In this document: piece by piece, positions 1 through 64,000 of the stretch
Layout of the letters: each line of letters begins with the position of its first letter
How positions within the stretch are numbered: position 1 is the stretch's first letter
IMG/VR virus record: IMGVR_UViG_3300050120_000210
Location: 64,001-128,000 of that record
DNA from: a virus
DNA: 64,000 nt
Strand: one strand, 5' to 3'
Notes under the pieces: generated by a model
Seen by the model: only the letters and a program-made list of their open reading frames with translations
Database searches by the model: none
Told to the model about the DNA's origin: nothing
Program-made: the position numbers and the translations under genes

Positions 1-294
1 AACCAACGGCCGCGACACGCCTTCCCACCAAACATTCATGAGTGCAGGCGGAACGCGGCCCCCAGTCGGCATCACTTTCTGCCCTTTGTGCAAAGCAATG
101 ACGACCTCCCAATCTCGCCCACTTACTTTGAACTTGTCCACATCGAAATTGCCAGTGAACCAAACTTTTTCGTAGGTAAGTTGAATCCCGGCCAGCGCAT
201 ATTTTTTGCGCGCTTCTATGCTCTTCGTCGAATTGTCTTTTACGAACTCGACGAGATTGAGGAAAAGTTTGTGGTCCTTCTTCCGGTCGATCAT
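1..294 (-). CDS. Partial hypothetical protein, LLRMF paralogue family (runs off window)
   Basis: Manual translation MIDRKKDHKLF...AGIQLTY...SGRDWEV is open to base 1; ATGA overlap with upstream gene; shares G-h-x-h and G-x-x-W motifs with neighbours. Confidence 0.7.
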   Translation of the reverse strand, partial: MIDRKKDHKLFLNLVEFVKDNSTKSIEARKKYALAGIQLTYEKVWFTGNFDVDKFKVSGRDWEVVIALHKGQKVMPTGGRVPPALMNVWWEGVSRPLV

Positions 295-587
295 TTTTCG
301 ACCGCCATACGAACGTAGATCAGGTCTCGGTGGCAAGCATCTACGTCCCCGATGATCTCAAAGGAGGCGAGGCCAGACCTGTCACCGATGGTCTCGAACT
401 CGACTGCCCAATTCGAATTGGGACACACGAGCATGAACAGGTCCGGCTTCTCCGTGGCGGCGATATCGAACCGCATTCCACAGAACTCGGCCGAGCGACG
501 GCGGGATGGCTGCGTGGTTCCTGTTTCACGAACAAACCTCGTGATCTGTCTGGCCAGATCGGCAAACTCTTCTGACAATGCGGCCAT
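291..587 (-). CDS. Hypothetical protein, LLRMF paralogue family
   Basis: GGGAGG SD, TAATG overlap; ends GDVDACHRDLIYVRM. Confidence 0.75.
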   Translation of the reverse strand: MAALSEEFADLARQITRFVRETGTTQPSRRRSAEFCGMRFDIAATEKPDLFMLVCPNSNWAVEFETIGDRSGLASFEIIGDVDACHRDLIYVRMAVEK

Positions 588-1075
588 TATTGGACCTCCC
601 ACAGCGGGATCATCAGACGCAAAATCGCCATTTCCCGACGATAGCTATCCTCGTAAGTCTCATAGCCACCACTACCGCGCACCTTGAATCCAAAGATAAA
701 GCGAGATCGATTTCCGCCACAGAGATAGGCCCACTCCACCTCATCGAACGCTCGGTCATAATAGTGGCCCTGACCTCGCTGCGTGTTCCCCGGAGGAAAA
801 TTGCTTCCGACGAATTGCAGATACCAACCATCGCCATGAAGTCGATAGCTGAGCGTGTAGCCGTTCTCCATGTAATCTCGTTTCACCTCGAAACGAAGTT
901 TGATGCCCATGAGATTACTCTCGAAGGCACGCGAATAGCCGCCCATCGTATAGACGTAGGGTCCTTCAACTTCCTCACCGGAGAGACACACCGCATTGCA
1001 GATCATCGCGATCTGTTTGATGGAGGGTCCTTCGAGAACCGGATCGCCCGCGCCTTCGAGATGGGTTCTGCTCAT
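587..1075 (-). CDS. Hypothetical protein, LLRMF paralogue family
   Basis: ATGA-coupled start MSRTHLE; MGIKLRF..GDGWYL; ends YRREMAILRLM. Confidence 0.75.
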   Translation of the reverse strand: MSRTHLEGAGDPVLEGPSIKQIAMICNAVCLSGEEVEGPYVYTMGGYSRAFESNLMGIKLRFEVKRDYMENGYTLSYRLHGDGWYLQFVGSNFPPGNTQRGQGHYYDRAFDEVEWAYLCGGNRSRFIFGFKVRGSGGYETYEDSYRREMAILRLMIPLWEVQ

Positions 1076-1476
1076 CGCTGCCACTCCGATTCGAACATCC
1101 GAAGGAGTGACGAGTCGTGAACGTAGGCATCGTAATCGCCTTCGATTCGATCTATCTGCAAGCGCCCTTCGACGGGACTGGCAACGACTTTTCGGCCACC
1201 ACCAAAACCAAAATCGCGCGTCCCTCTGCACAGGATGCCAACCCGATCTAGGTCTTGATGGATGTCTACGAGATGGAAATTGATCGACCAGCGCAATGTG
1301 CAATCAGGTATGATGCCCTCACGCCGCCTGATCGCAAATCCTTTCCGCCCAGACGATCTCCAAGTTTCGTTGAAAAACTCCATGCCTCCGATCACCGCCA
1401 TAGGTATGTCGGTGTGCAGACCGTCTCCGGTCTTGAAAATGAAGTTGTAGAGGGAGGCGATTTCATGGGGTTCCAT
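1072..1476 (-). CDS. Hypothetical protein, LLRMF paralogue family
   Basis: Start MEPHEIA; ends YVHDSSLLRMFESEW. Confidence 0.75.
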   Translation of the reverse strand: MEPHEIASLYNFIFKTGDGLHTDIPMAVIGGMEFFNETWRSSGRKGFAIRRREGIIPDCTLRWSINFHLVDIHQDLDRVGILCRGTRDFGFGGGRKVVASPVEGRLQIDRIEGDYDAYVHDSSLLRMFESEWQR

Positions 1477-1912
1477 ATTCGGCCCATTCGCCAGAGAACA
1501 TACGGAGCAGCACCCAGTCGCGCTCGAAGCGTTGTTGGGTGGTATAGATTTCAAGAACCGGGTTCCACATCATCGCATCGTGGATCACCGTCGCGGGTGG
1601 CAATTTTTCACGAGTTCCTCGGCCGCTCGGTCCCACAACGTATTTCACCAGACCGTAATGAAGCGTGGGGACTTTCACCTTTACCCCACCGGAGCTTTGC
1701 CCACGGACATTCACCGTGGCTCCGATCCGCCAATTCGGGCACGAGAGCGCGATCTGCGTTCCCTTCTCGCGGAACACCAGATTGATCCCGAACATGTTGC
1801 GTGAGCAGATCATGAAGTTGCGCTTGCCGCGCCGCCACACGTTATCGACCGCCACTCCACACATGAGCGCGCCGATTTCTTTTTCATCCAAGAGGAACGG
1901 TAAATCAGCCAT
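1463..1912 (-). CDS. Hypothetical protein, LLRMF paralogue family
   Basis: Start MADLPFL; ends FERDWVLLRMFSGEW. Confidence 0.75.
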   Translation of the reverse strand: MADLPFLLDEKEIGALMCGVAVDNVWRRGKRNFMICSRNMFGINLVFREKGTQIALSCPNWRIGATVNVRGQSSGGVKVKVPTLHYGLVKYVVGPSGRGTREKLPPATVIHDAMMWNPVLEIYTTQQRFERDWVLLRMFSGEWAEYGTP

Positions 1913-2222
1913 CGAAAAACATCTTGAATAGGACGGCATCTTCGCCCCGGTCGAATTCGAAAATGAACGGCACACCCGTCAGTCGAATCGCCTGCACGAG
2001 CGGGGTGTTCTTGAATTTTTCATGAGCCTCCATACCGGCCGCGATACCTTGCTCGGTCGCATCGCGCGCATACCACCGCCAACCGCGCGCGGCATTTTCG
2101 GCCAGCCACGCTTCGATGCGCTTGAACTCCGCGTCAATCTCGACCGGCGTACCATCTACCGCACAGATCGCGAGATATTGCAGATGTGCGCGGGGCTCGT
2201 GGATACCAAGAAAACGGATCAT
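1905..2222 (-). CDS. Small protein, DAxLFKMF paralogue family
   Basis: ATGA-coupled start MIRFLG; IEAWLAEN; ends FEFDRGEDAVLFKMFF. Confidence 0.75.
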   Translation of the reverse strand: MIRFLGIHEPRAHLQYLAICAVDGTPVEIDAEFKRIEAWLAENAARGWRWYARDATEQGIAAGMEAHEKFKNTPLVQAIRLTGVPFIFEFDRGEDAVLFKMFFDG

Positions 2223-2623
2223 AGCCACTCCGAATCGAACATGCGGAGCAGGGTCATTTCCTTCTGGAACTTGTCCGGGCTGATGATGCACAGCGTGTGC
2301 ACGCACAGGCGCTTGTTGAACTCGGCCGGATCGATGAACCGGTTCCACGGCGCCAGAAACAACCAGACCATTTCCGAAGCCACGTCGTCGGCCATGTTGC
2401 GCGGACGCTGTCGGGTCACTTGGAACGACAGCATCCAGCCGTTGCCGGTAAGCGAGAGAATGGAGAGACCCTTCTCGTGGAACGTTTGCCGCACGCGCAA
2501 CGTCACGCCTGCGATATTGCCCTCGGTGATGAAAAGAAGCCCATGCTTCGTCCACTGGGCATCACGGGTCACAGCGTTGATGACGCCGATAACTTCCGAC
2601 AGTTTTGCACCATGCAGGTTCAT
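2219..2623 (-). CDS. Hypothetical protein, LLRMF paralogue family
   Basis: Ends FQKEMTLLRMFDSEWL; TGATG overlap. Confidence 0.75.
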   Translation of the reverse strand: MNLHGAKLSEVIGVINAVTRDAQWTKHGLLFITEGNIAGVTLRVRQTFHEKGLSILSLTGNGWMLSFQVTRQRPRNMADDVASEMVWLFLAPWNRFIDPAEFNKRLCVHTLCIISPDKFQKEMTLLRMFDSEWL

Positions 2624-3126
2624 CAGGCTTCTCCCTGCACACGCATTTCAAGTTCGATGCCAGTTATGCCTTCGGCGACCAGCTTTTCGCGCAAGGCGAT
2701 CTGGCGTTGAAATTTCTCATAGCCGAAGCGGCGCGGGGTGACCGGAAGCTCGTTTCCGTAGATCGAAAACGGTTCGTTGTCACCGACGATGATCGTCTTT
2801 TTGGTCTCCAACAATGCGTGGAAACCTTCGCCCAAATGCTTATCGATCTCGGTCGCAAAATCTTTGAAGATCGATTGCTTGAAGCGAACTCCCGAACAGA
2901 TCAGACCGGAAATCAATTCCCGCTGCCCGTGTTCCCGCCGCATGACGACTCGCATTTCGGCCCCGTGATACTGGGTGCCATACATGCCCGACCAGACGGA
3001 CGAACCCGGCACCCAGAGCAGCAGCAAATCTTGAGTCCTCGCGAGTACACGGACGCGCGGGGCGTAGTTGCAGCCGTTCACGGCGCCCTTGATGATCTCT
3101 TGATCGACTGTGCGAAAATTGCTCAT
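2623..3126 (-). CDS. Hypothetical protein
   Basis: 167-aa ORF translationally coupled on both sides. Confidence 0.7.
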   Translation of the reverse strand: MSNFRTVDQEIIKGAVNGCNYAPRVRVLARTQDLLLLWVPGSSVWSGMYGTQYHGAEMRVVMRREHGQRELISGLICSGVRFKQSIFKDFATEIDKHLGEGFHALLETKKTIIVGDNEPFSIYGNELPVTPRRFGYEKFQRQIALREKLVAEGITGIELEMRVQGEA

Positions 3127-3500
3127 CAGAACTTCATGTCTCTGAGACGGTGAACCTCGACCTTGCCCGGCGTGAGAACGTAGAAGCCAAACTCATCGAG
3201 AGAGAACACCAGCTTTCCAGCGGTCATCGCATCGGCGATGATCTTCGCACTTTCGCTGCACCATGAGCCGTAAATGGGGGCCATGGTGCTGTAGATGCCC
3301 TCGCGATATTGCGAGTTGAAGACCTTCACGTTGCCGAGCTTCGAGCACTTCAGGAAGCCCCTGAAGGTCGGGTTGGATACGGCGTTCTGAACATAGCCCT
3401 CGGCCAGTTCACAACCGCTCTTGAGAAGTGTGGCGTTCAGGGCATCAATGTCCCCGAACACCACGCCTTCGCTTTGCTTGACCGATAGAAAGTCCCGCAT
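3126..3500 (-). CDS. Hypothetical protein
   Basis: Start MRDFLSVK just after upstream stop; coupled. Confidence 0.7.
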   Translation of the reverse strand: MRDFLSVKQSEGVVFGDIDALNATLLKSGCELAEGYVQNAVSNPTFRGFLKCSKLGNVKVFNSQYREGIYSTMAPIYGSWCSESAKIIADAMTAGKLVFSLDEFGFYVLTPGKVEVHRLRDMKF

Positions 3501-3501
3501 A

Positions 3502-4848
3502 TCAGGCCGCCATCGCCTTAGCGCCCCACGGCAGGCCGTAGTTGCCCGCACAGGTCTTACCGTAGCCCACCGCCGTCGAACGGGCGTCGTCGAGGCCACG
3601 GTTGCAGAAGCAGCATTGGCCGGTCAGCTTGCCGTAGGCAGCCGCCGTGCCAGCCGGGTCCTTGGACAGATTGGAGAGCAGGGCGACCAGCGAAGTCATC
3701 GTGCCGCCTTGCACGGCGTTGGACTTCGTCCACTCGCCCTGCGGGGTCACCCGGCCGAACCAGATGTTGTTGTCGAAGGAACCACCATCGGTGATGTTGA
3801 CCGCGCCCTTGTGGGCCGAGCGGTCACCGGCGACCGACAGGACGATGGGTTGGCCGTCCGGCAGGGCCAGACGAATCTTCGGCCACTTCAGGTTCTTGGC
3901 GCCCAGCGTCATCAGTTCGATGACACCCTTGAAGTCGCCCACGTCCAAGGTCTTCGGACCTTGGTTGGCGCGGGCCTTGTTGTTGAAGTAGACGCCGACG
4001 ATGGACGCGCACAGTCCGGCCGAGCGGGGCTCCATCATGGTCGCATCGGCGATCACCGTGATGTTGTGCTCGTAGTCGGACAGTTCGGTCTTCTCGCGCA
4101 GGCTCGACGCCCAGTTCAGGGCTTCGGCGGCGAGTTGACGTTCGGCATCGCCGAACGGATGGGCGACCGGGTCCATGGTGAAGTAGGACCACGCATGTTC
4201 ACGAGACGCCGTCAGGTTGGGGTTCTCGTAGGCGGCCTTGCCCGACACCCAGCCATGACGAAGAACGGCGCGGGCGGCACACACCGCGAACTCTTCAACG
4301 GCGATCCAGCGCATGTCCTGCGGAGTGATCGAGCCCAGTTGGTAAGCGCCACGACCGCACTCATAGGCATAGCCCAGCAGTTCGGCGAGTTTGGCGATCT
4401 TCATGGGATCGTGGCCGAAGAAATCCTTCAGACAGGTCGAACCGACTTGCTTGAACTCTCCGGTCTCGTCATTCCGCACCACGAAGGTGTCGCGACGAAA
4501 GCGGTTCACGTTGCAGTGGTCACAGCGGGTGTTGACGGCGGTGCGGTAGGCGTCCGGCAGGGAGCCCGCGTTCGGGACCATACGGATGATTGTGCCGGTG
4601 TCGTTCGAGTGGTCGAGGCGGGCGACGAAGGTCCAGCCGTTGAGCTTCGGCACTTCGGCGGTCAGCATCACCGAGTAGACGCGATGCGTCTTGCCATCGG
4701 CGAGTTCTTTTTCTTCGTGGCTGAACGTGAAGGGACGGATTTCCGAGCCGATCAGCTTGACCGACTTCTTGGAGAGCTTGGCGATCTGCGCTTCGAACTT
4801 GGCCATGTTCTCGGCCGGGATTTCGAAGAGGGTGCGAAGGTCTTCCAT
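3502..4848 (-). CDS. Conserved phage protein with CxxC motif and C-terminal DUF6011-like zinc finger
   Basis: CDHC..R.R..VGSTCLKDF; CCFCNRGLDDARSTAVGYGKTCA; strong codon bias; sigma70-like promoter upstream. Confidence 0.8.
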   Translation of the reverse strand: MEDLRTLFEIPAENMAKFEAQIAKLSKKSVKLIGSEIRPFTFSHEEKELADGKTHRVYSVMLTAEVPKLNGWTFVARLDHSNDTGTIIRMVPNAGSLPDAYRTAVNTRCDHCNVNRFRRDTFVVRNDETGEFKQVGSTCLKDFFGHDPMKIAKLAELLGYAYECGRGAYQLGSITPQDMRWIAVEEFAVCAARAVLRHGWVSGKAAYENPNLTASREHAWSYFTMDPVAHPFGDAERQLAAEALNWASSLREKTELSDYEHNITVIADATMMEPRSAGLCASIVGVYFNNKARANQGPKTLDVGDFKGVIELMTLGAKNLKWPKIRLALPDGQPIVLSVAGDRSAHKGAVNITDGGSFDNNIWFGRVTPQGEWTKSNAVQGGTMTSLVALLSNLSKDPAGTAAAYGKLTGQCCFCNRGLDDARSTAVGYGKTCAGNYGLPWGAKAMAA

Positions 4849-4884
4849 GTGATGAATCTCCGTGCCGTTTTTGCTTATGACACG

Positions 4885-4913
4885 AATCTACCACCGAACC
4901 GAAGTCCGTCAAC
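4885..4913 (-). promoter_or_regulatory. Sigma70-like early promoter
   Basis: GTTGACG-N16-TAGATT on the minus strand. Confidence 0.65.
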
Positions 4914-4925
4914 AATATTGCGACC

Positions 4926-5243
4926 CTAACCCTCGAAGTGGAGTTTGAACAAAAGTAGGTCCGAAAATGAAGCGAACTCCATAGTGGTTATGTAGTGACC
5001 CAGTATCATTTCACCCTTGGGTTCTATCTTGATGTAGTGTTCTTTACACCATGCCACGATCTCGGGGCTGAACGTATGCGTAGTGAACACGCTGGGACCA
5101 ATTTGTTGACGATTCGTCGTCATCCAACCTTCTTTTGGAAAAATAGCATTTTTTTCTAGCAACACGGGGGCAAGATCAGCCATGGCCTTGTCCCAATCTC
5201 TTCTCCACTTCTTGGATGCCGTGGGAATATCGTCGTCCATCAT
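4926..5243 (-). CDS. Small protein, DAxLFKMF family
   Basis: EIVAWCKE; ends MEFASFSDLLLFKLHF. Confidence 0.75.
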   Translation of the reverse strand: MMDDDIPTASKKWRRDWDKAMADLAPVLLEKNAIFPKEGWMTTNRQQIGPSVFTTHTFSPEIVAWCKEHYIKIEPKGEMILGHYITTMEFASFSDLLLFKLHFEG

Positions 5244-5479
5244 CCGAACCGCAACTTGAAATGGATGGCGTCTCGCTCATCGGCGAAGCAGAACTCCATG
5301 CGTCTCTGGACGCTGTCCATAGCCCAATCGCCCAACGAACATTCTTTCTCGATGAACTCGACCATGCCCCGATCTTCGCCCATGGCGATGTGAACTGCCT
5401 CGATATCCGTGCGAATGACAAACGGAAGCGGCGGCCTTCGCCACCGTTGTTGAGCAGAGACTTGTTTACCCGGCCTCAT
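5240..5479 (-). CDS. Small protein, DAxLFKMF family
   Basis: Ends FCFADERDAIHFKLRFG. Confidence 0.75.
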   Translation of the reverse strand: MRPGKQVSAQQRWRRPPLPFVIRTDIEAVHIAMGEDRGMVEFIEKECSLGDWAMDSVQRRMEFCFADERDAIHFKLRFG

Positions 5480-5666
5480 AGATCAACTCATCGAAGAAGA
5501 TTTTGAAGGTGGCAGCCCGTGACTTCGTCGGGATGTGAAAAATCACGCCCCCGGCGACTTCATGATCGAAGGTGGATTTGGCGCCGCACACGTCATAAAC
5601 TCCGGCCATCTGTCGCATTTGCTCTATCTGAGCATCATCGACCGGTTTGGCCTTGAAGACATACAC
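5466..5666 (-). CDS. Small protein, divergent DAxLFKMF family member
   Basis: Ends IPTKSRAATFKIFF. Confidence 0.6.
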   Translation of the reverse strand: MYVFKAKPVDDAQIEQMRQMAGVYDVCGAKSTFDHEVAGGVIFHIPTKSRAATFKIFFDELIYEAG

Positions 5667-5668
5667 GA

Positions 5669-5845
5669 CTATGTGGCGAGTTCTTCAGCGAGCACTTCCG
5701 CTGCCACGGTCTTCACGTAGTTCGACCAACGCACGCGGTCGTCCCACGGCGCCGCCGCGAACGGCGGATAGCGTTCGCTGTCGCGATGATAGCCGTCGTT
5801 GGCTCGTTGAATGATGGCTTCGGCAATCTCTTCGGGAGTTTTCAT
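5669..5845 (-). CDS. Small hypothetical protein
   Basis: GGAG SD, start MKTPEEIAEA. Confidence 0.65.
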   Translation of the reverse strand: MKTPEEIAEAIIQRANDGYHRDSERYPPFAAAPWDDRVRWSNYVKTVAAEVLAEELAT

Positions 5846-6090
5846 ATCGGCTCCGGTGGGCGCTGGTTGTTGTCGAACATGTCTTGGATTTCGCGCGAAC
5901 GCTGCTGTGCTAGATCGTGTGGTGGTTGACCGAAGCCACAGGCTGTATTCGACAACCTCACCCACTTCTGTTTCCAGACGTTCCATTCCCACATGTCATA
6001 GGACTTGCTGCCGTCTTCAAGGACGCGTTCTTTGATCGCCGTCCAGCGGAACTGCGCGACAACTGTCGATTTTGCCTTGGCCTTGGTCAT
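5842..6090 (-). CDS. Hypothetical protein, probably leaderless early gene
   Basis: ATG 7 nt after the -10 of TTGACC-N16-TAAACT. Confidence 0.65.
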   Translation of the reverse strand: MTKAKAKSTVVAQFRWTAIKERVLEDGSKSYDMWEWNVWKQKWVRLSNTACGFGQPPHDLAQQRSREIQDMFDNNQRPPEPI

Positions 6091-6121
6091 GGCGGGCAGT
6101 TTACGCGAATTTAGGAAATGG

Positions 6122-6535
6122 TCAACGAACTACAGTTTGTCGGAGACTGGTGCCGAACTGCTCGACAAACTCTTTGGCACGAGACGTTTCGGTCACAACA
6201 GGGATTGCCTCGGCGCCGTGGTCGCGCATCCATGCGTAGCGATGGCGGCCGTTGGTGAAAGTGACATTGCCTCGCGCACCAAACCCGACCTCAGACATCT
6301 CTACGGGCTCTCCACCCTTCACCCATGTATCGAAGCGGCCAGCGATACCGTTCTCTGAGCCCTGTGGGCCAACGTAGAAACCACGATCAAATTTGAATGA
6401 CGCGTCCAGCTTGGCGACATCCACCCACACAATAGTTTCTGTGCCTTCTTCCAATGCGGCACGGCACGCCTTCGGCGGTTTCCATTGGATCAGAAGTCCG
6501 GCGGCCTGATCTTCAAAGAGTTCGAAGACTCTCAT
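6122..6535 (-). CDS. Putative virion-internal protein with ParB/Srx-like domain
   Basis: N-term MRVFELFE; FTNGRHRYAW..GAEAIPV. Confidence 0.65.
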   Translation of the reverse strand: MRVFELFEDQAAGLLIQWKPPKACRAALEEGTETIVWVDVAKLDASFKFDRGFYVGPQGSENGIAGRFDTWVKGGEPVEMSEVGFGARGNVTFTNGRHRYAWMRDHGAEAIPVVTETSRAKEFVEQFGTSLRQTVVR

Positions 6536-7245
6536 CGACGAGCCGGGCGGGCCAGAAGTCGGCCGCCATCATAGTCGTATGCCACGGCTAATTCTTCAAC
6601 AGTGTTCACAAGTTGCACGTTGTCTTCGTCGTGTGGGACCGGAGACACGTAAACAACCTCGAACTGCGGCGACAGGACCATTCGTTTCCAGAGAGAAGCG
6701 CCTTCATCTGTTTGCATTTCATCAGCTTCAAGCCAATCACAGACGTTGTTCATCAACCAAGCATACAGCACGAGCGCAATACCTTTCCCGGCATATGCGC
6801 GGTCAATGCGGACACTCGACACTTGCAAGCTTATACCACCATTGCCGTCGATGTCGGCCGATACCGAGCCAAAGGTGCCCGTTAGGTAGCCCACGGGTGT
6901 GATGTCGTCGAACACCACGTAGAATGCGGTGACGGCATCTTCGATAACGGGCACTTGCTCATCGCTCTCATCGTCGTTGCGATCTCGCGGGCGGGCGACG
7001 GAGAACCCAAGGCCCGGAAGCTCTCCCACGCGAACCATGGGCGTCTTGTCGCCAAATGGCGTGGCGCCCGGCTTCACACGGCGAGGAAGATCGGGGAACA
7101 ACAATGGCTGGCGAGGGTCTTCTTTGCCCGGCACGCCCATTTTTTCTGGCGAGAAATCACCAACTTGATCGTCCCACTCGTCGCTGAGATCAGAAACAAG
7201 CTGAATCTCACTGAGTGGTTGTTGGAAGAGTTCGAGCAAACGCAT
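6532..7245 (-). CDS. Putative virion-internal GNAT-like acetyltransferase
   Basis: N-term MRLLELF; VRIDRAYAGKGIALVLY...QTDEGASLW; CTAAATA 4 nt before ATG. Confidence 0.7.
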   Translation of the reverse strand: MRLLELFQQPLSEIQLVSDLSDEWDDQVGDFSPEKMGVPGKEDPRQPLLFPDLPRRVKPGATPFGDKTPMVRVGELPGLGFSVARPRDRNDDESDEQVPVIEDAVTAFYVVFDDITPVGYLTGTFGSVSADIDGNGGISLQVSSVRIDRAYAGKGIALVLYAWLMNNVCDWLEADEMQTDEGASLWKRMVLSPQFEVVYVSPVPHDEDNVQLVNTVEELAVAYDYDGGRLLARPARR

Positions 7246-7258
7246 CCGATATTTAGCG

Positions 7259-7412
7259 AAAAAGCCCCGGAGATCACTCCCCGAGGCTCTTGCGATTTAC
7301 AGGACTTCGCCCTTACCACAGATGTGCAGACGATGGCCGAAGGGAGTCCCGTCTTGACTTTCGTCGCCCGTGTCACAAGTCCGGCTGCGTCAGAACTGCC
7401 ATCGTCTGTTTT
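7259..7412 (-). ncRNA. Candidate ~150-nt structured small RNA with its own terminator
   Basis: Perfect 11-bp helix CAGACGATGGC/GCCATCGTCTG, GAC-GAAA-GTC tetraloop, crossing helix, hairpin plus U-tract at 7259-7288. Confidence 0.5.
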
Positions 7413-7451
7413 CCACGACCAACGCTATAAAATCTGGTTAACGAAGGCAAG

Positions 7452-7478
7452 AAAAAAGGGCGGCCCGAAGACCGCCCT
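7452..7478 (-). terminator. Rho-independent terminator of the RcnB-like gene
   Basis: AGGGCGG/CCGCCCT stem with cUUCGg loop followed by U-tract. Confidence 0.75.
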
Positions 7479-7505
7479 CTCAACCTTGTGATCCGGGCAA
7501 TCCCT

Positions 7506-7925
7506 TTAGTAGGGACGGCCGTATTGATCGTAGCGATAGCCGGGCGGTGCGTAGGCCGGATTGTAGTTCGGGGCGGCGTAGACCGGGCCGTTGTCGAAGA
7601 TGTTCTCGATGATCCCGGTGGCGATGGCCGCGAGCACGATGTCACCGGCGTCGGTGCGGTAGTAGGCGTAGCCGCGCGGCGGAACGCGATAGCCGTAACG
7701 GTAGTAGTCGTTCACGATGTAGCGACGATCACGGAACTGGAAGGGGAGCGATTCGCCCCGCGCCCAGCGATGCTGTTCGTAGCGTTGGCCGTCACGGCGG
7801 TCGGCGTCGTGGCGCTCGCCATCACGACGGTTGTATTCGGTGTGGCCATACGGTTGAGCCGTGGCTACGGTCGCGCCCAGCGTCAGGGCGCTGGCAGCGA
7901 CGATGAGGAGAGTCTTGTTGAACAT
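7506..7925 (-). CDS. RcnB-family secreted/periplasmic protein
   Basis: Signal peptide; RWARGESLP..RRYIVNDY.RY...PPRGYAY..TDAGDIVLAAIATGII. Confidence 0.8.
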   Translation of the reverse strand: MFNKTLLIVAASALTLGATVATAQPYGHTEYNRRDGERHDADRRDGQRYEQHRWARGESLPFQFRDRRYIVNDYYRYGYRVPPRGYAYYRTDAGDIVLAAIATGIIENIFDNGPVYAAPNYNPAYAPPGYRYDQYGRPY

Positions 7926-8004
7926 TTCGGTCCCTTTGAAAGTTAGAGCTTCACCTTAGCACGGTTCGGCTGAACCTGCACAGTATGTCTCGTTAATCTG
8001 TCGT

Positions 8005-8322
8005 TCACAGATGCTTGGAGCCGAGATGTTGATACAGGTTGAAGAGCGCCGAGTGTGCGGCGTGAGCCAACCCGAAGGCTTCTTTGTCCAGCAAGATGGC
8101 CGGATGTTCAACAAGATGACGATCCACGGAGTCCATGAGGACAGACGCCGTATGAAGCGCCTCATGGTAGCTGAAGGTTCCGGGGATATTATCCTCGGGG
8201 ACGATGCCCGGATCGTATTTGCCCTGTTCGTCTTCGCTGCCCAGATTGTCGATGGCTTCGCGCCTCGATGCTTCGATCTCGGCCGGAGTGAACTTAATTC
8301 GACGGGTCCTTGAGCGTTTCAC
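8005..8322 (-). CDS. Hypothetical protein
   Basis: PGTFSYHEALHTAS...LFNLYQ; fits operon. Confidence 0.65.
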   Translation of the reverse strand: MKRSRTRRIKFTPAEIEASRREAIDNLGSEDEQGKYDPGIVPEDNIPGTFSYHEALHTASVLMDSVDRHLVEHPAILLDKEAFGLAHAAHSALFNLYQHLGSKHL

Positions 8323-8596
8323 TTTGATCCTTGATGGCTTGTGCGATGGCGGCGAGCGCCGCTTGCGGGCTCTTGAATTGCCCGCTCAGTCGCGGGGTCA
8401 TCAGAGCAATGTGGATGAGGTTTGGACCGAACATGCGGACCAGTCCATTGGGCGGGAAACGCCCATTACCGGCGCCCTCAAAACGGTTCGTTCGTCTACG
8501 AGCGGCGGGGCGCTCTCGATAGGTATGCTCAGCGCAAAGCAGCATCGCAACCTGTTGGTAGAAGCGTTCTTCTACCCCAAAATCTTTTTCATTCAT
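8294..8596 (-). CDS. Hypothetical protein
   Basis: RFEGAGNGRFPPNGLVRMFG; late promoter inside a hairpin upstream. Confidence 0.7.
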   Translation of the reverse strand: MNEKDFGVEERFYQQVAMLLCAEHTYRERPAARRRTNRFEGAGNGRFPPNGLVRMFGPNLIHIALMTPRLSGQFKSPQAALAAIAQAIKDQSETLKDPSN

Positions 8597-8631
8597 TCTG
8601 CGTCCTATTTAGACGCAGGAAGAGACAATAG

Positions 8632-9357
8632 TCAAGCCATCTCCGCGTTTTCTTCTTCGTATTCTTGCATCTCCTTGATCCACTCTCTCCACGTCCGTTG
8701 AGCAGGACGGTCGAATTGGAAACCAAGTTGCTTCATCTTCGTGCGAAACTGGCGAGCGCCCAGCGAAGAATGATCTTCAAATCTCGTCTGTTCGAATTGG
8801 TTGCCGACGATCTTGAAACGATACCACGTCAAGCGTCGAGCATTCTCGTCGGACCTGTGCCAATGTTTGTGAATCATGTCCGAGATCAGCTTGGCGATTG
8901 CTCGACCTTCTTCCGCATCCTTGATCTTGCTGCTCAGTTTCGAGATGACGTTCTCCCCAGCATCGTCGTAGTCGATTCGGGTCATCTCGATCTGGCCAGC
9001 CTCACAGAATGCCAAGAAACTTTCGAACTTGTCATCGTCAGCGTGCCCACAGGCTTCGAGTTCGGAGAAATTGTCGAATCCAGTATAGTTCTGCATCGAC
9101 AACAGAACGTTGGCTTTGAAGTCGAGGACGACCAGACCGTAGCCCAGCGGGGCCAACGGAGCATCCTCGTGCATCGGTGTGCCGTCGCGCTCCATAACTT
9201 CCCGACATTCTTTGTAATGGGTGCGAACAGCATCTTCATCACGGTCGAGCATGACTTGCTTCGTCTTGATGAGATACGGCAACGGATTCGTCCACACATC
9301 CATGCAGCCCACTTCTCCATTAGAGAAACGCGTTGCGAAGGCGACAGCCCCACCCAT
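8632..9357 (-). CDS. Hypothetical protein
   Basis: 241 aa, TAATG coupling. Confidence 0.7.
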   Translation of the reverse strand: MGGAVAFATRFSNGEVGCMDVWTNPLPYLIKTKQVMLDRDEDAVRTHYKECREVMERDGTPMHEDAPLAPLGYGLVVLDFKANVLLSMQNYTGFDNFSELEACGHADDDKFESFLAFCEAGQIEMTRIDYDDAGENVISKLSSKIKDAEEGRAIAKLISDMIHKHWHRSDENARRLTWYRFKIVGNQFEQTRFEDHSSLGARQFRTKMKQLGFQFDRPAQRTWREWIKEMQEYEEENAEMA

Positions 9358-9851
9358 TATTTCTGCCTCTGGTAGGCGTCGCTGCGGGCTTCCTTGACCA
9401 TGTCGGTGAGATTGTCGAACATGGGGATGCCGTAGCGTTCGCAGACGATGTCCACGTTGCCTTTGCGATAGAACCCGTTAGGGCATGAGACGTAGGTGCC
9501 GAAACCTCGGCGATTGGCCGCGACGATCCCAAGCTCCATGAGCGTGATCGGCGACTTGGTGTTCGGGTCGAAATGGAAGACGATGATGTCGGCCTTGTCG
9601 ATCATGTCCAACTCCCAGTTCACCTGACAGTTGAACTCGGGACAGTCGATTTTCTGTTCCCACTCGGGGTTCCAGTCGTCGCGGCGAGGATTGAAGATCA
9701 CAGACGTGACCGACTCAAGTTCGGTAATCACCACCGGTTGCCAGTCTTCGGCCGCCCCCATCTCAATGCTTCCCGCGAGGAAAACAGAGGGCGCCTTCGT
9801 GCGCGGCGGCTTGAAGCGATAGATCGGAGGTTGGACGATGAGCGCGGTCAT
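9357..9851 (-). CDS. Nucleoside 2-deoxyribosyltransferase-like protein (in-frame extension to ~10016 possible)
   Basis: VFLAGSIEMG...WQ...NPRRDDW...QVNWEL...SPITLMELG. Confidence 0.85.
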   Translation of the reverse strand: MTALIVQPPIYRFKPPRTKAPSVFLAGSIEMGAAEDWQPVVITELESVTSVIFNPRRDDWNPEWEQKIDCPEFNCQVNWELDMIDKADIIVFHFDPNTKSPITLMELGIVAANRRGFGTYVSCPNGFYRKGNVDIVCERYGIPMFDNLTDMVKEARSDAYQRQK

Positions 9852-10015
9852 AGGCTTGACCTTAGTTGCGCGTATTTTTTTGGTCAACGACAATTTCGGT
9901 TGGCCACCCCAACGAGCGAATGCCGCTTTCTGAGCGATCTCGCGGCGGCGCGTTGGTGAGAGCGACTTCGCCCGTGCATTACCCCCGGCGACCTTCACTG
10001 GGTCTTTGGGCGACA

Positions 10016-10366
10016 TCACGCAAACTGCGATAATCGGCGGGCCGTCATCTTCAGACGTTTGCCTTCGATCTCGGCGTGCGGCGCCAGATAGACGAGGGTC
10101 ATCACCCGCTGAGATAGACTGTAGATGAGCACGGCGTCATCTCGTAGATGACAATGCCAGAAACCGGTGAGATCGCCGATCATCCGGCGGTCATGTTTGC
10201 CGTACCGAGCGGTCAAAGGATCGCGAATTTTGGTCTCGACGAACTTGTTGAGCTTGGTTCGTATGTCGGGGAACGTGGTCGCCATACGACCTACGCTGTC
10301 CTCGAACAGATCGCTCTTGGATAATCGCCACGCGGATACAGGCGATGAGACTAACGCTAAGGACAT
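10016..10366 (-). CDS. RelE/YafQ-family ribonuclease toxin-like protein
   Basis: HDRRMIGDLTGFWHCHLRDDAVLIY...LAPHAEI resembles the YafQ pattern DH.L.G...G.reCH...D.lLIY. Confidence 0.7.
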   Translation of the reverse strand: MSLALVSSPVSAWRLSKSDLFEDSVGRMATTFPDIRTKLNKFVETKIRDPLTARYGKHDRRMIGDLTGFWHCHLRDDAVLIYSLSQRVMTLVYLAPHAEIEGKRLKMTARRLSQFA

Positions 10367-10472
10367 GAGCCACCCGGCAGAGATGGAAGAAGGTCCGAAG
10401 AGTGTCGCCGATTCGAAAACGAGTTGCAAGACGCAATTTCGATGACGCTGCCCGAAAGACGCTAAATAGTCG

Positions 10473-11039
10473 GTGAGCCAGATCATCCATCCCGATATTG
10501 CGACGTATTTTCATGATGACCATGCTCATGTCCTTGACGAAGAATACTACAAGGACATCATGGTCAAAGTGGACCCCAATTGGCTACCCCACAATGACTA
10601 CTCCAAACTGATCCCCTACGTTCGATATGTTGCGACGAAGTCCAACATCATGAAGTTTTTCGTTCCGAACAAATACAACGGATGGAACACTTACGTTCAG
10701 TTCGTCGAATGGCAGGAACAAGTTGTCGATCTGGACCTGAAGGCCAACGAAGCTGCTCGGCTCCTGCTATGGGCGGGTAACATCCGGGTTCACTGCCCAT
10801 GCCCGGCATTCAAGTTCTGGGGGATGCAATACATCATGACGCAAAAGAATGCTGCGATCATCCCCGAGGTGCGCTATCCGCACATTCGGAACCCCCAACT
10901 CAAGGGCGTCGTGTGCAAGCACCTGAACCGCACGCTGAAAGTTCTACCGTTCCACCTTGGTGACATGGCCGGGTCGATCAAGGAACAGCGCAAGGCCATC
11001 GAAGCGGTCGCTAACGACGGGCACGTCCACGCTCACTAG
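10473..11039 (+). CDS. SWIM-type zinc-finger protein
   Basis: VHCPCPAF.FWG...CKHL; CTAAATA 4 nt before GTG. Confidence 0.75.
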   Translation: MSQIIHPDIATYFHDDHAHVLDEEYYKDIMVKVDPNWLPHNDYSKLIPYVRYVATKSNIMKFFVPNKYNGWNTYVQFVEWQEQVVDLDLKANEAARLLLWAGNIRVHCPCPAFKFWGMQYIMTQKNAAIIPEVRYPHIRNPQLKGVVCKHLNRTLKVLPFHLGDMAGSIKEQRKAIEAVANDGHVHAH

Positions 11040-11040
11040 A

Positions 11041-11490
11041 CTAGACTGGCCAATCCAAAGTCATTCGATTCGGATCGATATGCAGGCTGGTTTTCTCAAG
11101 AATATCCATACCGACGACGATGTCAGACAGCAGTTGCTCACAGACGCAAGCCTCTTCCATGGCAGTGATGCCAATCGTAGAACCGTTGGTCGATGACATC
11201 TGAATTTCAACGAAACGTGTTCTCGCCCGGCCATGAGCCGACGATGACCAACCACCAGTTGCGTGAATCAACGGCTTCGTTTTACCACGATAGGCCGTCA
11301 GCAGACGGGGATGAAATCTCGTGGCCGATGCTCCGGTATCAATGAACGCGATGATATCTTGCCATTGGTCGAAATCATCAAATCGAAGCCGAAGTTTTGC
11401 TCGCACCAATCGTCTTGCGATTTGGGGCAGCACACTATTGAACGACGTGATTTCGTAATCGATAGGAACTCTGTCCACGATCACCCCCAT
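11041..11490 (-). CDS. Retropepsin-like aspartic protease
   Basis: AFIDTGASAT and DIVVGMDIL motifs. Confidence 0.75.
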   Translation of the reverse strand: MGVIVDRVPIDYEITSFNSVLPQIARRLVRAKLRLRFDDFDQWQDIIAFIDTGASATRFHPRLLTAYRGKTKPLIHATGGWSSSAHGRARTRFVEIQMSSTNGSTIGITAMEEACVCEQLLSDIVVGMDILEKTSLHIDPNRMTLDWPV

Positions 11491-11529
11491 TTCTGTTCTC
11501 TTTTAGGTGAGGGCAGTGGGAGCATCAAC

Positions 11530-11558
11530 AAAAAAGGCCGGGAGATTTTCCCGGCCTT
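11530..11558 (-). terminator. Rho-independent terminator
   Basis: AAGGCCGGGA/TCCCGGCCTT plus U-tract. Confidence 0.75.
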
Positions 11559-11562
11559 CTTG

Positions 11563-12396
11563 CTATTTGCGGATCGTCCAAGCGTCGCAGGACAAGTTTG
11601 GATTTTCGAGGTAGGCGGCCGGAATCCAGAAGTTGCCAGCATCACCCCAATCTTCACCCCACGAGTTGCGAACCTCGTAGTAGTCACCGCCATTGATGTC
11701 GGTGTTGTAGCCGATCACGCAAACAGCGTGACCACCGGCGACCGAATCGTTACGGGTCGGCATCGGGACGAAGCCCGTGCGAGCCACTTCATCGGTTTCG
11801 AAGCTGCTATAGATAGTGATGCCCGTGATGAACGGGTGACCCTGTGCCAAGCAGTTACGGAAGTCAGTGCGGTTCTCAAGACGCGAGTATTCAACGGCGC
11901 GGCCTTGATCGGCTTCTTGAAGGACCGGCGGTGGGGGTTGGATCGTGAACTTGCTCTCGTCGTAAGGCCAATCGGCTTCCAGAGCCGCACCTTGGTTCAC
12001 GAGGACTTGGATCGCGTCGCGGATGAAAGCGCCATTGTCGCTGGCGACCGTGCCTTCCATCATGCGTTCGCAGTAGTAGATTTGGAGACGCGAGTAAGGA
12101 CCACCGCCATGGACAAACGCCCACATGGCGCCAGAGGCGTTGGCAGTGCAGGAACCGAGTTGACCTTGATTGAAGACCGGCGGCATGTGGCCGCGCAGGC
12201 TGATGGCCAGCGGGAAGCCATCCGCGCCCATGCCGGTCGGGCCGACGACGGCAGTGACGTTGTGGACCGCAGTCGGATCGACCGGGGCGACGACGGCCTT
12301 TAGGGCTTGAGCTTCCGGCGAATGAACGTCGCGATAGAAGAGATCGCGGAAATCAGGAAGGTCCGGCTTCCAACCGTATTTTGCAATGGAACGCAT
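11563..12396 (-). CDS. Papain-like (C1A) cysteine protease
   Basis: QGQLGSCTANA, GGHAV, RNSWG catalytic motifs; TTAAATA upstream. Confidence 0.92.
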   Translation of the reverse strand: MRSIAKYGWKPDLPDFRDLFYRDVHSPEAQALKAVVAPVDPTAVHNVTAVVGPTGMGADGFPLAISLRGHMPPVFNQGQLGSCTANASGAMWAFVHGGGPYSRLQIYYCERMMEGTVASDNGAFIRDAIQVLVNQGAALEADWPYDESKFTIQPPPPVLQEADQGRAVEYSRLENRTDFRNCLAQGHPFITGITIYSSFETDEVARTGFVPMPTRNDSVAGGHAVCVIGYNTDINGGDYYEVRNSWGEDWGDAGNFWIPAAYLENPNLSCDAWTIRK

Positions 12397-12707
12397 TTAC
12401 TTTCACCAAGTTCGAGGTGAGAGTATTTAATGGGCTGCGCTCGATCAAAAAGTGCATATACTTTCATCGCGGCAAGGAACCGCGCTGCCTCTGCACTATA
12501 GAATTTCCACCCATCTTGTGCCGGATTGTGCCCAGATGCCAAGCTCATTGCTTTGGCAATCGCTTCAATCTCTTCGGGTGGGAATGTAGTCTTGTTTTTC
12601 TTAGCCCAACGGCTGTCCGAAATTGTCACCGCAACGACCAGTGCGACAAGGCCAAGAAGTAATCCGGCCATCACAAGCAGCGGCACATAGGAGAGAAATT
12701 CTTTCAT
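12300..12707 (-). CDS. Membrane-anchored hypothetical protein
   Basis: N-terminal TM segment; EEIEAIAKAM..W..Y motif; 3' end overlaps the protease start. Confidence 0.55.
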   Translation of the reverse strand: MKEFLSYVPLLVMAGLLLGLVALVVAVTISDSRWAKKNKTTFPPEEIEAIAKAMSLASGHNPAQDGWKFYSAEAARFLAAMKVYALFDRAQPIKYSHLELGESKCVPLQNTVGSRTFLISAISSIATFIRRKLKP

Positions 12708-12940
12708 CGAGCGAAATGCCGCCAGATGGTGCGGACGCCAATCGCCCACGGCCCAACGACCAGTGCCGCGAAGACGATCAGGCCGCCGACGTAGTAGACG
12801 TTCGTGAAGATGATCTTGCCGTCTTCGAGGCGGCGTTGGCCCCACGAAAATTTTGCCCGGCGTTCTTTCTCTTGTTCGGCCCAGAGGTGCACAAATAGCG
12901 CCGGGGCTCTCACGGCATCCGATAAGTCGATTTTTCTCAT
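12704..12940 (-). CDS. Small membrane protein
   Basis: AAGGA SD, C-terminal hydrophobic stretch. Confidence 0.6.
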   Translation of the reverse strand: MRKIDLSDAVRAPALFVHLWAEQEKERRAKFSWGQRRLEDGKIIFTNVYYVGGLIVFAALVVGPWAIGVRTIWRHFAR

Positions 12941-13404
12941 GCGATCCTTTCTTTGCGCGGGAAACGGGCTGCTAGCACCAACAGGGCTGGATTTTCCGGC
13001 GGGAGTGTCTTTGCCCATTCTAGCAGCTTCGCCTTGCCGATGCGACGATCAGAGGCACGGAGAATGTCACCAAGCTCCCACTGATCGTTCGTCAGATCAT
13101 CGAACAGTTCCTCGCGCGGCCGACTGACGTAGTCGTCAAGCGTGAAGCTGGCGAAGCACTGATTATCCAGCCAGTAGCGGATAGCAGGAAGACGCGTATC
13201 CTGATTCTTCGATCCGGTAATGAACTTGCCCGGAAATTCCCAGATGATCTCGCGGTTCAGACGTACATTGTAGTAGGGCAGTTCGTAGCTGCTGTGGTTT
13301 GTCTGGTATCGATAGGACGTGCATTGCATATCGACACCTAATCCTTCGACGAAGAAGGATTCGATGAGCTTCTTGCGCTTGCTCCAAGGGGTATGGCGAC
13401 TCAT
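12937..13404 (-). CDS. Conserved hypothetical protein (SF0329-like)
   Basis: WSKRKKLIESFF...DRRIGK. Confidence 0.65.
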   Translation of the reverse strand: MSRHTPWSKRKKLIESFFVEGLGVDMQCTSYRYQTNHSSYELPYYNVRLNREIIWEFPGKFITGSKNQDTRLPAIRYWLDNQCFASFTLDDYVSRPREELFDDLTNDQWELGDILRASDRRIGKAKLLEWAKTLPPENPALLVLAARFPRKERIA

Positions 13405-13922
13405 TCCAATCCTGACAATTTGTCACCAAGTTCTACGCGGATCATGGTCATGTCGTTCTCGAAGAACTCCTGTGACCCACGAAACTCAGCAAGATAAACT
13501 TCACCATACTTCAAGACATAGAAGATTGCCATTTCTGATGAGTTCTGTGACATCTTGCCGGGGTAATTTCCTTCCCTAGCACGTTCGAAGTCATCGAAGA
13601 AACCGGGCATGAAAGTCATACTCGCAACTTCGATGTGATGCAGGTTGCCTCTCATGTCTTTGACAGTATTGACCAAATTCTCACGAGGCATCCGCAGACC
13701 GATATCAATGGCCCATCGACCGGGTGATCGAACCATGTGCTCATGCGGTTCACCCGGCGACGTGCTCACATCTCCCAAATTCGTGCGATATTCTCGCCCG
13801 AGCAGATGGGCGTAAACTACTCGGCTTGCCTGCCGCCGCCCAGTCTTCAGCAGATAACGCATGAAGACACGAAGATCGGCCAGCATCGGATAATCCTTGC
13901 TGAGCAACACCCGCGCCTTCAT
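13401..13922 (-). CDS. Hypothetical protein, divergent LLRMF family member
   Basis: LLGREY..SPGRWAI; ends GSQEFFENDMTMIRV; start uncertain. Confidence 0.6.
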   Translation of the reverse strand: MKARVLLSKDYPMLADLRVFMRYLLKTGRRQASRVVYAHLLGREYRTNLGDVSTSPGEPHEHMVRSPGRWAIDIGLRMPRENLVNTVKDMRGNLHHIEVASMTFMPGFFDDFERAREGNYPGKMSQNSSEMAIFYVLKYGEVYLAEFRGSQEFFENDMTMIRVELGDKLSGLE

Positions 13923-13929
13923 GTGATCG

Positions 13930-16740
13930 TTATTCAATGGGGGTCGCGTCCCAATGGGCAACCGCATCCGCATCCCGCGCCGACAAATCGGGGTAGCGAG
14001 GGTCGCTCCCGACATCGGTCGTGATCCGCCGCGAGCGAGCGCACTTCGTGCCTTCGGCCGGAAGAACCAAGATCGACACTTCTTCGGCCAGAGCGATGAC
14101 CGCTTGGCTCGTGCGGAACACATCCTCCGCTTCGATCCCGTCGAACGCATCGAACAGGTCTTGCGGGAGATACACGATCACCTTCGCATCGAGCGCCGAG
14201 CCGATCTCCTTGGCCGCCCGCTTCTCTTCGAGAACCGGCGTGACCAACGACAGGACGTGGCGGACCTTCGTCCAGCGTTCGTTCTCGACCGCACACATGG
14301 GGGCTTGAGCGCCCATATGGGGAGTTGGACCGAATCGCCCAGCGAGCCCCGGCATTTGCATGTGGTCGCTCATTTCGGCCACGGTATAGGGCAGGATCGG
14401 CGCCAGCCATTGGGCCATAACCGACACGATATGGAACAACGTCGCGCGACAGGCCAGACGACGGACACTGTCCGATCTGTCACAATAAAGCGCGTCCTTG
14501 CGGATGTCGAAGTAGAACGCCGACAGATCATTCGTGCTGAAATCAAGCAGCAATTTGCAGACATCGTTGAACCGATATTCACGATATGCAGCTTCAATTT
14601 GCGGCGTCAATTCATGCAGCAAATAGAGCATGTATTTTTCGAGCGGAGGATACTCATAGAAGAGATCATCGCGGGTCTCGCCGGGGCCGTCACCAAATCC
14701 CTGCAAATTGCTCACGAGATAGCGCAGCGTGTTCCGCAGCCGCTTATACATGCTGGCCGTAGTCTTGAGGATTTCGTCACCGACGCGGGTATCCTGCGTG
14801 TAGTCGCCCAACGCGACCCACAGACGCAACACGTCAGTGCCGTATTTCTTAGCCTCGACAAGAGGATCAACGACGTTGCCCTCGCTCTTCGACATTTTCT
14901 TCCCCTTGTCGTCGAGGACGAAGCCATGGGTCAGAACTGAGCGGAACGGAAGCGCGTCCGCCATTGCAACGCCGACAAGCGCGGACGATCCGAACCAGCC
15001 ACGCGCCTGATCGGAGCCTTCGAGATAGAGATCGGCGGGTGGATTATCGTCGCCTGTCAACAGATGGCTGCACCCACTATCGAACCAGACATCGAGCACA
15101 TCCATGACCATCTCGAACTCGTGTTCGCGGCCCGCGTATTCCGTGTGCGCGAACCATTCCGCGATACTGAACTTCCACCAAGCATCACCGCCGTGAGCGG
15201 TGAAGGCGTTGTTGATCTTGGAGTTCAGTGCATCACTGAGCAACGGCTTACCCGTTTCCTTGTTCAGGAAAATCGCCATGGGCGTCCCCCAAACACGTTG
15301 GCGGCTAACCAACCAGTCAGGCCGGGACTCGACGGCCGCCCGCAAGCGATTGCCGCCGGACTCCGGCAGGAAGGTCACGTCTTCCAGTTCGCGCAGCGCA
15401 TTCACGCGGATGTCTTCAATGGCATCCATCGAAATGAACCACTGCGGCGTAGTGCGGTAGATCAGCGGCGCCTTGGAACGCCACGAATGCGGATAGTTGA
15501 TCGTCACTTTCTCGGACGAGAGCACGGTTTCGTTGACCGCCAAGAGCTTGATGATCTTCGCGTTCGTGAACTCGAAGATGTAGTCGCCCTTCGGCGTCTG
15601 CTCCAAGACTGACACTCCGGCCAATCCATGCACGTTCGATGTGTAGCGACCATCACCGCCCACGGTGGTTGGCACTTCTCCGAGGCGCGCTTCGTTCCAG
15701 CAAACAAAATCTTCGGGACCATGCTCTGGTGCAATGTGGACGAGGCCCGTCCCGGTGTCCGACGTGACGTGCTTGGCCGGGATCAGCGGCACGGAAAAAT
15801 GGAAACCACCGTCCTCGAACGCGCCACGAAGCGGATGCTCGCACGTCACTCCAACGGGGTTGAAATCTTCGACGAAGTCATATTCCGTCACCTTGATCGC
15901 GGCCATGGTTGCTTCAACCAGAGCTTTAGCCATGACGAGTTTATCGCCAACAGAAACGCTCTCGTTCGCGCTGGCAGTGACCTTGTAGGTGCCGTATTCG
16001 ATGGCAGGGTTGTAGGCCACAGCCCGGTTGGCAGGCAGTGTCCAAGGCGTCGTCGTCCAGATCACCACGCTGGTGTCTGCCAGACCTTCCAACCAGAATC
16101 GAACGTGCACCGAGGTTACACGAATATCGGCTTTCACCACTTCCGCTTCAGCAAGCGCCGTTTCTTCCACTACGCTCCACAGCACTGGCTTCACGCCGCG
16201 ATAGAGCATGTTGGACATCATCATCATGTGAAGCGTCTGAGAGATGGTCGCTTCGGATTTGAAGTCCATCGTCAAGTAGGGGTTGTTCCAGTCACCGACC
16301 ACACCGAGCGACTTGAACTGCGTGCGCTGAGCATCCACCCAGCCTTTCGCATAGTCGCGGCAAAGCTGGCGAAACTCCGGCGCCGTGTAGTCAGATTTGT
16401 TTTGCCCTGCGGCGAGCAGGTTCTTTTCAACTTGCCACTCGATGGGCAGTCCATGGCAATCCCAGCCCGGAATATACTCGACGTTCTGGCCAGCCGCCCA
16501 GCGCGAACGCACGACGAAATCCTTGAGGATTTTGTTGAGTGCGTGGCCCATGTGGATGTCACCGTTGGCGTAGGGCGGCCCGTCGTGCAGCACGAAGGTT
16601 GCCCGGCCCCGCCACCGGATGCTCATCTCGTCTTCGTAGTGACTCGCGAACCGAGCACGAATCCCCGCCTCGTCCTTAACCCCTTGAAGGGAAAAGTCCG
16701 TCTTCGGCAGGAAAAGTGTCTCTTTGTAATCGCGGGTCAT
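13930..16740 (-). CDS. ileS: Isoleucyl-tRNA synthetase (type 1)
   Basis: DGPPYANG.IHMGH, PGWDCHGLPIE, WTTTPWTLPAN and GTGLVH editing motifs, KMSKS; C-term KCARS..DPRYPDLS.RDA as in alphaproteobacteria. Confidence 0.97.
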   Translation of the reverse strand: MTRDYKETLFLPKTDFSLQGVKDEAGIRARFASHYEDEMSIRWRGRATFVLHDGPPYANGDIHMGHALNKILKDFVVRSRWAAGQNVEYIPGWDCHGLPIEWQVEKNLLAAGQNKSDYTAPEFRQLCRDYAKGWVDAQRTQFKSLGVVGDWNNPYLTMDFKSEATISQTLHMMMMSNMLYRGVKPVLWSVVEETALAEAEVVKADIRVTSVHVRFWLEGLADTSVVIWTTTPWTLPANRAVAYNPAIEYGTYKVTASANESVSVGDKLVMAKALVEATMAAIKVTEYDFVEDFNPVGVTCEHPLRGAFEDGGFHFSVPLIPAKHVTSDTGTGLVHIAPEHGPEDFVCWNEARLGEVPTTVGGDGRYTSNVHGLAGVSVLEQTPKGDYIFEFTNAKIIKLLAVNETVLSSEKVTINYPHSWRSKAPLIYRTTPQWFISMDAIEDIRVNALRELEDVTFLPESGGNRLRAAVESRPDWLVSRQRVWGTPMAIFLNKETGKPLLSDALNSKINNAFTAHGGDAWWKFSIAEWFAHTEYAGREHEFEMVMDVLDVWFDSGCSHLLTGDDNPPADLYLEGSDQARGWFGSSALVGVAMADALPFRSVLTHGFVLDDKGKKMSKSEGNVVDPLVEAKKYGTDVLRLWVALGDYTQDTRVGDEILKTTASMYKRLRNTLRYLVSNLQGFGDGPGETRDDLFYEYPPLEKYMLYLLHELTPQIEAAYREYRFNDVCKLLLDFSTNDLSAFYFDIRKDALYCDRSDSVRRLACRATLFHIVSVMAQWLAPILPYTVAEMSDHMQMPGLAGRFGPTPHMGAQAPMCAVENERWTKVRHVLSLVTPVLEEKRAAKEIGSALDAKVIVYLPQDLFDAFDGIEAEDVFRTSQAVIALAEEVSILVLPAEGTKCARSRRITTDVGSDPRYPDLSARDADAVAHWDATPIE

Positions 16741-16763
16741 TGGCACTCCAATATCAATCGGCA

Positions 16764-16796
16764 ATTATCGGTTTCGTTTACGAATTTGTCAACGAA
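16764..16796 (-). promoter_or_regulatory. Sigma70-like promoter for ileS
   Basis: TTCGTTGACA-N17-GATAAT. Confidence 0.7.
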
Positions 16797-17058
16797 CCAA
16801 ACCGTGGCTTCGGAGCAATTTTGTCAGACGTTGCGAGTGGGTGTAGAACACCTCTTCGCGCATTGGGCGGGGCGCCACAGTTTCGTAAAGAGCCAGTCTG
16901 GCGCCATCGTTGCGATACATCTCCAAACCGGCAAGCGTCTTGCGATCCGAAGTGCAAACCAGCACGAGATAGTTTCGCACGAGAGCCGCAGATAGATCAT
17001 GCTCCATGGCGTAGACCATCGCGATCTTGTCGATGGTGAGCTTGTCCTCCGGGCTCAT
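16789..17058 (-). CDS. Hypothetical protein
   Basis: Coupled ORF. Confidence 0.65.
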   Translation of the reverse strand: MSPEDKLTIDKIAMVYAMEHDLSAALVRNYLVLVCTSDRKTLAGLEMYRNDGARLALYETVAPRPMREEVFYTHSQRLTKLLRSHGLVR

Positions 17059-17384
17059 AGCGGCACCAAATCGTAGGGATGCGGCACTTCGCCGTTGAGG
17101 AAGGCGGCGGCGTCGCGCTGGCGATCCGTTGTGGCCTGCGCGCGCTCATTGGTGGACCAACCGTTGATGCCCACTGCCTGAATGAGGCCAGCGCGGAGTA
17201 GACGCATCAGCGACAAGCGGACGCGCTCATAGGCATCTTCGAACGGCATCCCTTGCTCTTCCAGCAGACGCACGTAGAAAATCTTGCCCACGCCTCCCGG
17301 CCGGTAGACATCGTTCATTTTTTCCATGAGGGCGTGAGTATCGGTCTTGGCGACGATCCACACGTCGAGTTCGTCGTCCGTCAT
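17055..17384 (-). CDS. Hypothetical protein
   Basis: Coupled ORF. Confidence 0.65.
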   Translation of the reverse strand: MTDDELDVWIVAKTDTHALMEKMNDVYRPGGVGKIFYVRLLEEQGMPFEDAYERVRLSLMRLLRAGLIQAVGINGWSTNERAQATTDRQRDAAAFLNGEVPHPYDLVPL

Positions 17385-17722
17385 GGCGTCAGCATCGACG
17401 GCGTGATCCCGAGCACCGGGAACGTGTTTTCGAACTGGACTACATCCGAGAAACGTTCCAGCAGGACGAAGTAATCGGCATCGCCGTGGTTATGCAGACG
17501 CACGGCGGGGTGATCCTTGTAGGGGAAGTCATTTCCCATGTGCCAACGACCCTGCGTGTTGTCGAACAGCCATTGGCTGACTTCCATTTGGAACATGCAG
17601 AAATCGAAACCCGGCTTATCGGAAGCCTCAAGACGGAAGCAATAGAACCCGTCGTCGAGACCGGCATAACCGATATCGAACTTTCCGGGGTGGTTCACGT
17701 CGTATGGGTTCGCTGTGCTCAT
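17381..17722 (-). CDS. Small protein, DAxLFKMF family (divergent)
   Basis: EVSQWLFDNTQGRW...LERFSDVVQF; promoter TTGACG-N16-CATAGT ends 6 nt before ATG. Confidence 0.7.
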   Translation of the reverse strand: MSTANPYDVNHPGKFDIGYAGLDDGFYCFRLEASDKPGFDFCMFQMEVSQWLFDNTQGRWHMGNDFPYKDHPAVRLHNHGDADYFVLLERFSDVVQFENTFPVLGITPSMLTP

Positions 17723-17941
17723 GACCAAACTATGCCATGGAAATGGTTTTCGTCAACGAAAATGGTCATCTTTTCGGCGACCAGTGTTCGATATATGACA
17801 GTAACGTGAAGTTGTAAAAATGTGATCTGAGAATCAATAGCTCAGCTTAGAATTGCCATCAGGTTCGTATAAATATTCGCGGACCCCAATCCACGCCCGC
17901 CGATCTCGATTTCTCAACCAGTAAACCCTTTTGGGAGCCGT

Positions 17942-18856
17942 ATGCACCCGTCGCAGCTTCATGTAATCAGCGTCATTTCTAACCCGGTGCGGTATAAATC
18001 GCGCACCCGTCTATTTCAAGACTTCATGAACCGCAATCAGACTAGCGGTGCGACACATTGGTATATCGAGGCCGCGTTCGGAGATCGCCCGTTTGAGGTG
18101 ACCAACGCCCTCGATCCCCACCACATTCAGGTCCGCTGCGATCATGAAATCTGGATCAAAGAGAACATGGTCAACAAGGCCGTGTCCATGCTGCCGAAAG
18201 ATTGGGAATACGTCATGTGGATGGACGGCGACATCGAGTTCGTCCGGCCGAACTGGCAGATCGAAGTCCTCGAAGCCCTTCAGCACTATTCCGTTGTCCA
18301 ACCTTTCAGCCACGCGCTAGACATGGGTCCGAACTTTGAGGGCCTGACCGAGAAGCTCGCCACGAGCTTCGCCTACTGCCTGAACTCTGGAATGCAGTTC
18401 GACGCCAAGTACGGCCCGCACTGGCACCCCGGCTATACGTGGGCATGGCGCCGAGACGCATGGGATTCCGTGGGCGGCATGATCGACCTCGCTATCTGCG
18501 GTTCCGGCGATGACCACATGGCCAAGGGTCTGATCGGCAAAGCGGATCGTTCGCTGCCGAAAGGTCTGCATCCGAACTACACCCACATGGTCAAGCAGTG
18601 GGAAGAACGCGCCGTGCGTCACATCAAGCAGAACATCGGCCACGTTCCCGGCACGATCTTGCACCACTTCCACGGCTTCAAGAAAGATCGCAACTACTGG
18701 AACCGCTGGGATATCCTGAAGAACAACCAATACGACCCCTACACCGACGTGTGCAAGGATTCCCAAGGAATGCTGCAACTGGTGGACAACGGGAAATATG
18801 GCCTGCGAGATGGTCTGCGGAACTACTTCCGCGAGCGCAAAGAAGACCTGATCTAA
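17942..18856 (+). CDS. Glycosyltransferase-like protein (GT-A fold)
   Basis: WIKENMVN, WMDGD (DxD), HPGYTWA, GSGD, HHFHG; TATAAATA at 17868-17875. Confidence 0.7.
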   Translation: MHPSQLHVISVISNPVRYKSRTRLFQDFMNRNQTSGATHWYIEAAFGDRPFEVTNALDPHHIQVRCDHEIWIKENMVNKAVSMLPKDWEYVMWMDGDIEFVRPNWQIEVLEALQHYSVVQPFSHALDMGPNFEGLTEKLATSFAYCLNSGMQFDAKYGPHWHPGYTWAWRRDAWDSVGGMIDLAICGSGDDHMAKGLIGKADRSLPKGLHPNYTHMVKQWEERAVRHIKQNIGHVPGTILHHFHGFKKDRNYWNRWDILKNNQYDPYTDVCKDSQGMLQLVDNGKYGLRDGLRNYFRERKEDLI

Positions 18857-18857
18857 A

Positions 18858-19049
18858 TCAGTGTCGGCGAAAAACCAAGAAAATGAGGCCCACCAGTGCG
18901 ACGAGCAGGGTGGGCTTCACTACATCTGGGGTATGTTCAGTCGTGAGGTGCTGAAACTCTGGGTGGTTCGACAGCGAGGGTTTGCTCTTGAGCATCCGAA
19001 GTTGATGGAGACGCTTGCGCGAAAACTTGGGTTTGATGATTTCGGTCAT
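18858..19049 (-). CDS. Small membrane protein
   Basis: C-terminal TM segment. Confidence 0.5.
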   Translation of the reverse strand: MTEIIKPKFSRKRLHQLRMLKSKPSLSNHPEFQHLTTEHTPDVVKPTLLVALVGLIFLVFRRH

Positions 19050-19056
19050 GCTACAC

Positions 19057-19260
19057 CTAGCCGTTGGGGCAACCTTCCGATGTCATGAGTGAACTCGCCA
19101 CATCGTCAAACGGGTAATGTTCGTCTTCATAAGCGCAGATCGCATCGGCGAGAGTGTTGAAGAAATCACTCTCGGGCGTGCCGAGCATCGGCTCGCGGCG
19201 GAAGAACCCTTCAACCAACTGCATAGCTACCTGATACTCTGCTTCGTCGAGGAGGATCAT
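19057..19260 (-). CDS. Stand-alone HigA-antitoxin N-terminal-like peptide (no HTH)
   Basis: EAEYQVAMQLVEGFF..EP..GTPESDFFNTLADAICAYEDEHYPF. Confidence 0.65.
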   Translation of the reverse strand: MILLDEAEYQVAMQLVEGFFRREPMLGTPESDFFNTLADAICAYEDEHYPFDDVASSLMTSEGCPNG

Positions 19261-20387
19261 TTGTAGTGACTATACCCTTTCACGACGCCGACCTTCATGC
19301 GGCTTTTTGGCACGATCACAAGCGGATCGTATTGCCCGATGAGTTGATCCGGCATGTCTTCCGGCGTCCACGCATCGTATTCCCATTTTGTGGTGTCCGA
19401 TCTGGGTGAGCCACGCATCTTGGTTCTCCCAAGCGCCTCCGTATCGAAGTTGCTATACCAGTAATCATGGTTTGCATCGTGATTCAATTTTTCCAGTTCG
19501 TCGGTGAAGGTCTTCACTTCTTCACGATTGGTGAATTGATGCTCTTCACGAGTAGCATCTTCTTCATCGTCCCACTTGTGGGATTTAGAGTAGGTGAGTT
19601 CGAACACGGCTGGCGTTCGAAATAGGATGACGCACGGGAACCGCTTGCCGCCTTCTTTGGCGACCATGGCGGCTCTATGGCGTCCTTCGTGACCCTCTAC
19701 TTGCCCGGTCGCGTGAGTCACGATCAGGAAAGGCATGTTATACATGTTCTTGTTGAAGGATGTATCCGTGCCTTGGTCATAGTCCCTCACCGAGAGAGCA
19801 AACTTGTCCTTGTAGATTTGTTGGACTTCGCTCTCCGGGGTCGTCAGTCGGATGAAGTCGTTGGGGTCCATGACCACGACTAGAGCGGCATATTCGCCAC
19901 GCATCCCGTTGACGACACCTTTACGTAGTGGCAGGCGGGCGTCTTCGTCCAATTCAGGTTCGCCCAGTGCCTTTCGACGCATCGCCTCATACTCTTCGCG
20001 ATCATCGTCATCCCAGTCTTGCTCGACGTAGCGAACCAGCACGCCGCCGCTGTGATGATCGTCTCTCATGAAGCCGAAACGTTCGTAGAAGATTTTGTTC
20101 CGGCCGGAAGACGGTAGGACATAGAGATTGAAGTCGGCCTCGTCTGCCTTCTGGCAAAGGTAGGTCATGAACTTCGTTCCGGCGCCGGTGCCCATATCGT
20201 GCTTGGCGTTCAGGTCCGTCATCTCTATTTCCGGGGCATGATAGGCCGGGTAGCGGAACCGGGCATCAATGCCGATTGACCGACCGTAGCGGGTGACATC
20301 GGCGATCATGTTGCGGGCGCGCTGTTCGGCTTCGTCTCGATCATCGAGCCGCCCTTCGATCACACGCATGATATCCCGCATATCCAT
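19257..20387 (-). CDS. Putative virion-internal protein: GNAT-like plus ParB-like domains
   Basis: MDMRDIMRVIE; GTGAGTKFM..FYERFGF; linker LDED; GHEGRHRA; CTAAATA 5 nt before ATG. Confidence 0.7.
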   Translation of the reverse strand: MDMRDIMRVIEGRLDDRDEAEQRARNMIADVTRYGRSIGIDARFRYPAYHAPEIEMTDLNAKHDMGTGAGTKFMTYLCQKADEADFNLYVLPSSGRNKIFYERFGFMRDDHHSGGVLVRYVEQDWDDDDREEYEAMRRKALGEPELDEDARLPLRKGVVNGMRGEYAALVVVMDPNDFIRLTTPESEVQQIYKDKFALSVRDYDQGTDTSFNKNMYNMPFLIVTHATGQVEGHEGRHRAAMVAKEGGKRFPCVILFRTPAVFELTYSKSHKWDDEEDATREEHQFTNREEVKTFTDELEKLNHDANHDYWYSNFDTEALGRTKMRGSPRSDTTKWEYDAWTPEDMPDQLIGQYDPLVIVPKSRMKVGVVKGYSHYK

Positions 20388-20513
20388 GCACTTATTTAGG
20401 GATTCCATATCTCGGGTTGCTCCCTCGCGCCAACCGTCCGGTTAGGATGCGAAAGAATTTGGTAAACGAAACTCGCCGGTGTTACGTTCTGGGGATTAAC
20501 TAAGGTATCTCGC

Positions 20514-20960
20514 ATGACGGCAGAAGTCATTGACGTGGATTTTTCGTCCACAAGAACCGATTCGGTTTCTGAATATTTGGCACGTATCCGCAAGCTGGAA
20601 GAACAGCTTGCGGCATCGTTGCTTGGTGCTCGTCTTCTTGAAGAACGAAATTCAAAGCTTGTTCTTGAAAACAAGACACTGAGTAATCTAGTGTCGAGTG
20701 TTCGTTTGTTGGTTTCACCCGAAACAACAGTGATTTCGAAGCAACCACGCAAATACAATAGAATACTTCCAACATCCAAGAATAGAAAATTGATTTCTTA
20801 CAAGAAATTCACGGATGCTGTTGTGGCCAAGTGGGAAATTGATCCTTCTAATATTAAACAAGTGGCAAAATATACTGGAATTACCTATGGCACAATTCGT
20901 CGCTGGCGGATTGCTGGGGAAGCACCAGAAATGGCAATTCAACTTATCGATGAGGCATAA
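20514..20960 (+). CDS. Coiled-coil plus HTH protein, AT-rich
   Basis: IKQVAKYTGITYGTIRRW. Confidence 0.7.
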   Translation: MTAEVIDVDFSSTRTDSVSEYLARIRKLEEQLAASLLGARLLEERNSKLVLENKTLSNLVSSVRLLVSPETTVISKQPRKYNRILPTSKNRKLISYKKFTDAVVAKWEIDPSNIKQVAKYTGITYGTIRRWRIAGEAPEMAIQLIDEA

Positions 20961-20962
20961 TT

Positions 20963-22882
20963 ATGCAATTTACACAAAGCAGTGAACGAATCGGCGTTAA
21001 CGAACACAACGCATCCAGCTACGTTTCAGCCAAATTTTCGGCAATGGGCGTCGGTATGATCGGTCGCGAATCGACCAAAAACATCGACGAAGCTCCCAGC
21101 GCAGATTGGGAAACCACTCGACTGGCCTACATTGAGCCGGTCTTCGAAGTGGAAGGACACACCGCACCAAAGCTCGCCGTTTTCAATACGTGCGGTGTTG
21201 GCTTCGCGGGTGACGACCTCGCTGATTTGATGGAAGCCGGAGCTTCCACAAAGCTCCTGCAAGCACAGGGTGGCACGAACCACGGCGAGGGCCTGAAATA
21301 TGCCTCGTGCAAGTTCAACGAACTTGGCATTGTGGTGACCAGCCGCAAAGGCGACGTGATTACGCGAGTTAAGCTCTTCAAGGGCAGTGATGGTCTTTTC
21401 CATCGCGCCATGTATCTCGCGCCCGGCCTTCGGCAACGCTATCTGAATCTCGGGCCGGGCGATCTGAGCGCGGAAGATACCGTGCGATATGAACGCCCCG
21501 GTGATTTCTACGACGTGAAGTTCTTGGGCAACGCCACGGATCAGAACACGTTTGAGAATCCGTATGGTGTTGCGAACCCCGAACAGGATGTGATTCTCAA
21601 GGAAATCACCACACGATTTTCTATCATCGGATACATGTGCCCAAAGGCGCTGCGTCTGATTTATCGGGAACAAGATGGCACGGAAACTGTTGTTCGTTCC
21701 TTCTCGGATGCGGTGTGCGACCCCTCCATCAAGTTCGAGCCTACGAAAGACCCAGTGACGGGTATTGAAGTTGATTTCTACTACTACGACGACTCCAAAA
21801 CCAAAATCAATCCCTTCGAGAAGTTCTTTGGTCACCAAGGTTCGCGAATTGCGCTGGAATACCGTGGTGAACAATTTGATGTTCTTCAGGGCAAGGATTG
21901 GTCCAACAAATCCGGCCAATACGGATTCGGTGGAATGGGTCGTAATATCAGCATCATCATTCGTGTGCCGGGTTGCAGCGACAATGATGATCGCACGTCA
22001 TTGCTGGTCAACAGTGTTCCGGTCACTACCAAAGATTATATCAGCGAAATCCAATCTCTCATGCCGATTTGGATGGAAGATTTGATCCGCAACAATCGGC
22101 CAAAGGCCGAAAAGGATTTGCAGTCCGAATTCCAAAAGTTGCTTGATTCGCTGACGATGATTTCAGCCACCCAGTCTGCAACTGGTTCGGTGAGCGTTAC
22201 TCAGCAAGTTCAGGCGACCGTGACCAAGGGTCCGCCGCGCGGCCCAGTTATCAATCCCGGCGTCAGTCATCCCGGCGCCAAAACGCCCGGCGACGGAACC
22301 GGGACGGTCACTCAACCGAACGTCCTCGCCACTGTGACTATGAGCGGCCCGCAGTCCAAACAAGTCACAGCACCCGATGTGTCATGGGTTCTCAACCTGT
22401 CTGGTTTCATCGATCTTCAGGGTAAGGGTAGCATGTTCACCAAAGGGAGTGCCTACTATTACATGAACGAGAATTTCCCGGTCATCGACAATCTGATTAA
22501 TCAGGTTTTGGTGAATTACGCTGCGCGTAGCACCAAAGCCGTTATCGGAGACGACGAGATTTATGAAATCACTCGCAACGAAGTGAAGGTCCACTGCGCG
22601 CGAGTGGTCGGGCGCTACATCGCTCGAAATCTCGCCAAGGTGAGCAATTTGGCCTATTCCGAAACGGACATTTATCGCCACGGTCTGTCAATTACGGCTC
22701 TTACGACGGTTTTCGAAAGCTGTCTTGAAGATGCGGCCGACGTTTGGAATCGTTTGCGCGGCACAACCGCATGGACGCACCGCATCGCCAAACTTAACAG
22801 CGTCACCAAGAAAGCCCACGTATCACCGGAAGACATCGACAAGGTCGTCCCGTTCGATGCACCAACGGCCCTCACCGCCTAA
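20963..22882 (+). CDS. GHKL (HSP90/MORC-like) ATPase domain protein
   Basis: RESTKNIDEA (ExxxN), NxxGxG, GASTK, NHGEGLK motifs. Confidence 0.7.
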   Translation: MQFTQSSERIGVNEHNASSYVSAKFSAMGVGMIGRESTKNIDEAPSADWETTRLAYIEPVFEVEGHTAPKLAVFNTCGVGFAGDDLADLMEAGASTKLLQAQGGTNHGEGLKYASCKFNELGIVVTSRKGDVITRVKLFKGSDGLFHRAMYLAPGLRQRYLNLGPGDLSAEDTVRYERPGDFYDVKFLGNATDQNTFENPYGVANPEQDVILKEITTRFSIIGYMCPKALRLIYREQDGTETVVRSFSDAVCDPSIKFEPTKDPVTGIEVDFYYYDDSKTKINPFEKFFGHQGSRIALEYRGEQFDVLQGKDWSNKSGQYGFGGMGRNISIIIRVPGCSDNDDRTSLLVNSVPVTTKDYISEIQSLMPIWMEDLIRNNRPKAEKDLQSEFQKLLDSLTMISATQSATGSVSVTQQVQATVTKGPPRGPVINPGVSHPGAKTPGDGTGTVTQPNVLATVTMSGPQSKQVTAPDVSWVLNLSGFIDLQGKGSMFTKGSAYYYMNENFPVIDNLINQVLVNYAARSTKAVIGDDEIYEITRNEVKVHCARVVGRYIARNLAKVSNLAYSETDIYRHGLSITALTTVFESCLEDAADVWNRLRGTTAWTHRIAKLNSVTKKAHVSPEDIDKVVPFDAPTALTA

Positions 22883-22884
22883 TG

Positions 22885-22911
22885 AAAGGCCCCCGGATTT
22901 CGGGGGCCTTT
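22885..22911 (+). terminator. Rho-independent terminator
   Basis: AAAGGCCCCCG/CGGGGGCCTTT. Confidence 0.75.
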
Positions 22912-23027
22912 CTCTTGGTCCATGTCACGCTCCCCGTCTATAGAGTGAGGGCTTGTTACCCACCGCCGTCTATGATGGTAGAGGGAGACTGTCTCGCCCT
23001 CGGACTAGATATCAGGAGGACGACATC

Positions 23028-23246
23028 ATGGGTTGGATCAGCAAGCGGTTCTCACAGAACCGAAGCAAGTGGGGCAAGACGATCTCGGAGGAAAAGCGCC
23101 GAGCGCCTCTCCGCAGGATCGTGCATGTCATTCGCGCTCGCGAAAGTTTGTTCGACAGCGATTGGGTCGAACTGGAATGCGGGCATCAGGTTCACGCATT
23201 CGGCGACATCCGCGCACGATGCGTGAAATGTCTCAGACAGCCTTGA
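23028..23246 (+). CDS. Small zinc-finger protein
   Basis: AGGAGG SD; LECGH...CVKC. Confidence 0.7.
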   Translation: MGWISKRFSQNRSKWGKTISEEKRRAPLRRIVHVIRARESLFDSDWVELECGHQVHAFGDIRARCVKCLRQP

Positions 23247-23263
23247 AGAGAATCGTGAGCAAT

Positions 23264-23290
23264 AAAAAAGGCCGGGCGAACCCGGCCTTC
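23264..23290. terminator. Terminator between convergent genes
   Basis: AAGGCCGGG-CGAA-CCCGGCCTT (UUCG loop on the minus strand). Confidence 0.75.
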
Positions 23291-23310
23291 TCTATTTTCG
23301 GTCGAAGACC

Positions 23311-23745
23311 TTACTTCTTCTTCGAACCGGCGTCGTCTTGGCTCGGCGCCGCCGGACGTTCCGGGCGGTGACCAGCTTCGAGGATCGGCATGGCGCCCTC
23401 GGTCGGCACGTAGATGATCTGATCGTGCGACGTGGCGAGGTTGTTGATGTAGAGGTAACGGAGGTAGTCCTCGTTGCCCTTCAGGCCGTCGCCGATGATC
23501 TTGTTGGCGTCGCGGACACCTTCAGCCCGGCGGACTTCCGCCTTGGCTTCGTAGTCGGCGCTTTCATACTTCGCCTTCGCCGTCTGGACGGCGACTTGCT
23601 TGCTGGCTTCGGCCTTGGCCAACTCGGCTTGCCCTTCCATCTTGGAAGTGTAGACGTTGTAGGACGGGCAGCCATATAGACCGGTGCCGACGCAGGCCAG
23701 AACGACGAAGAGCACGATGGCTCCGAGCTTGATGATTTGGGACAA
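23311..23745 (-). CDS. Membrane protein, SPFH/band-7-related coiled coil
   Basis: TM, GCPSYNVY, alanine-rich coil, YLRYLYI, IIYVPTE; AAGGAG SD. Confidence 0.75.
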   Translation of the reverse strand: MSQIIKLGAIVLFVVLACVGTGLYGCPSYNVYTSKMEGQAELAKAEASKQVAVQTAKAKYESADYEAKAEVRRAEGVRDANKIIGDGLKGNEDYLRYLYINNLATSHDQIIYVPTEGAMPILEAGHRPERPAAPSQDDAGSKKK

Positions 23746-23826
23746 AACGGGGTCTCCTTTGAGTTGAACTTAATTGGACCCTATCCTGAGTTTCAATCTG
23801 GTCAACGAAAATGCGCTAAATATCGG

Positions 23827-24948
23827 ATGCGCTATCACGAGATCACCGAGGCCATTGCCAATCCGCCCCGTGCTCTGGGCGCTTACGTGCGTAAACGCAT
23901 CTCCGAACTCAAGTCCATCGTCTCCGCAAGAGATCGCGCAGCCCAGATCGTTTCCGCAAACGAAAAACTTGGCGAGCCAATGCTGAATTATTTTCTGCGA
24001 TATGGATCGGACAATGTCGAAGCGGCAAACGACCTCGGCTATGCGATCCATATCGCCAAGAACCTAGATCGCTATCGCCCGCTCGATCAACTGCTTTCCA
24101 ATTTGGAAGCGTTCCTCGCGCACGGCCACGAGTTTCGTCGCTACGTGCTGAACTCATTCGCCTATGCGGAGCCGATCCCAGAAGATGCAAAAAAAACATT
24201 CTCGGTTCTTGACACGGCTGAGGTTGGCGCCGAAAAATACGGCTTCAAACCGAACGACCCCGACAACGCCAAAGACGAGGAGTTCGTAGCGGCCATGGCA
24301 TTGCTTGAAGGTTTGCGACTTTTCGACGGAGCCTATCAGAAAGGCGAAACACTCTGGGCGGACGTGAGCCACAAAATTGGGCTCATCGGTCGTGGTCGCC
24401 CGGAGCATGATGCTGTTGAGACACTCTACCACGCCACGGCGTTTGTTCCTGAGATTTTGAGAGACGGTTTTGCGGCCGAACGCCCACTGGATCGGCGCGG
24501 CCTCGGAAACCTTGGCGAAGTGAACGCCACCATCTCCTTCACCCACGATCTCGACTTGGCGCGCAATCTAATGCGCTCGCTCAAGGAAATCTGGATGATT
24601 GCCCACGGTCAATTGAAGGCACGGCAGATCGTCAGTTGGATTCGCATCGAGGGGTTGGAGAAGCAAGTCAGTGGGATGTATCCCCACGGGACCAACCTCG
24701 ACGCCCTGAACACACCGGAAGAAGCCGTCACACTCTATCGTTACTGGCTTGCGTTCTCGAAGATGCGTGTCGATCCCACGTTCGTTTCACCAGAACGTCT
24801 TCTCACGGTGATGGCTGATCGGAAAGAGTCCGACATCGGCGTGTTGGTCTGCGAAGTCGAGATCAGCATGAAGGATGAATATTTCGCGGGAGAATCGGAG
24901 TTCCGTTTGACGCCGGACAAAGTCCTATCGGTCAAACGCCAGTTCTAA
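23827..24948 (+). CDS. Putative virion-internal protein with ADP-ribosyltransferase-like C-terminal domain
   Basis: MRYHEITE; LYHAT..ILRDGF, ISFT, GESE; CTAAATA 4 nt before ATG. Confidence 0.6.
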   Translation: MRYHEITEAIANPPRALGAYVRKRISELKSIVSARDRAAQIVSANEKLGEPMLNYFLRYGSDNVEAANDLGYAIHIAKNLDRYRPLDQLLSNLEAFLAHGHEFRRYVLNSFAYAEPIPEDAKKTFSVLDTAEVGAEKYGFKPNDPDNAKDEEFVAAMALLEGLRLFDGAYQKGETLWADVSHKIGLIGRGRPEHDAVETLYHATAFVPEILRDGFAAERPLDRRGLGNLGEVNATISFTHDLDLARNLMRSLKEIWMIAHGQLKARQIVSWIRIEGLEKQVSGMYPHGTNLDALNTPEEAVTLYRYWLAFSKMRVDPTFVSPERLLTVMADRKESDIGVLVCEVEISMKDEYFAGESEFRLTPDKVLSVKRQF

Positions 24949-25574
24949 GCGCACGAGTGCCCCATGCGAAAACCCATGTTGGCAAACTTTTGCTGAAGAC
25001 GTTTTCCTTCGAGTTCGTTCATCATCCTGAATGACCACTGATTGATCTGCGTCTCCACGCCGCCGCGTGGCAGTGACTTACCGACGTTGGCGAACGTTTG
25101 CTCAATTTCCAACATCTCGCGATAGTCCAAATCGTGCTCCCATCGCCGCCGCCAGCGAATTGGCTGGAAATCGAACGTGAACATATGACTGTGGAGACCT
25201 TGATAAGTGTGCTCTTGGCGGACACTGATGAGGCTGACCACGAAATCATTGGGCAACGTGGATCGAAACATGATTCCGTCCAACCAATCGGCGGTGGGCT
25301 CCCAGCTAAGAAACGATGTGAAACCTTCTTCCCACAAAAACGTGGCGCGTTCGCGCGTCTTGACCATCGAACCATCGGGCATATGGGTCATCTCGATGGT
25401 GACCGGAACTCCGACGTTGAAATATTCCTGAACGAGGTTCTTGTCGGTATCGACCCAGTTGTGGCCGCGTTTCCATTCGCCAACATGCAGGCCGCTGTGA
25501 GACAGACTTCGTTCGATGAACTCGGAGCCGAGAACTTCGTAGAGTAAGCGGGTCTCGACAACTTGCGAGATCAT
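24945..25574 (-). CDS. Hypothetical protein
   Basis: 209-aa coupled ORF. Confidence 0.65.
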   Translation of the reverse strand: MISQVVETRLLYEVLGSEFIERSLSHSGLHVGEWKRGHNWVDTDKNLVQEYFNVGVPVTIEMTHMPDGSMVKTRERATFLWEEGFTSFLSWEPTADWLDGIMFRSTLPNDFVVSLISVRQEHTYQGLHSHMFTFDFQPIRWRRRWEHDLDYREMLEIEQTFANVGKSLPRGGVETQINQWSFRMMNELEGKRLQQKFANMGFRMGHSCA

Positions 25575-25753
25575 GCAGCCAGCCGTTGTTTCGAGCCTTC
25601 GTAGTCGGCCCAGAATTGAATGGCCTGCTTAACGGCGTCGGCCGCGAAACCTTCTCGCAAGAGGATGCTTTCGAGATTCTTCAGCGAACGGATTTGCCGA
25701 TCTTTGGCGATCTGAACCGCAGCACGAACGGCTTCAAATACATCGTCGGGCAT
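25571..25753 (-). CDS. Small hypothetical protein
   Basis: GGAGG SD; promoter upstream. Confidence 0.7.
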   Translation of the reverse strand: MPDDVFEAVRAAVQIAKDRQIRSLKNLESILLREGFAADAVKQAIQFWADYEGSKQRLAA

Positions 25754-25820
25754 TCGAGCCTCCGGTCTGTTGAAAAATTCTATCCAGAACAGAAGCTACC
25801 ACCATTTAGCAAGTGGTCAA

Positions 25821-26594
25821 CTAAAAGGCGACCTCGACTAGCTTGTGACCCTTCTCGAAAATATTGGCCAATGCTTCCTTGTCGAGCATCTTGTAGAACG
25901 AGCCATCAATTTTGCGAGCGATGGGGAAACGCATCGCCATTTTGGTCCACTCCGGCGTAGCCACAGTATAGAGCCACATCTTGGTGTAGACTTTGCTCAT
26001 GCGGCCCTGCCACTTGTGCTTGATCGTTTCAAGTTCGGCATGGGCCAGCTTAGGAGAGATCAACGCGAACATGTAGGAGTTGTCGGCCTTCTGGACGAGG
26101 ATCACGCCAACGGCCTTCAGCGCCATCTCGTTGGCAAGTTCGTCGTCGGCCGTGCTGTCCTTCAACGGAACGCGAATGCCGCTGAGACGGCTGATCTCGC
26201 GCAGCTTGGACAAGAACTTCTGCCCATGATTTTCGGCCGTGTCCCCGATGTGGTAGAAATAGACGTGGATCATCTCGTGCAAAAGAATGCCGTCGATGGT
26301 CTCCGGGGTTCGTTTGAACATCGACGAAATTTGCAAGATCATGCTACCGGGCACGAGCTTGGTATAGTGTGCCATCATATGGCGCGGAGCAGCTTTGTAT
26401 TGCTTGCCGTTCCTAATTTTCACCGGGCCGGTATAAGTCGTGCGAGCTTTTACGACGCCACCGATGCCCTTCAATTGAGCAAACTCAACCGGAATCTTCG
26501 GGAGTTCACCGTTGAAATAGGCATTGTTGAACTTATCGTATGTCCCCTGAAGGTCGTAGGCTTCGGGGTTTTCGTATAGCTCACGGTAGCGCAT
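25821..26594 (-). CDS. SprT-like zinc metalloprotease, putative virion-internal
   Basis: MRYRELYE; FNNAYFNGELP; LLHEMIH; HGQKF; CTAAATA 4 nt before ATG. Confidence 0.8.
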   Translation of the reverse strand: MRYRELYENPEAYDLQGTYDKFNNAYFNGELPKIPVEFAQLKGIGGVVKARTTYTGPVKIRNGKQYKAAPRHMMAHYTKLVPGSMILQISSMFKRTPETIDGILLHEMIHVYFYHIGDTAENHGQKFLSKLREISRLSGIRVPLKDSTADDELANEMALKAVGVILVQKADNSYMFALISPKLAHAELETIKHKWQGRMSKVYTKMWLYTVATPEWTKMAMRFPIARKIDGSFYKMLDKEALANIFEKGHKLVEVAF

Positions 26595-26882
26595 ACGATA
26601 TTTAGCGCGGGGAGGGCTTGCCCGGCTTGTCTCTGGTCTTGGTAGCACGGGAACCACACGTCTTACATTTCGATCCAGCCGTGACCTTATCTCGATCACA
26701 GCCCGAGCACCAAAATGATTTTGAGCGGGGCTCTCGCGAAGCTTCGCGATTGGTCAGTTCGTATTGGAAATCGTTTGACATTGTTTTTGAGTATAGTAGA
26801 AAACGCCGGTCAACAGAACCCTGATGGACAACTCTGTTGGAACTGGTCGGGTGACTGGGCCTTTTTAACGTCGAATATCCAG

Positions 26883-26910
26883 TGGCCTCGGTGAGAAATC
26901 ACCGGGGCCA
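26883..26910. terminator. Strong hairpin after the 26918-28198 gene
   Basis: TGGCCTCGGTGA-GAAA-TCACCGGGGCCA. Confidence 0.55.
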
Positions 26911-26917
26911 TTGTCGT

Positions 26918-28198
26918 TTACGCCTTGGCGAAAACCTCGTTCATGTTTTCCTCTGACGCATACATCTTCGTGCCATCGGGCAGCTTCACGTCGTGGAACG
27001 TGGTCGGGAAGCGATAGAAGAACGTCGGCCGAGACATGCGGAACGTCTGAACGTAGGATTGCACGATGGATTGCTTCACGTTGAAACTCGAACCATCGGG
27101 GAAGGCGAAGGTCAGCAACGCGGTGATGATACCCGAGTTCGTGTTGATGCTGACGACTTTCTCTTGGAAGTCCCCACCCTTGGTCGTCAGGATCGGCGCC
27201 AGCTTGGCGGTGTTCTTGTAGACGAACTCGTTCTGCATGGCTTCGACTTGCTCTTCCGCGATGCCGTCGAGCTTGGTCTGCCAATCGGCATACAGAGCCT
27301 TCGTCTGGTAATCCATGAGCATCATAATCAGAGCGGAGTCCCTCGCCATTTTCTTGGCGCGTTCCGGGTCGTTGGCCATGGAGTCGATGAAACTTTGCAC
27401 CGACTTGGTCATCCATTCGATCAGGTGGACCTTCTGGGCGGCGCGAACGTCGTTGGTCATTTCCTTCAGGAGAGCGAAGATTTTCTTGGTCTGGGCGCTC
27501 GATGACGGCGGCGGGGTGTAGGGTTTCTTCGGGTCTTGCTTGGCTTGCAGCGGCTCCATGCCCAGCAGAGCCAAAATTTGTTCCATGAAATCGGTTTCGG
27601 TGGCGGCCCACTTGAAGAACGTCTCGAACGTCGTCGGGTTGACCGCGCCGTTTTTGTAGTCTCCGCAGATTTCGTAGGTCGCGCCGTCCGACGAGGTGAC
27701 GACGTAGGCGCTGCACCACACGAAGAACTCGAAATCGATCTCGATGCGCTGATAAGAGCCGCGCTTGGACTCGGCTGCCCGGAGGTTTCGGATTTCGTAG
27801 CGGCCTTTCTTGCTCAGGTTGGCTTGCATGAGCGGAAGGACTTGTTCCTTCATCTGGGCGTAGGCGAGCTTGCTGCGGTCGTTCCAGTCGGAATCTCGCG
27901 ACGATTCCGGCGCGGGGTCGAACTCGGCGTAGTATTTTATCTCATTGGAGTGGTAGGTCTTGCCGCCATGGTTGCCATACATCTTCTTGACCATGTCGCC
28001 GAACGGCGTCGCACCGAGCACCCAGCCACCGTCTGACGGCTTGAGCACCTTGGTGTTCTCGATCTTCCAGCCTTGCAGATTGCCGATGATTTCGGTCAGA
28101 AGCTTCGCATTCAGCGCAGCAGCACCACCCTTCCGCATCTTGAGCATCATATGTTCAACGGCGGGGGTGAGGGATTCCATGATCTCGTGGGCGCGCAT
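26918..28198 (-). CDS. Putative virion-internal protein
   Basis: MRAHEIME; CTAAATA at 28221-28227 and GGAGG SD; strong codon bias. Confidence 0.75.
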   Translation of the reverse strand: MRAHEIMESLTPAVEHMMLKMRKGGAAALNAKLLTEIIGNLQGWKIENTKVLKPSDGGWVLGATPFGDMVKKMYGNHGGKTYHSNEIKYYAEFDPAPESSRDSDWNDRSKLAYAQMKEQVLPLMQANLSKKGRYEIRNLRAAESKRGSYQRIEIDFEFFVWCSAYVVTSSDGATYEICGDYKNGAVNPTTFETFFKWAATETDFMEQILALLGMEPLQAKQDPKKPYTPPPSSSAQTKKIFALLKEMTNDVRAAQKVHLIEWMTKSVQSFIDSMANDPERAKKMARDSALIMMLMDYQTKALYADWQTKLDGIAEEQVEAMQNEFVYKNTAKLAPILTTKGGDFQEKVVSINTNSGIITALLTFAFPDGSSFNVKQSIVQSYVQTFRMSRPTFFYRFPTTFHDVKLPDGTKMYASEENMNEVFAKA

Positions 28199-28375
28199 GA
28201 ATAGTTCCTCCGTAATGTCCTATTTAGAATAGCTCAGTTTGAGAGTAGCGCAAGGATAAAACAAGCATAGGTCGAGTAGAATATCGCTTTCTGGGTGGAG
28301 ATAAATACAAGCTCCCACACGCGTGCTGTTTGGATAAGTAAACCAAACACATCTTTGCAGAAAGTTATTACCCCC

Positions 28376-31300
28376 ATGGGCATCAAGTACGACGGTCTGA
28401 AACTTGTTTGGTTGCACCAGTTCGGGGGTTCGACGACTTTGCTGACGTGGGTCAGCCCGGATGAAGGTGATGTCGGCTCTTTTGTCGGCGGCGCCAAAGC
28501 ATTCATTCCCGCCGCAGTTCGTGTCATCAATGGCCCGCGCCCGACTTTCAGCTTGTCTTCGGGTTCTCTGCCCACGGGCCTTAGCCTCGATACTTCGAGC
28601 GGCGCGGTCTCGGGTATCCTCAACAACATCGTCGGAAGCTACTCCTACACCCTCAAGGCTCAAAGTGGTCAAGTCAGTGTTGAACGCACGTTCTCTGCAA
28701 ACGTCGCGGTCAACCAAGCACCTGTGTGGAACACTCCGGCCGGTTCGCTGGGCAGCCAATTCGACAATACGCCCGTCAACCTGACGCTCGACGCTGTCGA
28801 TCCTGAAGCTCAGCCCGTCACGTTCGCTCTGATCGCTGGTTCTCTGCCCGGCGGTCTGAACCTGTCCAACACCGGTGCGATCACCGGTCTGTTGAGCCCG
28901 GTCACCGACGACACGACGTTCTTCTTCACCCTGACCGCTTCGGATGGCGTGCTCAACACGCAACGTGCGTTCAGCTTCACTGCCCTGCTCGATCAAGCCC
29001 CGGTTTGGAGCACGCACGGCAATCTTGGCACGCCCATCGAAAGCAGTGCATTCACGTTCCCGCTGGTGGTCACTGGCGCCCGCGCTCTGACCTACACCGT
29101 CACTGGCGGCCAACTTCCCGTTGGTCTGACGTTGGATGCCAACACCGGCGTGATCTCCGGCACGACGCCCGCCGTCGCGCTCGACTCCACGTCTACTTTC
29201 ATCGTCAGCGCGTCGGATGGCGTGAAGGCTACGGCTCAAACTCTGTCCATCATCGTCAAGAAGAACCTTCCCCCGGTTTGGAGTTCGAGCGGCACGGTCG
29301 CGACTGATTTCGGCGGCAAGGCAGTCAACTTCAACCTCATCGCGGTCGATCCCAACGGTTCGTCCGTCACCTTCACGTTGGGCAATGGTTCGGTTCTGCC
29401 GGGCGACCTGACTCTGTCGAACACCGGTCTCATCAGCGGCAACCTGCCCGATGTGGTCGCGTCCACCGACTTCAGCTTCACGGCTGTTGCAAGCGATGGT
29501 CTGCTGACCACGCCTCGCGCCCTGAAGATTCGCACGCTCCTCAACCAACCTCCGGTTTGGGATACGGCTTCCGGCCTCTCCCCGGTTCTCGAAGAAATGG
29601 CGTTCACTCGCGTTGTGTCGGCTCACGACCCCGCTGGTGTCCAAGCAATTCACTATAAGCTGGCGAGTGGTTCCCTGCCCGATGGCGTGACGTTGTCCAA
29701 CAACGGCGTCATTAGCGGCACCCCCGGCACGGTGGTGTCTGACACCGAGTATGATTTCAACATCGAAGCGAACAACGGCGTCCTCGCGGCTTCGCAAGAT
29801 TTCACGCTCATCGTCGCCAAGAACGTGGCTCCGGTGTGGTCCAGCAACGCTGGCCTCATCAACACCGTCCAAGGTCTGTCGATCTATAACTATAACCTGT
29901 CGGGACACGACGGCAACGGCACCATCCCGGTCTACACTCTGACGGCTGGCGCTCTGCCGGACGGCATCTCACTGTCCACGAGCGGAACCCTGTCGGGTAC
30001 GGTCGGCAACGTCGCAAACGCCACGCAGTATGACTTCACCGTCGCTCTGAACGATGGCTTCAATGCACCAGTCGGCCGTAGTTTCTCGATCATCGTCACA
30101 CCGAACGCACTGCCGGTGTGGGTCACCAACTCGGGCACCATCGCTTCGGCTTTCGAAACGGCTCCGATCAGCGTCTTCATCAACGCGTTCGACCCGGAAG
30201 GCGCGCAGATCACCTACTACATGGTTGGTTCTTCGAAGCTGCCTGATGGCGTGTTCCTGAACGGGTCCACCGGTCTCATTTCCGGCTCCCTGCCGAACGT
30301 TACGGAAGACACTGACTTCTCGTTCAACATCTACGCGGATGACGGCACCCCGAACAACGCCCGCCGCGCTGCTCGTATTTTCACGATCCACACAGTCTTC
30401 AACTCGGCGCCCGTGTTCCAGACGCCCGCAAACCTTGGCACGAGCATCGAAGGCCGCAACTATTCGCTGCAACTGAGCGCCACTGGTGTCGGTAACGGCC
30501 CGATGATCTACACCCTGTCGTCTGGCACGTTGCCCGCTGGTCTGACCCTGTCCCGCAGTGGTCTGATCTCCGGCGTGCTTCCGGCAGCCGCAACAGATAC
30601 CGGCTACACCTTCACGGTCAATGCCTTCAACGGCATCAAGAACGCAACGCGTACCTTCACGCTGACGGTCGCCCACGATCTGCCCCCGGTGTGGACCAGC
30701 AACGCTGGCACGCTCGGCAGCTTCTTCGGCAACAACGCCTTCTCGATCCAACTGGCCTCGGCTGACCCGAATGGCGTTGGCGTCGTCTACTCGTTGGCGA
30801 ACGCCACGACTCTGCCCCACGGCGTCTCTCTGTCTACCGGTGGTTTGGTTTCCGGTTCGCTCGACATCGTCGCGAACAACACGACCTACAACTTCACCGT
30901 TCGTTCGTCGGATGGTGTCTTGAGCGCCGACCGCAGCTTCTCGCTCACCTCGCTCGCCGAAGTGGCGCCGAACTGGGTCACCCCGGCCGGTCAAATCGCA
31001 CAAGTGTTCAAGAACACGAGCTACAGCAGCTTCTTGGTCGCTGCCGATTCGCAACATCTTCCGATCACCTACACCGTTGTGTCTGGGTCTCTGCCCACTG
31101 GTCTGACGCTGAACGCCAACACCGGCTTGCTTGCCGGTATCACGGCCAACGTTAGCATCAACACCGAATACGATTTCACTGTCCGTGCATCGAACGGCAC
31201 GCTGACTTCCGACCGAGCCTTCTCGTTCGTCGTTCAATCGGTCGCAACACCAGCATGGGTCACACCGGCCGGGTCGCTGGGTTCGATCCTGTCCGGCTAC

Positions 31301-34300
31301 ACCGGTGTCTTCAGCATGGTTGCGACGGACCCGCAGGGCCTTTCGCTCACCTATAGCTTCATCTCCGGCACGTTGCCCGCTGGTCTGTCGTTCTCTGGCG
31401 GGGGCTCGGCCACCATTCAGAAGAGCAGCCCGAGCGCAACTGTTCCGGTCACGTCTTCGGATCAAACCTATAGCTTCACCGTCGAAGTCACCAACGGCTT
31501 CGTGCCGGTCCAGCGCACCTTCTCGATCACGATCCTGAAGAACCTACCGCCGGTCTGGGTTTCCCCGACTGCTGGCAGCCTCGGCACCCAAAACGAAGGC
31601 ACTTCCTTCACGGTCACCCTCGACGCAACTGACCCGGAATCGCAAGGCATCTTCTATCTGGTGTCGGCGGGTTCTCTGCCGAACGGTTTTGGCCTGAATG
31701 CCAACACCGGCGTCATCAGCGGCACCACGGGCACGGTCTCCAACACGACCACGTTCAACTTCACCATTGATGCAGACGACGGCAAGCAAACGACTTCGCG
31801 GGCCTTCAGCTTCACCACTACGTTCTCGTCCGCTCCGGCTTGGACGACGGCTTCTGGTTCTCTGGCGAGCCAACTCGAACAGACCCCGTTCTCCGTCACT
31901 GTTGCCGCCACGGCGGCTGGACAAGGTATCCACTACACGGTCGCCAACGCCAGCATTCTGCCCACCGGCTTGACCCTTGACGCAAACACGGGCGTCATCA
32001 GCGGCACCCTGCCGCCGGTGACCACCGACACCGTTGATTCGTTCGACTTGGTCGCCACATCGGTCGTGACAGGCAAGGCAACGACTCGCTCGTTCAGCAT
32101 CACCATCATCAACGATCTGCCGCCCGTTTGGAGCACGGCCGCTGGCCTGTTCCTCGACGATTTGGCTGGAACTTCGTTCACCAAGAGCCTGCTGGCCATC
32201 GACCCGAACGGCACCACCGTTACCTACACCATCGCCAATGGTACTCTGCCGGGTTCGGTGACCTTCAACCCCAACGCGGGTGGTGGCACGGCTTCGCTCT
32301 CCGGCACTCTGCCGACCGTTGCCAACAACACGACGTATGCGATCACGGTTGGCGCGTCTGATGGCGCCTCGCAAGTTAACCGCACCTTCTCCTTCACATC
32401 CGAACTGGATGTGCCGCCGGTGTGGTCCACGAATGCTGGCGTCCTCGCCAACGCTGCCCCGGAATTCTCGACGTTCTCGACCACCGTCACTGCGGTCGAT
32501 CCGAATGGTAAGGGCGTTGTCTATGGCCTCGCAAACAGCACGTTGCTGCCGACCGGCCTTTCGCTGCAAGCCAACAACGGTTTGATCTCCGGCACGCTCC
32601 CGGCAGTCGCCAACGCTCTGGCCAATGATACCTACAACTTCACCGTCCGTGCTTCGGATGGCGTGATGACCGCTGACCGCAACTTCTCCATCGTGGTGAA
32701 GCCGGATGCGGCACCGGTGTGGGTCACCAACGCTGGCTCTATCGGTAGCGTTCTCGAAAGCCAAACCTTCTCTACGCACCTCGTGGCAAGCGACCCCGAT
32801 GGCGATACCGTCACCTATTCGTTGACCAACGGCACCACGATGGCGCCGGGCTTCAGCCTACTCGCCAATGGTTTCGTTTCCGGCCGCGCTGGCACCACCA
32901 CGGTGGACACCAGTTATCCGTTTGATGTGGCCGCTTCGGATGGTCACAAGAGCACGAATCGTTCGTTCACTCTGACCCTGCAATTCGACACGACGAACCT
33001 CGACGCCAACTCCGCATCCGTCACCATGCTGATGCCGTTCGAAGGCACGCCGGGCTCTAACGCTCTGGTCGATCAGCTTGGTCACGTTATCACGGACAAC
33101 GGTGCGGTCATTTCGAGCACGCAAGTTCAGTTCGGCAACACTGCGGTGTTCTTCAACGGCTCTAGCTCGTTCACGACGCCGATGCTGCCCGACTTCAACA
33201 TGCTCAACGTTGGCGTCTACACCGTCGAATTCTGGCTCTTCCCGACCGAGAACTCCTCGACCGAATATCTGATTTCCGAAAACGCTCTCGGAAACGACAC
33301 CAACGTGAATGCTACCTACTGGGGCATCAAGAAGTCAGGCACGTCTTATGCTCTGAATGTTGGTCCGCAAACCCTGATTAACGCCAGTAGTGGTCTCATT
33401 TCGGTCGCGGGCGGCACGGTGCTTCTCAACCAATGGCAACATATCGCCGTTTGTAAGAGCGCGGCAGGCACGAAGACCTTCCTCAACGGTGTGAACATCG
33501 GCACGGCAGCCATCAATGGCACGTCCGGTAACACGGCCACGAACCTCGTCGTTGGCCTAGGCTTCACCGGTTATATGGATGATCTTCGCATCACCAATGC
33601 AGCCCGTTACTCGGCAAACTTCACACCCGGCAAGGCCCCGGCTATCCCCGTGTGGGTCACCCCGGCAAACACCGTGCTGGTCACCGGCAGCGAAGGCAAT
33701 TCGATCACGAACGCCGTGGCGCTCTCCTTCACCGATTCATCCGGTCTCGGTATCAAGAACTACGTCACCGTTGGCGCTCTGCCGACTGGTGTGACACTTG
33801 ATACTTCCAACGGCACCGTGGTTGGTGTCATCCCGCAGGCTGTCCAAGGTGGCCAGATCACGCTCACAGCGCAAGGTAAGGATGGCAACAACAACCTGAC
33901 GGCCGCGCGTAACTTCATCATCCAATCGAACGCGCTGTCGGCCCCGAGTGACCTGCAAGTTAGTTGGCGCTTCAACAAGCAGACTTCCGCGAGCGGTTTC
34001 TTGGCCGACATTGGCAATAGCGGATTCGGAACACCGACTGCTGTGGGCACCTCATTTTCGTATGTGGCTGCTCCGAGCCCGCATGGAACAGACACCGCGC
34101 TTCAGTTCAACGGACAAACGGCAATGTATATGTCCGACACCACGAACCTGCGGTTCTTGGAGCATAGCAATTGGACCATTGAGATGTGGGTCTGGATGTC
34201 GGATTTCACTGCCGGTAAGAGCGTTGGAACACGTCTGCTCAGCATTGGCGATGGCGCCAATGGCGGGAATGGTATTTTCTGGTTCACCGGTGGCACCGGT

Positions 34301-37300
34301 GCAATCGCGGGCATCTACCAAAACACATATTCTTCGACGTTCCCGCAACCGACAAATGGCGCGTGGAATCACATGGCGCTTGTTCGTAACGGGAACCAAA
34401 TTACTGCCTACACCAACGGTGTTGCCGGGGCTCCGGGCACCATTACCGGAGAAGTGCCTGCCAACAATTTCGACAACTTGGGATTGGCCATCAACGGTCA
34501 CTGGCAAGCGTCGCCTACCGCAACCTTCTCGGTTGCTGGAACTATTGTGCGCGGTCTGAACATGTGGAGCACTTCGAAATACAACACCCCATTCACGCCG
34601 GTTTGGGATGACTTCCTCACGCCGGTTTGGGCGAACGCATCTGCGAATATCGCCAATGGTCTCGACGGCAACTCGTTCAATGCATCAGTCCTCGCATCTT
34701 CGTTTGGCAATACCTCCGTCACCTATGCGGTTAGCAATGCCGGGACGATGCCTGCTGGTTTGAACCTCGTGTCGAACGGCTACGTGTATGGCACGATTCC
34801 GACCTTCAACGCCAATGCTCCGGCGACGAGTTTCTCGCTCATCGCCACGGACACGAACGCGCGGATCACCCCGCCCAAAACATTCACGGTTACTTCGCTC
34901 GATGCAAAACCGGTTTGGGTCAGCAATGGTTCGCTTGGCAACAACACCTCTAACGCAACGGTCAGCCTGCAATTGGTCGCGACCGACCCGCGTGGTGATG
35001 TTCCGGTAACCTATGCTGTCGCCAATGGCGCTATTCCGGCTGGATTGACCTTGAACTCGAATGGTTTGATTACGGGTTCGCTCACTTTCCAGACGACGGA
35101 TACGGTTTCGTCCTTCACGGTTAATGCAGTCAACCATTCCGGCAAGTTCTCGATCTCTAATTCGCTTTCCTACACCGTGTTCACCGACTTCGATGTGAAT
35201 TTTGCGAACACAATGACATTGCTCCATGCCGATGGGAACTTCACGAACAGCGGCAACAGCACTGTCACATGGTCGGCTGGTGGCACTGCCACTGTGCAGA
35301 ACAGTGTTGTCAAGTTCGGCACTGGTGCATTCAGTACGACGGGCGTGGCCACTTCTTGGGTCCGTTCGTCTAACCTGTCCTCGCTATACAATCTGGGCAC
35401 TCGACCCTTTACCACGGAGTTCTGGGTCAACGTCGGTGGGTTCGTAAATACAAGCGGAGCTTGGCAGGCGGCCATTCTATTCTATGGTTTGGGAAACACG
35501 ACTGCCGGTAACCAAGGTAACGGTTTCGGTGTATTCGTGACCGGAACATCTGCGACCAGCGGTATTGTTAGCGTCGGTGCAGGCGGCTGGAACGCGGCTG
35601 GTACGGCTCAAAGCTTCTCGTTCGGTGGCAATATCACCGCCAATTTGAACCAATGGTATCACGTTGCTGCTCAACGTGACGCAAGCAACAATTTCTCTCT
35701 TTACTGGGATGGACAATTGGTTGGTGCAACAACTGCGGCAGTGACGGTTGGCCCGAATTTCACTACTTCTTATGTGTGGAACATCGGCACGTTGGCATCT
35801 GTTAGCGGATTTGAATATCCTCTCGTTGGTAAAGTCGATGACGTTCGTATCACTTACGATGTCGCTCGCTACACTGGAAACTCTATTACTGTTCCGAACA
35901 AGGCGTTCCCGAACACTGGACCTATTGCTCCTGTGTTCACTTCGCCAGTTTCCTTGGGAACTTCAACCAAGCTCGCCGTGGTCAATACTACCGTGGTCGC
36001 CACCGCAAGTGTCGCTAACGCTACACCAATTACGTATTCTCTCGTTTCCGGGTCTCTTCCGGGCACCGCGACATTGGCCAGCAATGGCTTGATTAGCGGC
36101 CTCGCTGCGAACGTTGTCACGGATACCGTGGACACTTTTACTATTGCAGCAGCCGACACGCAAACCCACATCAGCAATAAGACTTTCACATATACAACAT
36201 TGGTTGCCGGGGATCAGTTCTTCAGCAACGTGTCATTGCTTATCCACGGTGAAACAACCGCAAACAACGGTGTTGTCATTGACTCCGTTGGGGTCAATAC
36301 ATTCTCCACAAACAACGCAGCAAACGTCTCGACCGCCGCTTCGAAGTTCGGCAATTCGGCTGTTTTCTTCAACGGAGCGAACAGCACGACAAACGTCATG
36401 AAGGGCCTTCAAGGGCCTCCGACTTGGTTATCCAATTGGTTGTCGGGAACCGATTTCACGCTCGAAGCGTGGATCAACCCCACCGATCTCCCGAACCTGA
36501 CCGGCGGCGTCAACAAGACAGTCATCATGTGCGTTGCCAACCCGTCAACACTTGCCAACTACTGGCAATGGACGCTTTCGGGCTCGAACGCGACGACGAT
36601 CACCAATATGGATTGGGTCACTTTGACCCCCGGCACTGTGACCGATTTCCATACGACCGTCCCGGCTGGTTCGATTCCGATGAACGCTTGGACGCACATT
36701 GCGCTGACTCGCGCAAACGGTGTTGTACGCGGGTTCGTTAATGGTGTGTTGCTAGGCAACTCCATTGTTAACACCTCTGCATATAATGGTCCATCCTCTT
36801 TGTTCTTCGAACTCGGCGGCGAAACGCTAACTGGTGCTCCGGGTAACTTCCATGGTTACATGGATGAAGTCCGCATCACCACCGGCACCGCGCGCTATAC
36901 TGCAAACTTCACAGTGAGCGCGAATGCATTCCCGAACTTGCTCGACCCTAGCCCGATTTGGGCGAACTCGGGCTCGCTTGGTTTTGCCTACAAAAACAGC
37001 GCGATCAACGTTCAACTTGCGGCAAACTCTCCGATCAACGCCGTACCGCTTACCTACAGCTTGCTGTCTGGTTCGTTGCCGGGGACCGCTACACTCTCCA
37101 ACAGCGGATTGCTCTCGGGTGTGACAAGCAACGTGTCTACGGATACTGTGAGCACGTTCACACTTCGTGCAACGGACGTATTGGCACACACCACCGACCG
37201 CACGTTCACCTATACAACGGTCGCAAATGCCGATGTCAATTTCGGTTTGACCTCCGCACTGTTCCACATGGAAGATACCCCAAACAGTTCGAGCACCACC

Positions 37301-39775
37301 GATACGTTCACCGATGCAACGGGCCGGACCACGATGGTCAAGTCTGGAACCACTGCCACGACTTCGACGGCGACTGCCAAATTCGGTAATTCGGCGATGT
37401 ATTTCGCGGGGGCTACTAGCCAAGCAACCACAGGCTGCGCGCAGTCAACCGTCAACGCCGCAGGCTTTGGCTTCGGAACCAACGATTTCACTGTTGAATC
37501 GTGGGTTAACGTGAGTTCATTCCCGTCAACTGCGGTCGTGGCTACCTATAACAGCCCCACCACGGCCACTGTGACGAACGTCAATATTTCGTGGATTCTT
37601 CAGCTTACCGGGAACGCGACGACTATCACGGGGATCGATTTCTACAACCAAGGCGACACCCATATCGCTAACACCGTGGTCTCCGATCTGCGTGTTACTG
37701 GTCTGAATATTCCGACCAAGACTTGGACTCACTTCGCGATCACACGTCAGGGTCAAAACCTGCGGGCCTTCGTGAACGGAACGGTTGTCGGCTCCACAAT
37801 TATCACGGCCGGATTTAGTTATCCCACCATCTCGGGCAATACTTTGCAACTCGGCGGCGCCGTGGTTCCGGGCTTTGCTTCGATCTTGGATGGTTATCTC
37901 GACGAAGTTCGCATCTCCAACGGTGTTGCTCGCTATACCGCCAACTTCAGCGTGCAAACGTCGCCGTTCCCGAGCCTGATCGATCCTAGCCCGGTTTGGG
38001 CGAACTCGGGGTCGCTGGGTAGTGCTCTCCACAATAGCCCGATCAGCTTGCAATTGGTGGCGAACACCACCAACGCTGCCCCGGTTACTTACACCGTGCA
38101 ATCGGGCGCTCTGCCGGGCACTGTTACGCTCGCCAGCAATGGTCTCGTGTCGGGTGTTACCGGAAATGCAGCTACGGACACGGTGAGCACTTTCACTGTT
38201 CGTGCGACAGATACGCTGACGCGTTTCACCGATCAAACGATGTCGTATACGACCATCGCAAATTCGGACGTGTTCTACAGCAACGTGTCTCTTTTGCTTC
38301 ACGCGGAAGACACACCGAACGGCACAACTATCGCGGATTCCAGCGGTAAGCAGACCTTCACTAAAAACTCGGCAAGTGTTTCGACTGCCAATCAGAAGTT
38401 CGGTAATTCTGCACTGTTCTTCAATGGTGCAAATACGGCACTAATGGTTTCGACATCCAACCCGCCGGGTATCAGTTTCCCTACCGGAACCGATTTTACT
38501 GTCGAAATGTGGTTCAACATGACTAGCAACGGCGGAAGCAAATCAGCCGTTATGCTCGCGCATGGTCCGAATGCATTCAATCCCGCCAATACGAACAATA
38601 TTTGGTGCATTCAGATTGATGCAACGGCACCCGGTATTCAAGACATCCAGCTATACAATGGCGCTGGTGGAAATGGCGTGTCGGCTAACGTTACCAATCT
38701 TCCCTATGGAACATGGCATCACATCGCCTTTGCCCGTCAGGGTGGCACACTCCGTGTCTTTGTCAACGGCGTTCTGAATAACACGAACCCGAATACCTTC
38801 AACTATGTCGGCAGTGCTGCAACAGCACTGACCGTGGGTGGATTGAATGTTGAAGCCTTTAGCTTGAACATGAATGGTTACATGGATGAGGTTCGTATCA
38901 CCAACGGTGTTGCTCGCTATGTCTCTAATTTCTCGGTCGCCACATCGGCATATCCGAACCTTCAAGACCCGACGCCGATTTTCACGACTAACGCGGTTAC
39001 TTTCACGGTCGCCAATGCGGTGAACGTCAGCAACTCTGTGGTCGCCAATTCGCCTGTCAACCGGTCGCTCACCTATACACTGACCTCCGGTTCTCTAGCG
39101 AATGGCACAACGATGTTGAGCAACGGTCTGATTACCGGCCAACCGTTCTCGGTGGGCAATTCGGTCTTCACCGTTTCGGCGGCAATCACGGATGCTCCGA
39201 ACTCGTTCACGCCGACGACTCAGACGATCACCTACAACGTGGTCTCGGCCGGTTGGGCAACTGCTCTTGGCGATACTGTGACCCTGCCGTCTTACCTGAG
39301 CCCGGTGTATACCGCTACAACTGGCAACAACTCCAACGGCTTCGGTGTGTTCAGCAACCTTCTTCCGGCAACTGGACAATACTTCATCGACGTTACCTTG
39401 GCCAGTGGTCAAGATTCGTCACCGGCGTCGGTTGGTTTCTTGGGCTTGTCTACAGTGGCAACCGGCTTCAACTTCAATACCTCTGCCAACTATAAGGCTT
39501 GGTATTACACGGGAGCTTGGTTCGGTGATGCAACGACGGTATCGTCTGGTGACTCGTCCAACCTCATCACCGGCACCTATCGTATCGCCATCGACCGCAC
39601 CAACGGCCTGTTCTACATGCAACGGACCAGCGGAACACCTTCGACCGTCCGTTCAGCCCACCTTCCGGGCTCCGGCAATCTCTTCCTGATGATGCTTCCG
39701 CAAAGCACCTTCAGAGTTCCGGGTGTGACGATCATCAACGGTGGCATCCAAGCTGGCCACGGTGGTCTCTACTAA
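28376..39775 (+). CDS. Giant (~3800 aa) Ig-repeat/LamG fibre or adhesin
   Basis: About 23 He_PIG/cadherin-like repeats (PVW..GSLG..A.DP..TY.L..GSLP.GL.L..G.ISG), six LamG-like domains (FTVEFW, WHHIA, GYMDEVRIT), C-terminal SPRY-like domain; ATAAATA at 28301. Confidence 0.9.
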   Translation: MGIKYDGLKLVWLHQFGGSTTLLTWVSPDEGDVGSFVGGAKAFIPAAVRVINGPRPTFSLSSGSLPTGLSLDTSSGAVSGILNNIVGSYSYTLKAQSGQVSVERTFSANVAVNQAPVWNTPAGSLGSQFDNTPVNLTLDAVDPEAQPVTFALIAGSLPGGLNLSNTGAITGLLSPVTDDTTFFFTLTASDGVLNTQRAFSFTALLDQAPVWSTHGNLGTPIESSAFTFPLVVTGARALTYTVTGGQLPVGLTLDANTGVISGTTPAVALDSTSTFIVSASDGVKATAQTLSIIVKKNLPPVWSSSGTVATDFGGKAVNFNLIAVDPNGSSVTFTLGNGSVLPGDLTLSNTGLISGNLPDVVASTDFSFTAVASDGLLTTPRALKIRTLLNQPPVWDTASGLSPVLEEMAFTRVVSAHDPAGVQAIHYKLASGSLPDGVTLSNNGVISGTPGTVVSDTEYDFNIEANNGVLAASQDFTLIVAKNVAPVWSSNAGLINTVQGLSIYNYNLSGHDGNGTIPVYTLTAGALPDGISLSTSGTLSGTVGNVANATQYDFTVALNDGFNAPVGRSFSIIVTPNALPVWVTNSGTIASAFETAPISVFINAFDPEGAQITYYMVGSSKLPDGVFLNGSTGLISGSLPNVTEDTDFSFNIYADDGTPNNARRAARIFTIHTVFNSAPVFQTPANLGTSIEGRNYSLQLSATGVGNGPMIYTLSSGTLPAGLTLSRSGLISGVLPAAATDTGYTFTVNAFNGIKNATRTFTLTVAHDLPPVWTSNAGTLGSFFGNNAFSIQLASADPNGVGVVYSLANATTLPHGVSLSTGGLVSGSLDIVANNTTYNFTVRSSDGVLSADRSFSLTSLAEVAPNWVTPAGQIAQVFKNTSYSSFLVAADSQHLPITYTVVSGSLPTGLTLNANTGLLAGITANVSINTEYDFTVRASNGTLTSDRAFSFVVQSVATPAWVTPAGSLGSILSGYTGVFSMVATDPQGLSLTYSFISGTLPAGLSFSGGGSATIQKSSPSATVPVTSSDQTYSFTVEVTNGFVPVQRTFSITILKNLPPVWVSPTAGSLGTQNEGTSFTVTLDATDPESQGIFYLVSAGSLPNGFGLNANTGVISGTTGTVSNTTTFNFTIDADDGKQTTSRAFSFTTTFSSAPAWTTASGSLASQLEQTPFSVTVAATAAGQGIHYTVANASILPTGLTLDANTGVISGTLPPVTTDTVDSFDLVATSVVTGKATTRSFSITIINDLPPVWSTAAGLFLDDLAGTSFTKSLLAIDPNGTTVTYTIANGTLPGSVTFNPNAGGGTASLSGTLPTVANNTTYAITVGASDGASQVNRTFSFTSELDVPPVWSTNAGVLANAAPEFSTFSTTVTAVDPNGKGVVYGLANSTLLPTGLSLQANNGLISGTLPAVANALANDTYNFTVRASDGVMTADRNFSIVVKPDAAPVWVTNAGSIGSVLESQTFSTHLVASDPDGDTVTYSLTNGTTMAPGFSLLANGFVSGRAGTTTVDTSYPFDVAASDGHKSTNRSFTLTLQFDTTNLDANSASVTMLMPFEGTPGSNALVDQLGHVITDNGAVISSTQVQFGNTAVFFNGSSSFTTPMLPDFNMLNVGVYTVEFWLFPTENSSTEYLISENALGNDTNVNATYWGIKKSGTSYALNVGPQTLINASSGLISVAGGTVLLNQWQHIAVCKSAAGTKTFLNGVNIGTAAINGTSGNTATNLVVGLGFTGYMDDLRITNAARYSANFTPGKAPAIPVWVTPANTVLVTGSEGNSITNAVALSFTDSSGLGIKNYVTVGALPTGVTLDTSNGTVVGVIPQAVQGGQITLTAQGKDGNNNLTAARNFIIQSNALSAPSDLQVSWRFNKQTSASGFLADIGNSGFGTPTAVGTSFSYVAAPSPHGTDTALQFNGQTAMYMSDTTNLRFLEHSNWTIEMWVWMSDFTAGKSVGTRLLSIGDGANGGNGIFWFTGGTGAIAGIYQNTYSSTFPQPTNGAWNHMALVRNGNQITAYTNGVAGAPGTITGEVPANNFDNLGLAINGHWQASPTATFSVAGTIVRGLNMWSTSKYNTPFTPVWDDFLTPVWANASANIANGLDGNSFNASVLASSFGNTSVTYAVSNAGTMPAGLNLVSNGYVYGTIPTFNANAPATSFSLIATDTNARITPPKTFTVTSLDAKPVWVSNGSLGNNTSNATVSLQLVATDPRGDVPVTYAVANGAIPAGLTLNSNGLITGSLTFQTTDTVSSFTVNAVNHSGKFSISNSLSYTVFTDFDVNFANTMTLLHADGNFTNSGNSTVTWSAGGTATVQNSVVKFGTGAFSTTGVATSWVRSSNLSSLYNLGTRPFTTEFWVNVGGFVNTSGAWQAAILFYGLGNTTAGNQGNGFGVFVTGTSATSGIVSVGAGGWNAAGTAQSFSFGGNITANLNQWYHVAAQRDASNNFSLYWDGQLVGATTAAVTVGPNFTTSYVWNIGTLASVSGFEYPLVGKVDDVRITYDVARYTGNSITVPNKAFPNTGPIAPVFTSPVSLGTSTKLAVVNTTVVATASVANATPITYSLVSGSLPGTATLASNGLISGLAANVVTDTVDTFTIAAADTQTHISNKTFTYTTLVAGDQFFSNVSLLIHGETTANNGVVIDSVGVNTFSTNNAANVSTAASKFGNSAVFFNGANSTTNVMKGLQGPPTWLSNWLSGTDFTLEAWINPTDLPNLTGGVNKTVIMCVANPSTLANYWQWTLSGSNATTITNMDWVTLTPGTVTDFHTTVPAGSIPMNAWTHIALTRANGVVRGFVNGVLLGNSIVNTSAYNGPSSLFFELGGETLTGAPGNFHGYMDEVRITTGTARYTANFTVSANAFPNLLDPSPIWANSGSLGFAYKNSAINVQLAANSPINAVPLTYSLLSGSLPGTATLSNSGLLSGVTSNVSTDTVSTFTLRATDVLAHTTDRTFTYTTVANADVNFGLTSALFHMEDTPNSSSTTDTFTDATGRTTMVKSGTTATTSTATAKFGNSAMYFAGATSQATTGCAQSTVNAAGFGFGTNDFTVESWVNVSSFPSTAVVATYNSPTTATVTNVNISWILQLTGNATTITGIDFYNQGDTHIANTVVSDLRVTGLNIPTKTWTHFAITRQGQNLRAFVNGTVVGSTIITAGFSYPTISGNTLQLGGAVVPGFASILDGYLDEVRISNGVARYTANFSVQTSPFPSLIDPSPVWANSGSLGSALHNSPISLQLVANTTNAAPVTYTVQSGALPGTVTLASNGLVSGVTGNAATDTVSTFTVRATDTLTRFTDQTMSYTTIANSDVFYSNVSLLLHAEDTPNGTTIADSSGKQTFTKNSASVSTANQKFGNSALFFNGANTALMVSTSNPPGISFPTGTDFTVEMWFNMTSNGGSKSAVMLAHGPNAFNPANTNNIWCIQIDATAPGIQDIQLYNGAGGNGVSANVTNLPYGTWHHIAFARQGGTLRVFVNGVLNNTNPNTFNYVGSAATALTVGGLNVEAFSLNMNGYMDEVRITNGVARYVSNFSVATSAYPNLQDPTPIFTTNAVTFTVANAVNVSNSVVANSPVNRSLTYTLTSGSLANGTTMLSNGLITGQPFSVGNSVFTVSAAITDAPNSFTPTTQTITYNVVSAGWATALGDTVTLPSYLSPVYTATTGNNSNGFGVFSNLLPATGQYFIDVTLASGQDSSPASVGFLGLSTVATGFNFNTSANYKAWYYTGAWFGDATTVSSGDSSNLITGTYRIAIDRTNGLFYMQRTSGTPSTVRSAHLPGSGNLFLMMLPQSTFRVPGVTIINGGIQAGHGGLY

Positions 39776-39785
39776 AACCAAGATG

Positions 39786-39811
39786 TGGCCGCCCTTCGGG
39801 GCGGCCATTTT
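39786..39811 (+). terminator. Rho-independent terminator
   Basis: TGGCCGCCC-TTCG-GGGCGGCCA-TTTT. Confidence 0.85.
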
Positions 39812-39812
39812 C

Positions 39813-40217
39813 TTATGTGGGTGGTGGCCCGAAGCGATTGCGAATCTTCGTGCCGGGCATGACTACGAGCCACATGGCGATCAGCCATGCGGCAAGCCAA
39901 CTCAGTTCATGAGCCTCTGTCGTCGCCGACAGGAAAGGCAGCAGGCTGGGTAGGAAAATCCACAGCAGATGCTTCGCTGACTTGTTCATGTCGTGCAGGC
40001 GCTTCGCGATGACGGCAAGATTGGCCCAAGTCGCCACGAGGCAGATTACGAGGACGATGCCGGTCGGCACAATGCGTCCGGCGCCGTGAATGGGAAGGAC
40101 CGTCCAGATTCCCGCGAATAGGAACACGGTCGTGAAAATGGTGATCGAGAAAACGAAGAACGCAGCGCGACGCATACGTCCTTTGAAGCTGAACAAGCCC
40201 TTGACGAAATCATCCAC
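39813..40217 (-). CDS. DUF805 membrane protein
   Basis: LFSFKGRMRR, KRLHDMNKS, PGT..NRFGPPP. Confidence 0.85.
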   Translation of the reverse strand: MDDFVKGLFSFKGRMRRAAFFVFSITIFTTVFLFAGIWTVLPIHGAGRIVPTGIVLVICLVATWANLAVIAKRLHDMNKSAKHLLWIFLPSLLPFLSATTEAHELSWLAAWLIAMWLVVMPGTKIRNRFGPPPT

Positions 40218-40274
40218 GACGCGTTTCCCGACCGATGGCAAAGCGTATCCACAAATTGCTGTTTCGTCTATTGA

Positions 40275-40356
40275 AATACACCCCCGGCCCGACTGGGGGC
40301 TCGTGTGTGACATCAAGCCGAGGGTGCTGCGTCTCCCGATTTCTCGAAGCCGCAAG
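40275..40356 (-). ncRNA. Candidate ~80-nt structured RNA (sRNA or leader)
   Basis: 16-bp helix GCACCCTCGGCTTGAT/GTCGGGCCGGGGGTGT with G-U pairs only on the minus strand; GAAA hairpin; TTGACA-N17-CAACCT upstream. Confidence 0.4.
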
Positions 40357-40531
40357 AGGGAGGTTGATCCTCCTTTTTCCACCTGTCAACTGGTCAACGA
40401 AACTACGTAATTAACAGTGGTGTTTTGTCGCATATGGTGGGTGTAAATACACTTCCCCGTTGGACGCAACGAGGTATTGGCAAATATTTGACAAGCAAAA
40501 TCAACTACTTATTAGCAAAAGAGAAAGTAAA

Positions 40532-40963
40532 ATGAATATCAATCAACCTTACAAAATCACACAAATCGTTCTGAATGCAAGTGTCAATGAGAACATTCTT
40601 CCTTCTGAAGGAGAACAGTTCGATCTCTACACAAACTATCAAGAAAATACTACCATCAACGTCAAACTGCCGCCCGGTGACTTCGTTGGTGAAGAAAAAG
40701 TCATCCATTGGGTTGACCAATATGGCCATGGACTGGGCGATCTAGAAAATCCGGCACCAACTAATACTTCGATCTATATTCGATCCGAGGGTTGGATGGA
40801 TGACCAGAGAACTGGTATTGTCCATCGAACATTTACTGCCATTCGCGCAGGAGGTTACGCATTTTTCAAATGGGCTGGCGACCGCTGGCTGATTACCGCC
40901 TACTCGTCTAATGTCGATGAAAATACGGGGAATCCATATTTCTCGGGTGTATCCTCGGTTTAA
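40532..40963 (+). CDS. Hypothetical protein, AT-rich
   Basis: Start MNINQPY; GTAAATA upstream; terminator at 40968-41005. Confidence 0.65.
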   Translation: MNINQPYKITQIVLNASVNENILPSEGEQFDLYTNYQENTTINVKLPPGDFVGEEKVIHWVDQYGHGLGDLENPAPTNTSIYIRSEGWMDDQRTGIVHRTFTAIRAGGYAFFKWAGDRWLITAYSSNVDENTGNPYFSGVSSV

Positions 40964-41040
40964 GAATGGCGGCCCCTTCCTCACGGTTGGGGCCGTTTCC
41001 TTTTTGACTAAATATCGTCACCGACCTACATTGGTTTTAT

Positions 41041-41115
41041 GGACGCTTAGCTCAGCGGCAGAGCGCCTCGTTGACATCGAGGAAGTCAGTAGTTCGATCC
41101 TACTAGTGTCCACCA
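41041..41115 (+). tRNA. tRNA-Val(GAC)
   Basis: Full cloverleaf GGACGCT/AGTGTCC, loop TTGACAT, TTCGATC T-loop, encoded CCA; CTAAATA at 41008. Confidence 0.95.
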
Positions 41116-41124
41116 ACACCGAAG

Positions 41125-41451
41125 ATGGTCATGCGTCACAAACCGCTCCCGCCTCTTCCGCGCAATCCGTTCTGGCCGTTGAGCCCGATCAAATCGACAC
41201 CGATGACGATTCACATCCCGGTCGATTGTCTCCACAGCGTCAACCAACACGGCGCCGCCCTTAAGACAGAGGTGCGGCAATGGCTCGTCGAGAACACCAC
41301 CTCTTATGCCTGTCGTGTGATCGAGAACATCTGGGTCACCCCGGCCGAAAATGCCGCGTGGCGAAACCACCCACTCAATCGCCAGAACATGGCCTTCATC
41401 ACTTTCGAAAACGAAAATGATCTCCTGCATTTCAAAATGCGCTGGTCATAA
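41125..41451 (+). CDS. Small protein, DAxLFKMF family
   Basis: EVRQWLVEN; ends ITFENENDLLHFKMRWS. Confidence 0.75.
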   Translation: MVMRHKPLPPLPRNPFWPLSPIKSTPMTIHIPVDCLHSVNQHGAALKTEVRQWLVENTTSYACRVIENIWVTPAENAAWRNHPLNRQNMAFITFENENDLLHFKMRWS

Positions 41452-41520
41452 ATCGGCTGCAACGCCGTCACGAAACCGTCAACCCCAACAATCTTCTTAT
41501 CCACATATCTTTCATATTGC

Positions 41521-41990
41521 GTCCGGTGTGGGGCACGGTTAGAAAGAGATTGTTCCGGTCACGGACGGCTTCGGCCGACCAAGACCAGCACAGAAACCGA
41601 AAGGCCAATGTGTAGAGGGTAACCAAAGGAACTATCTAGTCACAGAACCATCGGTTCACCTCGTGAGTTACTGAGCAAACAGTGGTTAGCGCCACAAGGT
41701 TACTCAAAAAACAACGAATCAGATCGTTAGTTACTGAGCAGGTATTCGGAGGATCGAAGAGCAACGCCTCACCGCCGCGCCCGTAGGTTCACGATAGGTC
41801 AAGGGTCCGCCCTTATAGCGGAGACGAGAGGTAGCCGTCTTAAAAGGACTAACACTACCCGGAGACGAGATTACTCCGAAACCCGCAAGGGCCAACCCAA
41901 TCTCAGGTCTCGCTTCGGACCTGTGACATTCGCGTTCGCGACACGATGGCACTTTAAGGGCCGGAAGTTTTGACCAGCTTCCGGCCCTGA
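41521..41990 (+). ncRNA. Unclassified large ornate structured RNA (~470 nt)
   Basis: No credible ORF; cUUCGg, GAAA, GUAA and GCAA tetraloops on the plus strand; long-range helices 41639-45/41921-27 and 41745-51/41874-80. Confidence 0.7.
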
Positions 41991-42016
41991 GCATGTCTGG
42001 GATCATTCTGGACCGC

Positions 42017-42295
42017 TCATTCGCCTCTCCAAAACAGTTCGAACATCAGAGCATCGCGTTCCTCGTAGAAAAGGATCGTCTCGCGTGTTTTCTCCTGCCA
42101 TTGATTTTCTTGGCTGGGGGCCTCGATACGCTGGGAATAAAGTCCCCAGCCGCCCCTCGTATTCATATGCAGCCAATCCTTGATGTGCTGACGGACGCGC
42201 GACGAGCGCCAACTCGGCTCGCGGCGATTCACACCCGATTCGGGAATGTCGGCCTTGATGACGTGGGTTGAGCCGAAGGTAAAAGGTTCAAGCAT
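42017..42295 (-). CDS. Small protein, DAxLFKMF family
   Basis: IKDWLHMN; ends FYEERDALMFELFW. Confidence 0.75.
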   Translation of the reverse strand: MLEPFTFGSTHVIKADIPESGVNRREPSWRSSRVRQHIKDWLHMNTRGGWGLYSQRIEAPSQENQWQEKTRETILFYEERDALMFELFWRGE

Positions 42296-42542
42296 CGGTG
42301 GACCCCCAGAACATGAAAAACAGCACAGCGTCCCGTTCAAGCTCGAACAGCGCCACCGGCGAGGTTACCGATGGATGATAGAACAATGTGACGGTATACA
42401 ACGCCTGCATATTTGCTTTGAGCCAGTCCGCGACTGTCGGCGTGAATTTAAGGCCGCGTGTGCCTTCGTAGTAGGCCCCGCCGCCGACGACTAGGTCTAC
42501 CCGAAAACGATACGAGATACCATTGATGGGCTGCACGCTCAC
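42288..42542 (-). CDS. Small protein, DAxLFKMF family
   Basis: VADWLKAN; FELERDAVLFFMFW. Confidence 0.75.
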   Translation of the reverse strand: MSVQPINGISYRFRVDLVVGGGAYYEGTRGLKFTPTVADWLKANMQALYTVTLFYHPSVTSPVALFELERDAVLFFMFWGSTDA

Positions 42543-42853
42543 TCGAAACCCCAGAACATTTTGAAGAGGGCGGCATCAGATCGGGTGCGAAACAACACTC
42601 GGCAGAAATTAACGGTGAACGAACTCTGGCCGCTGGCGTCTCGGCGCCAGCCATTCCCGAATTGCACCAGCCACCCCAATTTCGAGCTTCCGAGCAACCA
42701 TGCGACCACTTCCGACTTGAGGGCCTTGTCGGCGAAATATGCCGGAGGCACATCGACGATGAACCAGTTCTTCAACAGAGGATCGGCCGGGAAGTGCACC
42801 GTTTCGCCGTCGTATCCGACCACGTCTTTCAGGATGTCTTCCGGCTCCCTCAT
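42539..42853 (-). CDS. Small protein, DAxLFKMF family
   Basis: EVVAWL; FRTRSDAALFKMFW. Confidence 0.75.
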   Translation of the reverse strand: MREPEDILKDVVGYDGETVHFPADPLLKNWFIVDVPPAYFADKALKSEVVAWLLGSSKLGWLVQFGNGWRRDASGQSSFTVNFCRVLFRTRSDAALFKMFWGFE

Positions 42854-43107
42854 GACCGGTCCAACGCCCAGACCAAGTTCCAGCGAATGCAGAACACCAG
42901 TCGGTCGGCCTCTGTGGCGAATTGAAGCTCACACGAATCGTCGGGCCAGTGCACGACAACTATGACGATGCTCGTTTCCGCGCACCATCGTGCAGCCTCG
43001 TCAGCCAATCGATATTCGCCGCATTCGGCGTACACGCTCGGATCGTAGATGCACGCTTTCGCCGACGTGAAGACTTGGCCATCGGTCAGATGGAGGGAAA
43101 TTGTCAT
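42850..43107 (-). CDS. Small protein, DAxLFKMF family
   Basis: EAARWCAE; FATEADRLVFCIRW. Confidence 0.75.
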   Translation of the reverse strand: MTISLHLTDGQVFTSAKACIYDPSVYAECGEYRLADEAARWCAETSIVIVVVHWPDDSCELQFATEADRLVFCIRWNLVWALDRS

Positions 43108-43421
43108 GTCAGGTAGAACATCTTGAAGAGCACGGCGTCTTCCTTGGACCATATCGTGATCCACGTCAGGCCATAGCCCGCAAGAATGGAGATGTCATCG
43201 CGCTGGATGGACCGCAGCCATCCTCGCACATCTGCATTCAAGGTCGTGCGGCGCTGACCTTGGGGCGCGATATATTCCTCCATGATCTCGCCTTCACCGA
43301 CTTTCGTTTCGTTGAACGTCTTGAGGAAGACATAGCGCCGCGATCTGTCGATGCGGTCGCGACCGGGCATCAACAGGTTAATGCGATAGAGCGGGTGCTT
43401 CATATCGTCGGCGATGGACAT
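43104..43421 (-). CDS. Small protein, DAxLFKMF family
   Basis: DVRGWL; WSKEDAVLFKMFY. Confidence 0.75.
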   Translation of the reverse strand: MSIADDMKHPLYRINLLMPGRDRIDRSRRYVFLKTFNETKVGEGEIMEEYIAPQGQRRTTLNADVRGWLRSIQRDDISILAGYGLTWITIWSKEDAVLFKMFYLT

Positions 43422-43491
43422 GATTTTCCTTTCCTCACCGCATGGTCGCATCAAACTTGTTTTCGTCAACCAAAAGCGCCTAAATACCGAA

Positions 43492-44109
43492 ATGCGCGAT
43501 CTCATCGACCTTGTCACGAACAGCCTCACAGACGTGATGCCGCTCGCCGAGAGCGTGGGAAGCCTCGAAACCCCCGCCGACATGGATCACCTCCACAGCG
43601 TGCTCTCTGCGCTCCGCAAGAGCCCTCTGGCGCCGTTCATTCGTATTTTCGGCTCAGCCGGTCAGGTTCCGGCGACCAAGGTCCCCGGCGACATCGACGC
43701 CTTCATCGACATGAGCGAAGTGGCGCTCGACAACGAAACTCGCAAGGAAGCTACTCGCGATTTGCTGGCCATTGCCGCAGCAAACTATGGCTCGTTCGAT
43801 CCATTCATCCTGACGAAAAAGCACGTCGGAACGGACCCCGATGGCAAGCCCGTCGTCCACCTGATGTTGTGGTCGCGAGACGACAACGCTCGGTCTTGGA
43901 TTCCCTCCAAGAATGCCGTGAAGCTTACCAAGGCTGGCCGGGCTGGCATCCCACTGTCGGAAGTCAATCTGGGCGAGCTTCACGAGAAAGCGAACAGCAA
44001 GCGCGGCCGGAAGTTCGTCAAAAAACACGAACAAGAATTCAAAGATCGGTACGGAGATGCGTGGAAACACGTCCTCTACGCCACCGCCAATAAAAGGTTC
44101 AAGGACTGA
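43492..44109 (+). CDS. Putative virion-internal Pol-beta-type nucleotidyltransferase
   Basis: MRDLIDLV; IFGSA...GDID; C-terminal FKDRYG...LYATA module; CTAAATA 5 nt before ATG. Confidence 0.65.
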   Translation: MRDLIDLVTNSLTDVMPLAESVGSLETPADMDHLHSVLSALRKSPLAPFIRIFGSAGQVPATKVPGDIDAFIDMSEVALDNETRKEATRDLLAIAAANYGSFDPFILTKKHVGTDPDGKPVVHLMLWSRDDNARSWIPSKNAVKLTKAGRAGIPLSEVNLGELHEKANSKRGRKFVKKHEQEFKDRYGDAWKHVLYATANKRFKD

Positions 44110-44615
44110 TGCTACCCGTAGCCGACGAAGCCATGAATGCGATCCGAGCAAAGCATGTTCGTGCTTTGGCGTTTGCGAACCGCCGGGCGCCGTCAATGAC
44201 GCGCGTGATCGTGCGGCCGAATCTCAATTTCTCCGTCACTGGCGAGGATGGCAAAAAATATTCGATCCAGACGATCCACGACAAGGGCAGCATCAACGGC
44301 GGGGTCATTGGGTTCGATCTCTCGGCCACCGTCTGCGGGGTTCACTTCATCGTCGATGAGCAAGCTCGAACGAAGATCGCCGGTGGTCGTCACAAGTTTC
44401 CAATGGCCGGTGTTGCCGGTTTCCTTGCTCAGATCGAACCCAGCCTTGAAGGCGTGGAGATTCGATTCAACCCCAAGACCGACAACCTGTTCACGCGTGT
44501 CGATGACGGGCGGCCGGTCAAGACTGCCGACTTGGTGACGGTGTTCCACAATCGCGTCTATGCTCGCGGGAAGATCACGTATTGGGAGGGCATCGCCTCG
44601 GATGCACCGGCTTAA
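44109..44615 (+). CDS. Hypothetical protein
   Basis: Coupled ORF; IRFNP...F motif. Confidence 0.7.
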   Translation: MLPVADEAMNAIRAKHVRALAFANRRAPSMTRVIVRPNLNFSVTGEDGKKYSIQTIHDKGSINGGVIGFDLSATVCGVHFIVDEQARTKIAGGRHKFPMAGVAGFLAQIEPSLEGVEIRFNPKTDNLFTRVDDGRPVKTADLVTVFHNRVYARGKITYWEGIASDAPA

Positions 44616-45379
44616 TGCGCGTCGGTGACATCTTCGAAGACGCCCACGCCGACTTCCATGCCAACCGTCTTGCGACCACCATTGCGAGCACGTTCGTCTC
44701 ATGGCTAGCTCAGCACAACGAGAGCACACCTCTGGGCGACTTGCTGCATCGCTATCGCTATCGAGACGATATCATCCTCTACGCAACTGGCCCCGAGATC
44801 GGCTTGCCCAATTGCCCGGACCTCTTCATTGGCTTCGCTTGGAATCCCAAGAAGGCAGCCAACGGTGAACCCTACGGCGCCACCAAGGGCTATCACTCTC
44901 CGGCAAAGAACACGACAACCGGCGAGATGGTCTACTTCGTCGTGGTCACCGAAGATCGCGATCCATCAAACGAAACCGACGTGGCATTCGGCGTGAGCAG
45001 CGAGTTTCTCGTCCACGAGCTTACGCATTATCTCGACCGCAAGCGCCAGTCGCCGACCGCGAAATATGCGGGACCGAATGCGTCGAGCGACCCAGCCGGT
45101 TACGTCAACAGTCCCTTCGAATTCAACGCGTTCTTCCAGCAGGGAATGCACAACATCCTGAAGGATTTGAACCGGCGTTCGACCAAAGACGAACTCGCCA
45201 CGTTTGAAAGTTTCCAGAAAAACAATCTCTGGCATTTCGACCATGGCTTCCGGGCGAACCTGTCGCCTGCCAACCAGCGCCGGTTCACCAAGCGTCTCTA
45301 TCGTCTGTGGATGCTCATCAAGGCCAACTATCCGAACATGCACCTCATCGCCAAACAGGCGGACGCAATCACGGATTGA
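44615..45379 (+). CDS. HExxH zincin-like protein, putative virion-internal
   Basis: MRVGDIFE; LVHELTHYLD; Y.NSP.E.NA. Confidence 0.75.
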   Translation: MRVGDIFEDAHADFHANRLATTIASTFVSWLAQHNESTPLGDLLHRYRYRDDIILYATGPEIGLPNCPDLFIGFAWNPKKAANGEPYGATKGYHSPAKNTTTGEMVYFVVVTEDRDPSNETDVAFGVSSEFLVHELTHYLDRKRQSPTAKYAGPNASSDPAGYVNSPFEFNAFFQQGMHNILKDLNRRSTKDELATFESFQKNNLWHFDHGFRANLSPANQRRFTKRLYRLWMLIKANYPNMHLIAKQADAITD

Positions 45380-45503
45380 AGAAACGATGGCGCTCCGTGA
45401 GCCAAAGATCGAGCGCGATCATCAGTCGATACACCGGCGGAAACTGGATCGCTGCGGCGATCATGTAAACCGTGAGAGAAGTGTATCCGATGATCGATAA
45501 CAT
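45369..45503 (-). CDS. 44-aa hydrophobic peptide (not in ORF track)
   Basis: MLSIIGYTSLTVYMIAAAIQFPPVY...; TGATG coupling, GAGG SD. Confidence 0.5.
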   Translation of the reverse strand: MLSIIGYTSLTVYMIAAAIQFPPVYRLMIALDLWLTERHRFFNP

Positions 45504-45937
45504 CACCTCTCGAATTCAGGATCAAACTTCGGAGGCTGCGACACCAACAGCCGAATGGCTTCCAATTTTGCAGCAGCCTGCTGCGCTTCCTCCTCGACCC
45601 ACCCCACCGTCTGTTTCAGGTCTTCGAGGACAGATGCCTCGACAGCCTCGCGACTGGTCCAGAAATACGGGGTGTAGGAGGGGTTGAAGGCGTTGATCTT
45701 GAACGACCGTGGCCCGATGTGCTCGAACTCGACCAGCCATTCTTCTTCGACGTGGTCACCGCGTTTCTGCATTCCGACCTGTTCAACCTTGGTCACGGTG
45801 TCACGAAAGATGGTCGGCTCATCGTAGTCGTATTTGACGTGATGCCAGAACACCGACCAGAGCACATCGCCGACCTTCAAAGGCCGGGGATCGAAGCTCG
45901 GGGTGTCACCATCGGTGACAGCGTAGTGGCCGCCCAT
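45503..45937 (-). CDS. Hypothetical protein
   Basis: Coupled ORF. Confidence 0.7.
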   Translation of the reverse strand: MGGHYAVTDGDTPSFDPRPLKVGDVLWSVFWHHVKYDYDEPTIFRDTVTKVEQVGMQKRGDHVEEEWLVEFEHIGPRSFKINAFNPSYTPYFWTSREAVEASVLEDLKQTVGWVEEEAQQAAAKLEAIRLLVSQPPKFDPEFER

Positions 45938-45940
45938 GGA

Positions 45941-46546
45941 TCAGCCTTTCGCGATCTGACTGGCCATCTTGCCGTCGTAGAGACCGGCGAAATTGGTTTT
46001 CAGATGGGCCATGATGACGCCCATGTTCGCGTCGGGGTTGGCCGCCTTGAAAGTCGAGACCGCCTCTCGCAATTCGTCCTCCGTCATCTGCTTGGGCAGA
46101 TAGCTGGTGAGGATTTCGATTTCACGGTCGGTGGCGCGCATCTTCGGCACGATGTTCGCCATGAACTCGCGTTGACCGTCTTCCAGCAGACGGGTCTTAC
46201 CGTCAGTGGACGGGTGACCCATTGCACGCTCGAACTCCTTTTCAAGAAGCTCGGCGTTCGACTTCGCACCCTTCAGGAACTTGGTGATGGTCGCGATGAC
46301 CTTCTCGTCCGTGATGGGAACGGTGACCGGGATCGGAGGCACCACGAAGCCGTCACCGGACGCCCGCCGCGCATCACGATCTTCGACACTCTCAGCTTTG
46401 AGAGCGACGGCTTCGGCCGCCTTGAACTCGTCTTCGGTCACCATGCTGGCTTCGCCGAGCAGAGTCGTCAGTAAGGTCGCAGCAACGGTGTCGCGCGATT
46501 TGCGAGCTTCGAGTTGGTCGGCCTTCAATTTGGCGATCAGGCTCAT
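45941..46546 (-). CDS. GatB/YqeY-domain protein
   Basis: LKADQLEARKSRD; EIEILTSYLPKQMTEDEL; NMGVIMAHLK..YDGK. Confidence 0.85.
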   Translation of the reverse strand: MSLIAKLKADQLEARKSRDTVAATLLTTLLGEASMVTEDEFKAAEAVALKAESVEDRDARRASGDGFVVPPIPVTVPITDEKVIATITKFLKGAKSNAELLEKEFERAMGHPSTDGKTRLLEDGQREFMANIVPKMRATDREIEILTSYLPKQMTEDELREAVSTFKAANPDANMGVIMAHLKTNFAGLYDGKMASQIAKG

Positions 46547-46555
46547 GGTAGTCTC

Positions 46556-46936
46556 CTACGCATCTTCATCCGATGCTTCGATATGTTTTAGTTCATCGTA
46601 AAGCATTTCGAGAAAGGAAATGACTTTGCACTCGTCGTTTGGGCTCCAAACATCCGGCGCGTCGATTTCCACACCCGTGCCTTTGCTCTTAGCACTCACC
46701 AGCCAAAAATACAGCCCCTCGTGTTCAAGATGCCAAATATCGAAACGAAACTCGCTGGTGAACGTCTGTTGACGTTTTCCGAAAATCTTTGCGAGTGTTT
46801 CGCGTTCCGCACCCATGACGGTCATCGTGCGGTCGAAACCAAGACGCTTATCTCCGTGGCCCGCGAACCAGTCCCGCACAGCGGGTAGATTGGACGAGTT
46901 AAGCGGATGAGCATCTTTGTATCGTGCACGAGTCAT
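46556..46936 (-). CDS. Hypothetical protein, probably leaderless
   Basis: TTGACC-N17-TAACGT ends 7 nt before ATG. Confidence 0.65.
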   Translation of the reverse strand: MTRARYKDAHPLNSSNLPAVRDWFAGHGDKRLGFDRTMTVMGAERETLAKIFGKRQQTFTSEFRFDIWHLEHEGLYFWLVSAKSKGTGVEIDAPDVWSPNDECKVISFLEMLYDELKHIEASDEDA

Positions 46937-46968
46937 AAACTCGACGTTAGGCAGCACCGACTTTGTGG

Positions 46969-47205
46969 TCAACCAATTTTGGTGCCGAGTATGATATCGT
47001 TTCCCAATTGCCAACGACGGTTGACCATGATTTCCAGAACAGCCGGAATCATGACAAGCAATTGGCCAGCCGATGATCCAGACAAATGCAGCCCTTGCAG
47101 GTTGGTGCAGTCGGTATAAAAGCGAGGGGCCGCGCCCGGCGGTGAATATGCAACTGGAACAGTCTTGATCGTTGACCGCGAGGGTCGCGACTGGACTAGT
47201 TGCAA
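46969..47205 (-). CDS. Possible HicB/DUF1902-like small protein
   Basis: FYTDCTNLQGLHLSGSSAGQLLVMIPAVLE resembles the HicB N-terminal pattern. Confidence 0.35.
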   Translation of the reverse strand: MQLVQSRPSRSTIKTVPVAYSPPGAAPRFYTDCTNLQGLHLSGSSAGQLLVMIPAVLEIMVNRRWQLGNDIILGTKIG

Positions 47206-47214
47206 TATCAGGCG

Positions 47215-48477
47215 TCACCGACCGAGAACCAATGCCGCCAAATCTTCTCGCTTGACGATATGTTGACCCTTCTCGCCAAGATTTCGAACTGCCGCCGTTC
47301 CGGCTTCTTGTTCTCGTCCGCCAACCGCGATGATGTAGGGCACAGCCATGAGACTATGCTCTTTCACCTTCTGAGAAACGTTCTCGTCCCGCACGTCCAA
47401 ACTGACACGGGCGCCAGAGGCTTCCAGATCGTCACAGACGGCCTTTGCGTATTCTGCGGCCTCCGGCTTGATCGACATCACAACGGCCTGCACAGGGCTC
47501 AGCCAAGCCGGTAGACGGCCATCGTAGTGTTCCAGCAGGATACCGATGAACCGTTCCATCGATCCGAGGATCGCACGGTGTAGCATGACGGGAGTATGGG
47601 CCTTGCCATCTTCGCCGGTGTAACGCGCGCCGAGCGCCTGTGGCAGCACGAAGTCGAGTTGCAGGGTGCCGCATTGCCATTCGCGACCCTTGTTGTCCTT
47701 GAGGGCGAATTCGAGCTTCGGGCCATAGAAGGCGCCCTCGCCCGGATAGACCTCATAGACCAGCCCAGCAGCGGTCACAGCCTGAGCCAAAGCGGCCTCG
47801 GCACGATCCCACACTTCGTCCTCGCCAGCACGGACTTCCGGCCGGGTGGAGAAACCGATCTTCACGTCTTCGAACCCAAAGTCCTTGTAGACGGCAAGCA
47901 GCAGTTCGCAGAAAGCCTTGGTCTCGGCCACGACCTGATCTTCAGCGCAGAAAATATGCGCGTCATCTTGAGTGAATTGACGAACGCGCATGATGCCATG
48001 CAGTGACCCGGAAGGTTCGTTGCGATGGCAGCAACCAAACTCGGCCATCCGCATCGGAAGCTGGCGATAGCTCACGGTATCGGCGTTGAAAATCTGAACG
48101 TGGGCCGGACAGTTCATCGGTTTGAGCACATGAGTCGCCTTGGCGGCTTCATGCAGATCGCCGGGCACGAAATGTCCGCCGGAGCCGATATCGTCGCGAT
48201 AGCTGTAGAAATCCCCGGTAGAGAAAATCTTGTCACCATAGTTCGCCCAGTGTCCCGATTTCTCGAACAGGGATCGGTCGAACAGTTGCGGGGTCTTCAC
48301 CTCGAAATAGCCACCCGCCTTCAGCTTGCTGCGGATATAGTTCTCGATGGTGTTGAACAGGGTGAAGCCATTGGCGTGCCAAAACACGCTGCCTGCGGCT
48401 TCTTCTTGGATGTGGAAAAGACCAAGCTCGCGGCCGAGCCGTCGATGGTCGTTGTCAGCAAGCGAATCGTCGCTCAT
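47215..48477 (-). CDS. thrS: Threonyl-tRNA synthetase, catalytic plus anticodon domains only
   Basis: Begins at DHRRLG; KPMNCP, RNEPSG.LHG.MRVR.FTQDDAH, GAFYGPK, QCGT.Q, HRAILGS.ERF. Confidence 0.96.
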
Positions 48478-48488
48478 GGGAGTAACCT

Positions 48489-48869
48489 CTAATCCGAGAG
48501 GCCCCCGACCAATCGGAGATCACTCTCTGTAAGTGTGATATTTTGGAAATTGGGCTCGTGGGCCAGATCGCGGATTTCCGCGAGTCGGTAAAGGTCGCGT
48601 TTGGCGTTCAGAACCTCTCGTTCTTCCTGTCTGCACCAACCCCACGGGTATTGGCTGTTCAGATAGGCGATAGCTTCGTCACGCGTCCTAGTTCGACGCG
48701 TCCAAAATGTCTTCTTTGTTTCGATAGTCTTGGTGATGATCGCGTCGCTGGCGGCCTCATAGGCGGCCTCGGCCACGGCCAATTGTTCGGCGACGACTTC
48801 AGTCCGTTCGTTGGTCATGCGAACGAGTTCGTCGTTGGCGACCTTGGCGGTGATGACTTCGTCGGACAC
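48489..48869 (-). CDS. Hypothetical protein
   Basis: AGGAG SD, GTG start. Confidence 0.7.
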
Positions 48870-48955
48870 GGTGATGTTCTCCTGAAGCCGCCATCATAGA
48901 CAGCTTCAAATGGTTTTCCAAATTGATTTATCGCCAACCCGCTCGGTAGACGATG

Positions 48956-49465
48956 TCAGGAAGCATCGCGGATAACTCTCACGAACTTACTGCATACTCC
49001 GAAATAATCTGTCGTGTTGAACTCGGAAGGATCGTCAAACCATCCCTTCGCCCATTCTGGTTGATTGCGGATGCTGCTATAGTTCAGCTTTCCACCGGGG
49101 TAGGTCCAAACAAACCCACGACTCGTCAGGGTGTAATCGTCATTTTGGTGCCAGAAATAATTGGCGTTCGCCAGTCGGATTGACAACAAGGGATCGGAAA
49201 ACTCCACACCCAAATGGGACATGAGTGTCATACGAGATAGAGCGTCGAGGTTCTTGCAGTGAATCCAAAGACCTTCTTTCGAAAGGAAGTTGTCATCCAC
49301 TTCATACGTCGCTTCGTCGTGGCCCAGCCACCATTTGCCGTCGATCAAACGCACGTCGATCTCCGCATTGAACCCTTCGGCCAATGCTTGTTCGATCTGC
49401 TCGGGAAGATTTTCCCGAGCTTCATCGTAACCGTTGAAGAGACCTCGGTGCGCGATCAGGATCAC
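48956..49465 (-). CDS. Glycerophosphodiester phosphodiesterase-like protein
   Basis: IAHRG..EN..EIDV..LGHD..WIHCKN..YFWHQ.D. Confidence 0.8.
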   Translation of the reverse strand: MILIAHRGLFNGYDEARENLPEQIEQALAEGFNAEIDVRLIDGKWWLGHDEATYEVDDNFLSKEGLWIHCKNLDALSRMTLMSHLGVEFSDPLLSIRLANANYFWHQNDDYTLTSRGFVWTYPGGKLNYSSIRNQPEWAKGWFDDPSEFNTTDYFGVCSKFVRVIRDAS

Positions 49466-50073
49466 TTAATCGGCCGGAAATAGATGTTGTCCTCGTTCTG
49501 TTGCTTCATAGTCTTGAAGACTTCGTATCCCTTGTCACTCAAGAAATCCAAAGCCTCTTCCATGGTGTGCTGGCCTTTGTAGAGCATGACTTCTTCGCTC
49601 TGCGGAACTTCGATGACGCCTTCTTGGATCAGGGCAAAATAATCGGCCATACCACGAAGAACCGCCAGATCACTTCCTTGCGTGTCACAATGGAAGAAGT
49701 CGATTTTGTTGATCTTGACCACTTCCAGCCACGTATCCAGACGAATCACCGGCACCACGAGGGATGTCTCGTAGAAGAAATCTGTCCGATCCGGCCAAGT
49801 CACGTCGAGACCGTCAGCAAATTCCAGCAAGGAACTGCAACCCCAATCTGCGTGGGCGGTGATGTTGAACTTGGCGACGCCATTGAAGTCGCTAACAGCA
49901 GACGGGATAGCGGAAAATCGCTCCCTGAACGGCGCGCTCTGTTGCATGAGATGCACGTACAATTCCGGCGTCGGCTCGAACGCATACGCACGATAGTGCG
50001 GGTTGTTGCGAGTAATGTCGAGACAGTCAGCGCCCCAGTTGGCCCCCACGTCGAAAAGAGTGAACTGATCCAT
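49462..50073 (-). CDS. FkbM-family methyltransferase
   Basis: FDVGANWG, AFEP, RLD, DTQGSDL; TATAAATA at 50095-50102. Confidence 0.88.
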   Translation of the reverse strand: MDQFTLFDVGANWGADCLDITRNNPHYRAYAFEPTPELYVHLMQQSAPFRERFSAIPSAVSDFNGVAKFNITAHADWGCSSLLEFADGLDVTWPDRTDFFYETSLVVPVIRLDTWLEVVKINKIDFFHCDTQGSDLAVLRGMADYFALIQEGVIEVPQSEEVMLYKGQHTMEEALDFLSDKGYEVFKTMKQQNEDNIYFRPIK

Positions 50074-50097
50074 AAAAAACCTCTGTAATAGCCGTAT

Positions 50098-50802
50098 TTA
50101 TACGGGTTGATATTGACCAGCCGGAGTGTGCTGGATTGTTTTGTTAATGTGGAACTCATTCCACGGCAGACCCAATTTCTGGATGTGATGGACTGATAAA
50201 GTGTGGGGGCAAAGCAGGCCCGTCTCGGCGTAATATTCTTCGAGCTTCATGCCGATTGTCGCGAAACGAGAGACGTTCTCATAGGAGCCGATCTGGAACA
50301 TATCGCCGGTCCCGCCGCCCATGTGGTTGCGGTGAGCCAGCGTATAGAACGTGTTCGGATCGAAGTTCGGCATGGCGTCGTGCAAGATCATGTCCGGCCG
50401 CATCCGAATCACGAGATCGTATTTCTTGCCGGTCTGCATGATGTGCTCTTCGAGCAGGTTCATGGCGGCGCCCATCTTGTAGAACATCGAGATAATGTTC
50501 CGGGGCCGGTGATAGAAGTTCGGGAACCCTTCGGCACGCTTCGCGAAAGTCGTCAGATAGTTGTCGAAATGCTCGACCACCATCTTGATCGGCTTGTATG
50601 CATCACAGGCCGCGTGCGGGTCGAGGGCATCACTCTGCTCATGAATGCCGATGGCGCCTTCCTGCGGCACCCACCAGCCTTCGTTGTCCCACGTATGGAT
50701 GAAAACGTCGGGACTGTAGCGGTCGATGAACTGCTCTTTGAAATTGGGGAACACTTGGTTCCAGCAGCGCATGTGACCAGAAAGAACAACAGCGACGTTC
50801 AT
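50098..50802 (-). CDS. Putative glycosyltransferase-like protein
   Basis: AVVLSGHMR, DVFIHTW, SMFYK, YDLVIRMRPD. Confidence 0.7.
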   Translation of the reverse strand: MNVAVVLSGHMRCWNQVFPNFKEQFIDRYSPDVFIHTWDNEGWWVPQEGAIGIHEQSDALDPHAACDAYKPIKMVVEHFDNYLTTFAKRAEGFPNFYHRPRNIISMFYKMGAAMNLLEEHIMQTGKKYDLVIRMRPDMILHDAMPNFDPNTFYTLAHRNHMGGGTGDMFQIGSYENVSRFATIGMKLEEYYAETGLLCPHTLSVHHIQKLGLPWNEFHINKTIQHTPAGQYQPV

Positions 50803-51041
50803 TTGCCGTTTAGCCCTTCGAGGAAAGGCGTGATGACATCGCCGGGAATCTTCTGGCCACGCGGTGCGTGACCCATTTGCCTGACGAAAATGTTCACGGC
50901 TTGCCGAATGGCATCAGCTTCAAGCTGAAGGCCATACGCCTTATAGTCGTCACAGACCGTGCCGCGACAGTTGTTGGCTTCTTGCTGAAGTCGATCACCC
51001 GCCTTTTGGAGGATGTAGACCATCTCTTCGTTAATTACCAT
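50799..51041 (-). CDS. Hypothetical protein
   Basis: Coupled ORF within the cluster. Confidence 0.55.
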   Translation of the reverse strand: MVINEEMVYILQKAGDRLQQEANNCRGTVCDDYKAYGLQLEADAIRQAVNIFVRQMGHAPRGQKIPGDVITPFLEGLNGK

Positions 51042-51216
51042 CAGCAGCCTCGTCAGCAATAACCAAATTGAGATTGTCTCGGGCGACGTTCAGTTTTTCG
51101 ATTGCTTTCTCAAGGTGAAAATTGTCTTCACCTTCAATGAACTCATCTCGAATTTTAGACATCGTCTCCTCGATTTCAGACACGGTGTCAGTCAACCTAT
51201 CAGCAAGAGCGGTCAT
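51031..51216 (-). CDS. Small coiled-coil protein
   Basis: TGATG coupling. Confidence 0.55.
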   Translation of the reverse strand: MTALADRLTDTVSEIEETMSKIRDEFIEGEDNFHLEKAIEKLNVARDNLNLVIADEAADGN

Positions 51217-52595
51217 CAGACTTTGCCCTTGTATTCTTGGAGGAAGGCATTCAGGTCTTCGGGCGTGCCGATGCCCCACATCGCGTCGATGGTCTTAACG
51301 CGAATTTTCTTGCCGTCTTCGATGGCTTGGTTGAACACCGGCGCCACGTAGAACTCGCCGTTGACACGAATGTCTTTCTCGATCATCTGCTCGGCGTATT
51401 TCACGAAATCCGATCCGTGCTGCCAGTAGTAGAAGCCAACCGTGGCTTGGTCGCTGATGACGCGTTTCTCAGCCACCTCGGAGACGAAACCGTCTTCGCC
51501 GACCTTGGCGTAGGACCACTTCGGGTGGTTGGCTTCGAATGTTAGGATGCCGCCGTCGATGGTGTCGGCCTTGAAGGCATACATGCATTCGTTGGCGTTC
51601 CACTGCACGAATTGGTCAGAGTTGGCGAAAAACAACGGAGCATCGCTGTCGATGTGCTTTTTTGCCAAAAGGGCTGTGCAAGCTGCACCCTCGGTGATGC
51701 CCTCGGTGAGCACGATCTTACAGCCCGGCGCGATCTTTGTCAGAACGTTTTCCAGATCGTATTTCTCGTAATGCTCTTTCTGAGCGACGAAAATGTAGTT
51801 CGCCTCGATGTTGAGGTTCTCGACGACCACTTGGATCATGGGTTTGCCGTGGACCTCAATCAGCGGCTTCGGGAACGTGTAGCCCGCTTGAGCGAACCGC
51901 GATCCGGCGCCAGCCATTGGGATCAGAACGTTGAGCTTCTTGTCCCGCCAAGGAATAGCCTTGCCGGTGTTCTTGTTTTCCATGACTGCGATTTCCTCAA
52001 AGATGCGAGCTTGGTCCCAGTCGGCGGCGTGCTCGACGGGCAAAAGGTGGGCTCCCGAATCTAGCGCGCCTTGGCGGCCGATGTGAGAGTCTTCCACAAT
52101 GATGGTGTTCTTGGGCAACGCGTTGAGCGCCGTCATGCACTGCCAATACATTTCAGGATAGGGCTTGGTGCGTTTCACGTCCTCATTGCTGACGTAGAAA
52201 TCCACGTATTCGAGCACCCCGATGGCCATGAGCGCCAGCTTGACCGTCTCGCGAATGCTGTTGCTCGCGCAGGCGATTTTCCAACCGTGGGCTTTGATCG
52301 CCTTGAAGGTCTCGACCGCACGCTCATCGACCGGAAATTGCTTGATGAGTTCGAAGGTCGCGGTCTGTTTGTCCTGCCACACCTTGTTGTAGGCGCCCTT
52401 CGGAAGACCCTTGCGCTCACTGAGCATCTCAAGTTTCCGCGTGGTGTTGAGACCATCGTAGAGGCTGAGATGTTCTTCGCGCGAGATGACGAATTGCTCG
52501 CCCGCATCAGCCAGCGCCGCGTTCAAGGCATGGTAATGCAAGTCCCGACTATCGAGCAGCACACCATCCAAATCGAAGATGATGAGCCTAGTCAT
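51216..52595 (-). CDS. HAD phosphatase / sugar-nucleotidyltransferase fusion
   Basis: IFDLDGVL, KP.P, EDS; IPMAGAGSRF..PKPLI, EK, GTPEDL. Confidence 0.9.
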   Translation of the reverse strand: MTRLIIFDLDGVLLDSRDLHYHALNAALADAGEQFVISREEHLSLYDGLNTTRKLEMLSERKGLPKGAYNKVWQDKQTATFELIKQFPVDERAVETFKAIKAHGWKIACASNSIRETVKLALMAIGVLEYVDFYVSNEDVKRTKPYPEMYWQCMTALNALPKNTIIVEDSHIGRQGALDSGAHLLPVEHAADWDQARIFEEIAVMENKNTGKAIPWRDKKLNVLIPMAGAGSRFAQAGYTFPKPLIEVHGKPMIQVVVENLNIEANYIFVAQKEHYEKYDLENVLTKIAPGCKIVLTEGITEGAACTALLAKKHIDSDAPLFFANSDQFVQWNANECMYAFKADTIDGGILTFEANHPKWSYAKVGEDGFVSEVAEKRVISDQATVGFYYWQHGSDFVKYAEQMIEKDIRVNGEFYVAPVFNQAIEDGKKIRVKTIDAMWGIGTPEDLNAFLQEYKGKV

Positions 52596-53409
52596 TGTAG
52601 TCACGGAACACGATGAAGGGATCGTTGTAATCGAGCGGATGAAGCTCGAACAGGTCCGGGTTGCCGAAATAGCACATGAGCCACAGACCTTGGTCGTCAT
52701 CGACCAACCCAACGTTCATGAGGTTGTCCAAGGACTGCTGCATACCTTCGGCGAGCGGCTTCCAAAATGAGCGGTTCGCAACGACCATGGCGCCGAAAAT
52801 CACCACGCTGTTGTTGGTGACCGCGTGCATGATGTGCTCGTTCATTTTGTCCACTTGCGGAACTTGGCAGTTCCAGAAATGGACTTTCTTGGGATCGAAA
52901 TCGTAAGTCCATTTGCGCTTGCCAGCGAGCGACTTGGTGTCTCGGCAATAACCGAAATCCAGCCATGCCACGGTGGTGTTGCTGACCAGATCGCGAGCAA
53001 TGGCTTCCTGAACGAAGTGGGCTTTCAGCGAAGTGACCAGCACGTAATCCTCGCACCAATATTCCGGGTTGCGGATTTGGCTCGGGTTGATCTTGGCCGG
53101 GAAATTCGGGTCATCCATGACGGCCCGGATTTGAGCGCGTCGTGCCGCGAACTCGGTATTCAAGTCTACTTCTTGAACACGGAAATTGACCTTGGCTGCT
53201 CCAAGTTCTCGCAGCTTGGGGGCGATCTCAGGAGAGGTGAACACGATCACTTCATTGTCCAGAGCCAGAAGGTGCGCGAAGCGGTCGATGTAGGTATCGG
53301 TGCTACGCTCAAGATAGTGAGGCAAAGCGCCGCCTCGTTGCTGCACACTTTGGTTCCAGCCTCCACGACCAATGTCGAAGAAGGCAGTTACAATGGTAAT
53401 ATCGGTCAC
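52588..53409 (-). CDS. HtrL/YibB-family (glycosyltransferase-like) protein
   Basis: TIVTAFFDIGRG.W, PEYW, AWLDFGYCR, DDDQ; TATAAATA at 53435-53442. Confidence 0.85.
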   Translation of the reverse strand: MTDITIVTAFFDIGRGGWNQSVQQRGGALPHYLERSTDTYIDRFAHLLALDNEVIVFTSPEIAPKLRELGAAKVNFRVQEVDLNTEFAARRAQIRAVMDDPNFPAKINPSQIRNPEYWCEDYVLVTSLKAHFVQEAIARDLVSNTTVAWLDFGYCRDTKSLAGKRKWTYDFDPKKVHFWNCQVPQVDKMNEHIMHAVTNNSVVIFGAMVVANRSFWKPLAEGMQQSLDNLMNVGLVDDDQGLWLMCYFGNPDLFELHPLDYNDPFIVFRDYND

Positions 53410-53471
53410 GAATACTCTCCGAGGATTATAGTAGTATTTATATCCCACGAAAGTAATGGTGTTGGCGATAT

Positions 53472-54008
53472 TTACTCGCTCATCATGTCTGCATATTCTT
53501 CTTCGATTTTCTTCTCACGCAGCAACGTGAACAGCTTGCCGAGCACAACCATGGCCGTGCGTTCGGGGTTGAAACCCCGTTGATCTTTCATACTCAGATG
53601 GTAGCCAAGTTTGACCAGTCGTGCTTCGAGCACGCGAGCCATTTTGGTATAGAGTTCACCCCGGCCGGTTGTGACCTTACCGACGAACTCCACACCATAG
53701 GGATGACGTTGGTTAATGAACGTTTCCAAGCATTCGAGAGCTTTGCCAAACACTTTGACGCTCTGCGTTCCGACCTTACCGGTGTTGTCAATACGATCCT
53801 TGACGCCATCTTCGGCGGTGGGGTCTGCTTCGGCGGCGTAAAACAGGAAATGGTAGAAATTGCTTCCACCCGCATCTTGGATGAACTTGGCAACAAAGCT
53901 CTCGCCGCCGACTTCGAAAGTCGCAGTCTTGTAGTCTGTCCAGTTTACACCGGTCGAATCGAACAGTTCGTCAATTCGATTTTCGACTAGGTCGATTAGC
54001 TCTCTCAT
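53472..54008 (-). CDS. Putative virion-internal protein
   Basis: MRELIDLVENRIDELFD. Confidence 0.7.
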   Translation of the reverse strand: MRELIDLVENRIDELFDSTGVNWTDYKTATFEVGGESFVAKFIQDAGGSNFYHFLFYAAEADPTAEDGVKDRIDNTGKVGTQSVKVFGKALECLETFINQRHPYGVEFVGKVTTGRGELYTKMARVLEARLVKLGYHLSMKDQRGFNPERTAMVVLGKLFTLLREKKIEEEYADMMSE

Positions 54009-54853
54009 TTAAGTTTCCGCCGATACTGCGTCGCGTTCTGAATGACCCATTTGACGCAACTCTCAAAATCACCAGTGAACAGAGTAGTTTCCCCGTTGCG
54101 TAGGCGATACCGACTCTTGACGTTCCAGTCGTCGCGCTTCGACGCGCGATAGAGAACGACAATGTCTTGCGGCGAAACGTCGGCGCCCCAAAACATGACC
54201 TGATCTTCTTCGTCACCGTGGTGATAGGCGTGAACACCCGAGTTTTGAAAAAGGACTGCACACTGTCCATAGCTTCCTTTGTTCGCTGCATTGCTTGCGT
54301 AGCGGCTCTGTGCAGTGAACGCGAAATTGTAGCCGCCTTCTTTTTTGTCCCATCCGTCGTTCTTGAACCACGTCGTGAGACCGAGTTTGTCCATTTGATC
54401 GATGCCGATGGTGAAACCCTGTGCAGCGATGTCGTAAGGATGATCGGTGAAATGAACCAACCACGTTGTTCTCGGCAGAAGCGTTTTACCTTTGCTCTGC
54501 ATGTGAGCCCACGTCGGGGCTTCGGCCGGATCATGTTGGAGGAGTTCTTCGACCACGTCTTCGGCGCTTCGGCTCTGAAGGTCTTCCGGCAGCTTGTAGA
54601 AGATTTCCGGGTCTTCTTCTTGAAGCTGTTCTTCGTCGTGGATTTCGTGCCCTGCGGCCTCTGACGCTTCTTCCAGATAGCCGTTTCGGGCCAGCCAGTT
54701 GCACACGTCATTCCAGTGACGATATGGATCGAACTCGCCTTTTTGCATATACTGTTTCAAGTAGACGTTGTCGCGCGTATACTTCTCATCTAGCTCCGGG
54801 GCTTCAGCCACCGTCGCCTCTACAATGTTGATGAGTTTACGCATTCCCGACAT
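54005..54853 (-). CDS. Putative virion-internal protein, ART-like fold possible
   Basis: MRKLINIVE..LDE; WLVHFT..I..QGF, FAF, DEEDQV; CTAAATA 5 nt before ATG. Confidence 0.65.
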   Translation of the reverse strand: MSGMRKLINIVEATVAEAPELDEKYTRDNVYLKQYMQKGEFDPYRHWNDVCNWLARNGYLEEASEAAGHEIHDEEQLQEEDPEIFYKLPEDLQSRSAEDVVEELLQHDPAEAPTWAHMQSKGKTLLPRTTWLVHFTDHPYDIAAQGFTIGIDQMDKLGLTTWFKNDGWDKKEGGYNFAFTAQSRYASNAANKGSYGQCAVLFQNSGVHAYHHGDEEDQVMFWGADVSPQDIVVLYRASKRDDWNVKSRYRLRNGETTLFTGDFESCVKWVIQNATQYRRKLK

Positions 54854-54903
54854 AGGATTATTTAGGCTTGACCTCGCTTTCGAAATTGGGTTTGGTTCCC
54901 CAG

Positions 54904-55641
54904 ATGAGTCAGACCGGCACCAATGGCATCACAGTCACTTACAATGTGACCTGTTACACCACGAGCGGTGTGACCTACGCTTCGAATGATGTGAAGCTCA
55001 CTCCGAAAGAACGCAGGCGGCGAGAGAGCACGCGCAAGTGGCTCGAAAAATGCCGCGTTCGTTTTGAAGCTAGCCACAAACTCGAAATGGCTCGGATTCA
55101 TGCCGAATCCAAAGCCAACGCATGGCGCCCGCATGTTTCCAGCGGGAAGGTGAGCAATCCCTACGAGTTCAATTTTTGGACGATCACGCCCGGCGAAGAG
55201 AACGAGATGGACCGACTGTGGCGGACGACTGTCGTTCGCTACAAGAAGGGTTGGTGCGGCATGACCCTGAACGATCCGAGTCTCTACGAGCGGGAGCGGA
55301 TCGATGCCTTCATCAAGAAACTCGGCAAGAAAAACGTCCTCATCGATCACGATGGGACGTGGTTCGAATGGGATGAATCCTGCGGTCATATCGGCAGCTT
55401 CACGGCCGTGCAAATGGGCGTGTGGTTTCGCACGCTCGACGATCACAATGCGTTCGTCGCCTTGATCCAAAGTTTTCCGAAGCGGGACCAGATGTTCATT
55501 CTGGGAGATGCGGCCGACGTGGGCGCCATTCGACATTTGCTCGAAGGCGAAAACTATCTAATCGTCAAGGGCAGCCACGGTGTTGCGCTTACGATGCCTA
55601 CGGGCAACAACGCCGTTCTTGTTAAGATGTTTGTCGGGTAG
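54904..55641 (+). CDS. Protein with two DAxLFKMF-like modules
   Basis: VWFRTLDDHNAFV and terminal NNAVLVKMF. Confidence 0.65.
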   Translation: MSQTGTNGITVTYNVTCYTTSGVTYASNDVKLTPKERRRRESTRKWLEKCRVRFEASHKLEMARIHAESKANAWRPHVSSGKVSNPYEFNFWTITPGEENEMDRLWRTTVVRYKKGWCGMTLNDPSLYERERIDAFIKKLGKKNVLIDHDGTWFEWDESCGHIGSFTAVQMGVWFRTLDDHNAFVALIQSFPKRDQMFILGDAADVGAIRHLLEGENYLIVKGSHGVALTMPTGNNAVLVKMFVG

Positions 55642-55932
55642 CACTTTCAGAGTCATGTGCTCGCCGTAGTGCAGCTTGAAATAGACGGCCTCTGCCTCAG
55701 ACTCGAACTCCATCGTCAGAATGACCGTGTGCTGAAGACCATCCGGGCGTTCGTGCGTGAGCACTTGGGCGCGGACGTGGGTGATGAACAGATTCCAATC
55801 CACGATGTCGGCCGCCGGGTCCACCTCCCGTTTCAGCGCATCGCGCATCAGATTGACGACGGCCATGTGGATCGCGTCTTGGCGATTGTAGGCGGGGCCA
55901 CAGCCCATCCGCATGACTTCGTATTCGAGCAT
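55558..55932 (-). CDS. Small protein, DAxLFKMF family
   Basis: MEFESEAEAVYFKLHY. Confidence 0.7.
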   Translation of the reverse strand: MLEYEVMRMGCGPAYNRQDAIHMAVVNLMRDALKREVDPAADIVDWNLFITHVRAQVLTHERPDGLQHTVILTMEFESEAEAVYFKLHYGEHMTLKVLPDKHLNKNGVVARRHRKRNTVAALDD

Positions 55933-56213
55933 CAGAACCACCGAAGCTTGAACAGTGTCGCGTCTTCAACGAACTCGAACCAGACCAGATAGGCGAACGA
56001 ACCATCCACGATGTCCATGCCGGATGCGTAAATCTTCGGAGAGACTTCGACTGCGTCGTAGTGTCCGCGCATGTTCTTCTTGCACCATGTTTCGCAGGCA
56101 GGCTGGAACACCGGCTTGGTCGTCACGGGCATATCGCCACGCAAAATTTGCTCGAAGGCGATGTCGAGTGGCAGATGGACCCGCGTGGCCTGACGGGCGA
56201 AGTCCATGCTCAT
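55932..56213 (-). CDS. Small protein, DAxLFKMF family
   Basis: CETWCKKN; VWFEFVEDATLFKLRWF. Confidence 0.75.
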   Translation of the reverse strand: MSMDFARQATRVHLPLDIAFEQILRGDMPVTTKPVFQPACETWCKKNMRGHYDAVEVSPKIYASGMDIVDGSFAYLVWFEFVEDATLFKLRWF

Positions 56214-56386
56214 GGAAGGCGGAACTTCCCGCTGAACCATTTCACCACGAGATAGAGAACAAAGGTGACCCCGATGCCCCAGATGAGCAACCACGCCAAG
56301 GCGTGAGCGATCCACGACAACGGGATGGCGATGACCAGCCCGAGACACAGTCCGAACAGGAACGCTTCTTGACGAGAGAAATGCAT
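56210..56386 (-). CDS. Small two-TM membrane protein
   Basis: Hydrophobic, coupled. Confidence 0.65.
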   Translation of the reverse strand: MHFSRQEAFLFGLCLGLVIAIPLSWIAHALAWLLIWGIGVTFVLYLVVKWFSGKFRLP

Positions 56387-56760
56387 CAGGCGGCTTTCTT
56401 CAAAAGTTTTTCGGCTTCGGCGTAGCCCTTGGCGGTTGGCGCGAGGACCGACCATGTGATGTCGTTGGACCCGCCATGGGATGACGACTTCACCCTGAAG
56501 TTGACCATCTTCAACAGGCCATCCTTGACCAGTCGCCGACAGTGGCGGCAGTAGGCTCGCCCACCCTCGTGATGCAGAGACACGCCGGGGACGCCCAGAT
56601 AGCCGGGTTTCACCGTTCCGTTTCGGACAGCAGTCGCTTTCTGCACAGCTTCAAGCAGAACCTCACGGCGGATGTCCGCACCCTTCTTGACGAAGGCCGA
56701 CGCACCCCACCAGTAGGACCAGCGATAGTCTGCAACGGGTTTGATGTTTCGACCGATCAT
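56386..56760 (-). CDS. Hypothetical protein (winged-helix-like)
   Basis: RRLVKDGLL...TAKG. Confidence 0.6.
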   Translation of the reverse strand: MIGRNIKPVADYRWSYWWGASAFVKKGADIRREVLLEAVQKATAVRNGTVKPGYLGVPGVSLHHEGGRAYCRHCRRLVKDGLLKMVNFRVKSSSHGGSNDITWSVLAPTAKGYAEAEKLLKKAA

Positions 56761-56948
56761 CAGAAGTCGCGCTCCCATTCCTCGTCGGACGCTTCATCGA
56801 GCATCTTCTTGGCGTCAGCACGCCACTTGTCCCGTTGCTTGGATGACATGGCGCCCCACGACGGAGACAGACCCGGCGGCGCGGCGCGCACATGGCTCTC
56901 GTAGAGAGCGATGGCCACGAGTTCGAGATGAGCAACATCCTTTTTCAC
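56760..56948 (-). CDS. Small hypothetical protein
   Basis: VAIALYE..W......W..A pattern. Confidence 0.6.
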   Translation of the reverse strand: MKKDVAHLELVAIALYESHVRAAPPGLSPSWGAMSSKQRDKWRADAKKMLDEASDEEWERDF

Positions 56949-58480
56949 AGGACGCTCCGCAAGAGTTCGATGGATCGCTCACGACCATAGGCGGCGATAA
57001 ACGAGCCGAAGCGCGGCCCTTGTTCGTCGCCGAAATAGACCTCGTAGATGGCCTTGAACCAGTCGCGCAGCGGCTCGAACATGAACGACTTGCCAATCTC
57101 GTAGACATGCCACTGGTAGCCTTCACCATCCAGTTCATCACTGAGGTTTTCGAGGGTGTCAGCCAGTTCGGAGAACGCTCGTGCTTCATACTCGGTCGGG
57201 GGGCGGCGGGGCTTCCGCTCAACATGCTCACGCACGTAGGCGATGACACCGGGAACAAGGCTCCCAATGAATGCGCGGTCGCCAACACTCAGCGACTTGT
57301 ATTGGTCGAGGTAGTTCATCAGTGTTTCGGCATCCTGCGCGCCCGAAACGGTCGCGAGGTTGATGAGCAGGCTATAGCTCACGTCCGCGTTGTAGGGCGG
57401 GGGCGAGCCTTCATGAACGTGCCACACGGGCGAGTCGAGGCGAGCCTTCCCTTCGAGCGCCGGGAAGGCGGTAAGAGCCTTGAGATATTCATCGGTCACA
57501 CGAGGGATCACCGAAGGCGTAAACGCCTTCGCCGAGCGCGGCGACATGAACATGAACTGTGCCAGTGGGCCGGACGCACTATAGCGGTTCCACGTTTCCG
57601 TGGTCATGCCGTTGCCCAGCGACTTCGAAAGCTTGCGGCCTTCGTCGTCAAGGAACAGTTCATAGAAATAGGTCAACGGCGCCTTGCGGCCGACCGCCTT
57701 GCAGATACGGGTACTGAGCACGGCGCTGTCGATCAAATCCTTGCCGTGCATCTCGTAATCGATGTTGAACGCCATCCAGCGCATCGCCCAGTCAACCTTC
57801 CATTGAAGCTTGACCTGACCACCAAAGATGCTGGTCTGATGAATCGAACCGTCTTCGTCGGTGAACGTGATTTCGTAATCGCCGAGAAGACACACGTTCG
57901 CATTGTCCAACACCTTGCCGGTGTTGGGGCTGAGCGGCATGAACGGCGAATAGGTTTCGGCACGATTGCCGCCTTGACCACCGAGCGACGGCAGCATGAT
58001 CTTCATGACCGCGTCATAGTGATCGTAGATGAGCTTCAGAGCTTCATTGAATCCACCACCGGCATAAATCTCCGTGGACGACACGAACTCGTAGCCCACT
58101 TCCATGCGGTCCAAGAAATGTCGAAGAGCGATGTTGTTTCGGGCGGCGAAACTCGAAAACTCACCGAACGGATCACACACACGCGTCAACGGAAGACCGA
58201 TGTCTTCGCTCATTGATGCGGGCATACCGTCCGGTACGCGGCGGAAGCCGTCGTAATCATCCGAGAAAACGATCAGACGAGTTTCGACCTTACCTTCGGT
58301 CAGTTCCTCGAACGCGCAGCGGACCATGTTCGTGCGAACGACTTCACCGAACGTGCCGATGTGCGGGGCGCCAGAAGGACCGAAGCCAGTCTGAAAAGTC
58401 ACGAGGGGTTGCCCTTCCACACGCTGCAACAGCGCGCGGGCTTGTTCGAACGGCCATGACTTGGCTTCGAGGGCACTCAC
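56945..58480 (-). CDS. lysS: Class I lysyl-tRNA synthetase
   Basis: WPFE.A, TGFGPSGAPHIGTFGE, KLQWKVDWAMRW, GKDL, KLSKS, GPRFGSF; AAGGAG SD before GTG 58480. Confidence 0.96.
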   Translation of the reverse strand: MSALEAKSWPFEQARALLQRVEGQPLVTFQTGFGPSGAPHIGTFGEVVRTNMVRCAFEELTEGKVETRLIVFSDDYDGFRRVPDGMPASMSEDIGLPLTRVCDPFGEFSSFAARNNIALRHFLDRMEVGYEFVSSTEIYAGGGFNEALKLIYDHYDAVMKIMLPSLGGQGGNRAETYSPFMPLSPNTGKVLDNANVCLLGDYEITFTDEDGSIHQTSIFGGQVKLQWKVDWAMRWMAFNIDYEMHGKDLIDSAVLSTRICKAVGRKAPLTYFYELFLDDEGRKLSKSLGNGMTTETWNRYSASGPLAQFMFMSPRSAKAFTPSVIPRVTDEYLKALTAFPALEGKARLDSPVWHVHEGSPPPYNADVSYSLLINLATVSGAQDAETLMNYLDQYKSLSVGDRAFIGSLVPGVIAYVREHVERKPRRPPTEYEARAFSELADTLENLSDELDGEGYQWHVYEIGKSFMFEPLRDWFKAIYEVYFGDEQGPRFGSFIAAYGRERSIELLRSVL

Positions 58481-58493
58481 GTCGAGACTCCTT

Positions 58494-58763
58494 TTAGGCG
58501 GCGGCCAATTCACGTTGCCGCGCCTTGCTCAATTGGTCAGGCGACGGGCGATTTCGCCAGTCGTATACCAAATCGATCTGCTTGAAAACCACCGGCGTGG
58601 CAGTCTCCGCACAGGGTTGGCCATTGTCCAACATGATGTGGCCACGGCCACCGTTCGCCGGACCCGGCACGATGCCCCCGCCGAACAGACTGGTCATGAA
58701 CGCCAGACGTAGTTCACCATTATGCCGGACTAAGGTCCACGGCTTGTAGAGATTGCTTCGCAC
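58494..58763 (-). CDS. Hypothetical protein
   Basis: AAGGAGG SD. Confidence 0.7.
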   Translation of the reverse strand: MRSNLYKPWTLVRHNGELRLAFMTSLFGGGIVPGPANGGRGHIMLDNGQPCAETATPVVFKQIDLVYDWRNRPSPDQLSKARQRELAAA

Positions 58764-58777
58764 AGTGATCCTCCTTG

Positions 58778-59293
58778 CTAGGTAGGCAGAATGTATTTAC
58801 TGAACAACAAAGTGAATGAAGCGAACGACGCCATGATATTTGTTCGTAGGGGAAGCTTATACACCGACATGCTCGATTTCATAAGCATAATGTTGTGCGT
58901 AATCCCGAGATTTTCCGAACACCAAACACATACACGGTCGGTAACATTGCTAAACATCGGATTTACGGCGGCACTTCTGAGTTTCGGATTGAGGCGAATT
59001 TCATCCGACAGTTCTCGATACATTTCATCGGCTAACTGACTCAATTCAGCAGTCAATTGCCCTACCAGTTCCCAACATCGCGCATCAAAGTCTCCGGGGT
59101 CATCATGCCGCCGGTATTTCATCTCTCTGAAAAAATCCCGTGAATCCTCAGTGGGACCGCCCATGAATGTTTTTACCAATGCGCTGATTTCGGCATCGGT
59201 GGGGTTTTCGAACTTCACGGGCAAGTTGGGTTCCGTGCCGACAATAATTCGAGCAACCGAAATCTCATAGTCGGGATCAAGATACTGCCTCAT
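58778..59293 (-). CDS. Hypothetical protein (possible divergent DAxLF member)
   Basis: VCVWCSEN; ends FASFTLLF. Confidence 0.6.
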   Translation of the reverse strand: MRQYLDPDYEISVARIIVGTEPNLPVKFENPTDAEISALVKTFMGGPTEDSRDFFREMKYRRHDDPGDFDARCWELVGQLTAELSQLADEMYRELSDEIRLNPKLRSAAVNPMFSNVTDRVCVWCSENLGITHNIMLMKSSMSVYKLPLRTNIMASFASFTLLFSKYILPT

Positions 59294-59613
59294 TCCAGCA
59301 ACATCTTCAGATAGAGCAGATCGCCCGGTTTGCTGAACGCGAGAACAAGCGTCATTGGCCCGCGTGTCAACAGGCCAATCCACGGCGACAATTGTTGTCC
59401 TTCGTTTCGAAGTTTGATGATCGCGGGGTTGATTGCTTGCCCCATTGGCGTGCCGAGCGAATATTCCAAGACGTGCTCGAACCCCGCCGCCTTCAGCGCA
59501 GCAATTGTCCCGACTCTGTCTTCAAGATTGATGCCCGGAATGTCCGCAGACGATACCGAGCCCACGTTGTAGGCGACCCAGAGATCGCCACGCCGGTGCT
59601 TTTCCGGCTTCAT
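59290..59613 (-). CDS. Small protein, DAxLFKMF family (divergent)
   Basis: LAFSKPGDLLYLKML. Confidence 0.65.
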   Translation of the reverse strand: MKPEKHRRGDLWVAYNVGSVSSADIPGINLEDRVGTIAALKAAGFEHVLEYSLGTPMGQAINPAIIKLRNEGQQLSPWIGLLTRGPMTLVLAFSKPGDLLYLKMLLE

Positions 59614-59846
59614 GCCCGGCGAGCGATGGCCGTGAGCGCATCTTCCAAGGCGTCGGCCGCGCGGTTGTAGTCTTCTTGCTCTTGGGCGTAATAATCCTTG
59701 GACGACCACTGGCCGGTGTAGTTCGGCACCTTGCCTTTGGCGACGGTCAAGTCTCTGTCGGCCGCGAGGAACGCGGTCAGAGCCGCACCAAGCACCGCCG
59801 CTTCCGGGCGCGCGGGAGTGGGCTCTTGTTCTCCGTAACCAAACAT
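59610..59846 (-). CDS. Hypothetical protein
   Basis: AGGAG SD; promoter upstream. Confidence 0.7.
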   Translation of the reverse strand: MFGYGEQEPTPARPEAAVLGAALTAFLAADRDLTVAKGKVPNYTGQWSSKDYYAQEQEDYNRAADALEDALTAIARRA

Positions 59847-59904
59847 TGCGGACTCCTGTGAAATGATCTCAGGATCATCCTCTCACGGAAGTCGATTTGG
59901 TCAA

Positions 59905-60429
59905 CTATTTCTTGGTGGTGATTACCGTGGTCACAACTGCCGCCGGAGCGACAGGCGCGCTGGGAACGACAACTGTTGGTTTGACTACCGGGCACCAGAT
60001 AGACTTGGTGCCGCCGTCATATGGCTTGGCGAACCCGCCATCAACCATGAGCTTTCCGTAGTCTCGGCCATCCTCAAGCGTAACCGTTCCGAGCAGGCGG
60101 CCGTATTTGTCATGCTTGGTGGTGTCGTAGTGCACAACGACCGTCGAACCCAAACGAATGACCGTCTTTGCGTAGGCGGACGCTGCTTCTCCGAGTTTCA
60201 CTTCGCATAGGCTCTTGCCGGGTGGCATACGCTTTTCGGGGGTATCGATACCGTCGATCCTCACATCATCGGGATTGTAAGGCACGGGCCAACCGGCGAT
60301 CACAACCTTGATGGTGTCGCCGTCGATAACCTTGATGACTTTGGCTTGGTAGTCGATTGTCGCTGCGGCGGCGGGAGCAACTCCCAATAGATTGAAAGCG
60401 GCCAGCAGGATAAGTGCATACTTTTTCAT
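59905..60429 (-). CDS. Thermonuclease (SNase-family) with signal peptide
   Basis: VIDGDTI, VRIDGIDTPE, DKYGRLL, G.A..Y.GG. Confidence 0.9.
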   Translation of the reverse strand: MKKYALILLAAFNLLGVAPAAAATIDYQAKVIKVIDGDTIKVVIAGWPVPYNPDDVRIDGIDTPEKRMPPGKSLCEVKLGEAASAYAKTVIRLGSTVVVHYDTTKHDKYGRLLGTVTLEDGRDYGKLMVDGGFAKPYDGGTKSIWCPVVKPTVVVPSAPVAPAAVVTTVITTKK

Positions 60430-60451
60430 CGTGTATTTAGTATGCAGTGAA

Positions 60452-60527
60452 TGGCTCCCTCGGCAGGACTCGAACCTGCGACAACTCGATTAACAATCGA
60501 AAACTCTACCAACTGAGCTACAAGGGA
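60452..60527 (-). tRNA. tRNA-Asn(GTT)
   Basis: TCCCTTG/CGAGGGA acceptor, loop TTGTTAA, G73, encoded CCA. Confidence 0.95.
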
Positions 60528-60565
60528 TCACCTGTCCCCATGTCTATCGGGGACAGTCTTTTTCG

Positions 60566-60667
60566 TCAAGCAATATGCGCGATGAACGATCCGGCCAGCA
60601 AAAACGGAATGGCCAAGAAGAACAGCGAGCTAAGCTTGTCGAGTTTGGTTGCAAATGTGGTTTTCAT
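60566..60667 (-). CDS. 33-aa membrane peptide (not in ORF track)
   Basis: MKTTFATKLDKLSSLFFLAIPFLLAGSFIAHIA; AAGGA SD. Confidence 0.5.
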   Translation of the reverse strand: MKTTFATKLDKLSSLFFLAIPFLLAGSFIAHIA

Positions 60668-60742
60668 AACTAGGTTCCTTTCAATTTCTTGATAATGAAC
60701 CTATTTATGTTGCGCTGCAATATCTATCTGAACAGTGTTTAC

Positions 60743-61264
60743 TTAGGCCCAATTCTCGAACTTCACGAGATCATCATAGGGCAAATTATAGCAATCCGCC
60801 GAGACCTTCCAACCGTTCGATGGATCAACGTCACCGACCTTCAGGAACTTTGCCCGATCCTTGTAGGTCTCTTTCTGAATGATGCCGATGATATATCCAC
60901 GCGTGTAGTCTCCGGTCTCCTTGACGCGGTAGAGCGACACGAACACATAGAAGTCGGCGCGTTGAGCCGTGTTGAAGTTCGCGACCGATGCTTCGTAGCC
61001 AGCGCGCGGCGCCACGGTACGATCCTTGGTCTTCACCTCAAACGATGTGCCTTCGAAAGTGATGTCATGCTGATAGGTGTTGTGGGACTCCGAACCACCC
61101 CAAGCAGCGAGTACGATTTCCTCGCCCAAGAAGCCTGCAAGATTACCGGAGCCCCTGCGGATCGAGTTACGCAGTTCACCCATCTCCTGAGCCTTCTCTG
61201 AGGCTCTATCGACCATCTCCTGAGTGATATCGATCTCGATGAAACCTTCGCGGGTGATGTTCAT
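60743..61264 (-). CDS. PD-(D/E)xK nuclease-like protein
   Basis: GFLGEE...HD...FEVKTK...DFYVF. Confidence 0.7.
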   Translation of the reverse strand: MNITREGFIEIDITQEMVDRASEKAQEMGELRNSIRRGSGNLAGFLGEEIVLAAWGGSESHNTYQHDITFEGTSFEVKTKDRTVAPRAGYEASVANFNTAQRADFYVFVSLYRVKETGDYTRGYIIGIIQKETYKDRAKFLKVGDVDPSNGWKVSADCYNLPYDDLVKFENWA

Positions 61265-61644
61265 CAGATTGAGTGCCGCATTTGGACTGCCTGATCGCGC
61301 GCCGCATTCATTACGACTTGCGCGATGGGCGGTAGGTTGGTCGCCTTGGCGAAGTTGAACGTCAGGCCATCGGCCGCAGCGAGAAGCGTGAAAAACGGTG
61401 CTTCTCCGTCCGGGGTGAACACCGTGACATTGACTTCAAACGGTCTGCCACCGGCCCGGTAGCGGAACCACTGGCCGTTGCAGTCGTAGGTGGCCTCTCG
61501 CGTGCCCTTGTTGAACGAAAGTTGGGCGGCCATGACCAAGGTCTCACCAAGTAGTCTCGGTTCGGTTCGACCATAATGGAGTGCGGGAGGTGGCTTGTCG
61601 TCGAGATGATCTTCAATTTCGACTTGGGCAGCGGCAGTCAACAT
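61264..61644 (-). CDS. Hypothetical protein
   Basis: TGATG coupling; start uncertain. Confidence 0.6.
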   Translation of the reverse strand: MLTAAAQVEIEDHLDDKPPPALHYGRTEPRLLGETLVMAAQLSFNKGTREATYDCNGQWFRYRAGGRPFEVNVTVFTPDGEAPFFTLLAAADGLTFNFAKATNLPPIAQVVMNAARDQAVQMRHSI

Positions 61645-61717
61645 GGGCCATCACTTGTCAGGAATGAACCTTCAAAGTAGCCCGTGCACGGACCTATCTG
61701 CAATATTTTCGTAAACC

Positions 61718-61868
61718 AAAATAGGCCCACCGGGTGGGCACATGGCGTGACCGGTGGGCCGTAATGGCTTCGGACGGGCTGCCATCAACCGTTCAGGAGC
61801 CCGGCGCCGAACATCCTGACTCAGGGGTATGTCCTAAAAGGGCAGTGACCGTTCTGATCCTTACCCTA
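61718..61868 (-). ncRNA. Candidate ~150-nt structured RNA ending in a terminator
   Basis: Hairpins GGGTA/TGCCC, TCAGGA/TCCTGA, ATGGC/GCCAT; CGGGCT/AGCCCG possible pseudoknot; GGCCCACCGG/CCGGTGGGCC plus U-rich tail. Confidence 0.45.
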
Positions 61869-61874
61869 GACACG

Positions 61875-61905
61875 AAAAAGCCGCCCCGGATTTGCCGGAG
61901 CGGCT
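61875..61905 (-). terminator. Terminator of the GOLLD-like transcript
   Basis: AGCCGCTCCGG/CCGGGGCGGCT-TTTT. Confidence 0.8.
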
Positions 61906-61954
61906 GGGAGTCCCGCGCTAGTCGGGATATGAGAACTGCCGGAGCAGTTTGATG

Positions 61955-63105
61955 TTAAAGCCGTGAGACTACAGGCTTAATGACTGGCCTTCCGAGATTA
62001 TAGCCCACTTGCGATGGACCTTCCCCGATCATCCACCCTCTGCTCTTGCGAGTCAAAAGGTAACCAGCCGATGCCGCCTTTTCCCTATCGAAGCCCGAAG
62101 GCATAGGCGAGTGGCTTATCTCGCGTCGTAGTGTGTCCTCGGCGGTTCCTTCTCCGTTGACCATCGCTGGCCATTCAGGGTTGCAGCCCCTACGAAAACC
62201 TTCCCACCAACGTCCGGTTGCCTTGCGAGCTTCCGACCGTCTCGGTTCCAAATCGCCACCCGAAGATGACGACCCAGCCGAGAATTAGGCATCTTGTTAC
62301 ACACTACCGGGGCAGAACTTTGCGTTTTTCTAAGACAGTTGGAATTGAACCAACGACCTCATCCTATGCAGGGATGCGCTCTACCAGAGTGAGCTATATC
62401 GCAATCCACCAAGACGTGCTGCCCCAGTTGCTTCACCAGCCTTTCAGCCGACAAAATACAACACGCCTCATCCCTTTCATCCGGCTAAGACTACTCAGGT
62501 GTCCTTTTGGACCTAGTGACGTTTTCACGCCCCAAGACCCTGAAGACTGCCACCCGCCCTAAGCTGCGAAGCCTCGGACCTGATGACTACCCGTTAACTC
62601 TCGACCATGGACGTGCTTTGCATGTCTCGGTGCAGGACGCAAACCCCGCTTGGACCGACCTGCTTTCCCCACCGGCGAACCGACAAGGGCATCGAGCCTA
62701 GTCCTATCCCCTCTCAGGGACCAAAACGCACATCGTCCGATCTATCTCCTATCCCGAAGGTAGAAGACCCTCTTTAGGAGGGTAGTTCGGGCCTCTTTGG
62801 ATGGACTACAGTTGCCTGTAGGGACGGTATGTGGACCTTCCGCCCTTATCCCACCTCGCGGCGGGTTATCCGATTATACTGGCGCCAAATCGCCAGTTCT
62901 CAACACCCGTCCTATCGGTCGAACGAACTACCCCGCACATCGACCGAAGCCGACGTGCAAAGTGATCCAGTAGGATCGAAGAGACGTTCCGCACGCCGCC
63001 CGAAGGCGACTTAACCCGACCGAAGCCGAGAGGCACGGAGTGCCGAAACTTGTGTGCTAGGAGCGGGTTTTCCCGCTCTCAGCGAAATTTTTTGGTCTGT
63101 GACCG
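61955..63105 (-). ncRNA. GOLLD-like giant ornate RNA (~1.15 kb)
   Basis: Promoter TTGACC-N17-TAGGTT; many UUCG/GNRA hairpins with minus-strand G-U pairs; segments resembling GOLLD as recalled (GUGUUGUAUU..AGCAAC..GCAGCAC, CUGCCCCGGU, UAUAAUC, UGUAGUCUCA); embedded tRNA-like domain. Confidence 0.75.
62331..62403 (-). tRNA. Degenerate tRNA-Cys(GCA)-like domain inside the GOLLD-like RNA
   Basis: Intact D arm, anticodon arm CATCC-CTGCATA-GGATG and T arm GTTGG-TTCAATT-CCAAC; weak acceptor stem, U37, no CCA. Confidence 0.7.
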
Positions 63106-63182
63106 AAACACCAACCTAACAACTCGCCATTTTCTGGTCAACTACTTTTTACGATCTCTCGTAATTATTTTCGTTCACCAGA

Positions 63183-63505
63183 TGGTGGAAGCCGTTGGGA
63201 GAGCGCCGCTGCCCCAGCCGTGATTTGGAAAGTAGCGACCCCTTTCGGAAGACGCAATATCCTTTTTCGCAATTTCGTGACGAAGCCTGTGGATAACTCG
63301 CAAACGAAACAACGAGGGGTCGTCAAGCCGTTTGGCCCGGCATTCTCGTTGAGCCAGCAGCCTCGTATCTTGATGACTGAGAGCAAACTCCCGCCTGTGG
63401 GAATGGCGTCCCCGGCACGTTCCCGAGGCCCTCCACTCAAAACCGCACAAGGCTCCAAAGCCCGCCGGTCCACAGCCCGTGTCATACCACGGCGCCACTC
63501 GTCCA
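63183..63505 (-). ncRNA. Unclassified ~320-nt structured RNA
   Basis: Promoter TTGACT-N17-TAATCA; 5'/3' closing helix; CTGTGGA/TCCACAG; several hairpins whose G-U pairs work only on the minus strand. Confidence 0.6.
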
Positions 63506-63605
63506 GTTCTGATTAGCAGACAACAAGTTACCAGTCAATCTGCGCGAAAACTCCAATTTTGAGTTTCGATAAATACTCGAAGCCTAATTGGATCATCTCC
63601 CTTCA

Positions 63606-64000
63606 ATGACACTGCGTCTCACAACTCTGAATCTATCAGGATCGCTCACAGTGGGTAGGGATACCAATCCCGCTATCATGTGGGTTGCTCCGATGAACAA
63701 GGTTCTGGGTGCATTCAACGAAGGCGACGAGATCGAAACCGTCTTCAAGGCGACCGGCAAGAACCTCACCGCGCCCATCACCTATGAGCTTCACGTTGGT
63801 TCGCTGCCGGACGGCATCAGCTTTGATGAGACCAGCGGTTTGATGAGCGGTATTTTCACCGATCAAGTTGGCCTGTTCGATATCATCATTCGCGCGCAGA
63901 GTGGCGGAACGTTCCTCGATCATCCGTTCCGGCTCATCACCGGGCCGCATCCGTCGCCTGTCTGGATCACGCCTTCAGAGATTCTTGATTTTGGAAACGT
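63606..64000 (+). CDS. Second Ig-repeat (He_PIG-like) virion protein, partial
   Basis: Manual translation ..PITYELHVGSLPDGISFDETSGLMSG..PVW; ATAAATA at 63569. Confidence 0.8.
   Translation, partial: MTLRLTTLNLSGSLTVGRDTNPAIMWVAPMNKVLGAFNEGDEIETVFKATGKNLTAPITYELHVGSLPDGISFDETSGLMSGIFTDQVGLFDIIIRAQSGGTFLDHPFRLITGPHPSPVWITPSEILDFGN

Follow-up and report, generated by a model that had tools for sequence, protein, structure and literature searches.

Large, elaborately folded RNAs of bacteria and phages, of which GOLLD, ROOL, OLE and raiA are examples, are rare, and every new class has been the start of structural and functional work. ROOL (Rfam family RF03087) is about 580 nt in length and GOLLD about 800 nt. 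On a smaller scale, the tRNA gene cluster of phage T4 gives rise to the stable RNAs C and D (species 1 and 2), which measure about 120–140 nt. A cryo-EM study describes ROOL as forming RNA-only multimers (bioRxiv 10.1101/2024.12.08.627333).

The RNA presented here is a genuine RNA family that is described neither in Rfam 15 nor in the literature that was searched, and it is of the same kind as the large phage RNAs found near tRNA genes. No relation to GOLLD, ROOL, OLE or raiA could be detected. The explanation of the locus as a whole that we consider fairly probable is a non-coding RNA of a new family, read from the plus strand and about 390–480 nt in length, that is found in a small set of very large T4-like phages of soil and peat and forms a folded particle derived from a precursor. 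The structure of the RNA is fairly well supported, its expression is supported by contigs from RNA libraries, and the inference of its function is weak.

The window analysed is a stretch of 64,000 nucleotides that comprises bases 64001–128000 of a 149-kb IMG/VR virus record. CheckV gives this record a completeness of 26%, which points to a phage several hundred kb in size. Within the window, the structured RNA sits in an ORF-free gap (41452–42016). The locus begins with a promoter and a tRNA-Val gene with the anticodon GAC, followed by ORF108, the gap, and a set of small minus-strand ORFs, the first of which ends at 42017. Immediately upstream of the RNA locus are a 3826-codon ORF and a DUF805 gene. 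The former is a single plus-strand ORF (28295–39775) that probably encodes a giant surface or fibre protein, since its counterpart in the related contig L003 (more than 3524 residues) contains He_PIG and Laminin_G_3 domains. None of the neighbouring genes is an apparent protein partner of the RNA. The gap does not code, as stops occur in every frame and the insertions and deletions relative to L003 are not multiples of three.

A scan of the region against the 4227 families of Rfam 15 gave no match at the gathering thresholds. With permissive filters, no family matched the RNA within 40500–42800 at E-values up to 10, and the RNAs of the homologous loci L003 and L005 gave no family match up to an E-value of 1. 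The models scanned included raiA, OLE, HEARO, RNase P, tmRNA, 6S, group I and II introns, T-box, retron and guide RNAs. The matches that were returned in or next to the region were the tRNA-Val and others of chance level outside of the RNA. ARAGORN, applied to the window and to the whole 149-kb record, identified tRNA-Val, tRNA-Asn and tRNA-Cys and no tmRNA, and the literature search turned up no account of the RNA or of the L003 assembly. The initial annotation, which had seen a large structured phage RNA of no recognised family, thus holds on both counts, with ROOL, GOLLD and introns among the models that failed to match. The GOLLD RNA of the same phage (RF02032; 61959–62469, minus strand) served as a positive control and was recovered over the full model length with 143.4 bits and an E-value of 2e-39. 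As this falls just short of the 150-bit gathering score, the RNA goes undetected in a default Rfam scan. The GOLLD RNA is about 20 kb from the new RNA and carries a tRNA-Cys-like insert at 62330–62403.

Introns are frequent in large phages, and an architecture of many helices with GNRA loops is broadly like that of catalytic RNAs. The RNA could on these grounds be a ribozyme, the remnant of a self-splicing intron or a mobile RNA element (group I-like, retron-like or guide RNA) with an unrecognised partner gene. This reading is very improbable given that no intron, ribozyme, retron or guide RNA family of Rfam matches at E-values up to 10, that no gene is interrupted, and that neither a reverse transcriptase nor a nuclease or homing endonuclease is found among the neighbouring genes. 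Furthermore, an nhmmer search of the whole 149-kb record with the RNA family returned a single copy and no paralogue.

With the window as the reference, two homologous loci were available as DNA, a full and syntenic one (L003) and a remnant of the 3' part (L005). L003 is a 569,661-bp NCBI contig that was reached through the relative of ORF108 and contains a 480-nt stretch homologous to the RNA. Its gene order is a giant He_PIG/Laminin_G protein, DUF805, a conserved small ORF, tRNA-Val, two small ORFs and the RNA. Between the window and L003, nucleotide identity is 80% in domain 1 of the RNA, 79% in its 3' part, 83% in tRNA-Val and 63.5% in ORF108. The RNA is therefore conserved to about 80%, the level of the neighbouring tRNA and well above that of the neighbouring ORF. 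The second locus, L005, is a syntenic 58-kb soil metagenome contig that came to light when JGI metagenomes were scanned for motifs. A deletion of about 600 nt has joined the first 52 or so codons of its ORF108 homologue to a point near RNA position 41832, at a 7-nt microhomology or direct repeat (CGATGGC), leaving an ORF108 homologue of about 55 codons. Consequently, the 5' two-thirds of the RNA are gone and the 3' part of about 160 nt is left (L005 3697–3860), which shows that at least one lineage can do without the RNA. Both L003 (5717–6004) and L005 (3287–3697) have an extra ORF of about 95–136 codons between tRNA-Val and the ORF108 homologue, and in L003 an extra 187-codon plus-strand gene (6863–7426) directly follows the RNA.

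As DNA, the RNA is known only from these three soil and peat megaphage contigs. When the gap was compared with 50,697 phage records by blastn, nothing matched, and no related locus was found in IMG/VR with ORF108 and the C-terminus of the giant protein as queries. Exact patterns from domain 1, the 3' part and the middle domains matched no viral contig, and exact-pattern scans of 185,579 prokaryotic genomes, one per species, were equally empty. In the metagenomes, the first such scan matched nothing and the second only L005. A pattern of GTTACTGAGCA occurring twice was matched in another viral contig (L002); this was a coding tandem repeat in an unrelated contig and the candidate was rejected. 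Relatives of ORF167 were confined to L003 and two tiny contigs that do not carry the RNA. When the translated frames of the RNA were compared with proteins, a word-indexed search gave no match and an exhaustive search gave three weak ones (E-values from 1e-4 to 9e-4) to much longer proteins, which were judged to be chance matches.

Four RNA libraries from four studies, two from soil (X2, X3), one from freshwater (X7) and one from sediment (X13), were aligned to 40900–42100 at a likeness of at least 80%. These four constitute the evidence of expression; 21 RNA libraries were listed with small word shares, and the other 17 were counted neither for expression nor for habitat. Every contig that fits lies within 41562–41953, a stretch of about 390 nt. 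The depth is zero across 40900–41555 and 41966–42100 so that the end of ORF167, tRNA-Val, ORF108, the 5' leader and the downstream sequence are all empty. One soil run of 13 million letters contained a 205-nt contig identical to 41746–41950 at a word depth of 562 together with three further diverged variants, while another soil run contained contigs of 400 nt and 346 nt with about 89% identity. Although the contigs carry no information on strand, ends or true expression level, carried-over DNA would cover the flanks as well; hence the RNA appears to be abundant and discrete, with many relatives in soils. On the contigs from the four libraries, the RNA is present as a unit distinct from its neighbouring genes, and the absence of a transcript, which the initial annotation had named as an argument against the RNA, is contradicted. 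Its description of the RNA as ROOL/GOLLD-grade overstated the size, the covered stretch being about 390 nt against about 580 nt and 800 nt.

The flanking genes converge on the RNA, and no sigma-70-like promoter of its own was called in the window or in L003. The last hairpin, moreover, is 29 nt past the point where the minus-strand ORF stops. These features would suit a structured 3' untranslated region or terminator zone between convergent operons that either stabilises the ORF108 message or stops transcription from both sides. This reading is nevertheless quite unlikely as the contigs cover the structured stretch and neither ORF108 nor the downstream ORF. A terminator would need far less than some 390 nt and 16 conserved helices, and the conservation of the region, about 80%, exceeds the 63.5% of the ORF that it would serve. 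At 41957–41988, there is no U tract on either strand and no intrinsic terminator was called by the scans; the hairpin is followed by GAGCAUGUCUGG on the plus strand and by UAAAGUGCC on the minus strand. We thus return to a separate non-coding RNA and turn to its fold.

A comparison-based fold consists of a four-way junction with UUCG and GNRA loops at the 5' end, a variable module, and then seven or eight local hairpins. All of the strings listed in the initial annotation are present where it placed them, including the loops CGGC-UUCG-GCCG (41566–41577), CC-GAAA-GG (41597–41604), GG-GUAA-CC (41617–41624) and CCC-GCAA-GGG (41882–41891). The proposal that these strings build a long-range architecture fared less well, since two of the three long-range helices are unconserved. 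The first helix, AGATTGTTCC/GGAACTATCT (41547–56/41628–37), stands as P1 of domain 1, and its sequence does not vary between the window and L003. In the case of GTCACAG/CTGTGAC (41640–46/41921–27), neither L003 nor L005 has a counterpart and the 3' arm belongs to a conserved local hairpin (41923–41952); for these reasons the helix was not upheld. The third, TTCGGAG/CTCCGAA (41745–51/41873–79), is reduced to 4 bp in L003 and competes with two better-supported local helices, 41745–48/41792–95 and 41860–64/41874–78.

Domain 1 (41547–41637, plus strand) is the four-way junction in which P1 encloses P2, P3 and P4. P2 is the UUCG hairpin, and its GGUC/GACC pairing becomes GGCG/CGCC in L003. P3 has a GAAA/CCAA internal loop and a GAAA tetraloop, with GCAC/GUGU replaced by CCCC/GGGG in L003. 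In P4, the GNRA tetraloop is kept as either GUAA or GAAA. Three contigs from two studies begin at about 41562–41563, inside P2, a weak hint that the mature RNA could be without P1.

The variable region (41638–41744, plus strand) contains two copies of a hairpin module plus a hairpin at 41682–41695. The module consists of a stem, a small CGG-UUCAC hairpin and a GUUACUGAG strand. As had been annotated, GTTACTGAGCA is repeated at 41667 and 41730, within a 32-nt repeat that is 78% alike, and it is specific to this lineage. The 63-nt duplication that holds both copies is absent from L003, which has one module, and 88 other letters take the place of 41646–41732 in two RNA contigs, in X2 and X13. The initial suggestion that the repeats may be sites of protein binding or multimerisation is not supported for conserved sites of this kind; they come from a lineage-specific duplication of one hairpin module, with GUUACUGAG as a strand of its stem. 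Of a second repeated string, CGGAGACGAGA, both copies are present (41819 and 41860) and the second is not retained in relatives. The X3 contigs show GUGG/CCAC changing to GCGU/ACGC or GCGG/CCGC in the variable region. A CUGAGCA heptamer occurs three times, twice in the duplicated module (41671–41677 and 41734–41740) and once past the terminal hairpin (41987–41996), where it is kept in L003. Two resemblances were rejected: ACAGAACC..CGGUU was considered as an RNase P CR-V element and is not conserved in L003, and GGUUCAC was excluded as a T-loop given that position 58 would be C.

Domain 3 (41745–41795, plus strand) is closed by the helix 41745–48/41792–95, which has three double changes in L003. 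In the X3 contigs, C41747–G41793 changes to U–A and the U41745·U41795 mismatch to G–C. The next segment (41796–41829, plus strand) holds a hairpin at 41798–41825 with the invariant AGGUCAAGG and, after it, a conserved GACGA. The hairpin that follows (41830–41859, plus strand) has a stem of GGUAG/CUACC plus CC/GG and a conserved loop, GCCGUC..UAAAAGG.CUAA. The initial annotation had paired GGTAG (41830–34) with CTACC (41855–59) as a pseudoknot. The pairing is correct and covaries, with UGCAG/CUGCA or GGCAG/CUGCC in relatives, and it forms the stem of a nested hairpin. When the window, L003, L005 and the X3 contigs are compared, two of its pairs show changes on both sides.

Further along the plus strand, 41860–41891 comprises two hairpins, GGAG/CUCC (41860–78) and CCC-GCAA-GGG (41882–91), the latter of which reads CCUC-UCAC-GAGG in a more distant RNA contig with a loose end at 41864. 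The two adjacent hairpins at 41905–22 and 41923–52 (41905–41952, plus strand) are the most conserved part of the family and are covered by RNA contigs from X2, X3 and X7; here the A–U pair 41905/22 changes to U–A and the G–C pair 41923/52 to A–U. The terminal hairpin (41957–41988, plus strand), annotated with 11 bp, was confirmed and has 12. Its loop keeps UUGACC and its stem covaries. The window, L003 and L005 each have a different stem, all of them fully paired, with three pairs changed on both sides. The hairpin is followed by a conserved plus-strand tail, GAGCAUGU(C/G)UGG (41989–42000).

The curated structure has 94 pairs in 16 helices, and 93.3% of the cells are paired across the three DNA sequences. 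Seventeen of the 94 pairs are changed on both sides, compared to 2–5 in controls in which the partners were slid by 1–3 columns, and none of 500 shuffles reached the values observed for the structure. Since the curated structure was derived from the same three sequences, these figures are indicative and do not amount to a formal test. As DNA, the RNA is represented by no more than two full copies and one 3' remnant, so that most of the covariation rests on two or three sequences. Independent structural support was drawn from the two X3 contigs of about 89% identity, which were partly rebuilt from difference tables and which add further co-changes, the GGUAG/CUACC to GGCAG/CUGCC exchange included. 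Helices are thus kept in homologues through compensatory changes, as in structured RNAs generally, and the lack of such changes, which had been anticipated as the other argument against the RNA, is not what was found. The region is structured beyond chance, with a fold z-score of −3.8 for the plus strand and with hairpins that L003 and L005 retain through compensatory changes.

The minus strand also folds well (z-score −4.4), and thermodynamics alone therefore indicates structure and not strand. A minus-strand product or a small protein might then be considered, for example from the 91-aa minus-strand ORF at 41731–42006, all the more as a 104-codon frame is open on that strand. The pairing argues otherwise. 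On the plus strand, there are 14 G·U cells and 2 A·C cells, and UUCG, GAAA, GUAA and GCAA are stable tetraloop types on this strand only, where the minus strand would misread them as CGAA, UUUC, UUAC and UUGC. One-base insertions and deletions relative to L003 and L005 break the frame, and neither the translated frame of the minus strand nor that of the plus strand has a real protein relative. A product of the minus strand or a small protein is accordingly extremely improbable, and the RNA is read from the plus strand on the basis of the G·U to A·C ratio and the tetraloops.

Upstream of the RNA, a sigma-70-like promoter, TTGACT-17-TACATT, is located at 41004–41032 (plus strand) and is the sole such site near the RNA. 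L003 has the same promoter at 5579–5607, also in front of tRNA-Val and also the sole one found. Around the promoter, the window and L003 share 93% identity, more than anywhere else in the neighbourhood. In both loci, a terminator-like hairpin precedes the promoter ahead of tRNA-Val (window 40964–41040, L003 5539–5615). The tRNA-Val gene (anticodon GAC; 41041–41115, plus strand) is found upstream of the RNA in all three loci. Between it and the RNA, ORF108 (41125–41451, plus strand) encodes a hypothetical protein that has no Pfam or PHROG match and a single homologue among 5.8 billion proteins, P0002, with 39% identity, in the syntenic L003 locus.

A conserved 44-nt stretch containing TTATCCACA (41478–41521, plus strand) shares 41 of its 44 positions with L003. 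No sigma-70-like promoter was called within it, and none of the promoter models tried fits. Since it occurs once in the 149-kb record, it is not a repeated promoter motif; it may belong to the RNA as its 5' leader or serve as a regulatory site. Within this stretch, TTATCCACA is a perfect DnaA-box-like nonamer (window 41497–41505, L003 6402–6410) that is present in 3 copies in the 149-kb record, where about 1 is expected by chance.

The promoter at 41004–41032 is likely to be the start of a transcription unit of tRNA-Val, ORF and RNA. In the simplest reading, transcription would proceed from this promoter to give a precursor of the tRNA, the small ORF and the RNA. Trimming would then leave a core that resists nucleases, and the mRNA portion of the precursor would decay. 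During infection, our best guess is that the folded RNA may act as a particle, either as an RNA-only assembly or as a protein scaffold, by analogy with what has been proposed for GOLLD and ROOL.

Two invariant motifs may bear on how such a particle would be held together. GGUCAAG (41797–41803) is complementary to UUUGACC in the loop of the terminal hairpin, and both are invariant while the stem of that hairpin differs in each of the three loci. The window, L003 and both X3 contigs all carry GGUCAAG unchanged; GGUCAA is replaced in one or more of the more distant RNA contigs (loose end at 41823). No covariation was seen for the pairing of GGUCAAG with UUUGACC. If formed, it could act within one molecule to close the 3' half, or link two molecules as a kissing pair.

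The same motifs also invite a comparison with the tRNA. The UUGAC of the terminal loop is identical to five letters in the anticodon loop of tRNA-Val(GAC) (UUGACA), and GUC is the codon of this tRNA. The RNA could thus be directed at tRNA-Val, with GGUCAAG offering the codon GUC plus AA or with the terminal hairpin mimicking the anticodon arm, and its role might be to sense tRNA-Val, to hold or protect it, or to serve as a decoy for a host anticodon nuclease. Its position behind tRNA-Val(GAC) in all three loci would be in keeping with this, as would the UUGAC that is kept in a loop whose stem varies, the invariance of GGUCAAG noted above, and a CUGAGC within the GUUACUGAGCA motif that is complementary to GCUCAG of the tRNA D arm. 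The strings are short, however, and were noticed after the fact. RNA–tRNA duplex energies show no excess over shuffled sequences (−50.5 against a mean of −52.9 for the window, −58.1 against −57.7 for L003), and complementarity to the tRNA does not extend any further than it does in shuffled sequences. The RNA has neither a T-box match nor a conserved UGGN element that could pair with the acceptor end, the mimic would have C in place of a purine at position 37, and both strings can equally pair with each other within the RNA. A tRNA-directed RNA is therefore rather unlikely.

Returning to the folded particle, a bolder account would combine these observations into a new class of large phage RNA that is specific to soil megaphages, unrelated to GOLLD and ROOL, and very abundant in natural soils, and that closes on itself or joins its copies by a GGUCAA/UUGACC kissing pair that copies the tRNA-Val anticodon loop. 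In this full form, the account is speculative and unlikely. Were the kissing pair and the anticodon copy to hold, the tRNA supply of a giant phage would be tied to a structured RNA that serves as a sensor, decoy or cage. The fixed place behind tRNA-Val(GAC), together with the anticodon-like loop, offers a concrete hypothesis, cheap to test, of why ornate phage RNAs recur beside tRNA genes. The RNA is also one of the few such cases for which public metatranscriptomes already show a discrete and sometimes very deep RNA in natural soils, and its length of about 400 nt is convenient for probing and cryo-EM. Since a GOLLD RNA is present in the same phage, one virus invests in at least two RNAs of this kind.

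Among described systems, the T-box would be comparable in its codon-like recognition of an uncharged or specific tRNA if the GUC of GGUCAAG reads the tRNA-Val anticodon. In contrast to a T-box, the new RNA has no match to the T-box model, no conserved T-box sequence and no antiterminator/terminator switch, and it is not located upstream of an aminoacyl-tRNA synthetase or other regulated gene. RNAs C and D of T4, compared by description only, are likewise stable RNAs beside the tRNA genes of a T4-like phage, and both they and the new RNA would probably arise from a common precursor with the tRNA; the new RNA has about three times their size, and a small ORF lies between it and the tRNA. ROOL is similar as a large ornate RNA that is often found in phages and near tRNAs, whereas the new RNA is smaller and does not match the Rfam model. 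With GOLLD, the new RNA has in common that it is a large non-coding phage RNA of many hairpins beside tRNA genes and is strongly expressed. It differs in that it fails the GOLLD covariance model, is about half the size and has no embedded tRNA, its architecture being instead a four-way junction with a series of hairpins behind it, and in that it is known from three soil and peat megaphage contigs only.

Follow-up and report, generated by a model that had tools for sequence, protein, structure and literature searches.

The window analyzed here is a 64,000-nt stretch of DNA corresponding to bases 64,001-128,000 of a 149-kb linear virus contig. It contains a 1.8-kb island (61718-63505) which raises the question of whether several adjacent structured RNAs form one RNA machine or are separate genes that happen to be neighbors. 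The original prediction described three consecutive minus-strand RNAs in this island, with a GOLLD RNA in the middle and two flanking RNAs as its possible partners or cargo. The contig probably represents part of the genome of a T4-like jumbo myophage from soil with an alphaproteobacterial host, since its major capsid protein shares 81% identity with its counterpart in the 469-kb Sinorhizobium phage Phosso and 66% with that of Atu_ph07; a class I lysyl-tRNA synthetase close to the island (56945-58513, minus strand) is consistent with this assignment. ARAGORN calls three tRNAs in the 149-kb contig, two of which are real tRNAs and one of which is within the island, and no tmRNA.

The island has no credible protein-coding gene, as was proposed. 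Its longest readable ORFs reach 114 aa. The syntenic relative L091 can be aligned along the full length of the island, and 33 of the 35 indels between the two have lengths not divisible by three; no conserved reading frame survives across this alignment. The indel pattern excludes coding, and the island is non-coding. The most negative folding z-scores fall on the minus strand, and all 13 true matches of a structural descriptor for the third unit (unit C) are in the sense of GOLLD, in agreement with the minus-strand structure suggested earlier.

By its sequence, the middle unit (61959-63109, minus strand, about 1,150 nt) is a long variant of a known RNA class, and the prediction of an oversized GOLLD of about 1.15 kb holds. 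The assignment draws on the Rfam match, the orthologue and an RNA-library contig. All 416 positions of the GOLLD model RF02032 (1-416) match 61959-62469 on the minus strand with 143.4 bits (E 1.7e-39), which is just below the gathering cut-off of 150 bits (the curation threshold), with the tRNA-like insert scored partly as an insertion. The same model gives 159.3 bits for the syntenic orthologue L008 and 165.3 bits for phiCbK. Both conserved terminal loops, AUAAUC and GUARUCUCA, are present in the covariance-model alignment, and the location in a phage genome and the tRNA-like domain match the habit of the family. The length from promoter to 3' end is 1,148 nt in the window, 1,141 nt in L091 and 1,160 nt in L007; elsewhere it is 867 nt in phiCbK and 797 nt in Bajun, mostly 830-960 nt in the other loci and mostly 800-960 nt over all comparators, with a few other loci also above 1,100 nt by rough estimate. 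A 3' trailer with an intrinsic terminator (61870-61958, minus strand; stem 61879-61905 plus U-run) follows, and an equivalent hairpin is found in L008/L091.

The extra length can be attributed mainly to a lineage-specific structured 5' extension of about 210 nt (62897-63109, minus strand) ahead of the canonical 5' domain. The extension has a folding z-score of -3 to -4 and eight compensatory pairs relative to L091, a count reached by none of 50 substitution shuffles. Among the loci compared, no recognizable homologue of the extension was found outside of L091. An 883-nt contig from the soil metatranscriptome of an independent study spans 62155-63037 with one mismatch and joins the 5' extension, the intact tRNA-like insert and the 3' domain. 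GOLLD relatives that are about 95% identical and cover 61974-63028 occur in runs of two further metatranscriptome studies. This comparison leaves out run X1, which is a possible source of the window DNA, and does not count some small-share runs. The RNA contigs, from four studies, contain only GOLLD sequence and give neither strand nor level. None was found over the other RNA units of the island described below (A1, A2 and C) or over the flanking ORFs; since absence cannot be concluded from contigs and short RNAs frequently go missing, this gap is not counted as evidence. One contig joint that skips the tRNA-like insert (run X11, depth 2, 21-nt side) was not taken as an excision; it most likely comes from the GOLLD of another organism.

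The GOLLD linker also carries a degenerate tRNA-Cys-like domain with a GCA anticodon (62330-62403, minus strand), which was absent from the original prediction. It forms an ARAGORN-type cloverleaf and is bridged by the RNA contigs. The presence of tRNAs within the GOLLD linker is already known (PMC12286853), a pseudo-tRNA in GOLLD has been reported (PMC6582537), and it has been proposed that GOLLD stores tRNAs (PMC12990946). The insert resembles tRNA-Cys in its cloverleaf and GCA anticodon, but differs in that it has G73 instead of U73, U37 instead of a purine, no CCA and an acceptor mismatch (6 of 7 pairs), and in that it is embedded in GOLLD. In L091 the T-loop is decayed; the anticodon loop is identical and sits on a compensated stem. 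A functional tRNA-Cys was rejected on the basis of these defects.

The GOLLD inserts collected across loci were compared with the free tRNAs of those loci. Only 4 of 24 inserts have CCA versus 272 of 334 free tRNAs, and anticodons with A34, UAU or stop anticodons, which are almost unused by bacterial tRNAs, occur in 9 of 24 inserts versus 6 of 334 free tRNAs. Judged by these features, GOLLD tRNA inserts for the most part rarely look functional. The lack of working-tRNA features in these embedded "tRNAs" argues against cages that store functional tRNAs; decoys or kissing loops are offered as the alternative. An anticodon-loop palindrome of at least 4 nt is found in 15 of 24 inserts versus 70 of 334 free tRNAs. 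Column shuffling gives an expectation of 7.6 palindromic insert loops for the 15 observed (p 0.0008), or 5.8 for the 11 observed when only unique loops are counted (p 0.006); since this test on 24 inserts (the L001-L094 set) was post hoc, used relaxed ARAGORN calls and ignored relatedness, the enrichment is a lead only.

Previously unannotated GOLLD genes were located in the cultured alphaproteobacterial phages phiCbK (L002, 3630-4496), Bajun (L086, 1945-2742) and CcrSC (L153, 1862-2277), as well as in L001, L003, L094 and L095. In phiCbK-like phages, what has been annotated as "tRNA-Gly/Lys" is the insert of GOLLD. The literature searched contained no link between GOLLD and Caulobacter phages.

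Upstream of GOLLD, a single RNA of about 320 nt had been proposed. A structured RNA is present, but it is limited to a core of about 150 nt (A1), which is followed by a variable spacer, a third promoter-like site and a short leader (A2). The TTGAC promoters assigned to the first two units are both kept in L091, and the second is also kept in L007. The promoter of A1, P1 (63511-63538, minus strand; TTGAC ... GCTAATC), has its -35 and -10 conserved in L091 and resembles the Caulobacter housekeeping-sigma consensus. A P1-like motif occurs about 21 times on the P1 strand of the genome. The promoter of GOLLD, P3 (63113-63141, minus strand), is conserved in L091 and L007. A promoter-like site that had been overlooked, P2 (63229-63257, minus strand; TTGCGT ... 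GCTACTTT), is conserved in L091 and mirrored in L007. It is located 116 nt upstream of P3, a spacing like that of tandem rRNA promoters. The island promoters are missing from the output of a generic sigma-70 scan, and their assignment is based on conservation and on the Caulobacter consensus.

The leader A2 (63142-63223, minus strand) between P2 and P3 aligns in the window, L091 and L007; its first 40 nt or so are conserved and its structure signal is weak. The variable spacer (63258-63355, minus strand) has 56% identity and no structure signal. It contains a DnaA-box-like 9-mer, TTATCCACA, at 63288-63296, which is conserved in L091 and also occurs upstream of the Bajun GOLLD promoter. There are three copies of TTATCCACA in the 149 kb.

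A1 (63356-63503, minus strand) is a structured RNA of about 150 nt. The predicted fold has a closing helix enclosing a hairpin, a three-way junction, plus another hairpin. Relative to L091, its 45 pairs contain five two-sided and two one-sided changes and no broken pair. The consensus energy and the compensatory count are reached by 0 of 50 substitution shuffles, and coding controls are null. No homologue beyond the window and L091 was found in the loci and genomes searched, including a pattern scan of IMG/VR; therefore, A1 rests on two sequences and is treated as a two-member candidate family. A comparison with Rfam, which did not include the catalogue of PMC10690425, gave no family for A1, and for the flanks nothing beyond a guanidine-III match of 14 bits (E 7.3, against a cut-off of 36). 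Guanidine-III and the other Rfam riboswitch or ribozyme readings of the flanks were rejected because their scores are far below cut-off or there is no match. The first unit was also considered as a tmRNA in view of a UCCACCA-like end; this was rejected, as there is no ARAGORN or Rfam call and L091 does not keep the CCA.

The third unit, C, is located downstream of GOLLD. It had been estimated at about 150 nt, and it is a structured RNA without an Rfam family, but its conserved core is about 100 nt (61723-61821, minus strand). The first hairpin (61793-61820, minus strand) has a GCGC loop and the invariant palindrome CGGCGCCG at 61802-61809. It is followed by an H-type pseudoknot (61762-61792, minus strand), in which 61781-61787 pairs with 61762-61768, and by a terminal hairpin (61724-61760, minus strand) with a UACG-type loop in most homologues. 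All three elements are found in all homologues. The conserved pairing is that of the pseudoknot; a loop-loop pairing proposed earlier (CGGGCT with AGCCCG) is absent from L091 and is not retained. Homologues of C occur in L091, L007, phiCbK and 17 near-identical records, BL57, Brevundimonas phage Bajun, CcrRogue, CcrBL10, and CcrSC with its relatives. In phiCbK, C is at 102098-102194 with the GOLLD gene just upstream of it, and in CcrRogue C is at 102302-102402.

Nine phage sequences of C, that of phiCbK among them, in a MAFFT alignment that was not fitted to structure, have 83.7% of cells paired and two-sided changes in 25 of 34 pairs. None of 500 shuffles reaches any of the pairing measures, and slid registers drop to 30-48%. 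A hairpin and pseudoknot descriptor applied to 250 CGGCGCCG site-strands gave 14 matches, of which 13 are known homologues, all on the same strand. On this covariation, C is a real RNA family, with or without GOLLD. Neither C nor its homologues match Rfam, in a comparison that did not include Weinberg 2009, Morgado 2020 or the viral RNA catalogue of PMC10690425; both flanks are thus structured RNAs without an Rfam family, as had been stated. Pattern scans for C in IMG/VR, metagenomes and GTDB returned only known phages, L091 and chance matches lacking the pseudoknot, and blastn of C and the first unit against cultured phages returned chance matches only.

The last two units were both said to end in terminators. 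This is correct for GOLLD, which has the hairpin at 61879-61905, but the last hairpin of C is a conserved part of the RNA and not merely a terminator, since a separate terminator-like hairpin with a U-run comes after it in phiCbK and Bajun. C need not be the leader of the downstream ORF (61264-61644) because this ORF has its own promoter-like site (61674-61703, minus strand), which was identified from sequence and has its -35 region conserved in L008. Dimerization of the C hairpin is predicted, but any hairpin with a palindromic loop would give such a prediction, which by itself lends no support. A pairing of the C terminal loop with the 5' end of tRNA-Cys, considered in CcrRogue, fails in Bajun and CcrSC and was rejected.

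On balance, the island is probably a cassette of phage genes for non-coding RNAs that evolve separately from one another, and is comparable in this to a phage tRNA cluster. The promoter anatomy suggests that host polymerase would transcribe these genes, and by analogy with the family the tandem promoters P2 and P3 would drive strong GOLLD synthesis. GOLLD would then build a homo-oligomeric cage with the tRNA-shaped domain in the lumen, as in its family (PMC12286853); cage formation here is assumed from two other GOLLD members of 700 and 833 nt. No promoter was found directly before C in the window; therefore, C would be produced by transcription running through the GOLLD terminator (61879-61905) or by processing. 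Its anatomy suggests that it would fold alone and probably self-associate through the palindromic GCGC loop, and short RNAs can oligomerize via such loops (bioRxiv 10.64898/2026.07.01.735769). The three RNAs would adjoin through shared promoters and a similar purpose, not through forming one particle. This purpose may tentatively be that of abundant stable decoys, which would absorb host nucleases directed at tRNA or structured RNA, RNA-binding defense factors or translation factors; we regard such a job as the best guess, though a doubtful one.

The flanks as partners or cargo of an RNA machine is the part of the original prediction that is not upheld. In that explanation the GOLLD cage would have C, and possibly A1, as facultative partners or cargo, which would be transcribed together with GOLLD and either packed inside the lumen or attached to the shell. 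C is directly downstream of GOLLD in two unrelated groups, the jumbo myophages (window, L091, L007) and the phiCbK-like siphophages plus Bajun, within about 60-500 nt of it in five lineages, a pattern suggestive of co-transfer or of a facultative link. Without a promoter of its own in the window, C may share the GOLLD transcript, and cages formed in vitro have an empty lumen (PMC12286853). In both A1-bearing genomes, 8 nt at the 5' end of A1 could pair with the C palindrome; however, this segment is buried in the covarying helices of A1 itself. Complementarity between C and GOLLD is at the level of shuffles, with no conserved position. The co-occurrence expected of a machine also fails in both directions. 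A whole-genome search, for which phiCbK, Bajun and CcrSC served as positive controls, found no GOLLD in CcrRogue or CcrBL10, both of which carry C, and in CcrSC the two genes are 66 kb apart. Most GOLLD phages are without C: it is absent in 32 further phage records, mostly GOLLD-bearing and including Phosso, and 30 other GOLLD loci are without it. Many of the 32 records are fragments, but nine of them are cultured genomes and seven reach a completeness of 90% or more. A1 is missing in 23 records, including the complete 578-kb relative (L007/G024) that has GOLLD and C, and the close relative Phosso has GOLLD without C or A1. Since phiCbK relatives without GOLLD carry C, it looks like an independent RNA rather than a fixed component of a GOLLD machine. 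A multi-RNA machine is not supported by these genome comparisons, and a facultative cargo role is unlikely. A related proposal, in which palindromic loops organize the cage interior, is quite unlikely. The inserts of adjacent subunits would kiss via self-complementary anticodon loops (UGCA in the window), and co-transcribed small RNAs like C, with its GCGC loop, and A1 would dock there or be stored as facultative cargo; if true, this would mean a heteromeric protein-free RNA particle with exchangeable contents.

C could also be a cis-acting element, such as a self-cleaving motif or a pseudoknot that blocks exonucleases, which would process or stabilize the transcripts of tRNA clusters and so help a neighboring tRNA or tRNA-like RNA to mature. 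The position of C just upstream of tRNA-Cys(GCA) in all examined C-bearing Dolichocephalovirinae fits with this, as do its compact H-type pseudoknot and the GCA anticodon that is also found in the window GOLLD insert. We regard it as rather unlikely, in view of the fact that no tRNA follows C in the window, L091 or L007, the anticodon of the L007 insert differs, a terminator-like hairpin is often located between C and tRNA-Cys, and no Rfam ribozyme model matched. The remaining explanation is that GOLLD is the sole RNA gene and that the flanks act as DNA (an origin, protein-binding palindromes or terminators) or are incidental. The DnaA-box-like 9-mer, the perfect 8-bp palindrome and the restriction of A1 to two genomes would agree with it; however, the G-U pairs of C are strand-specific and its pseudoknot shows several compensatory changes, its own promoter-like site precedes it in CcrRogue, CcrBL10 and L007, and A1 compensation is stronger on the minus strand, which makes a role as DNA very unlikely.

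The separate-gene cassette can be compared with several known systems. The window GOLLD is like RF02032 in the full match to the conserved 3' domain, the variable 5' domain, the phage location and the tRNA-like element in the linker. It differs from known GOLLDs in having tandem promoters and no tRNA array nearby; neighbors at other GOLLD loci include tmRNA, Y-RNA-like RNAs and tRNA arrays. Solved GOLLD cages are the env-38 14-mer (PMC12286853) and the Streptococcus agalactiae 12-mer (reviewed in PMC12990946). Compared with the solved GOLLDs of 700 and 833 nt, the window RNA has about 1,150 nt and an extra 5' extension of about 210 nt, so this variant tests the effect of the extra 5' domain on cage size. 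The island as a whole is like the tRNA/tmRNA clusters of phiCbK-like Caulobacter phages, where GOLLD, C and other RNAs are adjacent and have similar promoters. These phages are siphophages with a tmRNA and a real tRNA-Cys, whereas the window belongs to a probable T4-like jumbo myophage with no tmRNA call and adds A1. T4 RNA C and RNA D are small phage RNAs of unknown function in a tRNA cluster. C and A1 resemble these RNAs and the short self-assembling RNAs manA and EGFOA (bioRxiv 10.64898/2026.07.01.735769) in size class, stand-alone structure and possible loop self-association, but there is no sequence or Rfam similarity and the resemblance is of kind only.

Tractable systems for the study of GOLLD function are few. 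GOLLD and a new pseudoknot RNA family are now placed in phiCbK, a model phage that can be cultured and for which an RNA-seq series of the infection has been published (GSE241057, PMC10688885). Its close relatives CcrRogue and CcrBL10, which lack GOLLD and keep C, provide a ready natural comparison for both RNAs.

Other conserved RNAs were observed near GOLLD, C or tRNA-Cys. L026 and L057 have a different conserved RNA of about 250 nt, with its own promoter, ahead of GOLLD; it is unlike A1 and has no Rfam match, and in L026 it is located about 550-830 nt before the GOLLD 3' end. L007 has more structured ORF-free stretches around C (4440-4770 and 5100-5350) with no Rfam match, one of which contains several T-loop-like hairpins. 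CcrColossus and CcrPW (L104, 11750-12600; L105, 11650-13400) have three to four dispersed conserved repeats of about 45 nt near tRNA-Cys and tmRNA. Kikimora and Bambus (L107, L108) have another conserved, probably pseudoknotted RNA just upstream of tRNA-Cys, in the slot where C is located in other members of their phage group.

The genes next to the island were also inspected. A 173-aa ORF (60743-61264, minus strand) adjoins it and is kept in L007 and L091, as well as in L009 and L010, which are without GOLLD. It has no Pfam or PHROG match; of the named Atlas clusters, those of restriction-like or T4 EndoIV nucleases come closest, at 0.90-0.91. An SNase-like nuclease (59905-60429, minus strand) is also close to the island. 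A protein search with the neighboring Ig-repeat gene, which encodes 2,125 aa, found nothing. This gene is preceded by an ATAAATA late-promoter-like motif at 63569 (plus strand); the motif also occurs before a short ORF at 60708 (minus strand) and has 13 copies in the contig.

Follow-up and report, generated by a model that had tools for sequence, protein, structure and literature searches.

The tRNA-shaped module in the linker of a phage GOLLD RNA is probably an inherited part of the RNA rather than a working tRNA-Cys

Introduction

GOLLD RNAs are among the largest non-coding RNAs of bacteria and phages, and the structure of the cage that they form has been solved. We know of no function that has been established for them since 2009. 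That tRNAs occur in the GOLLD linker (J13/15) was recognized from the first description of the family onward (Weinberg et al., 2009, as cited in PMC6582537; PMC12286853; PMC12990946). Assembly into cages of 12–14 copies is known only from cryo-EM of the env-38 and S. agalactiae GOLLDs (PMC12286853, PMC12990946), and Kretsch et al. (2025) located the linker in the cage interior, with the tRNAs "covalently linked" (PMC12286853). In M. aubagnense, a pseudo-tRNA was predicted in the GOLLD RNA and scored as a pseudogene, and northern blots gave no sign of a separate RNA (Behra et al., 2019; PMC6582537).

Here, we analyze a GOLLD RNA with a tRNA-shaped insert from IMG/VR record IMGVR_UViG_3300050120_000210, a 149-kb fragment of an uncultured large phage that is estimated to be 26% complete. 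The stretch analyzed, referred to as the window, comprises 64,000 nucleotides (positions 64,001 to 128,000 of the record). An earlier note, made from the sequence of the window alone, described a tRNA-Cys-like domain grafted into the RNA, with an intact elbow and decayed aminoacylation features, and suggested that it is kept as a displayed shape. A pseudo-tRNA insert in GOLLD has already been published as a feature, and the window copy is one more example of it. To our knowledge, the literature searched does not spell out the truncated acceptor, the Lys/Asn-type loop with its variable wobble position, or the clade-wise conservation and block switching of the loop, which are described below.

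Materials and Methods

Relatives were collected in two ways. Scans with sequence patterns, run on viral contigs, metagenomes and genome contigs, yielded 44 distinct inserts, with most of the patterns requiring part of the D arm (TAGCTCA); the metagenome pattern returned mostly ordinary tRNAs. An unbiased scan, for which GOLLD motifs downstream of the linker were the only anchors, recovered 42 new GOLLD linkers. The comparison covered about 75 GOLLD linker inserts in total, after false positives had been excluded on inspection (L019, L020, L042, L043, L047, L049, L050, L052, L054, L211, L218, L229, L249, L273 and L277). Cloverleaves were assigned with a purpose-written parser, which is biased toward finding acceptor pairs and with which an alignment-based pair counter agrees.

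Results

The GOLLD RNA and its linker

The Rfam model RF02032 matched positions 61959–62469 on the minus strand of the window over model positions 1–416 (143.4 bits, E 3e-39), which corresponds to the conserved 3' domain with the module in its variable linker. The presumed variable 5' domain of the same transcript is placed at 62470–63104 (minus strand), between the Rfam match and a promoter-like element on the same strand (TTGACC at 63141–63136 and TAGGTT at 63118–63113, separated by 17 nt) that was read by eye and was not flagged by the consensus scan. An intrinsic terminator with an 11-bp stem, including nine G-C pairs, followed by a T run ends the transcript (61879–61905, minus strand). 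In addition to the covariance-model match, the locus has a helix-closed linker after a AAAGCAAAAGU-type motif and is located in a virus record with a tRNA gene nearby. It thereby shares with published GOLLDs that carry a linker tRNA the full-length model match, the insert in the same linker, the phage origin and the neighboring tRNA genes. It differs in that the transcript, of about 1.2 kb, seems longer than is typical and in that the score is 6.6 bits below the Rfam gathering score of 150, as it is also below this score in confirmed insert-bearing relatives (L009, 141.9; L203, 141.0; L176, 145.6).

The linker is closed by a helix, predicted with RNAfold, between GGGGCAG (62419–62425), located within the internal loop of the first GOLLD hairpin, and CUGCCCC (62309–62315), both on the minus strand. 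The linker motif AAAACGCAAAG (62318–62328, minus strand), which aligns to the Rfam consensus AAAGCAAAAGU, is located directly 3' of the module; the motif was found in every relative, although it had been one of the anchors of the search. In 34/34 relatives, the linker is likewise closed at this place by a helix of 5–13 bp, with one strand in the internal loop of the first hairpin and the other immediately downstream of the linker motif, and this helix covaries. In the window, the module is attached by 7 nt on its 5' side, and by 15 nt and the covarying helix on its 3' side.

The earlier note had proposed that flanking TTGCG and CGCAA segments pair with each other and lock the domain into the RNA. 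The two segments are indeed complementary, and UUGCG (62400–62404, minus strand), which overlaps acceptor positions 1–4, can pair with CGCAA (62324–62320) instead of with the 3' strand of the acceptor. RNAfold did not form the acceptor stem, and when the flanks were included the minimum-energy fold contained UUGCG/CGCAA, enclosed by the GGGGCAG/CUGCCCC-type helix. The pairing is, however, not conserved: among the 34 relatives, a helix of at least 5 bp at this place was found in 26% (14% with shuffled flanks) and one of at least 4 bp in 44% (46% with shuffled flanks). We therefore rejected the lock as a family trait. CGCAAAG is simply a conserved GOLLD motif, and the conserved clamp is the GGGGCAG/CUGCCCC helix.

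The tRNA-shaped module

The module has an ordinary-order cloverleaf, with the first hairpin on one side of it and the AAAACGCAAAG motif on the other. It spans 62330–62403 on the minus strand, that is 73 nt plus a discriminator G at 62330, as delimited by the Rfam tRNA model, ARAGORN and an arm-by-arm parse. The Rfam tRNA model RF00005 matched 62403–62330 (minus strand) with 52 bits (E 2.8e-8 for the whole window), and ARAGORN called a tRNA-Cys(GCA) at 62329–62404. The presence of a tRNA-shaped domain inside a GOLLD RNA is thereby confirmed.

The arm-by-arm reading also bore out the details listed in the earlier note. The D stem (GCUC/GAGC), the anticodon stem (CAUCC/GGAUG) and the T stem (GUUGG/CCAAC) are perfect, with 4/4, 5/5 and 5/5 pairs. 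According to the cmscan alignment and the sequence, the acceptor pairs are U1-A72, G2·U71, C3×U70, G4-C69, A5-U68, U6·G67 and A7-U66, which amounts to six of seven formal pairs with one C-U mismatch and two G-U pairs. The nominal anticodon GCA (62367–62369, minus strand) is located in the loop CUGCAUA, in which U33 is present and U37 takes the place of a purine. Position 73, the discriminator, is G, and the 3' trailer AAAAACGCAA does not contain CCA. As for the elbow, which had been described as intact, U8, A14, G18G19, A21, T54, C56 and A58 are all present; the exception is the Levitt pair 15:48, which is C:C in the window module, as compared to complementary bases in 30/34 relatives. The elbow of the window module is for this reason not entirely textbook.

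Only two free-standing tRNAs, tRNA-Val(GAC) and tRNA-Asn(GUU), were identified in the contig, the latter 1.8 kb away. Each has a complete acceptor and an encoded CCA, whereas the embedded module has neither. No further tRNA-Cys was found in the 149-kb fragment. A homolog of the CCA-adding enzyme is encoded elsewhere in the contig. We also considered that a Thg1-like enzyme might restore pairs 1:72 to 3:70 by 5'-editing; no match to PF04446 was found in the 149-kb fragment, which, at 26% completeness, speaks only weakly against it.

We compared the body of the module, without the anticodon arm and the acceptor, to those of other modules and of free-standing tRNAs. The identity was 74% to the unbiased modules, which were sampled without reference to the insert, 60% to 292 free-standing tRNAs and 57% to 12 tRNA-Cys (modules versus free-standing tRNAs, Mann-Whitney p = 2e-9). 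The nearest free-standing types were Val, Lys and Asn. U73, U8-G9 and a full acceptor are shared by all 12 distinct free-standing tRNA-Cys of these phage loci, 11 of which have a YUGCAAA loop. The window module instead has G73, U8-A9 and a D arm unlike that of tRNA-Cys, and U37 where the free-standing tRNA-Cys have A37; a purine at this position was observed in 275/280 free-standing tRNAs with 7-nt loops. U73 is the major identity element for CysRS in E. coli. Of the features expected of a functional tRNA-Cys, the module has the GCA anticodon, and it lacks U73, the seven-pair acceptor with an encoded CCA and the purine at position 37. These comparisons indicate that the window module has the body of a GOLLD linker module and that the label "Cys" is nominal, which corrects the earlier "tRNA-Cys-like" description. 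A claim that the inserts share one fixed body whatever their anticodon (U8-A9 and a GCUC/GAGC D arm in 36/42 inserts) was discarded as circular, since the patterns required TAGCTCA and the D stem covaries in the unbiased scan.

Conservation of the arms among relatives

BLAST matches among GenBank phages covered exactly the first hairpin, the tRNA and the linker, and were obtained from phiCbK-type Caulobacter phages and from an Erythrobacter phage. These phages carry unannotated GOLLD RNAs (142–170 bits) in which the insert is annotated as tRNA-Gly or tRNA-Lys. No close relative of the window GOLLD was found among phages, viral contigs, the metagenome scan or genome contigs, the best match being about 72–76% identical over about 200 nt. 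For this reason, selection in the exact lineage of the window is read solely from its perfect stems and from its anticodon stem, CAUCC/GGAUG, which is the only such stem in the family and yet fully complementary.

The 42 linkers from the unbiased scan included 30 modules by the strict parse, a few modules that failed it, two tRNAs in circularly permuted order (L235 and L272), each with CCA and a full acceptor, and about seven short linkers without a module. Among the 30 modules, pairs 1:72, 2:71 and 3:70 were present in 17, 12 and 19 copies, respectively, which is not far from chance, as compared to 29–30 copies for pairs 4:69 to 7:66. The outer three pairs were all present, in each case within a complete 7/7 acceptor, in only 4/30 modules, and CCA was encoded in 1/30, while the D, anticodon and T stems were intact in 30/30, 29/30 and 29/30. 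With the same parser, free-standing tRNAs from the same loci had all three outer pairs in 272/294 cases and CCA in at least 250/294. The outer-acceptor contrast between the pooled 44 inserts and the free-standing tRNAs was highly significant (Fisher p = 6e-27).

The independent pair counter, applied to 34 aligned copies, gave the same picture. The outer acceptor was paired in 51%, as compared to 36–46% in slid controls, whereas the inner acceptor was paired in 89%, the D stem in 100%, the anticodon stem in 97.6% and the T stem in 94.7%. Compensatory changes in the inner acceptor, D, anticodon and T stems are numerous across the family, and the covariation score of 0.64 (34 copies) was not reached in any of 500 shuffles, for which the score was 0.19. 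Tertiary positions are also kept, with U8 in 33/34 copies, A14 in 34/34, A21 in 33/34, and T54 and A58 in 30/30; C56 is nearly invariant and 15:48 covaries. A minority of inserts (L046, L129, L183 and L291) have a 7/7 acceptor and CCA, and may be genuine tRNAs.

These patterns indicate that the L-shape and the architecture of the anticodon loop are under selection in the family, and that the outer acceptor, the discriminator and CCA are not maintained. The acceptor and CCA defects of the window copy, which the earlier note had called decayed, are real; the truncated acceptor is, however, an old state common to the whole family and not a recent loss in this copy. Compared across homologs, the D, anticodon and T arms are kept, the outer acceptor is not, and the anticodon is mostly NUU. 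This agrees with the suggestion that the domain is kept as a shape, with compensatory stems, preserved tertiary positions and no upkeep of the acceptor end or CCA; neutral decay across all arms, which had been named as the contrary outcome, is clearly not seen, with stems 95–100% paired and covarying.

The anticodon loop

Most unbiased modules have a C-U-N-U-U-A-A loop, in which the wobble base is the most variable position (anticodons UUU in nine copies, GUU in seven and CUU in three). U33 and a purine at position 37 were found in 27/27 unbiased copies, in which NUU dominates; the combination of NUU and A37, found in 19/27, is frequent and not defining, and copies other than that of the window also depart from CUNUUAA. 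While most unbiased relatives read NUU with A37, the window insert reads GCA with U37, and its CUGCAUA loop is a family outlier, with three adjacent positions changed relative to the common CUGUUAA. The GCA/U37 loop and the C15:C48 pair could reflect relaxed constraint in the window copy. A previous impression of uniformly hypervariable and often aberrant loops holds true only of the pattern-selected subfamily (8–9-nt loops in 7/34, U33 in 23/27), and not of the unbiased sample.

The loops CUGUUAA (GUU group) and CUUUUAA (UUU group) are each identical across four different covarying anticodon stems. The GOLLD RNAs of phiCbK and Magneto differ at 8/881 positions, five of which are contiguous and correspond to loop positions 33–37 (CGUCCUA in phiCbK, CUCUUAA in Magneto); the loop in BL57 is CAUCCUA. 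In all three phages, the loop of the neighboring free-standing tRNA-Cys is unchanged. Gene conversion from another Magneto tRNA is an unlikely source of the replacement, since the 8-mer CTCTTAAG, which comprises the loop and the first stem base, is single-copy in the Magneto genome. The loop seems to be conserved inside clades and exchanged between certain close relatives, which suggests that its sequence matters. As the three other differences between the phiCbK and Magneto GOLLDs cannot compensate for the 5-nt change, a pairing partner of the loop, if any, is located outside GOLLD.

Discussion

We consider it probable that the GOLLD linker module is an inherited, tRNA-shaped part of a giant phage RNA, and not a working or excisable tRNA-Cys. 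The module is situated between the 5' and 3' domains of GOLLD, with its ends tied by the flanks and the covarying helix. Given the position of the linker in the cage interior, each GOLLD particle would then hold 12–14 tethered tRNA look-alikes. Since the L-shape is kept and the chargeable end is lost, the module most likely stays covalently attached to the RNA, and would work through its elbow and anticodon arm.

What the module does there is a separate question, on which we offer a tentative suggestion with a modest chance of being right. Its likeliest specific role would be as a bait or decoy aimed at a host reader of tRNA anticodon arms, for example a defense anticodon nuclease, and the behavior of the loop fits a role as nuclease bait or competitor. 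We know of no anticodon nuclease that has been linked to GOLLD. A broader and more speculative version, which we regard as rather doubtful, is that GOLLD cages are anti-defense devices, in which 12–14 tethered anticodon arms would act as bait or uncleavable competitors for tRNA-targeting nucleases or another anticodon reader. The loop would then be kept per clade and switched as a block when hosts change, as in phiCbK versus Magneto, and the GCA/U37 loop of the window might be one such switch.

A purely structural role, as a spacer, a folding nucleus, an RNA-RNA contact in the cage or a ribosome-docking handle, with no outside reader of the anticodon, could also account for the conserved shape. 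The U35-U36-A37-A38 segment, which is conserved in most unbiased copies, could make tertiary contacts, and a ribosome pull-down of GOLLD is mentioned in PMC12286853. We nevertheless find this role unlikely, because about seven of the 42 unbiased linkers are short and have no module, and env-38, which also has none, still forms cages (PMC12286853). The GOLLDs without a module, including the cage-forming env-38, show that the module is dispensable for assembly. Moreover, the 5-nt loop replacement between phiCbK and Magneto is uncompensated within GOLLD, which makes an internal partner of the loop improbable.

The module may alternatively be a processing signal, at which tRNA-maturing enzymes nick GOLLD between its 5' and 3' domains to give a two-piece RNA. 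Mitochondrial transcripts and MALAT1/mascRNA are examples in which tRNA-like elements serve as processing punctuation. A stacked acceptor/T helix is required by RNase P and RNase Z, and it is here that the proposal, which we judge improbable, meets a difficulty, as the outer three pairs are near chance in modules of ordinary order and the acceptor of the window copy is weak. L235 and L272, in which a permuted tRNA has CCA and a full acceptor, suit cutting better than decoding, and the module lies exactly between two structural domains (PMC12286853), but single-chain transcripts form cages in vitro (PMC12286853).

Still less probable in our view is that GOLLD stores a working tRNA-Cys, which would be excised by RNase P and RNase Z, tailed by the CCA-adding enzyme of the phage and used to decode UGC/UGU, with inhibited storage followed by timed release. 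The idea of storage has been voiced in PMC12990946, and the module is called as a tRNA by both ARAGORN and Rfam with a normal score, has six of seven acceptor pairs and U33, and is the sole tRNA-Cys candidate of a 149-kb fragment that also encodes a homolog of the CCA-adding enzyme; a few GOLLD inserts do have a full acceptor and CCA. Against excision and charging speak G73, where 12/12 free-standing phage tRNA-Cys have U73, as well as U37, C3×U70 and C15:C48 and a body that is only 57% like that of tRNA-Cys. CCA is missing from the module although both free-standing tRNAs of the phage encode it, the acceptor stem is missing from the minimum-energy fold, the outer acceptor pairs are lost family-wide, and the M. 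aubagnense copy gave no excised product (PMC6582537).

Finally, a dead relic, left by a tRNA gene that entered GOLLD through recombination in a tRNA array and neutrally drifting ever since, would fit the location of GOLLD genes in tRNA arrays and the off-consensus U37, G73, C15:C48 and 3:70 mismatch of the window copy, but it is highly improbable, since none of the 14 base pairs in the D, anticodon and T stems is broken, with a unique anticodon stem that is fully complementary, since these stems are 95–100% paired in relatives with many double changes, a covariation that contradicts drift, and since the module is found at the same place in most unbiased GOLLDs.

The pattern of selection on the linker module, by which shape and loop are kept and the chargeable end is not, provides a concrete and testable handle on GOLLD. 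phiCbK and Magneto are cultivable Caulobacter phages whose GOLLDs of about 880 nt differ almost only by the 5-nt loop replacement. The two RNAs form a pair of natural alleles in a tractable host, through which the role of the module, and hence of GOLLD, could be revealed.

Among the described systems, the M. aubagnense pseudo-tRNA is likewise a tRNA-like element in GOLLD, and the absence of a separate product there is consistent with a module that remains part of the large RNA. It comes from another host clade and has another nominal anticodon, and the study concerned one copy, with no analysis of the arms across the family (PMC6582537). Phage tRNAs that escape anticodon nucleases (van den Berg et al., 2023, PMC10264068; T5 tRNA-Lys versus PARIS AriB, PMC11464382) share with the module a phage-encoded tRNA shape, a fast-changing and functionally relevant anticodon arm and prominent Lys-type loops; the known nuclease targets include tRNA-Lys (PARIS AriB, PMC11464382) and others (PMC10264068). 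These phage tRNAs are free and chargeable and replace cleaved host tRNAs, whereas the GOLLD module is tethered and has no chargeable end, and could therefore act only by binding or competing. The tRNA shape is also reused in larger RNAs that engage the tRNA-binding machinery, as in the tRNA-like domain of tmRNA, the 3' tRNA-like structures of plant viruses and the MALAT1 mascRNA. Those domains keep the acceptor/T half and are charged or cut by RNase P, while the GOLLD module keeps the complementary half, the elbow and the anticodon arm.

Presence and variation of the tRNA-like module in GOLLD linkers

The tRNA-like module is common in the variable linker of the GOLLD RNA, yet it is dispensable, since about one-sixth of the linkers in the sample collected without bias (42 linkers, from a scan anchored only on GOLLD motifs downstream of the linker) are short and lack it. 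Module-less linkers of this type, 45-70 nt in length, were found at the loci L310, L223, L227, L259, L280, L271 and L004.

Within the subfamily of the window copy, the anticodon loop is expanded to 8 nt in six modules (L015, L023, L030, L039, L040 and L051) and to 9 nt in the module of the Erythrobacter phage vB_EliS-L02 (L009); the anticodon stem beneath the enlarged loop is otherwise perfect in these modules. Modules L039 and L116 are near-identical except that the loop is 8 nt in the former and 7 nt in the latter. Between L062 and L063, two near-identical metagenome copies, most of the differences fall within the module's 3' acceptor strand and its trailer, a pattern that is consistent with the absence of constraint on the acceptor 3' end.

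The linkers of two further loci, L235 and L272 (112-114 nt), contain a circularly permuted tRNA, in which the T arm, the 3' acceptor strand, the discriminator and CCA precede the 5' acceptor strand, the D arm and the anticodon arm, and of which the acceptor is a full 7 bp.

Other features of the large-phage loci

Beyond the GOLLD terminator, the minus strand carries a second terminator-like hairpin at window positions 61725-61739, some 140 nt further downstream. An open frame of 389 aa that is located elsewhere in the same phage fragment, outside the window (G000:C1:140932-141300), matched PF01743, the CCA-adding enzyme/poly(A) polymerase family, with 97 bits. Several large-phage loci contain free-standing tRNAs of the amber-suppressor type, whose anticodon is CUA and which ARAGORN labeled "Pyl"; one example is at 10923-10997 in L005, a locus that also encodes a tmRNA.

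GOLLD RNAs in cultivated phages

Full GOLLD RNAs were identified in the Caulobacter phages phiCbK, Magneto and BL57 (L007, L008 and L010; ~1130-2010, 165-170 bits) and in vB_EliS-L02 (1526-2016, 142 bits). A permuted tmRNA is located directly upstream of GOLLD in the three Caulobacter phages. In the GenBank records of the phiCbK-type Caulobacter phages and the Erythrobacter phage, the GOLLD RNA is without annotation and the linker module is labeled as an ordinary tRNA-Gly or tRNA-Lys.

Follow-up and report, generated by a model that had tools for sequence, protein, structure and literature searches.

We examined if the gene-free DNA upstream of a phage GOLLD RNA holds a second structured RNA and, if so, where this RNA begins and ends, what fold it adopts and how it relates to GOLLD. 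GOLLD is among the largest of the bacterial and phage non-coding RNAs, and its function has been unknown since 2009. Its 5' region (1-420 in env-38) is the less conserved part, followed by a variable linker, with tRNAs in some cases, and by a 3' region that is conserved universally; the RNA builds a 14-subunit, RNA-only cage (PMC12286853). The window, i.e., the whole stretch of 64,000 nucleotides that was analysed, belongs to a single virus contig of 149,124 bp, in which it covers bases 64001-128000. An original prediction from the letters of the window had placed an unclassified, multibranched RNA of ~320 nt on the minus strand, upstream of GOLLD. Comparison of six sequences confirmed that an unclassified, multibranched, minus-strand RNA is situated upstream of GOLLD; its extent and most of its helices had to be redrawn. 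This upstream RNA belongs to a family of structured non-coding RNAs that had not been described before and is not in Rfam 15; no earlier description of it was found in the searchable literature.

Locus and relatives of the upstream RNA

Both structured RNAs lie within a gap without genes at 61645-63587, and on the minus strand the first ORF downstream of the upstream RNA is not met before 61644. One side of the gap is bordered by a plus-strand gene for a 2125-aa Ig-domain protein (start at 63588); on the other side are small minus-strand genes, followed by an SNase-like nuclease gene, a tRNA and a class I lysyl-tRNA synthetase (LysRS) gene. The phage LysRS gene (56945-58513, minus strand; PF01921, E 9e-100) is kept in synteny in lineages L045, L048 and L050, and a tblastn match to it was absent among 50,697 phage records. 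A sequence ATAAATA, similar to the TATAAATA late-promoter motif, is found on the plus strand at 63569-63575, 13-31 nt upstream of the start of the Ig-domain gene (TTG 63588 or ATG 63606), and falls in a block that is conserved in L008.

The first relative, L008, is a 14-kb metagenome contig that was obtained with the downstream 173-aa protein as anchor. It aligns over the whole island (blastn, 78% identity), with identities of 76-94% over 63528-63381, 48-62% over 63380-63241, 74-80% from there to 63142, and 82-100% in the GOLLD 5' region, compared with ~40-78% in the flanking coding DNA. A wider protein search with contig look-ups added four more syntenic lineages, L045, L046 (identical to L047), L048 and L054. 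The syntenic copies in these four were detected by a two-sequence CM (window plus L008) with E values of 3e-12 to 8e-8; with a six-sequence CM the syntenic copies scored 105-133 bits, and a search with this model over 320 kb of loci returned the six members only. The order giant Ig-domain gene, upstream RNA, GOLLD is common to all six lineages, and the distance from the upstream RNA to the start of the conserved GOLLD 3' domain is 979-1042 nt in every member.

Among the loci examined, the upstream RNA was never found without GOLLD. The CM found no upstream RNA at the GOLLD loci of Erythrobacter phage vB_EliS-L02, Caulobacter phage phiCbK, L003 and L043, and CM R2 gave no copy in L001, L003, L043 or L044. 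At anchor identities of 73% or less, L003 has kept GOLLD and is missing the upstream RNA, and L005/L057, L058 and L060 represent other gene neighbourhoods without the RNA island; the records behind L003 and L005 held no copy of the upstream RNA. Nothing similar to it was detected by blastn against phage GenBank records, no further copies came from exact or degenerate pattern scans of IMG/VR contigs and GTDB genomes, and a GOLLD-clade pattern applied to GTDB genome contigs returned nothing for the upstream RNA. The N-terminus of the giant gene, used as an anchor, gave nothing in viral contigs, and its matches in the protein collection were all at 35% identity or less. Three matches to the pattern GCGCYGTGG...CACRGGCTRTG (L051-L053) were rejected as chance occurrences inside coding DNA. 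Another region of the window, 41521-41990 (plus strand), had no Rfam match at gathering thresholds and no upstream-RNA copy by models R1 and R2, and is therefore unrelated to the upstream-RNA family.

Coding status and fold of the upstream RNA

Three overlapping ORFs of 98-107 aa span the upstream RNA, which would fit the view that the stretch is not a functional RNA, i.e., that it is a small protein gene, a DNA regulatory region for divergent promoters, or chance structure in a GC-rich spacer. The coding scores of these ORFs were negative, -0.12 to -0.26 compared with +0.25 to +0.43 in neighbouring genes, and their GC1/2/3 values were flat, unlike those of all neighbouring genes. The ORFs are not preserved in L008, matches to Pfam and PHROG were absent, and no protein homologues were present among 5.8e9 clustered proteins; protein-level conservation was thus looked for and not seen.

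Known RNA families fared no better. No Rfam family was matched at E<=10 by 63183-63505 or in four relatives; the RNase P, tmRNA and group I intron models were likewise unmatched at this threshold (window end, four relatives), and ARAGORN reported neither a tRNA nor a tmRNA over 63000-63700, so that the RNA is not RNase P, tmRNA or an intron, in agreement with the original remark that the conserved motifs of RNase P and tmRNA are absent. A known-family match, sought by this Rfam check, was not found. The GOLLD model RF02032 matched 61959-62469 only, and matched neither the upstream RNA of the window nor that of four other members.

When folded as a single sequence, 63183-63505 was no more stable than dinucleotide shuffles (MFE z 0.08 for the minus and 0.07 for the plus strand), so that the earlier fold, by itself, was not beyond chance; this too is in line with a non-functional stretch. 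So are the counts of compensatory pairs from two-sequence alifold, which do not discriminate, since diverged coding controls yielded 1-13 such pairs; energy z-scores and the six-sequence data were used for this reason. The window-L008 consensus fold of the 5' half of 63183-63505 gave z -4.5 on the minus vs -1.0 on the plus strand; the 3' half gave 0.12 (minus) and -0.40 (plus), and coding controls -0.2 to -1.4. The 3' half of the interval 63505-63183 originally assigned to the RNA thus scored like coding DNA in this comparison, and the 3' boundary is moved to 63279. In a scan of the full window-L008 alignment the upstream-RNA domain reached z -4.7 (E -60.6) and GOLLD windows -2.5 to -7.1, such that the domain behaves like GOLLD and unlike most of ~29 coding windows. 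Low consensus-fold z values were also noted for coding windows at 60194-60393 (plus strand, -3.9) and 57299-57498 (plus strand, -3.5), and beyond the stretch at the window-equivalent 65511-65704 (plus strand, -4.4). These may represent chance outliers, or they may be embedded structures.

In the CM-fitted alignment of the six sequences, which belong to one clade and offer limited phylogenetic depth, 92.6% of cells were paired, vs 74% when shuffled and 41-49% when partners were slid; both-side changes occurred in 29 of 45 pairs, and none of 500 shuffles equalled the observed values. An alignment of this kind is adjusted to the model, and the test was repeated by plain MAFFT plus RNAalifold. This recovered P2-P7 (38 pairs, 24 of them with compensatory change) at a consensus energy of -35.2 vs -10.0 for shuffles (z -9.8). 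G-U cells outnumbered A-C cells by 27 to 1 and the plus strand reached only -17.6, which together show that the structure is a minus-strand RNA and not the leader of the divergent plus-strand gene. The search for homologues with covariation, as originally proposed, therefore returned five more copies, in metagenomic phage contigs, and the core helices P2-P7 covary strongly across the six. With covariation far above the shuffled and slid controls, the 27:1 ratio, helices that still pair where their sequences are fully replaced, and ORFs that score negatively, are unconserved and lack homologues, a non-functional or coding reading of the stretch is largely refuted, and we regard it as very improbable even though the adjoining linker holds operator-like DNA motifs.

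The partner of the 5' end was sought by comparing the first ~16 nt with the following 300 nt in each of the six members. In four of the six the best partner was the homologous distal site, at +206 to +252 and directly past a C-rich motif. In the window, where this distal pairing comprises 6 bp with one G-U, two other partners (+294 and +181) give stronger duplexes. The resulting helix, P1, reads GACGAG/UUCGUC in the window, GACGAGC/GCUCGUU in L008, GGAUAGAUGG/CCAUCUAUUU in L054, UUGAG/CUCAA in L048, UUGAGG/CCUCAA in L046 and UGAUUG/CAAUCA in L045. When each RNA was cut at P1, the unconstrained MFE contained P1 in all six; with standard pairs throughout, this sets the window RNA at 63503-63279 (Table 1). 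A U-rich stretch follows P1 in several members.

Within P1, the P2 hairpin is altered at one pair (C-G to U-A in L008 and L054), and P3 has compensatory changes in three pairs. The stem under the GAACGUG loop of P6 differs in sequence between lineages and the loop is constant: the apical stems are CCUCGG/CCGGGG, CUUCGG/CCGGAG, CCG/CGG, GGGGU/GCCCC, UCGGGU/ACCGGA and GCAAC/GUUGC, and the distance from the loop to the CRYAGGC junction is always 16 nt. P7 is replaced by AAAGG/CCUUU in L045, L046 and L048. The 3' arms seen in individual folds are lineage-specific; helices 8 and 9 of the window and L008 have 4 compensatory changes, and the arms of L045, L046 and L048 include a hairpin with a YUUGGAN loop.

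Several of the pairings first proposed gave way in this comparison. Only in the window does GAG.GGCGCCGT/GCGGCGCTCTC, the proposed closing helix, form the best 5'-end duplex (-17.4 kcal/mol, +294); its 3' strand reads GAGACACT in L008, with three mismatches, and it is absent in the other relatives. For the long inner helix, which had been drawn with the distal UCCACAG, the changes in L045 (CUAUG/CAUAG) and L054 (CUGCG/CGCAG) fit only the proximal CCACAG, and the suggested CGACCCC/GGGGTCG pseudoknot is broken in L008. Two candidates of our own were also discarded: a proximal closing helix GACGAG.GG / CC.CUCGUU (63319-63311), good in the window and L008 and without counterpart in the other four members; and helix 1 of the first model (AGUGGC/GCUGCU), weak across the six sequences and superseded by P1.

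A direct repeat, CCACAGGC, is present on the minus strand at 63395-63402 and 63287-63294. The proximal copy is the 3' strand of P3, and in L045, L046 and L048 it can instead pair with a downstream GYYUGUG; in the window, L008 and L048, the distal copy is situated just ahead of the 3' strand of P1. On the letters of the repeat, alternative folds would be possible.

Table 1. Positions of the upstream RNA, its parts and its neighbours in the window.
Feature	Position	Strand	Basis or remark
Upstream-RNA promoter	63510-63538	-	-35 TTGACT 63538-63533, 17-nt spacer, -10 TAATCA 63515-63510
Conserved structured RNA, ~225 nt (221-257 nt in relatives)	63279-63503	-	CM matches, covariation, alifold, strand test
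P1, 5' strand GACGAG (partner 63284-63279)	63498-63503	-	Standard pairs in 6/6, four different sequences
P2 hairpin, CCGUG-loop-CACGG	63477-63492	-	Sequence almost invariant: GCGCYGUGG...ACACRGGCU
Three-way junction	63395-63475	-	P3 (63475-63470 with 63400-63395) around P4-P5 and P6 arms
P4-P5 arm	63469-63442	-	Compensatory: P4 5/5, P5 4/5 pairs
P6 arm	63438-63401	-	Compensatory: 10/13 pairs
P6 loop, GAACGUG, 7 nt, contains self-complementary ACGU	63416-63422	-	Invariant in 6/6
P7 hairpin, GGGAG-UUUG-CUCUC	63379-63392	-	4/5 pairs compensatory
Variable 3' arms	63285-63378	-	P8/P9 in window and L008; other arms in L045/L046/L048
P1, 3' strand UUCGUC	63279-63284	-	P1 in free MFE of all six
Linker, conserved sequence blocks, no conserved fold	63142-63278	-	Six-way alignment, alifold only -7.9 kcal/mol
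GOLLD promoter	63113-63141	-	-35 TTGACC 63141-63136, 17-nt spacer, -10 TAGGTT 63118-63113
GOLLD RNA	61959-63106	-	5' region ~63106-62470, Rfam-matched part 62469-61959
First intrinsic terminator, past GOLLD	61879-61905	-	Same layout in L054, L048

Promoters, linker and GOLLD

Upstream of the RNA, all six members have a promoter motif of the sigma-70 type, made up of TTGAC, a 17-nt spacer and a -10 element starting with TA. The -10 matches TAnnnT in L054, L048, L046 and L045, and its final T is missing in the window (TAATCA) and L008 (TAATCG); a promoter scanner independently predicts the L054 copy (TTGACT-17-TATCTT). P1 begins 4-7 nt past the -10 in every member. We infer here a transcript of the upstream RNA, the ends of this transcript, and its read-through into GOLLD.

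The order past P1 is also the same in all six members: AAAAAAGUAGUUGAC, a variable 17-18-nt spacer, TAGnnT and GGUGUUUCG. This second promoter block is predicted by the promoter scanner in L054 and L048, and it also precedes GOLLD in L003, which is without the upstream RNA. It marks the GOLLD start at ~63106, ~400 nt past the start of the upstream RNA. A conserved promoter, TTGACS-N17/18-TAGnnT, is thus situated between the two RNAs in each of the six members, and the upstream RNA is not part of the GOLLD 5' region.

The linker from P1 to the GOLLD promoter is ~125-190 nt across the six members. It includes a near-palindrome, CCACCATCTGGTG (CCACCA-TC-TGGTG; 63188-63176, minus strand), ~45 nt upstream of the GOLLD -35. 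L045 and L046 share this element with the window, L048 has kept it in part, and in L008 it is degenerate. The 2-nt spacer rules out an RNA hairpin, and the form of the element suggests an operator to which a dimeric DNA-binding protein could attach. The CTTCCACCA once taken as a possible CCA end is half of this near-palindrome; it reads CCUCCAAGA in L008, and the site is ~95 nt beyond the P1 3' strand. An acceptor-like helix with a conserved 3' CCA, as would be expected of a tRNA-like RNA, was not seen. Directly before the A-tract and -35 of the GOLLD promoter is a GNRA mini-hairpin of 4 bp (63162-63151, minus strand), which covaries as ACGA-GAGA-UCGU in the window, UCGA-GAAA-UCGA in L008, CUGA-GAAA-UCAG in L048 and L046, and CUGA-GAGA-UCAG in L045.

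GOLLD is downstream of the upstream RNA in all six members. The Rfam RF02032 match at 61959-62469 (minus strand) scored 143.4 bits (E 3.5e-39) against a gathering score of 150, and several clade members scored 130-145 bits; with scores just below this cut-off, default annotation would miss these GOLLDs. The GOLLD 5' region can be aligned with that of L008, of L003 and of the Erythrobacter phage. It is ~640 nt in the clade (62470-63106) vs ~420 nt in env-38 and L043, and in L043 it starts directly past a CDS; identity to L008 over 62894-62448 reaches 82-100%, well in excess of that in the adjacent genes. In every GOLLD locus examined (window, L008, L045, L046, L048, L054, L003, L043 and L001) the GOLLD linker contains a tRNA-like insert (38-57 bits for Rfam tRNA), which is at 62403-62330 (minus strand) in the window. 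Behind the GOLLD terminator there is a moderately conserved stretch, 61718-61868 (minus strand; window-L008 alifold z -1.4), with a further terminator-like hairpin at 61739-61725.

Between the upstream RNA and GOLLD, no intrinsic terminator was found in the window, L054 or L048. This result bears on the possibility that the upstream RNA is a free-standing small RNA of ~225 nt, released by processing past P1 or by a non-canonical or factor-dependent stop, and acting in trans on a host or phage target independently of GOLLD, with which it would only share the RNA island. Such an RNA would suit a conserved promoter of its own that places the transcript start at the first P1 base, paired 5' and 3' ends by which the RNA is closed at a similar length in each of the six lineages, a separate promoter for GOLLD, and the U-rich stretch past P1 in several members. 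The missing terminator argues against it, as do the failure to find the RNA without GOLLD, the near-constant distance to GOLLD, and a linker that carries conserved blocks too; we consider it rather unlikely.

The same missing terminator weighs against a cis-acting leader, which, like a riboswitch or attenuator, would sense a ligand or protein and set read-through from the distal promoter into GOLLD. The RNA is positioned, as a leader should be, where a long predicted non-coding transcript begins, its compact multi-helix junction has invariant unpaired positions as in aptamers, the P1 5' strand of the window and of L008 could pair with either of two other 3' sites, and the two copies of CCACAGGC could permit alternative folds. 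Yet there is no terminator/anti-terminator pair downstream, the other four members have not kept the alternative P1 partners, and GOLLD's own promoter means that such control could only be partial. Riboswitch models were unmatched at E<=10, and a terminator before GOLLD that could serve as expression platform is absent. A leader is, in our estimate, improbable.

Relation to GOLLD and to known systems

The six-way comparison shows a conserved, minus-strand, P1-closed multi-helix RNA fold that is preceded by a promoter motif and occurs in strict linkage with one GOLLD subtype. As criteria for the family we propose the P1-closed fold, P2, the three-way junction, the GAACGUG loop, P7, the promoter, and GOLLD ~1 kb downstream, all of which were found in the six lineages. 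On balance we favour the reading that the upstream RNA is a GOLLD-coupled module, and that transcription from the distal promoter yields it, at least in part, as the 5' end of a long RNA; co-transcription of the two RNAs from that promoter is possible. Transcripts from the distal promoter would start at P1 and, without a terminator, would run into GOLLD. GOLLD would then have two forms, i.e., alone when made from the proximal promoter, or with an extra self-contained 5' module and the ~125-190-nt linker when made from the distal promoter. The internal GOLLD promoter counts against this coupling, in that GOLLD does not need the upstream transcript.

The strict linkage to one GOLLD subtype, along with the invariant hairpin and loop, suggests that the module acts with GOLLD. 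The invariant P2 stem and GAACGUG loop, as conserved sequence, argue for a specific partner, and partner binding may be favoured over coding or classic riboswitch control. The partner that the module may bind could be a protein, GOLLD itself, or the module's own copy via the palindromic ACGU in the loop. When GOLLD was searched for sites complementary to the GAACGUG loop, the only conserved CACGU was GOLLD's own paired, universally conserved strand. We propose tentatively, as a possibility and not as an expectation, that the upstream RNA represents a new class of phage structured RNA that is a dedicated partner of the GOLLD nanocage RNA, and would dock on, be carried by or be packed in the assembly, or self-associate via the palindromic loop. 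If this partner reading were true, the GOLLD-type assemblies of this clade would be two-component RNA machines.

An RNA that folds separately, has a promoter of its own and is passed on together with one GOLLD subtype gives experiments a new way into GOLLD, and it shows that the RNA islands of phages need not be limited to the ornate RNAs and tRNAs known so far. The term "new" applies here to the RNA family, as known from sequence.

Riboswitch aptamers of the multi-helix-junction type, such as that of the lysine riboswitch (RF00168), are of similar size, with a terminal P1 that closes a multi-helix junction, invariant unpaired nucleotides, and a position at the transcript 5' end. The upstream RNA is similar to them only in architecture, with a phage LysRS gene nearby; unlike riboswitch aptamers, it has no expression platform, and a non-coding RNA with its own promoter is downstream. 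ROOL is among the large phage or tRNA-island RNAs (Weinberg 2017, PMC5737381). Like ROOL and other RNAs of this kind, the upstream RNA is phage-encoded, near tRNAs and translation genes, and highly structured; unlike ROOL, it is ~225 nt in place of ~580 nt, is known from one clade and six sequences, and has no Rfam match to ROOL. From GOLLD (RF02032) it differs in that the GOLLD model matches it neither in sequence nor in structure, with upstream-RNA models conversely matching no part of GOLLD, and in that it lies upstream of the conserved GOLLD promoter and is closed by its own terminal helix. It resembles GOLLD in that both are ornate multi-helix RNAs on the same strand of the same phage RNA island, and the two are always co-located.
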